Assembly: GCF_048403405.1 (NCBI RefSeq) | Contig: NZ_CP183129.1 | Strand: one strand, 5' to 3' | From: Escherichia coli | GTDB lineage: Bacteria; Pseudomonadota; Gammaproteobacteria; Enterobacterales; Enterobacteriaceae | DNA: 64,000 bases | In this document: positions 1-64,000 of the stretch, piece after piece | Layout: the number at the start of each line of letters is the position of its first letter | Position numbering within the stretch: the stretch's first letter is position 1 | Notes under the pieces: generated by a model | Databases searched by the model: none | What the model was told of the DNA's origin: nothing | The model's input: only the letters and a program-made list of their open reading frames with translations | Program-made: the position numbers and the translations under genes

Positions 1-22567: not shown

Positions 22568-22761
22568 CCCAGCCACCAGCAATGCGCGAAAAATCGACAA
22601 TGTTCCTCTGGAACAAATGAAACGTAACCTGATAAAGGTGGTAAAAATGAAGCCTTATTTTGCTGCTTTGATGTTATCAGTCTCTGTTCTTCCTGCTTAT
22701 GCTGGTCCGCTCGGTACTGCTGATAAAACCGACCTACCGCAAAGCAATGTCTCCAGCCCAA
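22558..22761 (-). CDS. yjbS: Doubtful 67-aa ORF antisense to the 5' part of yjbT (same position and length as the K-12 yjbS annotation, from memory)
   Basis: The ORF has a TTG start and no visible SD. Support is limited to the dedicated terminator overlapping its stop codon, so the transcript may be non-coding. Confidence 0.3.
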   Translation of the reverse strand: MGWRHCFAVGRFYQQYRADQHKQEEQRLITSKQQNKASFLPPLSGYVSFVPEEHCRFFAHCWWLGIT

Positions 22762-22895
22762 TGATGGCCCAGTCGCTCAGGCAACCAGACCTGCAACCAA
22801 TATCGACGGACAGGAAGACAGAATGTTTTCGCCTTTACACACCAGATCGCAAACCGGGGGTGAACTGCGTTCCTGATGGCTCGACAGGCCATTAA
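22617..22895 (+). CDS. yjbT: Small secreted protein YjbT, 92 aa
   Basis: The translation starts MKRNLIKVVKMKPYFAALMLSVSVLPAYA (signal peptide), followed by GPLG. A terminator hairpin lies directly downstream. Confidence 0.7.
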   Translation: MKRNLIKVVKMKPYFAALMLSVSVLPAYAGPLGTADKTDLPQSNVSSPMMAQSLRQPDLQPISTDRKTECFRLYTPDRKPGVNCVPDGSTGH

Positions 22896-22903
22896 GAATA
22901 AAG

Positions 22904-22934
22904 GTGCCAGTGAGTGCGAAAACTGGCACTTTTT
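22904..22934 (+). terminator. Terminator between convergent yjbT and yjbH
   Basis: The stem GTGCCAGT (22904-22911) pairs with ACTGGCAC (22922-22929), followed by TTTTT. Confidence 0.65.
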
Positions 22935-22941
22935 CCATGAC

Positions 22942-25038
22942 TTAGCGGAAATTGACGCTACGGTCGCTGGTCATGTCATACAACTGGAACTTACGCCCAA
23001 GTTGCTGACCACCGTCACGCGTCAGCGGCGTCCAGCCAATTGCCGCACGGCTGCGTGTCGGGCCAGACGAGAAGAGATCCAGCGGTACAGAGACATACAC
23101 GCCTTTGGTAAAGTCCCCTTCGCCGTACTCCTCTTTCGAAACGTTGGTGATCGTGGCATAGCCACCCACCACCACGCCGCTATCAAAGCGTTTGGCGATC
23201 TCCAGCGTGCCGCCTTTATCCCCTGCCAGATACTGCCCGACGCTCGCTTTCACTAACACATTCTGAGCGAAAGATGGCGTCCAGTAGGCGGTCAGATGTC
23301 CGGTTTTCACGCTGTAGTCGGTGAATTTCATCATATCTTTTGCACTACGCCAGTCGCGCTGTTTAACGTAGTTGGCATCCACACCAAACGCCCAGTTGCT
23401 GTCCAGCGGGCGATACAACACTTCTGCCCCCGCACCGCCAAACATGGTTTCGAGATAACCTCCGTAGACCTGGCCGTAGAAGCCGTTGCCCAGATGCTGG
23501 AAGTAGTTGGCTTGCAGGTTATTCACATAGACATCATTCTGCACATACTCGCGCACATGGGTACGAACGCGCGGTAAGTGCGAGTCCTGCGGTGGATTGG
23601 TGTAGTTAAACTTGTCGTAGTTGTTGGCAAGATTTGCAAAAAGGCTGCCAGTGGTCAGCAGATGGTCCGTCAGCCACAAATCTGCCGTTCCCATCACGCC
23701 CAGCTGATACATGTAAAAGTTTTCCGGGCCACCGACCGACTGGTTCAGCACCGGATCGATATGGAAATCAAAGCGTGATTTGTCGATATACCAGCCCTGC
23801 TCGGTGGACTGCGGAACCACTGGCTCGACGCGTTTTTGCGCCAGCGTCGTTTCGTGGCCCAACGGCTCTCCGGCGAGATGATTTTTCAGGCTGGCGACAT
23901 CGGTTTCCGTCGTCACCTGCGGCATGTTAAGGCGATTTTCCGTAATGCGGATCGTTTTGATCCCATCCGGCAGATCGTTCATCACGATCCGATTAGCACG
24001 GATGATCCCTTCGCGCGAATCACGATATTTCACCTGCTCGCCGGTAACATACAGCGTATCGCCTTTCGCCTGGATCTGTGGATCGGCAAGTCCGGCATTG
24101 TATTTCAACAGCGTTAACTGATTCGCCACCACCGAATGCTGCAAAATGGCATCCTGCGGCTGCGGTTGATATTGCGGGCGGGCGTTATCGTTGTAGGACG
24201 GGCGCAGATCGTTAAAGTTGGTGCCCAGCGTGACGCCAAACATAAAGGTGTTGCCACGTTCATAGCTAAGGTTAACGTCGGCCCAATCGGTAACGCGATA
24301 AATCGCCCCGACGTTAAACTTACTTTTTTGCTCCAGCTTCCCGGCAAAATCCTGCTGATAATTATTACCTTCATACTCCAGTTTCAGGCGCAGCGGTTGC
24401 CAGGGCGTCTGGTATTCCACGCCGCCAAACAGTGAGGCAGGACCGTGGAACATCTGGCTACCGTCGATAGATCCCGCCTGTTTGTAGCTGTTATCGCGAT
24501 AGCAATATTTGTCACTGGCTGAACAGAGCGGATTATTCACATTACCGCTGGTGCCCAGATATCCCCAGCCCAGGCCGAGCGTAAAATCGAACGGCCCCCA
24601 GGCTTTGCTGGCAACAAGATATTCCGCATCAAACAGCCCCGTACCGCCGATATCCCGCGCACCAACCGCCACTTGCGGCAGCCAGTAACTCTCTTCCCAC
24701 AAACGCAGTTTGAGATCGAAGGCTTTATCTTTATACGTTTGATCACCAGAGAACGCTTCGACGCTGCTGTACTGCCGGGTGCGCACATCGGTATAGCGCA
24801 GCGTTGTTTCCAGCCACGGGAAGAGTTGCACTGAAGCTGAGTAATAACGGTACTGATCGTTATCGCGATAGTTCAAACTCAACTCCCCTTCCCGCGCCAT
24901 GCGGGCGGTAGGCGTTTGTAATAATCCTACGCCACCGAAATCCGACTGCGACGGACCAATGGGCGCAGGATATGTTTCGCCGTAGCAAGCTGTGCTAATG
25001 CCCAGCGCCAGTAAGCTAAGCAGATGTCTTTTTTTCAT
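22942..25038 (-). CDS. yjbH: Outer-membrane beta-barrel protein YjbH (GfcD/YmcA paralogue), 698 aa
   Basis: The protein has a signal peptide ([20 protein letters not shown]) and a C-terminal ...SVNFR with terminal aromatic-type beta-barrel signature. It is the last gene of the yjbEFGH cluster. Confidence 0.9.
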
Positions 25039-25775
25039 TATTGAGGTATCCGCTGCGTCAGAGTCTGAAGAATGTCGGCGTTAAGGGCATCAGGCGTCTC
25101 ACTCCAGACGGAGTCCGCGAGGCCAACATAAATAATGCTGCCGGGCATCGGCTCTACGTGACGCTTGTTCCAGTAAGCCACCGGTGCTTTTTGCGTGCGT
25201 CCGTCCGGGTAAACCACCCACGCGTAGCTGCGATCCGCACCGCTGAGCAGGTTCTGGCCGGAGAGATAGCTCGCCACGTCGCGACTTGGAGTGAATGGCT
25301 GCTTGCCAGGACGGCTGATAAGCCCGAACAACATGACCGTGGACGGCGGTGGTCCGACCCACAGCGTGTAGTTGCCCTGCAACGGCGGGTTACCGCGTTC
25401 GGCAACGCGGACGATATCGGGATCAAGATTGATTTTTTGCCTGCCCGTCACTTTCAACGCCTGAATTTGCTGGCGTAAGGCGTTAATCGCGGCGGCATCG
25501 TCGGCGCTGGAGTCTGCGGCTAGTTCTGCCAGCCGTGTCAGCAACGCCTGCTGCTGACGCAATGCTGCCGCCGTTGCCAGCTCTTCGCTAATCACCGCAC
25601 CGGGCCACCAACTGTTTGCCAGCCGTGGTTGGCCTACCAGATCGATTAAATGCTCTGCACCCGTCAGCGTTTTGGCCTCACTGCTGCCATTGCTGAATAC
25701 CTTGACGGTTCCCGCCGCGAAGACCGATGACGCCCCCACACTCAAAATCAATGCGACAATAGTTTGTTTACTCAT
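25038..25775 (-). CDS. yjbG: Periplasmic protein YjbG (GfcC paralogue), 245 aa
   Basis: The protein has a signal peptide ([20 protein letters not shown]). Its stop overlaps the yjbH start (TAATG) and its start overlaps the yjbF stop (ATGA). Confidence 0.9.
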
Positions 25776-26410
25776 TGTTTTGCCGCCTTGATGAGAGTGG
25801 TTTTCACCGGGAAATAATCCGCGCCGAGATACTGTTCCGACTGGCGAATTTGCCCTTCGCTGTCGATCCAGTAGCGGTTATGCCAGCGCGCCTGGTCGGT
25901 GGAGACTTCTTCGTCCAGCACGCGAACCGGGGTTTCATCGCTGCCGACTTTGACGGTATCGGTGCCATCCCATTTGAAGACTGAGCGTGCGGTGGCGTAG
26001 CGTACCTGCTGGTACTCGGTCCAGCCCATCGTGCGCGTCCAGATTGCACCATCAACAATTTGTGCGGGTTTAATCAGCGGGTCGGCAGCAAGGTTATTCA
26101 CCTCAATCAGGTTGTCGCCGCCAAGCAGAGTCTTCACCAGACGACCATGTTGTGTGACGAGAGTAGCCTGATCCTGAGTGACCCATTTTTGTTGTCCGTC
26201 TTCAGCGAAGGCCAGCACCACAAATAACTGCGGTCCGCCATTAAGCTGCATGTACTGGCTGGCGTAGGGCATATTTTGAATATCATCGTCCGTCAGCTGT
26301 ACGCCTGGCGTGCCGAACAGACTGTCCCACAGTGAATTGCCCAGCTCTTTAGTCGTGGCTGAACAGGCCTGTAATAGCAGGCAGATAAGAATGAGTGCAG
26401 GTCGCTTCAC
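25772..26410 (-). CDS. yjbF: Lipoprotein YjbF (GfcB paralogue), 212 aa
   Basis: A GTG start (complement of 26408-26410) is preceded by GGAGAAG. The translation VKRPALILICLLLQAC carries a lipobox (LQAC). Confidence 0.85.
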   Translation of the reverse strand: MKRPALILICLLLQACSATTKELGNSLWDSLFGTPGVQLTDDDIQNMPYASQYMQLNGGPQLFVVLAFAEDGQQKWVTQDQATLVTQHGRLVKTLLGGDNLIEVNNLAADPLIKPAQIVDGAIWTRTMGWTEYQQVRYATARSVFKWDGTDTVKVGSDETPVRVLDEEVSTDQARWHNRYWIDSEGQIRQSEQYLGADYFPVKTTLIKAAKQ

Positions 26411-26523
26411 GACTCTTCTCCAGGGGGGCAGAATAACCACACCGGAGTGTGGTTATGGTAAATCCCTTCATACTTCAAGCCACAGATGCAATGACTCGAA
26501 TTATTTTGGGGATACATACTTTA

Positions 26524-26766
26524 TTACTGGGTACTGGTGGTCGTGGTTGTTGTGGTCCCGGTATTAGAACCATCACCGCCACCGGTTGCCGCGAGCGCGA
26601 CACCCACCGCCGAGCTTACGGTGCTGACGCTGGTCGCGGAGGAACTCCCCGCCGAAACCGACGTTGCTGCCGACCCTGCCGCTTCGCCCACCTGTACAGG
26701 TGCAGCCCACGCAGAAGTCGCCGCAAGCGCAGATATGGCAAAAATGCCATACAGAACTTTTTTCAT
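26524..26766 (-). CDS. yjbE: Thr/Ser/Ala-rich secreted protein YjbE (GfcA paralogue), 80 aa
   Basis: The signal peptide [21 protein letters not shown] is followed by a low-complexity S/A/G/T region ending in [13 protein letters not shown]. Confidence 0.85.
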
Positions 26767-27073
26767 AACAATTTCCCTTCATTGAATGAATGGAGATTTA
26801 CCCAAAAACATTTCGGGCGGGATCGAGTATACACAACTAAAGCATGCGAATTACGGCGCGGGGAATTAGCGATGGCGTTTTAGGATAATTGGAATGAATA
26901 TCAAATATAAGTTTCAACTTATATTTAAATAACAATAAAAATCATAAACTTAAAATAAAAACAAAAGTAATTAATCTGCGTATTTTCCGAAATAAACAAC
27001 GATTAAAAATCTATTTTAGGATTAACCTCACGGTATGATTTCCGTTAAATCACAGACAAGGGGATTTATCTGA

Positions 27074-27100
27074 TAAAAAAATGCCGACATAACGTCGGCA
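27074..27100 (-). terminator. pgi terminator
   Basis: The stem ATGCCGAC (27080-27087) pairs with GTCGGCAT (27093-27100). On the minus strand it is followed by a T-run (complement of A 27074-27080). Confidence 0.75.
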
Positions 27101-27120
27101 TTGTTATTAAGGTTTATAAA

Positions 27121-28770
27121 TTAACCGCGCCACGCTTTATAGCGGTTAATCAGACCATTGGTCGAGCTATCGTGGCTGCTGATTTCTTTGTCATCTTTCA
27201 GCTCTGGCAGAATACGGTTCGCCAGCTGTTTACCCAGTTCCACGCCCCACTGGTCGAAGGTGAAGATGTTCAGGATCACGCCCTGAGTAAAGATTTTGTG
27301 CTCATACAGCGCAATCAACGCACCCAGGCTGAACGGAGTGATTTCACGCAGCAGGATGGAGTTGGTCGGGCGGTTACCTTCGAACACTTTGAACGGCACC
27401 ACGTAGTCAAGCGTTGCCGGATCTTTACCCTGATCACGATATTCCTGCTCAACCACTTCGCGGGATTTACCAAACGCCAGCGCTTCGGTCTGAGCAAAGA
27501 AGTTAGACAGCAGTTTCTGGTGATGATCAGAAAGCGGGTTATGGGTGATAGCCGGAGCGATGAAATCGCACGGTACCATTTTGGTTCCCTGGTGGATCAG
27601 CTGGTAGAACGCGTGCTGACCGTTCGTGCCGGGTTCACCCCAGATAATCGGGCCAGTCTGGTAATTCACGACGTTACCGTTACGGTCAACGTACTTACCG
27701 TTGGACTCCATATTGCCCTGCTGGAAGTACGCCGCGAAACGGTGCATATACTGGTCATACGGCAGAATCGCTTCAGTTTCCGCACCAAAGAAATTGTTGT
27801 ACCAGATGCCAATCAGCGCCAGCAGTACAGGCAGGTTTTTCTCGGCAGGCGTGGTGGAGAAATGCTTGTCCATCGCGTGTGCGCCAGAAAGCAGTTCAAC
27901 GAAGTTATCAAAGCCGATGGAGAGAACAATCGACAGGCCAATCGCTGACCATAAAGAGTAACGACCACCGACCCAGTCCCAGAACTCGAACATGTTGGCG
28001 GTATCAATACCAAACTCGCCAACGGCTTTGGCGTTGGTTGAGAGCGCCGCAAAGTGTTTCGCAACGTGTTTTTCATCACCAGCCGCTTTCAGGAACCAGT
28101 CACGCGCACTATGGGCGTTGGTCATGGTTTCCTGAGTGGTGAAGGTTTTAGATGCTACCAGGAACAGCGTGGTTTCCGGGTTTACTTTTTTCAGCACTTC
28201 CGCGATGTGAGTCCCATCGACGTTAGAAACAAAGTGCATGTTCAGGTGGTTTTTGTACGGACGCAGTGCTTCGGTCACCATGTATGGGCCGAGGTCAGAA
28301 CCGCCGATCCCGATGTTCACTACGTCAGTGATTGCTTTGCCGGTATAACCCTTCCACTCACCGGAAATAATCGCTTGCGAGAAGGTTTTCATCTTCTCCA
28401 GCACCGCGTTGACTTCCGGCATAACGTCTTTGCCATCAACCAGAATCGGGGTATTGCTACGGTTACGCAGCGCTACGTGCAGCACGGCGCGGTTTTCGGT
28501 GCGGTTGATCTTCTCACCAGAGAACATCGACTTAATCGCGCCCGCCAGATCGCACTCTTTCGCCAGATCTTGTAATTTCGCCAGCGTCTCTTCAGTGATG
28601 CGGTTTTTGGAGTAATCCACCAGCATCTGATCGTCGAAGGTTGCGGAGAACTTAGAAAAACGATCGCCGTCTTTAGCAAAAAGATCGGCGATCGTAACGT
28701 CTTTCATTTCATCGAAGTGTTTCTGTAGTGCCTGCCAGGCAGCGGTCTGCGTTGGATTGATGTTTTTCAT
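27121..28770 (-). CDS. pgi: Glucose-6-phosphate isomerase, 549 aa
   Basis: The ATG (complement of 28768-28770) gives [41 protein letters not shown].... Confidence 0.97.
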
Positions 28771-29020
28771 TAGCAATACTCTTCTGATTTTGAGAATTGT
28801 GACTTTGGAAGATTGTAGCGCCAGTCACAGAAAAATGTGATGGTTTTAGTGCCGTTAGCGTAATGTTGAGTGTAAACCCTTAGCGCAGTGAAGCATTTAT
28901 TAGCTGAACTACTGACCGCCAGGAGTGGATGAAAAATCCGCATGACCCCATCGTTGACAACCGCCCCGCTCACCCTTTATTTATAAATGTACTACCTGCG
29001 CTAGCGCAGGCCAGAAGAGG

Positions 29021-29199
29021 CGCGTTGCCCAAGTAACGGTGTTGGAGGAGCCAGTCCTGTGATAACACCTGAGGGGGTGCATCGCCGAGGTGATTGAACG
29101 GCTGGCCACGTTCATCATCGGCTACAGGGGCTGAATCCCCTGGGTTGTCACCAGAAGCGTTCGCAGTCGGGCGTTTCGCAAGTGGTGGAGCACTTCTGG
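29021..29199 (+). promoter_or_regulatory. Lysine riboswitch (L-box) aptamer in the lysC 5' leader
   Basis: The P1 helix pairs CCAGAAG (29021-27) with CTTCTGG (29193-99). It encloses the conserved AGAGGCGC...GGAGGAGC...GAGGGGG core. A candidate promoter -35 TTGACA lies at 28954-28959, and about 95 nt of expression platform runs up to the SD and ATG at 29295. Confidence 0.85.
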
Positions 29200-29294
29200 G
29201 TGAAAATAGTAGCGAAGTATCGCTCTGCGCCCACCCGTCTTCCGCTCTTCCCTTGTGCCAAGGCTGAAAATGGATCCCCTGACACGAGGTAGTT

Positions 29295-30644
29295 ATGTCT
29301 GAAATTGTTGTCTCCAAATTTGGCGGTACCAGCGTAGCTGATTTTGACGCCATGAACCGCAGCGCTGATATTGTGCTTTCTGATGCCAACGTACGTTTAG
29401 TTGTTCTCTCGGCTTCTGCTGGTATCACTAATCTGCTGGTCGCTTTAGCTGAAGGACTGGAACCTGGCGAGCGATTCGAAAAACTCGACGCAATCCGCAA
29501 TATCCAGTTTGCCATTCTGGAACGTCTGCGTTACCCGAACGTTATCCGTGAAGAGATTGAACGTCTGCTGGAGAACATTACTGTTCTGGCAGAAGCGGCG
29601 GCGCTGGCAACGTCTCCGGCGCTGACAGATGAACTGGTCAGCCACGGCGAGCTGATGTCGACCCTGCTGTTTGTCGAAATCCTGCGCGAACGCGATGTTC
29701 AGGCACAGTGGTTTGATGTACGTAAAGTGATGCGTACCAACGACCGATTTGGTCGTGCAGAGCCAGATGTAGCCGCGCTGGCGGAACTGGCCGCGCTGCA
29801 GCTGCTCCCACGCCTCAATGAAGGCTTAGTGATCACCCAGGGATTTATCGGTAGCGAAAATAAAGGTCGGACAACGACGCTTGGCCGTGGAGGCAGCGAT
29901 TATACGGCAGCCTTGCTGGCGGAGGCTTTACACGCATCTCGTGTTGATATCTGGACCGACGTCCCGGGCATCTACACCACCGATCCACGCGTGGTTTCCG
30001 CAGCAAAACGCATTGATGAAATCGCGTTTGCCGAAGCGGCAGAGATGGCAACTTTTGGTGCAAAAGTACTGCATCCGGCAACGTTGCTACCCGCAGTACG
30101 CAGCGATATCCCGGTCTTTGTCGGCTCCAGTAAAGACCCACGCGCAGGTGGTACGCTGGTGTGCAATAAAACTGAAAATCCGCCGCTATTCCGCGCGCTG
30201 GCGCTTCGTCGCAATCAGACTCTGCTCACTTTGCACAGCCTGAATATGCTGCATTCTCGCGGTTTCCTCGCGGAAGTTTTCGGCATCCTCGCGCGGCATA
30301 ATATTTCGGTAGACTTAATCACCACGTCAGAAGTGAGCGTGGCATTAACCCTTGATACCACCGGTTCAACCTCCACTGGCGATACCTTGCTGACGCAATC
30401 TCTGCTGATGGAGCTGTCTGCACTATGCCGGGTAGAAGTGGAGGAAGGTCTGGCGCTGGTCGCGTTGATTGGCAATGACCTGTCAAAAGCCTGCGGCGTT
30501 GGCAAAGAGGTATTCGGCGTACTGGAACCGTTCAACATTCGCATGATTTGTTACGGCGCATCCAGCCATAACCTGTGCTTCCTGGTGCCCGGCGAAGATG
30601 CCGAGCAGGTGGTGCAAAAACTGCATTTTAATTTGTTTGAGTAA
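29295..30644 (+). CDS. lysC: Lysine-sensitive aspartokinase III, 449 aa
   Basis: The translation is MSEIVVSKFGGTSVADFDAMNRSADIVLSDANVRLVVLSASAGITNLLVALAEG.... Confidence 0.97.
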   Translation: MSEIVVSKFGGTSVADFDAMNRSADIVLSDANVRLVVLSASAGITNLLVALAEGLEPGERFEKLDAIRNIQFAILERLRYPNVIREEIERLLENITVLAEAAALATSPALTDELVSHGELMSTLLFVEILRERDVQAQWFDVRKVMRTNDRFGRAEPDVAALAELAALQLLPRLNEGLVITQGFIGSENKGRTTTLGRGGSDYTAALLAEALHASRVDIWTDVPGIYTTDPRVVSAAKRIDEIAFAEAAEMATFGAKVLHPATLLPAVRSDIPVFVGSSKDPRAGGTLVCNKTENPPLFRALALRRNQTLLTLHSLNMLHSRGFLAEVFGILARHNISVDLITTSEVSVALTLDTTGSTSTGDTLLTQSLLMELSALCRVEVEEGLALVALIGNDLSKACGVGKEVFGVLEPFNIRMICYGASSHNLCFLVPGEDAEQVVQKLHFNLFE

Positions 30645-30653
30645 ACACAGTAT

Positions 30654-30690
30654 GGCCCGGAAGACATTATTTCGGGCCGTATTGTTTTTC
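30654..30690 (+). terminator. lysC terminator
   Basis: A 9-bp stem forms between GGCCCGGAA (30654-62) and TTTCGGGCC (30670-78), followed by GTATTGTTTTT. Confidence 0.6.
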
Positions 30691-30897
30691 TTGTCATTAT
30701 GCTCATCAATAAACGAGCCTGTACTCTGTTAACCAACGTCTTTATCGGAGAATAATTGCCTTTAATTTTTTTATCTGCATCTCTAACTAATTAGAGAAAG
30801 AGATAAATAGTTAAGAGAAGGCAAAATGAATATTATCAGTTCTGCTCGCAAACGAATTCCCGTACACTGAACTCTCTGGCTCACTGAGGGCACAATC

Positions 30898-31170
30898 ATG
30901 GCACTCCCCCGTATTACCCAAAAAGAGATGACTGAACGCGAGCAGCGTGAACTAAAAACACTGCTGGATCGGGCGCGGATTGCGCATGGTCGCGTGTTGA
31001 CTAATTCGGAAACCAACAGCATTAAAAAAGAGTACATCGATAAGCTGATGGTTGAGCGTGAAGCAGCAGCAAAAAAAGCCCGCCAATTGAAGAAAAAGCA
31101 GGCTTATAAACCGGATCCTGAAGCGTCATTTAGCTGGTCAGCAAATACGTCGACGCGCGGCAGGCGCTGA
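30898..31170 (+). CDS. yjbD: Small basic protein YjbD (DUF3811-type), 90 aa
   Basis: The translation is MALPRITQKEMTEREQRELKTLLDRARIAHGRVLTNSETNSIKKEYIDKLM.... The gene is convergent with and abuts the rluF stop. Confidence 0.85.
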   Translation: MALPRITQKEMTEREQRELKTLLDRARIAHGRVLTNSETNSIKKEYIDKLMVEREAAAKKARQLKKKQAYKPDPEASFSWSANTSTRGRR

Positions 31171-32043
31171 TTAACGCCCCTTCTTTTTACGCCCCGGCGA
31201 GGTAAAACGCTTACCGTTGGACGCCGGGCGACCGCCTTTTTCCGCCGTTTTTTCCATCTTAACGACTGGACGTTTGATGCCCGCCGTTTTCGGTTTGGCC
31301 TTCGTTTTAGGTTTTGCCTCGGAAGAGGAATTTTCGATGAGCTTAAAGAGGTCGATTAACTCATCGTCAGTTAAATCGCGCCACTCACCCAGCGGAATGC
31401 CGCTTAAGCTGACGTTCATAATGCGCGTACGTTCCAGCTTTTTCACTTCGTAACCAAAGTGCTCGCACATGCGCCGGATCTGACGGTTCAGCCCCTGCAC
31501 CAGGGTAATGCGGAAGACAAACGGCGCTTCTTTTTTGACTTTGCACTTTTTCGTCACCGTCCCGAGGATCGGCACCCCCGCCCCCATACCACGAATAAAT
31601 TCATCGGTAATCGGTTTATCGACCGTCACCAGATACTCTTTCTCATGATCGTTACCCGCACGGAGGATCTTATTCACCAGATCGCCGTGATTGGTGAGGA
31701 AAATCAGCCCCTGGGAGTCTTTATCCAGGCGGCCAATCGGGAACACGCGTTTGCTGTGGTTAACGAAATCGACAATGTTATCGCGCTCGCCATCTTCGGT
31801 GGTGCTGACAATACCGACGGGCTTGTTCAGGGCGATAAGTACCAAATCTTCGGCTTCCCGAGGCTCAATCAACTGACCGTTTACTTTCACAACGTCGCCG
31901 GGTTTCACCTGATCGCCAATGGTGGCTCGCTTGCCATTAAGGAACACATTGCCTTGCTCGATATAGCGATCCGCTTCGCGGCGTGAGCAAATTCCGCTTT
32001 CGCTGATGTATTTATTTAAACGGACTGATGAGTCGGGCAGCAT
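31171..32043 (-). CDS. rluF: 23S rRNA pseudouridine(2604) synthase RluF, 290 aa
   Basis: An S4 domain ([31 protein letters not shown]) is followed by an RsuA-family catalytic motif ([10 protein letters not shown]) and a Lys-rich tail. Confidence 0.93.
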
Positions 32044-32390
32044 AAATTCTCCTGTAAAACGCGGAATATACCGTACCTCTTAGCGGGGAAAAACAGGGTT
32101 ATGCGGCAACGTCGAAATTAAATGTGATCTGCCACGCCTTTTATCACAAAAGTGTCTCCGGAAGTACGATGCAAATTTGCCTGGCAAAATAAGGATAATC
32201 AACATATTACGAATCGCTGCACACCTGTGCTGATGACTACTACGCAGAGAAACAAATGTGCAAGAGAAAGCGCTATTTCTCCCCATGCAAAGAGTGAAAA
32301 ATCGCTTTGAAAGGCCATCATGATGGGGTTATATCAGATCAAGCGGTGAGAAAGCGTATTTGCACAAATGTGCAGAACCAGGAGGCGGCA

Positions 32391-33338
32391 ATGGAAAACA
32401 GTGACGATATCCGTTTGATTGTGAAGATTGCCCAACTCTATTACGAACAGGATATGACGCAGGCGCAAATCGCGCGCGAACTGGGTATTTACCGCACCAC
32501 CATCAGCCGCTTGCTTAAACGAGGCCGCGATCAGGGAATTGTCACCATCGCCATCAACTATGACTACAACGAAAATCTCTGGCTGGAGCAGCAACTGAAG
32601 CAAAAGTTTGGCCTGAAAGACGTTGTGGTGGTGTCGGGAAATGATGAGGATGAAGAGACTCAACTGGCGATGATGGGGTTACACGGCGCGCAACTGCTGG
32701 ATCGCTTGCTGGAGCCTGGCGATATTGTCGGTTTTTCCTGGGGTCGCGCGGTGAGCGCACTGGTTGAAAACTTGCCGCAGGCGGGGCAATCGCGGCAGTT
32801 AATCTGCGTACCAATTATTGGCGGACCGTCCGGTAAACTCGAAAGCCGCTATCACGTAAACACATTAACCTACAGCGCGGCAGCGAAGCTGAAAGGGGAA
32901 TCGCATCTCGCAGATTTTCCGGCTCTGCTGGATAACCCCTTAATTCGTAATGGGATCATGCAGTCTCAGCACTTTAAAACCATCTCTGCCTACTGGGATA
33001 ATCTGGATGTCGCCCTGGTGGGAATTGGCTCACCGGCCATTCGCGACGGCGCTAACTGGCATGCGTTTTATGGTGGTGAAGAGAGTGACGACCTGAATGC
33101 CCGCCAGGTTGCTGGCGATATTTGCTCGCGCTTTTTTGATATTCACGGCGCAATGGTTGAAACGAATATGAGCGAAAAAACACTCTCTATCGAAATGAAT
33201 AAATTAAAGCAGGCGCGGTATTCCATTGGCATTGCCATGAGTGAAGAAAAATACAGCGGAATTGTTGGTGCACTGCGTGGAAAATATATTAATTGTCTGG
33301 TAACGAATAGCAGCACAGCTGAACTATTACTGAAATAA
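32391..33338 (+). CDS. sorC: SorC-family transcriptional regulator of the L-sorbose operon, 315 aa
   Basis: The ATG at 32391 is preceded by an AGGAGG SD. The translation MENSDDIRLIVKIAQLYYEQDMTQAQIARELGIYRTTISRLLKRGRDQGIV has an HTH followed by a sugar-binding domain. It is the first gene of a sor-type cluster. Confidence 0.9.
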   Translation: MENSDDIRLIVKIAQLYYEQDMTQAQIARELGIYRTTISRLLKRGRDQGIVTIAINYDYNENLWLEQQLKQKFGLKDVVVVSGNDEDEETQLAMMGLHGAQLLDRLLEPGDIVGFSWGRAVSALVENLPQAGQSRQLICVPIIGGPSGKLESRYHVNTLTYSAAAKLKGESHLADFPALLDNPLIRNGIMQSQHFKTISAYWDNLDVALVGIGSPAIRDGANWHAFYGGEESDDLNARQVAGDICSRFFDIHGAMVETNMSEKTLSIEMNKLKQARYSIGIAMSEEKYSGIVGALRGKYINCLVTNSSTAELLLK

Positions 33339-33407
33339 AAATCTTCCCGATGTTTACCGTAATAAAAATTACGGCGGGTCCCTATTATCTAAAATCAGGA
33401 GTCTGTT

Positions 33408-34214
33408 ATGCAAACGTGGTTAAATTTGCAGGATAAAATCATTATCGTCACCGGCGGCGCATCCGGTATTGGTCTGGCGATTGTAGAGGAATTATTAGCA
33501 CAAGGCGCAAACGTACAGATGGTAGATATTCACGGTGGCGATGGTCAATATGAAGGTCATAAAGGCTATCAGTTTTGGCCGACCGATATTTCCAGCGCCA
33601 AAGAGGTAAATCATACGGTAGCGGAAATTATCCAGCGTTTTGGTCGCATCGACGGTCTGGCCAATAACGCCGGGGTCAATTTCCCGCGTCTGCTGGTCGA
33701 TGAGAAAGCGCCTGCCGGGCAGTATGAACTCAACGAAGCTGCATTCGAAAAAATGGTCAATATCAACCAGAAAGGCGTTTTTCTGATGTCGCAGGCGGTG
33801 GCGCGACAGATGGTCAAACAACATGATGGCGTGATTGTGAATGTTTCCTCAGAAAGTGGGCTGGAAGGCTCAGAAGGCCAAAGCTGTTACGCCGCGACCA
33901 AAGCCGCGCTCAATAGCTTCACGCGCTCCTGGTCGAAAGAGCTGGGTAAGCACGGTATCCGTGTGGTCGGTATCGCGCCAGGGATTCTGGAAAAAACAGG
34001 ACTGCGCACGCCGGAATATGAAGAAGCGCTGGCGTGGACGCGCAATATCACCGTCGAGCAGCTGCGTGAAGGCTATACCAAAAATTCCATTCCTATTGGG
34101 CGCGCCGGAAGATTAGCAGAAGTGGCTGATTTTGTTTGTTATCTGCTGTCTGAACGCGCCAGCTATATCACCGGAGTAACCACTAACATTGCAGGCGGCA
34201 AAACGCGCGGCTAA
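33408..34214 (+). CDS. sorD: Short-chain dehydrogenase (D-glucitol/sorbitol-6-phosphate dehydrogenase SorD type), 268 aa
   Basis: The TGGASGIG Rossmann motif and the YxxxK (YAATK) SDR catalytic motif are present. The gene sits in second position of the sor operon. Confidence 0.85.
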   Translation: MQTWLNLQDKIIIVTGGASGIGLAIVEELLAQGANVQMVDIHGGDGQYEGHKGYQFWPTDISSAKEVNHTVAEIIQRFGRIDGLANNAGVNFPRLLVDEKAPAGQYELNEAAFEKMVNINQKGVFLMSQAVARQMVKQHDGVIVNVSSESGLEGSEGQSCYAATKAALNSFTRSWSKELGKHGIRVVGIAPGILEKTGLRTPEYEEALAWTRNITVEQLREGYTKNSIPIGRAGRLAEVADFVCYLLSERASYITGVTTNIAGGKTRG

Positions 34215-34223
34215 GGAGGCTTT

Positions 34224-34631
34224 ATGGTCAATGCCATTTTTTGCGCCCACGGCAAATTAGCCTGCGCCATGCTGGAATCGGTTCAGATGGTGTACGGCGA
34301 TGCCAGGGTCGAGGCAGTTGAATTTGTGCCCGGCGAGAACGCCGGAGACATTGTGGCAAAGCTGGAGAAGTTAGTGAGCATTCACAATCATGGCGAGTGG
34401 CTAATTGCCGTGGATTTACAGTGCGGTAGCCCGTGGAATGCAGCAGCGACGCTTGCGATGCGCAATCCGCACCTGCGGGTGATCAGCGGCCTTTCCCTGC
34501 CACTGGCGCTCGAACTGGTTGATAACCAGGACAGCATGAATGTTGATGAACTGTGTGAACACCTGACGCAAATCGCAAAGCAAACCTGCGTTGTCTGGAA
34601 ACAACTGGCAACAGCGGAGGAGGATTTCTGA
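34224..34631 (+). CDS. sorF: PTS mannose-family EIIA component (sorbose-specific), 135 aa
   Basis: The translation MVNAIFCAHGKLACAMLESVQMVYGD... is a man-family EIIA (N-terminal His region). Its stop overlaps the next start (TGATG). Confidence 0.85.
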   Translation: MVNAIFCAHGKLACAMLESVQMVYGDARVEAVEFVPGENAGDIVAKLEKLVSIHNHGEWLIAVDLQCGSPWNAAATLAMRNPHLRVISGLSLPLALELVDNQDSMNVDELCEHLTQIAKQTCVVWKQLATAEEDF

Positions 34632-35125
34632 TGAACATTACGCTCGCCCGCATTGATGACCGCCTGATCCACGGTCAGGTCACTACCGTCTGGTCGAAAG
34701 TGGCTAACGCCCAGCGCATTATTATCTGCAATGACGAAGTTTATAACGATGAAGTTCGCCGGACATTATTGCGTCAGGCTGCGCCACCGGGAATGAAGGT
34801 TAACGTGGTCAATATTGAAAAAGCCGTCGCGGTTTATCACAACCCGCAATATCAGGACGAAACCGTTTTTTATCTTTTCACTCGCCCACAGGATGCCTTA
34901 GCGATGGTTCGCCAGGGGGTAAAAATAGACACCCTGAATATTGGCGGCATGGCCTGGCGGCCCGGTAAAAAACAGTTAACCAAAGCGGTTTCATTAGATG
35001 ATGATGATATTAACGCATTTTATGAGTTAAATAATCTTGGCGTCATACTGGATTTACGCGTCGTAGCGTCAGATCCCTCAATCAATATTATCGACAAAAT
35101 AAACGAACAGTTAATCGCAAATTAA
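34631..35125 (+). CDS. sorB: PTS mannose-family EIIB component (sorbose-specific), 164 aa
   Basis: The translation MNITLARIDDRLIHGQVTTVWSK... carries the IIB-man phospho-His motif (RIDDRLIHGQV). Confidence 0.9.
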   Translation: MNITLARIDDRLIHGQVTTVWSKVANAQRIIICNDEVYNDEVRRTLLRQAAPPGMKVNVVNIEKAVAVYHNPQYQDETVFYLFTRPQDALAMVRQGVKIDTLNIGGMAWRPGKKQLTKAVSLDDDDINAFYELNNLGVILDLRVVASDPSINIIDKINEQLIAN

Positions 35126-35190
35126 ATAATAGCGCCTGTGTACATATGCTTTAACAGGCAGGGATGACGACACTTAAAAGGTGACAAATC

Positions 35191-35988
35191 ATGGAAATAA
35201 GTACCCTACAAATCATTGCTATATTTCTTTTTTCCTGTATTGCCGGAATGGGCAGCGTGCTGGATGAATTTCAGACTCATCGCCCGTTAATTGCCTGTAC
35301 GGTGATTGGTTTAATTCTCGGTGATTTAAAAACCGGAATAATACTCGGTGGTACGCTGGAATTGATAGCTCTCGGCTGGATGAACGTCGGCGCGGCGCAA
35401 TCTCCAGATTCTGCACTCGCCAGCATAATCTCCGCCATTCTGGTTATCGTTGGTCAGCAAAGCATCGCCACCGGAATCGCCATCGCGTTGCCTGTGGCTG
35501 CGGCAGGCCAGGTGCTGACGGTGTTTGCCCGTACCATCACAGTAGTGTTCCAGCACGCGGCGGATAAAGCAGCAGAAGAGGCGCGGTTTCGCACTCTCGA
35601 TATTCTGCATGTCTCCGCGCTTGGCGTGCAGGCGCTGCGCGTTGCTATTCCGGCACTGATTGTCTCGCTGTTCGTCAGCGCCGATATGGTCAGCAATATG
35701 TTAAACGCCATTCCCGAATTTGTGACCCGAGGACTACAGATTGCTGGCGGTTTTATCGTGGTGGTCGGTTACGCCATGGTGCTACGTATGATGGGCGTGA
35801 AATATTTGATGCCTTTCTTTTTCCTCGGTTTCCTCGCAGGTGGCTACCTCGATCTCAGTCTGCTGGCGTTCGGTGGCGTCGGCGTGATCATGGCCCTGCT
35901 CTACATCCAGCTAAATCCACAGTGGCGTAAAGCTGAACCTCAACTCCAGGCCACCGCCTCCACCGCCCTTGACCAACTTGACGATTAA
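35191..35988 (+). CDS. sorA: PTS mannose-family EIIC component (sorbose permease), 265 aa
   Basis: This polytopic membrane protein (MEISTLQIIAIFLFSCIAGMGSVLDEFQTHRPLIACTVIG...) is of the ManY/SorA type. Confidence 0.88.
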   Translation: MEISTLQIIAIFLFSCIAGMGSVLDEFQTHRPLIACTVIGLILGDLKTGIILGGTLELIALGWMNVGAAQSPDSALASIISAILVIVGQQSIATGIAIALPVAAAGQVLTVFARTITVVFQHAADKAAEEARFRTLDILHVSALGVQALRVAIPALIVSLFVSADMVSNMLNAIPEFVTRGLQIAGGFIVVVGYAMVLRMMGVKYLMPFFFLGFLAGGYLDLSLLAFGGVGVIMALLYIQLNPQWRKAEPQLQATASTALDQLDD

Positions 35989-35998
35989 CGGAGCCATC

Positions 35999-36823
35999 AT
36001 GGAACAGAGAAAAATTACACGCAGCGATCTGGTGAGCATGTTTCTGCGCTCCAACCTGCAACAGGCGTCCTTTAACTTTGAACGTATTCACGGGCTGGGT
36101 TTTTGCTACGACATGATCCCCGCCATCAAGCGACTTTACCCATTAAAAGAGGATCAGGTTGCGGCGCTCAGGCGACACCTGGTGTTCTTCAATACCACGC
36201 CAGCCGTATGTGGCCCGGTCATCGGCGTCACTGCCGCCATGGAAGAGGCGCGGGCCAACGGCGCGGAAATTGATGACGGTACCATTAACGGCATCAAAGT
36301 CGGTCTGATGGGACCATTGGCAGGAGTTGGCGATCCACTGGTCTGGGGAACGCTGCGCCCGATTACCGCCGCGCTCGGCGCATCTCTGGCACTTTCGGGC
36401 AACATTCTCGGCCCGCTGCTGTTTTTCTTTATTTTCAATGCGGTGCGTCTGGCGATGAAGTGGTATGGCCTACAGCTCGGCTTTCGCAAAGGGGTGAATA
36501 TCGTCAGCGATATGGGCGGGAATGTGCTGCAAAAACTCACCGAAGGCGCGTCGATTCTCGGACTGTTTGTGATGGGCGTGCTGGTGACCAAATGGACGTC
36601 AATCAACGTACCGTTGGTGGTTTCACAAACGCATGCCGCCGATGGCTCCACCGTCACCATGACCGTGCAGAACATTCTCGACCAACTTTGCCCTGGTTTG
36701 CTGGCGCTCGGTCTGACGCTACTGATGGTTCGTCTGCTCAACAAAAAAATTAACCCGGTATGGCTGATTTTCGCCCTGTTTGGCTTAGGGATTATCGGCA
36801 ATGCGCTGGGCTTCCTGTCCTGA
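35999..36823 (+). CDS. sorM: PTS mannose-family EIID component (sorbose permease), 274 aa
   Basis: The ATG at 35999 follows an ACGGAG SD. The translation MEQRKITRSDLVSMFLRSNLQQASFNFERIHGLGFCYDM... is a ManZ/SorM-type IID. Confidence 0.88.
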   Translation: MEQRKITRSDLVSMFLRSNLQQASFNFERIHGLGFCYDMIPAIKRLYPLKEDQVAALRRHLVFFNTTPAVCGPVIGVTAAMEEARANGAEIDDGTINGIKVGLMGPLAGVGDPLVWGTLRPITAALGASLALSGNILGPLLFFFIFNAVRLAMKWYGLQLGFRKGVNIVSDMGGNVLQKLTEGASILGLFVMGVLVTKWTSINVPLVVSQTHAADGSTVTMTVQNILDQLCPGLLALGLTLLMVRLLNKKINPVWLIFALFGLGIIGNALGFLS

Positions 36824-36874
36824 TTCTTCGCCCCGGCACGACTGCCGGGGCCATCGCTCAACATGAGGTGGTTT

Positions 36875-38104
36875 ATGAAAACAACAGCTCTGCGTCTTTA
36901 TGGTAAACGTGATTTACGCCTGGAAACCTTTGATCTTCCTGAAATGCAGGAGGATGAAATCCTCGCGACGGTGGTCACCGACAGCCTGTGCCTCTCTTCC
37001 TGGAAAGAGGCCAATCTGGGTGAAAATCATAAAAAAGTACCCGACGATGTGGCGACCAACCCCATCATCATCGGCCACGAGTTTTGCGGCGATATTCTGG
37101 CCGTGGGTAAAAAGTGGCAGCACAAATTCCAGCCGGGTCAGCGTTATGTGATTCAGGCCAACCTGCAACTCCCCGACCGCCCGGACTGCCCCGGCTACTC
37201 CTTCCCGTGGGTAGGCGGCGAAGCGACGCATGTGGTTATTCCCAACGAGGTCATGGAACAAGATTGCCTGCTGGCATACGACGGCGAAACCTATTTTGAA
37301 GGCTCGCTGGTTGAACCGCTTTCCTGCGTGATTGGCGCGTTCAACGCCAACTATCATCTTCAGGAAGGTAGTTATAACCACACGATGGGGATTCGCCCGC
37401 AAGGGCGCACGCTGATCCTCGGCGGCACCGGACCAATGGGACTGTTGGCGATTGATTATGCGTTGCATGGACCGGTTAACCCGTCGCTGCTCGTCATTAC
37501 CGATACCGACAACGACAAATTGAGTTATGCGCGCAAGCACTATCCATCAGAACCGCAAACACTGATTCATTATCTCAATGCCGCCGATGCAGCATTTGAT
37601 ACGTTAATGGCACTGAGTGGCGGTCACGGCTTCGATGATATTTTCGTCTTTGTGCCTAATGAAGGACTGGTGACTCTCGCCTCTTCCTTGCTGGCGACAG
37701 ATGGTTGCCTGAATTTCTTCGCCGGACCGCAGGATAAACATTTCAGCGCGCCAATTAATTTCTACGATGTGCATTATGCATTTACCCACTACGTGGGCAC
37801 GTCAGGCGGCAATACCGATGACATGCGCGCAGCAGTCAAATTGATTGAAGAGAAAAAAGTGCAGGCCGCAAAAGTGGTAACACATATTCTTGGGCTGAAT
37901 GCCGCGGGCGAAACCACGCTTGAATTGCCTGCCGTCGGCGGCGGCAAAAAGCTGGTGTATACCGGGAAATACCTGCCGCTTATGTCACTCACGCAGATTC
38001 AGGATCAAGCACTGGCGGCAATTCTGGCGCGTCATCAGGGGATCTGGTCCGGTGAGGCGGAGCAATATCTGCTCACTCATGCAGAGGCAATTTCCCATGA
38101 TTAA
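36875..38104 (+). CDS. sorE: Zn-dependent MDR dehydrogenase (L-sorbose-1-phosphate reductase SorE type), 409 aa
   Basis: The ATG at 36875 follows a GAGGTG SD. The translation is MKTTALRLYGKRDLRLETFDLPEMQEDEIL...GHEFCG..., and the GGTGPMG nucleotide-binding motif is present. It is the last gene of the sor cluster. Confidence 0.85.
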   Translation: MKTTALRLYGKRDLRLETFDLPEMQEDEILATVVTDSLCLSSWKEANLGENHKKVPDDVATNPIIIGHEFCGDILAVGKKWQHKFQPGQRYVIQANLQLPDRPDCPGYSFPWVGGEATHVVIPNEVMEQDCLLAYDGETYFEGSLVEPLSCVIGAFNANYHLQEGSYNHTMGIRPQGRTLILGGTGPMGLLAIDYALHGPVNPSLLVITDTDNDKLSYARKHYPSEPQTLIHYLNAADAAFDTLMALSGGHGFDDIFVFVPNEGLVTLASSLLATDGCLNFFAGPQDKHFSAPINFYDVHYAFTHYVGTSGGNTDDMRAAVKLIEEKKVQAAKVVTHILGLNAAGETTLELPAVGGGKKLVYTGKYLPLMSLTQIQDQALAAILARHQGIWSGEAEQYLLTHAEAISHD

Positions 38105-38262
38105 TCGCGCTACTTAACTCTGCATGTCGCTGGCTGGTCGCCGCGGCAACTTCGCGACCGGATGTGCGGCTGATTGCTGAAGCAGCACAATTTGCATGAG
38201 AAGGATAAAAAATATCAGCGCCTTAAGGGGCGCTCAAATTGGTGGCAAAGTACACATTGTTT

Positions 38263-38364
38263 ATGCCGGATGCGGAATGAAGCCTTATTCGGCATACATA
38301 ATCTCGAAAATTCAATATATTGCAGTTATCTGGTAGGACTGGTAAGCGTAGCGCATCAGGCAAT
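38263..38364. repeat. REP/BIME pair between sorE and pepE
   Basis: The two units are ATGCCGGATGCGGAATGAAGCCTTATTCGGCATAC and GTAGGACTGGTAAGCGTAGCGCATCAGGCAAT. Confidence 0.8.
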
Positions 38365-38485
38365 GCTGTGTTTGTCATCAGTCTCAGCGCCCGGTGCAAT
38401 ACGTGACATCGTGAGCCATGTCAGTAAGTGGTTAAATTCGCAGTGGTAGCATGCCTCCCGTGATTTCTTACTAACCGGAGAAGTA

Positions 38486-39175
38486 ATGGAACTGCTTTTA
38501 TTGAGTAACTCGACGCTGCCGGGTAAAGCCTGGCTGGAACATGCACTGCCGCTAATTGCTGAACAGTTGCAGGGTCGCCGTTCAGCGGTGTTTATCCCTT
38601 TCGCTGGCGTAACGCAGACCTGGGATGATTACACAGCGAAAACGGCTGCGGTTCTCGCTCCGCTGGGTGTTTCTGTCACCGGTATTCATAGCGTTGTCGA
38701 TCCCGTTGCCGCGATTGAAAATGCTGAGATCGTGATTGTCGGCGGCGGTAATACTTTCCAGTTGCTGAAACAGTGCCGCGAGCGCGGGCTGCTGGCACCA
38801 ATTACTGACGTGGTGAAACGTGGCGCGCTGTATATTGGCTGGAGCGCAGGCGCTAACCTTGCTTGCCCAACCATTCGTACCACCAACGATATGCCGATTG
38901 TCGATCCGCAAGGTTTCGATGCGCTAAATCTGTTCCCGCTGCAAATCAACCCGCACTTCACCAACGCGCTGCCGGAAGGTCATAAAGGTGAAACCCGTGA
39001 ACAGCGTATTCGCGAACTGCTGGTCGTCGCGCCAGAACTCACAATTATTGGTCTGCCGGAAGGTAACTGGATCACAGTGAGTAAAGGTCACGCAACGCTG
39101 GGTGGCCCGAACACCACTTATGTGTTTAAGGCTGGTGAAGAAGCGGTTCCGCTGGAAGCGGGTCACCGTTTTTAA
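38486..39175 (+). CDS. pepE: Alpha-aspartyl dipeptidase (peptidase E), 229 aa
   Basis: The translation is [49 protein letters not shown].... The S51 family motif GWSAGAN is present. Confidence 0.95.
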
Positions 39176-39181
39176 GTGAAT

Positions 39182-39250
39182 TGCCGGATGCATGATCCGG
39201 CATCTTGTACATAGTGCCTGATGCGACGCTTTACATGTCTTATCAGGCCT
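39182..39250. repeat. pepE-proximal hairpin plus a REP unit
   Basis: A hairpin forms between TGCCGGAT and ATCCGGCA around a GCATG loop (39182-39202). A REP-like unit GCCTGATGCGACGCTTTACATGTCTTATCAGGC lies at 39216-39249. Confidence 0.6.
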
Positions 39251-39264
39251 TCAGGGTCACGGTA

Positions 39265-40896
39265 TTAATACTCGTCCCGTCCTTCATCTTCATCCGGCTG
39301 TTCCAGCACACTGTAAGCCACCGAACAAAACAGCGAGTTCAGACGCTGCATATCTCCCAGTAAGCCTAAATGTAGCGAACTGGTTTCAATACTCTGCACG
39401 TTTTGCTGGTGCAGGCGATCGACGTGGGCGTGAGAATAGCGGCGATTAAGAATGCGAAAACGATGTTTGCTGCGGCGCAAACGACGGGCGCTGGTAACAT
39501 CGCCAGAGAAGAAAACCGACATTGCCAGTTTTAAATTACTGAGCAATTGCTCATAGAGCGCATCCAGTTCCTTCAAGCCATCAAGCGAAAATGCTCGCCT
39601 TGCAGCCAGCGATTTGTCGGCAATTTCGCTGCCCATGCGCTCGACGATATCGGAGGCCTGCTCAAGGTTAAGCGACATTTCGATGATCTCCGCCCAGCGA
39701 CGCGACTCTTCCTCCGCCAGCTCTTCTTTTGGCATTCGCGCCAGATACAGCTTAATGGCGGTGTAGAGAACGTTGATATCATCTGCCAGCTTACGCAGCT
39801 CTTTCTCCTGCCGTGGCTCGCCGTGCATCACTTTATTCAACCCTTCCATCATCTGTTCCATGGCGTCGCCAATGCGCAGGGTTTCGCGCGCGGCGTTCGC
39901 CAGAGCAAGCGTGGGCGTATCCAGCGCGCTGACATCCAGATGTTTAGGCCGTAGCTGGGTATCCAGTTCCGGTTCATCGCGAATAATCGTTTTGCAAAAC
40001 CGTGCCATCGGGTCAACAAATGGCAGCATGACCAGGCAACGTACAAGGTTGTAGAAGACATGGAAATAGATCACCAGTTCCGCTTTTGGCAATGACAACT
40101 TCCCCATTGTCTCTGCCAGCAAATGGACAAACGGCAGGATAATCAGGCTACCCACCAGCTTAAACAGCAGACTACCCAGCGCGACACGGCGGGCTGCGGC
40201 ATTGGCGGCACTGTTGTTGAGCATCGCCAGCAGGCCGGAACCGAGGTTAGCACCAATCACCAGACAGAGCGCCACGGGGAAGGAGATAATGCCTGCAGCG
40301 GTCAGAGTCGCGGTCAGCAGTACAGCAGCAAGGCTGGAGTAGCTGATAATGGCGAACATCGCGCCAATCAGCGCATCCAGCAGAATGTCACCCGTCAGCG
40401 AGGCAAAGATCACCTGAACGCCGTTTGCCTGGGTGATCGGCGTTACGGCCTGCACAATCAACTCCAGCGCCAGCAAAATCAACCCAAGACCAATACCGAC
40501 GCGGCCCAGTTGCCCGGCGCGTGACTGTTTGCGTCCGAGGAAAAAAATCACGCCGATAAAAATAAGTAATGGTGACAGCCAGGATAAATCGAAGGTGAGA
40601 ATACGCGCCATTAGCGCCGTCCCGACATCTGCACCCAGCACAATCACCAGAGCCGGTGCGAGGGCTACCAGATCCTGAGCGACGAACGAGGTCACCAGCA
40701 TGGTGGTGGCATTACTGCTCTGTACCAGTGCGGTAACGCCGATCCCCGCGCAAAAGGCGAGCGGCTTTTTTTCGACGCTCCGGCTAAGGACAGTACGCAA
40801 ACGCGCGCCGAAGACGCGCATTACGCCGGTTCGAACAATATGCGTCCCCCAGACCAGCAGGGCGACGGCAGAAAGCAGGTGAAGCAGCGTTAACAC
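39265..40896 (-). CDS. yjbB: Na/Pi-cotransporter-II-like membrane protein with a PhoU-like C-terminal domain, 543 aa
   Basis: The translation is MLTLLHLLSAVALLVWGTHIVRTGVMRVFGARLRTVLSRSVEKKPLAF.... A hydrophobic N-terminal half is followed by a helical cytoplasmic half. Confidence 0.9.
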   Translation of the reverse strand: MLTLLHLLSAVALLVWGTHIVRTGVMRVFGARLRTVLSRSVEKKPLAFCAGIGVTALVQSSNATTMLVTSFVAQDLVALAPALVIVLGADVGTALMARILTFDLSWLSPLLIFIGVIFFLGRKQSRAGQLGRVGIGLGLILLALELIVQAVTPITQANGVQVIFASLTGDILLDALIGAMFAIISYSSLAAVLLTATLTAAGIISFPVALCLVIGANLGSGLLAMLNNSAANAAARRVALGSLLFKLVGSLIILPFVHLLAETMGKLSLPKAELVIYFHVFYNLVRCLVMLPFVDPMARFCKTIIRDEPELDTQLRPKHLDVSALDTPTLALANAARETLRIGDAMEQMMEGLNKVMHGEPRQEKELRKLADDINVLYTAIKLYLARMPKEELAEEESRRWAEIIEMSLNLEQASDIVERMGSEIADKSLAARRAFSLDGLKELDALYEQLLSNLKLAMSVFFSGDVTSARRLRRSKHRFRILNRRYSHAHVDRLHQQNVQSIETSSLHLGLLGDMQRLNSLFCSVAYSVLEQPDEDEGRDEY

Positions 40897-41051
40897 GAGT
40901 TCAGGTTCTCCTTATCGTTATATGTTCCTGAAGCAATTGAATGACCAAAGGACCGGAAACACGCTGACTGGCATCTTTACTGTGCCTTTTGACCTTCGTT
41001 TTTCCGGCTAAGATTATTCCAGCCTGATTCCAGTATAAGTGTTTCATATTA

Positions 41052-41083
41052 ATAAAGAGACAGGGCACTCATTGAGCGCCCTG
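41052..41083 (-). terminator. Probable metH terminator
   Basis: An imperfect 10-bp stem forms between CAGGGCACTC and GAGCGCCCTG (41061-41083). On the minus strand it is followed by TCTCTTTATT. Confidence 0.45.
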
Positions 41084-41115
41084 TTTGTTGTAAGGAAAAG
41101 TGACAGATTTGTGAA

Positions 41116-44100
41116 TCAGTCCGCGTCATACCCCAGATTCGGTGCCAGCCAGCGCTCAACATCTGAGACGCTCATACCTTTACGGCGGGCATAGTCTTCA
41201 ACCTGATCGCGCTGGATTTGCGCCACCGCGTAATACTTGCTGTCCGGGTGGCTGAAGTACCAACCCGAAACCGATGCACCAGGCCACATGGCGAAAGATT
41301 CTGTGAGTTTCATGCCAGTGTGTTTTTCCACTTCCAGCAGCTCCCAGATGGTGGCTTTTTCCGTATGTTCCGGGCAGGCCGGATAGCCCGGTGCCGGACG
41401 GATGCCCTGGTAGTTTTCGCGGATCAGTTCTTCGTTGCTGAGGTTCTCGTTCGGCGCATAGCCCCAGTAGACTTTACGCACACGCTCATGGAGATACTCC
41501 GCAAAGGCTTCGGCTAAACGGTCGGCAAGCGCTTTCACCATGATTTTGTTGTAATCATCGTGCTGCGCTTCAAAGGCATCAGCCAGTGCGTCCTCTTCCA
41601 GCCCGCCAGTCACGGCAAATGCGCCGATGTAATCTGCTTTACCAGAAAGCTTCGGCGCAACGAAGTCAGCGAGACAGTAGTTAGCGAAGCCGGTTTTTTC
41701 GGTCTGTTGACGCAGATGGTGGCTGACGTTGATCACATGGGTGCGCGTTTCGTCACGGTAGATTTCAATGTCATCGCCCACACGGTTTGCCGGGAACAGC
41801 CCCACCACGCCACGCGGATTCAGCGTTTTTTCGGCGCTTAATTTATCCAGCATGTCATTGGCGTCTTTAAACAGACGCTGCGCCTCAACGCCCACCACTT
41901 CATCTTCCAGAATGCGCGGATACTTCCCGGCCAGCGACCAGGTCATAAAGAACGGTGTCCAGTCGATGTAATTACGCAGCGTTTCGATGCTGGCTTCGAC
42001 TTCCTGCACGCCGAGACGGTGCGCCACCGGCGGCGTGTAAGCCTGCCAGTCAAAAGCGAAGTCGTTATCACGCGCCGCTTCCAGCGTGACCGGTGGTGTG
42101 CGTGGTTTCTTGCGCCCGTGCTGAATACGCACGGTTTCGTACTCCTTGCGGGTACGAGCAACGAAATCATCGCGCTGAGTGTCGGAAAGCAGCGCCGCCA
42201 CCACACCAACGGTGCGCGAAGCGTTCTGCACATACACCGTCGGGCCGCTGTAGTTTTGCTCGATCTTCACCGCCGTGTGTGCTTTAGAGGTGGTCGCGCC
42301 GCCAATCAGTAACGGAATGGTGAAGCCCTGACGCTCCATCTCTTTCGCCACGTTAACCATCTCGTCCAGCGACGGCGTGATAAGCCCCGAAAGTCCAATC
42401 AGATCAGCATTCACTTCTTTAGCGGTACGGAGAATTTTTTCCGCAGGCACCATAACGCCGAGATCGACAATTTCGTAGTTGTTACATTGCAGCACCACAC
42501 CAACGATATTTTTACCGATGTCGTGGACGTCGCCCTTCACGGTGGCGATCACCATCTTGCCGTTGGTTTTGCCCTGCTCTTTGCTGGCTTCAATAAACGG
42601 TTCGAGGTAGGCCACCGCCTGCTTCATCACACGCGCCGATTTGACCACCTGTGGCAGGAACATTTTCCCTTCGCCAAACAGATCGCCGACCACGTTCATG
42701 CCGTCCATTAGCGGGCCTTCAATCACCTGAATAGGGCGCTCCGCCTGCAGGCGGGCTTCTTCGGTGTCCTGCTCGATAAACTCGGTAATGCCTTTGACCA
42801 GCGAGTATTCCAGACGTTTATTCACTTCCCACGAGCGCCACTCCGCCTGCTGGGCGTTAGCGGTGTCGTCGGTTTTGCTGCCGCGATATTTCTCGGCAAG
42901 CTCCAGTAAACGCTCAGTGCCATCGTCGCGACGGTTAAGAATCACATCTTCCACCGCGTCGCGCAGTTCAGCGGGTAGGTCGTCGTAAATCGCCAGCTGC
43001 CCGGCGTTGACGATCCCCATATCCATGCCATTGCGAATAGCGTAGTAGAGGAACACCGCGTGAATGGCTTCGCGCACCGGATCGTTGCCACGGAATGAGA
43101 AAGAAACGTTAGATACGCCGCCGGAGATCAGCGCGTGCGGCAGTTCGCGTTTGATGTCTTCACACGCGCCGATAAAATCCTGTGCGTAGTTGTTGTGCTC
43201 TTCAATGCCAGTTGCGACCGCGAAGATGTTCGGGTCGAAGATGATATCTTCTGGCGGGAAGCCAACTTCTTCGGTGAGGATTTTGTACGCCCGACGGCAA
43301 ATCTCGATTTTCCGTGCGCGGGTATCGGCCTGCCCCTGTTCGTCAAAGGCCATTACCACAACTGCCGCACCGTAACGACGCAACAATTTCGCGTGATGGA
43401 TAAAAGCGTCGACGCCTTCTTTCATTGAAATAGAGTTAACAATGCCTTTGCCCTGGATACACTTCAGACCTTTTTCAATGACATCCCATTTTGAGGAGTC
43501 GATCATAATCGGCACGCGAGCGATATCCGGTTCACCGGCAATCAGATTGAGAAAACGCACCATCGCCGCTTCGGCGTCGAGCATCCCTTCATCCATATTG
43601 ATATCGATAATCTGCGCGCCGTTTTCCACCTGCTGGCGGGCCACATCCAGTGCCTCGCTGTATTTCTCTTCTTTGATCAGGCGCTTGAACTTAGCGGAAC
43701 CGGTGACGTTGGTGCGTTCACCCACGTTCACAAACAGGCTATCTTCGCCAATGTTCAGCGGCTCCAGGCCGGACAAACGGCAGGCTACGGGGATTTCCGG
43801 CAGTTTGCGCGGCGCTAATCCTTCTACTGCACGACTCATCGCGGCAATATGTTGTGGCGTGGTGCCACAGCAGCCGCCGACGATATTGAGAAAGCCCGCT
43901 TGCGCCCATTCACGTATTTGTTTTGCCATCGTGTCGGCGTCGAGATCGTACTCACCAAAGGCGTTGGGTAGCCCGGCGTTCGGGTGCGCGGTGACGTAGC
44001 ATTCCGCAATCCGTGATAATTCCTGCACGTACTGGCGCAGTTCGTCTGGCCCCAGCGCACAGTTAAGGCCGAAAGTCAGCGCTTCGGCGTGGCGCAGAGA

Positions 44101-44799
44101 GTTATAAAACGCTTCGGTGGTCTGCCCGGAGAGCGTGCGCCCGGAGGCGTCGGTGATGGTGCCGGAGATCATAATCGGCAGCTCAACGCCCAGCGCTTCA
44201 AACTCCGTTTTCACCGCAAAGACCGCCGCTTTGGCGTTAAGGGTGTCGAAAACGGTTTCAATCAGGATCAGATCCGCACCACCTTCCACCAGCGCTTTGG
44301 TGGATTCGCGATAGGCCGCCACCAGCTGGTCAAAAGTGATGTTGCGGAATGCCGGATCGTTGACGTCCGGAGAAATAGACGCCGTGCGGTTGGTCGGGCC
44401 GAGAACACCGGCAACGTAGCGCGGTTTCTCCGGCGTGCGGGCAGTCCACTCGTCAGCACAAGCGCGCGCCAGTTTGGCGGCAGCGAAGTTGATTTCCGCC
44501 GATAGGGATTCCATCTGGTAATCCGCCATCGCAATGGTCGTGGAGTTGAAGGTGTTGGTTTCGATGATATCCGCGCCCGCTTCAAAGTAGGCGTTATGGA
44601 TAGCGGCGATCACTGCCGGTTTACTGAGTACCAGCAGGTCGTTGTTGCCTTTGAGGTCGCATGGCCAGTCGGCAAAGAGTTCACCACGAAAATCGGCTTC
44701 ATTCAGTCGATAGCTCTGGATCATGGTGCCCATACCGCCGTCCAGCACCAGAATACGTTCATTTAACTGCGCACGCAGTTGTTCCACTTTGCTGCTCAC
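41116..44799 (-). CDS. metH: Cobalamin-dependent methionine synthase, 1227 aa
   Basis: A GTG start (complement of 44797-44799) gives [31 protein letters not shown]... and the protein ends ...APNLGYDAD. All four modules can be read from the translation. Confidence 0.96.
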
Positions 44800-44960
44800 A
44801 CTTGCTCCCGACACGCTCAACCCAGATTTAATAAAAATTCAACAAACCATACTGGCATAAACGCATCTGTGGTAAAAGCGACCACCACGCAACATGAGAT
44901 TTGTTCAACATTAACTCATCGGATCAGTTCAGCAACTATTGCATTAGCTAACAATAAAAA

Positions 44961-44975
44961 TGAAAATGATTTCCA
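44961..44975 (+). promoter_or_regulatory. IclR operator in the iclR promoter (autoregulation)
   Basis: TGAAAATGATTTCCA compares with the IclR box consensus TGGAAATNATTTCCA. It lies 24 nt upstream of the iclR ATG. Confidence 0.6.
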
Positions 44976-44998
44976 CGATACAGAAAAAGGAGACTGTC

Positions 44999-45823
44999 AT
45001 GGTCGCACCCATTCCCGCGAAACGCGGCAGAAAACCCGCCGTTGCCACCGCACCAGCGACTGGACAGGTTCAGTCTTTAACGCGTGGCCTGAAATTACTG
45101 GAGTGGATTGCCGAATCCAATGGCAGTGTGGCACTCACGGAGCTGGCGCAACAAGCCGGGTTACCCAATTCCACGACCCACCGCCTGCTAACCACGATGC
45201 AACAGCAGGGTTTCGTGCGTCAGGTTGGCGAACTGGGACACTGGGCAATCGGCGCACACGCCTTTATGGTCGGTAGCAGCTTTCTCCAGAGCCGTAATTT
45301 GTTAGCAATTGTTCACCCTATCCTGCGCAATCTAATGGAAGAGTCTGGCGAAACGGTCAATATGGCGGTGCTTGATCAAAGCGATCACGAAGCGATTATT
45401 ATCGACCAGGTACAGTGTACGCATCTGATGCGAATGTCCGCGCCTATCGGCGGTAAATTGCCGATGCACGCTTCCGGTGCGGGTAAAGCCTTTTTAGCCC
45501 AACTGAGCGAAGAACAGGTGACGAAGCTGCTGCACCGCAAAGGGTTACATGCCTATACCCACGCGACGCTGGTGTCTCCTGTGCATTTAAAAGAAGATCT
45601 CGCCCAAACGCGCAAACGGGGTTATTCATTTGACGATGAGGAACATGCGCTGGGGCTACGTTGCCTTGCAGCGTGTATTTTCGATGAGCACCGTGAACCG
45701 TTTGCCGCAATTTCTATTTCCGGACCGATTTCACGTATTACCGATGACCGCGTGACCGAGTTTGGCGCGATGGTGATTAAAGCGGCGAAGGAAGTGACGC
45801 TGGCGTACGGTGGAATGCGCTGA
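44999..45823 (+). CDS. iclR: Glyoxylate-bypass repressor IclR, 274 aa
   Basis: The ATG at 44999 gives MVAPIPAKRGRKPAVATAPATGQVQSLTRGLKLLEWIAESNGSVALTELAQQAGLPNSTTHRLL.... Confidence 0.96.
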   Translation: MVAPIPAKRGRKPAVATAPATGQVQSLTRGLKLLEWIAESNGSVALTELAQQAGLPNSTTHRLLTTMQQQGFVRQVGELGHWAIGAHAFMVGSSFLQSRNLLAIVHPILRNLMEESGETVNMAVLDQSDHEAIIIDQVQCTHLMRMSAPIGGKLPMHASGAGKAFLAQLSEEQVTKLLHRKGLHAYTHATLVSPVHLKEDLAQTRKRGYSFDDEEHALGLRCLAACIFDEHREPFAAISISGPISRITDDRVTEFGAMVIKAAKEVTLAYGGMR

Positions 45824-46139
45824 CTTTTTCTGGCGGGCAGAGGCAATATTCTGCCCATCATACCTGAGTGGCAATAGAATAAGGGTGTCTGTTAATCGCA
45901 TTGACGCCAAAATAACTTATTGTCATACACTTCACACGCTTTTATTACCTCAGCATTATTTTTAAACATCAAACCACTTAATTATTAACAAAATCGCAAG
46001 ATCTCATTCCACCGAAACTTTTACGGCTGCATTATGAGATTGAGCGATTTATGATATTTCTTTACTTGTAATCATATTAAATTTTTTCACTGTTCTGATA
46101 GTTAAAATTCAAGACATCAATAAACAATGAGATATTTAA

Positions 46140-50049
<3,910 letters not shown>

Positions 50050-50088
50050 TTAATTCGCCCCTCGCCTTACGGAAAGGGGCGTTGGTTG

Positions 50089-51393
50089 TTAGAACTGCGA
50101 TTCTTCGGTGGAGCCGGTCAGCGCGGTGACTGAAGACGTGCCGCCCTGAATAATGGTCGTCACTTTATCGAAATAACCTGTACCCACTTCCTGCTGGTGA
50201 GAAACGAAGGTGTAACCATCTTTCGCGGCGGCGAATTCCGGTTGCTGCACTTTCTCAACGTAGTGCTTCATACCTTCGCCCTGGGCATAGGCGTTTGCCA
50301 GGTCAAACATGTTGAACCACATGCTGTGGATACCTGCCAGGGTGATGAACTGGAACTTGTAGCCCATATCCGACAGCTGCTGCTGGAAGCTGGCAATAGT
50401 TTTGTCGTCAAGGTTTTTCTGCCAGTTGAACGACGGCGAGCAGTTATAAGCCAGCAGTTTGCCCGGATATTTCGCGTGGATAGCTTGTGCAAAGCGACGC
50501 GCCAGTTCCAGGTCTGGCGTGGAGGTTTCACACCATACCAGGTCAGCATATGGCGCATACGCCAGGCCACGGCTGATCGCTTGTTCAATACCTGCATGAG
50601 TACGGAAGAAGCCTTCGCTGGTACGCTCGCCGGTAATAAATTCGCTGTCATATGGGTCGCAATCGGAGGTAATCAGATCCGCCGCATCAGCATCGGTACG
50701 AGCAACCAGCAGGGTTGGAACGCCCGTCACGTCAGCTGCCAGACGCGCCGCGACCAGTTTCTGAATAGCTTCCTGAGTTGGCACCAGCACTTTGCCGCCC
50801 ATATGACCGCATTTCTTCACTGATGCCAGCTGATCTTCGAAGTGAACTGCCGCTGCACCGGCTTCAATCATCGCTTTCATCAGTTCAAAGGCATTCAGGA
50901 CACCGCCAAAACCGGCTTCCGCATCAGCAACGATCGGCAGGAAGTAATCGACATAGCGCGGATCGCCCGGCTCAATGCCCGCGGACCATTGGATCTGATC
51001 CGCACGGCGGAAAGTATTGTTGATCCGCTCCACCACAGCTGGCACCGAGTTTGCCGGATAGAGCGACTGATCCGGATACATGCTGGCCGCCAGGTTAGCG
51101 TCCGCCGCTACCTGCCATCCCGACAGATAGACTGCTTCAATACCCGCTTTCGCCTGTTGCAGCGCCTGACCGCCAGTCAGTGCACCGAGGCTGTTGATGT
51201 AGCCTTTTTTCGACTCGCCGTGCAGCAGACGCCACATTTTCGCCGCGCCCAGTTGCGCCAGCGTGCATTCAGGATTGACTGAACCGCGTAATTTCACCAC
51301 ATCTTCCGCGCTGTATGGGCGAGTAATGCCTTCCCAACGCGGTTGAGTCCACTCTTTCTGTAATTCTTCAATTTGTTGTGTACGGGTTTTCAT
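50089..51393 (-). CDS. aceA: Isocitrate lyase, 434 aa
   Basis: The ATG (complement of 51391-51393) gives [38 protein letters not shown].... The KKCGH active-site motif is present. Confidence 0.97.
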
Positions 51394-51422
51394 GTGCAGA
51401 TGCTCCATAGTTATGTGGTGGT

Positions 51423-53024
51423 TTACGCTAACAGGCGGTAGCCTGGCAGGGTCAGGAAATCTATTAACTCATCGGAAGTGGTGATCTGTTCCATCAAGCG
51501 TGCGGCATCGTCAAAACGCCCCTGGGAGAAACGTTCTTCGCCCAGTTCGCTGGCAATGACTTTCATCTCTTCGCCCAGCATCTGGCGGAACAAGGCTTTG
51601 GTCACCGGTTTGCCATTGCTCAACGTTTTTTGATGATGGATCCATTGCCAGATTGAGGTACGGGAAATTTCAGCCGTCGCAGCATCTTCCATCAGGCCAT
51701 AAATCGGCACACAGCCGTTGCCAGAGATCCATGCTTCGATGTACTGCACAGCCACGCGAATGTTGGCGCGCATACCTTCTTCGGTGCGTTCACCATCACA
51801 AGGTGCCAGCAGCTGATCGGCAGTAATCGGCGCGTCTTGTTCGCGCATCACTTCAAGCTGATTTTTACGGGAGCCGAGAATGTCGTTGAATACCGCCATT
51901 GCCGTATCCGCAAGGCCTGGGTGGGCAATCCATGTGCCATCGTGACCGTTATTAGCTTCCAGCGATTTATCCGCTTTTACTTTGTTGAGCACCTGGTTAT
52001 TGCGCTCTTCATCTTTGCTCGGAATAAATGCCGCCATACCGCCCATCGCAAAAGCACCGCGTTTATGGCAGGTTTTAATCAACAGGCGTGAGTAAGCATT
52101 CAGGAAGGGTTTATCCATCGTCACTGCCTGTCTGTCTGGCAGGACGCGATCGGGATAGTTTTTCAACGTTTTGATATAACTGAAGATGTAATCCCAACGA
52201 CCGCAGTTCAGACCAACAATATGGTCACGCAGCGCGTGAAGGATTTCGTCCATCTGGAACACGGCGGGCAGCGTTTCAATCAGCAACGTCGCCTTGATGG
52301 TGCCGCGCGGCAGATTAAAGCGATCTTCTGCATAGCTGAAGACTTCGCTCCACCAGGCCGCTTCCTGCCAGGACTGGGTTTTCGGCAGATAGAAATAGGG
52401 ACCGCTGCCCTTTGCCAACAGTGCCTGATAGTTGTGGAAGAAATAGAGCGCAAAATCAAACAGGCTACCGGGGATTGCCTCACCACGCCAGGTGACATGT
52501 TTTTCCGGCAAGTGCAGACCGCGTACCCGACAAATCAACACCGCTGGATTGGGCTTGAGCTGATAAATTTTGCCTGCTTCATTGGTATAGCTGATGGTGC
52601 CGTTAACCGCATCGCGCAGGTTAATTTGCCCGTTGATCACTTTGTTCCAGTCTGGTGCCAGTGAATCTTCGAAATCGGCCATAAAGACTTTCACATTGGC
52701 GTTGAGCGCGTTGATCACCATCTTGCGCTCAACCGGGCCGGTAATCTCTACCCGACGATCTTCTAAGTCCGCAGGAATCCCGCGAATTTTCCAGTCAGCA
52801 TCGCGAATGGAAGCTGTTTCCGAAATAAAATCAGGCAACGTTCCGTTATCGATATCCTGCTGCTGCTGAATGCGCGCTGCCAGAAGTTTATTGCGTTGTG
52901 GCGTAAAATGCGTCACCAGCTCAGTCAGAAATTCTACCGCTTCGGCAGTAAGAATTTGCTTCTCCTGCTCGCCATACGGCCTTATGAAAGCCAGTTCATC
53001 GGTTGTTGTTGCCTGTTCAGTCAT
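51423..53024 (-). CDS. aceB: Malate synthase A, 533 aa
   Basis: The ATG (complement of 53022-53024) gives [40 protein letters not shown].... Confidence 0.97.
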
Positions 53025-53130
53025 CGTGCAGCTCCTCGTCATGGATCCGAAAACTTCCCCACTGTGAACGAAGGATCGTTGTGCGCTTTTCGTTCAGCAC
53101 AACTAAGACTACTCATTTAAAATGCAAAAT

Positions 53131-53147
53131 CAAAAACAATTTCCATT
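53131..53147 (-). promoter_or_regulatory. Candidate IclR half-site in the aceBAK promoter
   Basis: The minus strand reads ATGGAAATTGTTTTTGA. The left half matches the IclR box TGGAAAT. The site sits in the AT-rich region about 110 nt upstream of aceB. Confidence 0.4.
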
Positions 53148-53224
53148 TTAATTAAAAATACATGATAACTTATTGATAACAATATGAATAAAATTTATTC
53201 ACCTGCTGAGGTGTGTTTCGGAAA

Positions 53225-53248
53225 TAAAAAAGGCACCCGAAGGTGCCT
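53225..53248 (-). terminator. metA terminator
   Basis: The stem GGCACC (53232-37) pairs with GGTGCC (53242-47) around a CGAA loop. The minus strand then reads TTTTTTATTTCC. Confidence 0.8.
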
Positions 53249-53292
53249 GAGGTAAAGTGCTGAATCGCTTAATGATCGACTATCACAGAAGA

Positions 53293-54222
53293 TTAATCCA
53301 GCGTTGGGTTCATGTGCCGTAGATCGTATGGCGTGATCTGGTAGACGTAATAGTTGAGCCAGTTGGTAAACAGCAAATTACCGTGACTACGCCAGCTCGC
53401 TCGAGGTGTATTTTGCGGATCATTGTGCGGGAAATAGTTATACGGTACATCCGGATCTAGTCCGGCTTCCACATCGCGGAAAAATTCCTGCGCCAGCGTT
53501 TGCGCATCATATTCGGGATGGCCCGTCACAAAGGCAATGCGCTTATCTTTGCTGGCAAACAGATATGCGTCCCCTTCTTCCGTCTCTGCCAGAATTTCCA
53601 GATCGGTGTAATCACGAATCAACGCTGCCGGAAAGTCAGCATAGCGCGAATGCGGTGCCAGGAATGAATCATCAAAGCCACGCGTCAGAAGCGCATGAGG
53701 ATGGAGAATATGATGCTCGTAAACGCCAGAGAGTTTGTCGGTGCGAGTTTGTTTAGGAATGCCGTAGAGGATATTGAGCGCGGCCTGTACCGCCCAGCAG
53801 ACAAACAGCGTCGAGGTGACGTGATCTTTCGACCACTCCAGCACCTGTTTGATCTGCGGCCAGTAAGCGACATCATTAAACTCCACCAGGCCCAGCGGCG
53901 CGCCGGTAACTATCAGACCGTCAAAGTTTTGTTCCTGAATATCTTCAAAGTTACAGTAGAAGTTATTCAGATGCTCTGCGGGCGTGTTGCGCGATTCACG
54001 GGAATCGATGCGCAACAGCTGAATATCGACCTGCAAAGGTGAGTTTGAAAGCAGGCGCAGAAACTGATTTTCAGTTTCGATCTTCTTCGGCATCAGGTTA
54101 AGGATAAGCACCTTTAGCGGACGAATTTCCTGACCAGACGCGCGAGAAGTTGTCATCACAAAGACGTTTTCTTCACGCAAGAAATTGACGGCGGGTAGCT
54201 CGTCCGGCACACGAATCGGCAT
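53293..54222 (-). CDS. metA: Homoserine O-succinyltransferase, 309 aa
   Basis: The translation is [51 protein letters not shown].... Confidence 0.97.
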
Positions 54223-54249
54223 AACCTGATTACCTCACTACATACGCTT

Positions 54250-54273
54250 ATACGTTTAGACATCCAGATAGCT
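54250..54273 (-). promoter_or_regulatory. Tandem MetJ boxes upstream of metA
   Basis: The minus strand reads AGCTATCT GGATGTCT AAACGTAT. These are three contiguous 8-bp repeats related to the metbox consensus AGACGTCT, 28-51 nt upstream of the metA ATG. Confidence 0.6.
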
Positions 54274-54378
54274 GAAGATAACCAGAAAATTTGCCAATGT
54301 CGAGCCTGCATGTTGAAGGTGAGAAAGTTTCAAGGAAAAGGCTACGTTAGAATATAAGAATGACGAAAAGGAGAGAAA

Positions 54379-54822
54379 ATGGTTATTAGTATTCGCCGCT
54401 CACGGCATGAGGAAGGGGAGGAACTGGTTGAGATTTGGTGCCGTTCTGTCGATGCCACTCACGATTTTTTATCAGCAGAGTATCGGGCCGAGCTGGAAGA
54501 GCTGGTGCGTTCCTTCCTGCCGGAAGCGCCGTTGTGGGTCGCGGTTAATGAGCGGGATCGGCCGGTTGGGTTTATGTTGTTAAGTGGGCAGCATATGGAT
54601 GCGCTGTTTATCGATCCTGATGTGCGCGGCTGCGGCGTGGGTCGGATGCTGGTGAAGCATGCGCTCTCAATGGCCCCGGAACTGACAACCAATGTTAATG
54701 AGCAAAATGAGCAGGCGGTTGGGTTCTATAAGAAGGTGGGTTTTAAGGTTACGGGACGCTCTGAGGTGGACGATTTGGGGAAACCGTATCCATTGCTGAA
54801 TCTGGCGTATGTGGGGGAATAA
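54379..54822 (+). CDS. yjaB: GNAT-family N-acetyltransferase, 147 aa
   Basis: The translation is MVISIRRSRHEEGEELVEIWCRSVDATHDFL.... The GNAT motif A (RGCGVGRMLVKHAL) is present. Confidence 0.9.
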   Translation: MVISIRRSRHEEGEELVEIWCRSVDATHDFLSAEYRAELEELVRSFLPEAPLWVAVNERDRPVGFMLLSGQHMDALFIDPDVRGCGVGRMLVKHALSMAPELTTNVNEQNEQAVGFYKKVGFKVTGRSEVDDLGKPYPLLNLAYVGE

Positions 54823-54895
54823 GCTGCCCCTGCCGTGCCTGCCCAGGCTGGAGAAGACGCGCCAGCGTCGCACCCGGCATTTTTTTCACCAACGC

Positions 54896-54921
54896 AAAAA
54901 GGCCATCCTGACGGATGGCCT
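54896..54921 (-). terminator. rrn operon terminator downstream of the 5S gene
   Basis: The stem AGGCCATCC pairs with GGATGGCCT around a TGAC loop (54900-54921). On the minus strand it is followed by TTTTTG. Confidence 0.75.
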
Positions 54922-54934
54922 TTCGCTTAATTTG

Positions 54935-55054
54935 ATGCCTGGCAGTTCCCTACTCTCGCATGGGGAGACCCCACACTACCATCGGCGCTACGGCGTTTCA
55001 CTTCTGAGTTCGGCATGGGGTCAGGTGGGACCACCGCGCTAAGGCCGCCAGGCA
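54935..55054 (-). rRNA. rrfE: 5S rRNA, 120 nt
   Basis: The minus strand reads TGCCTGGCGGCCTTAGCGCGGTGGTCCCACCTGACCCCATGCCGAACTCAGAAGTGAAACGCC...CTGCCAGGCAT. The operon is assigned as rrnE by its purH / metA-yjaB flanks. Confidence 0.97.
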
Positions 55055-55148
55055 AATTCTGTTTTATTAACCCGCTTGTCGCCGGTTAATTTAATCTGTA
55101 TCAGGCTGAAAATCTTCTCTCAATCCGCCAAAACAGCTTCGGCGTTGT

Positions 55149-58052
<2,904 letters not shown>

Positions 58053-58245
58053 TCACAACCCGAAGATGTTTCTTTCGATCCATCATCGTGTTGCGAAAAT
58101 TTGAGAGACTCACGAACAACTTTCGTTGTTCAGTGTTTCAATTTTCAGCTTGATCCAGATTTTTAAAGAGCAAATATCTCAAACATCACCCGAAGATGAG
58201 TTTTGAGATATTAAGGTCGGCGACTTTCACTCACAAACCAGCAAG

Positions 58246-58321
58246 TGGCGTCCCCTAGGGGATTCGAACCCCTGTTACCGCCGTGAAAGGGCGGTGTCCT
58301 GGGCCTCTAGACGAAGGGGAC
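58246..58321 (-). tRNA. gltV: tRNA-Glu (UUC) in the 16S-23S spacer
   Basis: The minus strand reads GTCCCCTTCGTCTAGAGGCCCAGGACACCGCCCTTTCACGGCGGTAACAGGGGTTCGAATCCCCTAGGGGACGCCA (76 nt, with encoded CCA). Confidence 0.97.
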
Positions 58322-58406
58322 GTATCAGTCTGCTTCGCAAGACGCCTTGCTTTTCACTTTCTATCAGACAATCTGTGTGAGCACTGCAAAGCACAGTTCT
58401 TTAAGG

Positions 58407-59948
<1,542 letters not shown>

Positions 59949-60131
59949 AAAAGTTTGATGCTCAAAGAATTAAACTTCGTAATGAATTACGTGTTCACTC
60001 TTGAGACTTGGTATTCATTTTCGTCTTGCGACGTTAAGAATCCGTATCTTCGAGTGCCCACACAGATTGTCTGATAAATTGTTAAAGAGCAGTTGCGACG
60101 CGGCTTTCAGCTCACTGTCGCGAGGTGGCGT

Positions 60132-60159
60132 ATATTACGCTTTCCTCTTTCAGAGTCAA
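60132..60159 (-). promoter_or_regulatory. rrn P2 promoter
   Basis: The minus strand has a -35 TTGACT (60154-60159) and a -10 TAATAT (60132-60137) with a 16-bp spacer. Confidence 0.8.
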
Positions 60160-60241
60160 CCCTGAATTTCAGGATTTTTCTCTTCAACCGAACCGGCTGT
60201 TTGTGTGAAGTGATTCACATCCGCCGTGTCGATGGAGGCGC

Positions 60242-60290
60242 ATTATAGGGAGTTCTCCGCAGGCCGCAATAGAAAAATTGCAGAAAAATG
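60242..60290 (-). promoter_or_regulatory. rrn P1 promoter with an A/T-rich UP element
   Basis: The minus strand has a -35 TTGCGG (60264-60269) and a -10 TATAAT (60242-60247) with a 16-bp spacer. A GC-rich discriminator GCGCC follows -10, and an A/T-rich UP-like stretch lies at 60271-60290. Confidence 0.8.
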
Positions 60291-60440
60291 ACTGACTGCT
60301 GCATTCCCCAGCAAAACCCCGCTTTATACCTTTTTACGCACAGAGTTATCCACAATCATCAATGTAATTTCTGTATTTTTCCCACGGTAAACACTGTCAA
60401 AATTGTGATCACCATTGAAAGAGAAAAATTCGCGAGCGTT

Positions 60441-60456
60441 GCGCAAACGTTTTCGT
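60441..60456 (+). promoter_or_regulatory. PurR operator of purHD
   Basis: GCGCAAACGTTTTCGT compares with the PUR box consensus ACGCAAACGTTTTCNT. It lies 108 nt upstream of the purH ATG. Confidence 0.8.
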
Positions 60457-60563
60457 TACAATGCGGGCGAAAAATAAGGATGCCCCGTTAGGGGCGTTAG
60501 CTGAGTTTTTCGCGAAAAATTCAGCTAACGCTCTCTGTAATAGTCAAATCCAGGGGATTTACC

Positions 60564-64000: not shown

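Follow-up and report, generated by a model that had tools for sequence, protein, structure and literature searches.

PurH is a ZMP-consuming enzyme, and purHD is a textbook PurR-regulated operon. In the window analysed here, a 64-kb stretch of Escherichia coli DNA, reading of the sequence revealed a 38-nt palindrome in the purH-rrsE intergenic region, downstream of the PurR box and -10 hexamer and upstream of the purH ATG. This raises the question of whether so long a palindrome acts as DNA or as RNA, and of what it might do for the operon that it precedes.

The palindrome and the layout of the purHD leader

The preliminary description of this locus had reported a palindrome of 19 + 19 nt with one G-T at 60494-60531, and this was borne out by both sequence reading and a repeat finder. 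The core palindrome (HP2 as first described; 60494-60531, + strand) consists of two 19-nt arms, 60494-60512 and 60513-60531, which are 95% complementary, are separated by a spacer of 0 nt and form 18 Watson-Crick pairs plus G60505-T60520. Three extra pairs lie below it (G60491.U60534, G60492-C60533 and G60493.U60532), and the extended RNA helix (60491-60534, + strand) comprises 20 bp and a CGCG loop, with the conserved base GGGGCGUUAG/CUAACGCUCU. The fold of 60491-60534 has a stability of -27.7 kcal/mol (z = -7.7), and none of 200 shuffles folded as well. With G-T allowed, HP2 is also the longest uninterrupted stem in the window (22 palindrome positions); in 40 simulated 64-kb sequences (first-order Markov) no stem exceeded 15, and the HP2 stem is thus far beyond chance expectation. 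A small GC hairpin, HP1 (GCCCC-GUUA-GGGGC; 60482-60495, + strand), overlaps the palindrome at 60494-60495 and competes with the lowest pairs of the long helix.

K-12 carries the same sequence across 60482-60534 (NC_000913.3 4207562-4207614); in that genome purH occupies 4205943-4207532 on the minus strand, rrsE begins at 4208147 on the plus strand and RefSeq annotates zero features between the two genes. A 221-nt query around the palindrome identified a single locus, adjoining purH, in 5419 of 5426 complete E. coli genomes. A second "place" returned by the distant-mode search was the palindrome matching its own other strand, and no further copies or regulon of HP2 were found in E. coli. As the preliminary description had held, the element is not REP-like: with one locus in each of the 5419 genomes, rather than many dispersed copies, REP/BIME elements were ruled out.

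The PurR operator (pur box) of purHD lies at 60441-60456, with no strand assigned, and its sequence GCGCAAACGTTTTCGT is the reverse complement of the purHD site ACGAAAACGTTTGCGC obtained by ChIP-chip (PMC3159470). PurR sites are generally found between -35 and -10 (PMC3159470). In all 38 of the 38 Enterobacterales species retrieved by PurH similarity the PurR box directly abuts the -10 hexamer, which is read as TACAAT in E. coli (inferred; 60457-60462, + strand) and is kept as TA(C/A)AAT beside the box across relatives. The purHD promoter was left uncalled by a consensus promoter scan because its -35 is weak. The geometry of the PurR box and TACAAT puts the probable transcription start at about 60469-60471 (+ strand), 7-9 nt 3' of the hexamer, and both hairpins inside the leader, which given this start would be ~95 nt long. 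HP2 would then begin ~22-23 nt after the start and end 30-33 nt 5' of the purH AUG (60564-60566, + strand), a start codon whose translation matches PurH and which agrees with the K-12 annotation. From this promoter geometry, together with the RNA-type covariation described below, the palindrome should be transcribed.

Several other readings of the leader were considered and set aside. A possible internal promoter, TGTAAT at 60536-60541, was dropped as the essential A at position 2 is missing. A leader peptide from the ATG at 60480 would read MPR-stop and is unconserved, and a 14-codon antisense ORF found no support on sequence reading. HP2 is followed by CTCTCTGTAAT, and the lack of a U-run after the long hairpin on the + strand, already pointed out in the preliminary description, was confirmed by the sequence and by a terminator scan. 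An intrinsic terminator or attenuator was rejected, as the scan gave no + strand site at either hairpin; the Adams 2021 tables contain no 3' end in the purH leader, which argues against attenuation. In the same scan minus-strand HP1 followed by ATCCTTATTT was terminator-like, yet the T-run is missing in Klebsiella and Pantoea, and an antisense terminator was likewise rejected.

Conservation and covariation of the leader helix

The preliminary description had proposed that purH leaders be aligned and searched for compensatory changes. Leaders were taken from the purH loci of 80 GTDB species and from 120 metagenome contigs with the PurR-box/-10 pattern, giving a combined sample of 113 distinct purH leaders (Enterobacteriaceae, Erwiniaceae, Yersiniaceae and Lonsdalea). 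Fifty Enterobacteriaceae leaders were aligned without difficulty (alignment A1). HP2 is 98% paired in A1, and its sequence is nearly frozen there except for G.U transitions and the pair 60501/60524, the single mismatch-tolerating position of HP2, which occurs as C-G, G-C, A-U or a mismatch. When no structure was supplied, RNAalifold returned a consensus made up of extended HP2 and a second hairpin around the Shine-Dalgarno. This second hairpin, AAAUCC-AGG-GGAUUU with the Shine-Dalgarno G-run (60546-60560, + strand), was defined by RNAalifold and the alignment; all 6 of its 6 pairs are invariant in the 50 leaders, with an identity of 0.976, and it is absent from Erwiniaceae and Yersiniaceae leaders.

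Distant leaders were aligned by a covariance model built from A1, which gave 91 distinct full-length rows from at least four families. Among these 91 rows (alignment columns), pair 50/133 is GC in 61 and CG in 26, pair 56/127 is UA in 67 and GC in 21, pair 57/126 is UA in 62, CG in 11, UG in 10 and AU in 3, and pair 55/128 is GU in 45, AU in 22 and GC in 21. Covariation was tested on the lower 17 bp, with the tops swapped for GAAA, in 45 distinct variants whose rows came from the model-fitted alignment. In this model-fitted set the lower 17 bp are 91.9% paired and five pairs show double changes; the covariation score was 0.240 versus 0.111 in column shuffles, none of 500 of which reached it. 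When the register was slid, covariation was at most 0.055 and pairing dropped to 29-46%. The alignment thus revealed a conserved helix with compensatory changes, and compensatory pairs in excess of both shuffled and slid controls place the element among structured cis-acting RNAs in the generic sense.

Across families the lower 10-11 bp keep their sequence, the middle covaries, and the top ranges from a 4-nt loop to an insert of ~60 nt. The conserved module is accordingly a basal helix, GGGGCGUUAS/SUAACGCUCU, plus a covarying middle, and the apex is variable. In Erwiniaceae and Yersiniaceae the base GGGGCGUUAC...GUAACGCUCU carries an irregular hairpin of 70-95 nt that is capped by the conserved stem-loop YUCUAUAUAGAR. 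A different sequence, again with a long hairpin, is found in Photorhabdus, Xenorhabdus, Sodalis and Symbiopectobacterium. Duplex stability lies between -23 and -29 kcal/mol in every family that keeps HP2. In Enterobacteriaceae the longest stretch of unbroken pairing is 7-20 bp (median 16), compared with 9 bp in Erwiniaceae and Yersiniaceae, and a perfect two-turn helix required in all taxa was rejected on this comparison. The long hairpin is missing in Pasteurellaceae and in three 75-nt leaders (L131, L171 and L179). In Vibrio, Aeromonas and Ferrimonas the purH leaders contain unrelated long hairpins.

With respect to the strength of selection, mean pairwise identity was compared across 47 Enterobacteriaceae with four-fold degenerate sites of purH as the baseline (identity 0.59). 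The HP2 arms have identities of 0.92 and 0.90 and the apical loop 0.35; the first 20 leader columns have 0.64, the small hairpin 0.74, and the 3' half of the leader 0.89-0.98. Within the latter, the flank UCUCUGUAAUAGUC (60532-60545, + strand), the first 3 nt of which pair with the G-run, has a mean pairwise identity of 0.885, and its columns U140, C141 and U142 are present in 88, 91 and 87 of the 91 leaders, respectively. Of 5419 E. coli genomes, 5330 share the 98-nt leader at 99% identity or more; the 221-nt query, which includes promoter-proximal upstream sequence, is less conserved, with 216 genomes at only 90-95% identity. Judged by these identities, HP2 is under strong purifying selection.

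Were the element a DNA palindrome or an antisense RNA, the mismatch bias should be reversed or missing. Among the non-Watson-Crick helix cells of 88 distinct rows, G.U was found 102 times versus 11 for A.C, and this excess points to selection on sense RNA and not on a DNA palindrome. The sense strand of E. coli HP2 is also the more stable, at -27.7 versus -19.6 kcal/mol for the antisense strand. The preliminary description had offered a site for a dimeric DNA-binding protein as one explanation, and this is contradicted by the strand-asymmetric substitutions and by the spacing of the conserved basal arms, which are separated by 4 to ~60 nt across leaders, a range that neither a dimeric operator nor cruciform extrusion could accommodate. 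Neither the fixed half-site spacing nor the strand-symmetric conservation of a dimeric operator was observed, and the symmetry centre is the least conserved part of HP2. The further suggestion of a barrier towards rrnE found no support, as the element lies downstream of the purH promoter and ~260-300 bp from rrnE P1. A role at the level of DNA, be it as an operator for a dimeric protein, as a supercoil-absorbing cruciform or as an insulator between rrnE P1/P2 and purH, could draw on the zero spacer and A/T-rich centre of the E. coli palindrome and on the rrn adjacency kept in Klebsiella, Pantoea, Serratia and Lonsdalea. We nevertheless regard it as highly improbable: a roughly nine-fold preponderance of G.U makes no sense for duplex DNA, the would-be cruciform centre has an identity of only 0.35, the element sits 3' of the promoter, and the sole protein besides PurR shown to bind this intergenic region is DnaA, at 60334-60355, ~140 bp away.

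Very probably, therefore, the palindrome reflects at the DNA level a stem-loop of the 5' untranslated leader of purHD mRNA, one that is kept by selection acting on the sense-strand RNA, as far as comparative sequence evidence can tell. The earlier view of a functional, transcribed structure gains comparative support for function from covariation, G.U bias and purifying selection; for transcription it draws on promoter geometry and covariation.

The small hairpin fared differently. Its sequence and its 2-nt overlap with the palindrome, both given in the preliminary description, stood, and its structure proved less solid than was implied there. HP1 alone folds at -10 kcal/mol (z = -2.4), and 11 of 200 shuffles were equally good, so that it is not significant by itself. 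Its cells are 84% paired in the 50 Enterobacteriaceae leaders with no double changes, it is absent from the RNAalifold consensus, and its mean predicted pairing probability in the full-leader ensemble is 0.19. HP1 is predicted not to form in Klebsiella and Enterobacter, where it contains a C.U mismatch.

Candidate roles of the helix

Of the four roles offered in the preliminary description, a 5' stabiliser and a processing or RNase III site are still candidates. As a tentative reading, one that we hold possible and not yet probable, we propose that HP2 acts in cis, post-transcriptionally and independently of PurR, as a determinant of the stability or processing of the purHD mRNA. The stable duplex might keep RNase E from attacking the A/U-rich leader in its 5'-end-dependent mode; alternatively, it might serve as the entry site for the double-strand-specific RNase III. 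Either nuclease branch would set the lifetime, and hence the output, of the purH-purD message. HP1 would be a weaker alternative partner of the G-run; it may be the earlier of the two to form as the leader is transcribed, before being displaced. The data show that HP2 exists once per genome, is conserved, covaries and has a strand bias; its folding in vivo and each nuclease step are inferred.

About two turns of duplex are the rough size requirement of RNase III. E. coli HP2, with 20 bp, spans approximately two turns and so has the size expected of an RNase III substrate (at least 20 bp of mostly regular dsRNA). RNase III sites are over-represented in 5' UTRs (PMC6212723), and the half-life of purH mRNA in wild type is fairly long at 9.97 min (Potts 2017). 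Size, this over-representation, the fairly long half-life and the lack of terminator, operator or aptamer features together favour a role in stability or processing. Among the RNase III sites in the accessible part of the Gordon 2017 list (PMC5371410), the only one in this region is that of the rrsE leader at 4207874, and none falls at 4207562-4207614. Three further observations count against a stability or processing role, as far as the leader sequences can indicate. The two-turn helix is not conserved, the median run being 16 bp or 9 bp, depending on family. Pasteurellaceae and leaders L131, L171 and L179 have no long hairpin. Given the inferred start, the hairpins would not lie at the extreme 5' end, unlike classic stabilisers. 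Classic stabilising stem-loops of the ompA type are located within a few nucleotides of the 5' end and need no conserved stem sequence.

That both the basal sequence and the whole 3' half of the leader hardly vary would in fact be better explained by a specific reader than by a simple barrier or stabiliser. The main rival to a stability or processing role is accordingly that a specific RNA-binding protein or small RNA acting in trans docks on the hairpin, or uses it as a switch, by reading the basal helix and 3' flank; we consider this unlikely. From family to family the basal 10-11 bp and the UCU flank change very little as the apex diverges, the 3' half of the leader has the high identity given above relative to four-fold sites, and Erwiniaceae and Yersiniaceae share the conserved apical YUCUAUAUAGAR hairpin. 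A 2026 preprint in which PurH was recovered as an RNA-associated protein is only a lead. The element is single-copy in each genome with no sign of a regulon, and no candidate factor emerged.

The switch in this rival would consist of the G-run 60491-60494 toggling between the C-run and CUCU, and so altering translation or decay on a signal. The partial mutual exclusivity of HP1 and HP2 noted in the preliminary description is real and goes further than had been stated there, since the G-run has two partners and pairs either with CCCC (HP1) or with CUCU (the base of the long helix). The two states are predicted at -29.7 versus -28.9 kcal/mol in E. coli and are at most 2 kcal/mol apart in 55 of 89 leaders. 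HP1 pairs have their C in the 5' arm and their G in the 3' arm throughout and are never flipped, an orientation that would be expected if the G-run must serve both CCCC and CUCU. Against a switch, no covariation was found for either G-run pairing, and the C.U mismatch of Klebsiella and Enterobacter would remove one of the two states. A freed C-run as an anti-Shine-Dalgarno relay was also rejected: complementarity of the upstream C-rich segment to the Shine-Dalgarno region was no better than in shuffles and nothing beyond base composition (RNAduplex versus 200 shuffles; mean z -0.73 in Enterobacteriaceae-like short leaders, 0.04 in long leaders, mostly Erwiniaceae and Yersiniaceae, and 0.15 in other leaders). 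That the Enterobacterales purHD leader is an unrecognised regulatory RNA, with its base read by a factor or ligand and its G-run switching between C-run and CUCU, is on the comparative evidence doubtful.

CsrA binding was considered because GGA motifs, as CsrA targets would have, occur both in the 5' UTR and at the Shine-Dalgarno: one at 60477-60480, 5' of HP1 (AAGGAUG, 60476-60482), and one in GGGGAU in the Shine-Dalgarno hairpin, which the helix would bring together. A ACAAGGAUG-like motif occurs in most Enterobacteriaceae leaders (A14, G17, A18 and G20 each at least 90%), and in a csrA mutant the purH half-life fell from 9.97 to 4.91 min and abundance was down by 0.57 log2 (Potts 2017). A similar two-fold drop in half-life is, however, seen for many unrelated mRNAs in the same table. 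Neither crosslinking nor an effect on translation was recorded for purH (CLIP-seq "No"; TE logFC 0.04, not significant; Potts 2017 Supplementary Data 2), and purH is absent from the three other CsrA target lists of that dataset. With the 5' GGA also lost in several genera (L002, L012, L020, L086, L103 and L134), we judge CsrA to be a very unlikely reader.

BoxA elements must be single-stranded. Recruitment of NusB/NusE by a boxA at or after the 3' base of the helix (CGCUCU...), with a boxB-like hairpin, as in rrn, lambda nut and suhB, could draw on an adjoining rrn operon, a nearly invariant GCUCU, and leaders of the Serratia and Rahnella type that read GCTCTTTA and of Pantoea that read CGCTCTTA, as in lambda boxA. 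Enterobacteriaceae including E. coli read GCTCTCTGTAA, however, with mismatches at positions 6, 8 and 9, and the Serratia form still fails positions 9 and 11; both the predicted and the consensus helix place the motif's GC and UCU in base pairs. The published boxA consensus reads GYTCTTTAANA, and the suhB boxA loses its function when C4T and T6C are combined (PMC5725501). The conserved flank is thus boxA-like and fails the boxA consensus, and we hold this explanation to be most improbable. A 9-mer in common with what we take to be 16S rRNA, AGCUAACGC, has a chance expectation of ~0.25 and was dropped.

Least probable of all is a riboswitch that senses a metabolite such as ZMP/ZTP or a purine and takes the place of the ZTP riboswitch that precedes purH in other phyla. 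The genomic setting would suit one and the strongly conserved leader lies outside known families, but the uninterrupted 20-bp helix of E. coli provides no internal loop or junction for a pocket, the apex is hypervariable, and the only 1x1 mismatch position is paired in E. coli.

With the Rfam 15 covariance models, among them those of the ZTP/pfl and purine riboswitches, the sole match overlapping the E. coli leader was mir-725, at 23.8 bits versus a gathering threshold of 76; nothing was found in the leaders of Klebsiella, Pantoea, Serratia, Rahnella, Photorhabdus and Lonsdalea, nor in those of Vibrio, Aliivibrio, Aeromonas, Ferrimonas and Photobacterium. A literature search returned no retrievable paper that describes the purHD leader helix. 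HP2 is thus absent from Rfam, from the K-12 RefSeq features and from the retrievable literature, and it is of a familiar kind, a 5'-UTR stem-loop.

About 70 nt of the purHD leader are conserved above purH synonymous sites and include a helix with RNA-type covariation that databases leave unannotated. Should the helix control decay or processing, as we tentatively propose, it would add a post-transcriptional layer to purine and ZMP homeostasis and would affect the design of purH reporter fusions and of purine- or histidine-producing strains. Should the leader instead be a regulatory RNA, it would represent a second, PurR-independent, post-transcriptional control of purH in a lineage that lacks the ZTP riboswitch, and the long hairpins of Vibrio, Aeromonas and Ferrimonas could be analogues. 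Were no effect of the helix to be measurable, its conservation would in turn call for an explanation.

Comparison with known systems

REP/BIME elements resemble HP2 as intergenic imperfect palindromes without a U-tail; HP2 differs in its place, a 5' leader and not the gap between the ends of convergent or co-directional genes, and its sequence is unrelated to theirs. The ZTP (pfl) riboswitch, which in other bacteria precedes purH and folate genes, shares with it the gene and the position, as a cis element in the purH leader, but is a two-subdomain pseudoknotted aptamer, whereas the purHD element is a plain helix without an Rfam match. With boxB-boxA modules of rrn leaders and lambda nut, and with the suhB leader, the common features are a hairpin followed by GCUCU... 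and, here, rrnE as a neighbour; the purHD element departs from them at critical consensus positions and is partly base-paired.

The RNase III leader hairpins of the rnc, pnp, adhE, proU and betT class are similar in being long, mostly regular 5'-UTR duplexes set apart from the ribosome-binding site. They differ in that purHD cleavage is absent among the sites in the accessible part of the list considered above and in that the uninterrupted two-turn helix is not conserved beyond Escherichia-like genera. Stabilisers of the ompA type likewise place a stable hairpin, acting in cis and without a terminator tail, between the 5' end and the coding region; in purHD, given the inferred transcription start, the hairpins would be preceded by A-rich single strand of ~12 nt (HP1) or ~22 nt (HP2).

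Stems and terminator-like sites in the window

Besides the purH leader helix, only three uninterrupted stems of at least 13 bp were present in the 64-kb window. Two of these, a 15-bp stem at 10692-10721 and a 13-bp stem at 3272-3301, are flanked by A-runs and T-runs and resemble bidirectional terminators, and the third is a 16-bp stem at 30647-30685. In minus-strand orientation, the small GC hairpin of the purH leader (60495-60482), together with the ATCCTTATTT that comes after it, gave a terminator-like score. The T-run of this site was not kept in Klebsiella or Pantoea.

Upstream region of purH and the divergent rrn operon

Two DnaA boxes, tTTACGCACAgagTTATCCACAa, were located at 60334-60355, and the inferred purH start lies approximately 115 bp downstream of them. 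One box is a 7/9 match and the other is perfect, with 3 bp between them, and the pair is kept in many Enterobacteriaceae. The discriminator that separates the -10 hexamer from the inferred start is G+C-rich, GCGGGCG (60463-60469), and is likewise GC-rich in other genera (GCCGCGC, GCTCGCG). Promoters that the stringent response (ppGpp/DksA) regulates negatively typically have discriminators of this composition.

On the strand opposite purH, the rrn leader region gave a match to the Rfam family Ysr197 (Yersinia sRNA 197) at 60202-60261 (minus strand), below the gathering score. Matches to Ysr197, also on the opposite strand and below the gathering score, were observed upstream of purH at four of the loci compared with the window (L005, L019, L026 and L030), and at L019 the match is adjoined by 16S rRNA. 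These sub-threshold matches, together with the adjacent 16S rRNA, suggest that rrn leader sequence is what Ysr197 represents and that Klebsiella, Pantoea, Serratia and Lonsdalea share the divergent purH-rrn arrangement.

Leader hairpins across Enterobacterales

The Shine-Dalgarno G-run is contained within a hairpin, AAAUCC-AGG-GGAUUU (60546-60560), in which all six pairs were invariant among 50 Enterobacteriaceae leaders (identity 0.976). Leaders of Erwiniaceae and Yersiniaceae are without this hairpin and carry CCAAGGGAUAAAACC in its place. The long hairpin in these two families measures 70-95 nt, and its apex holds a conserved module of pyrimidine stem, UAUAUA loop and purine stem, e.g. CUUCUAUAUAGAAG, at loci including L019, L022-L024, L026, L029, L087, L097 and others. 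The Tatumella leader retained the TCTATATATA stretch and is missing the TAACGCTCT base.

With respect to taxon labels, the first 212 residues of PurH were 100% identical to the window in L003 (CP170191.1, 'Enterobacter hormaechei B56') and L001 ('Pseudocitrobacter vendiensis'). The L003 leader showed no differences from that of E. coli, and those of L001 were confined to the region 5' of the hairpins. Mislabelling or contamination of these assemblies, or else recent transfer, may account for the identity.

purH leaders outside Enterobacterales

Long stable hairpins were also found in purH leaders of Vibrio, Aliivibrio, Aeromonas, Ferrimonas and Photobacterium (L039, L040, L047-L049, L056), several having the base GGGUAUUUC/GAAAUNCCC. 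No Rfam match was obtained in these leaders, and no rRNA gene was present within 1.5 kb of them. In sequence, these hairpins are unrelated to the enterobacterial hairpin.
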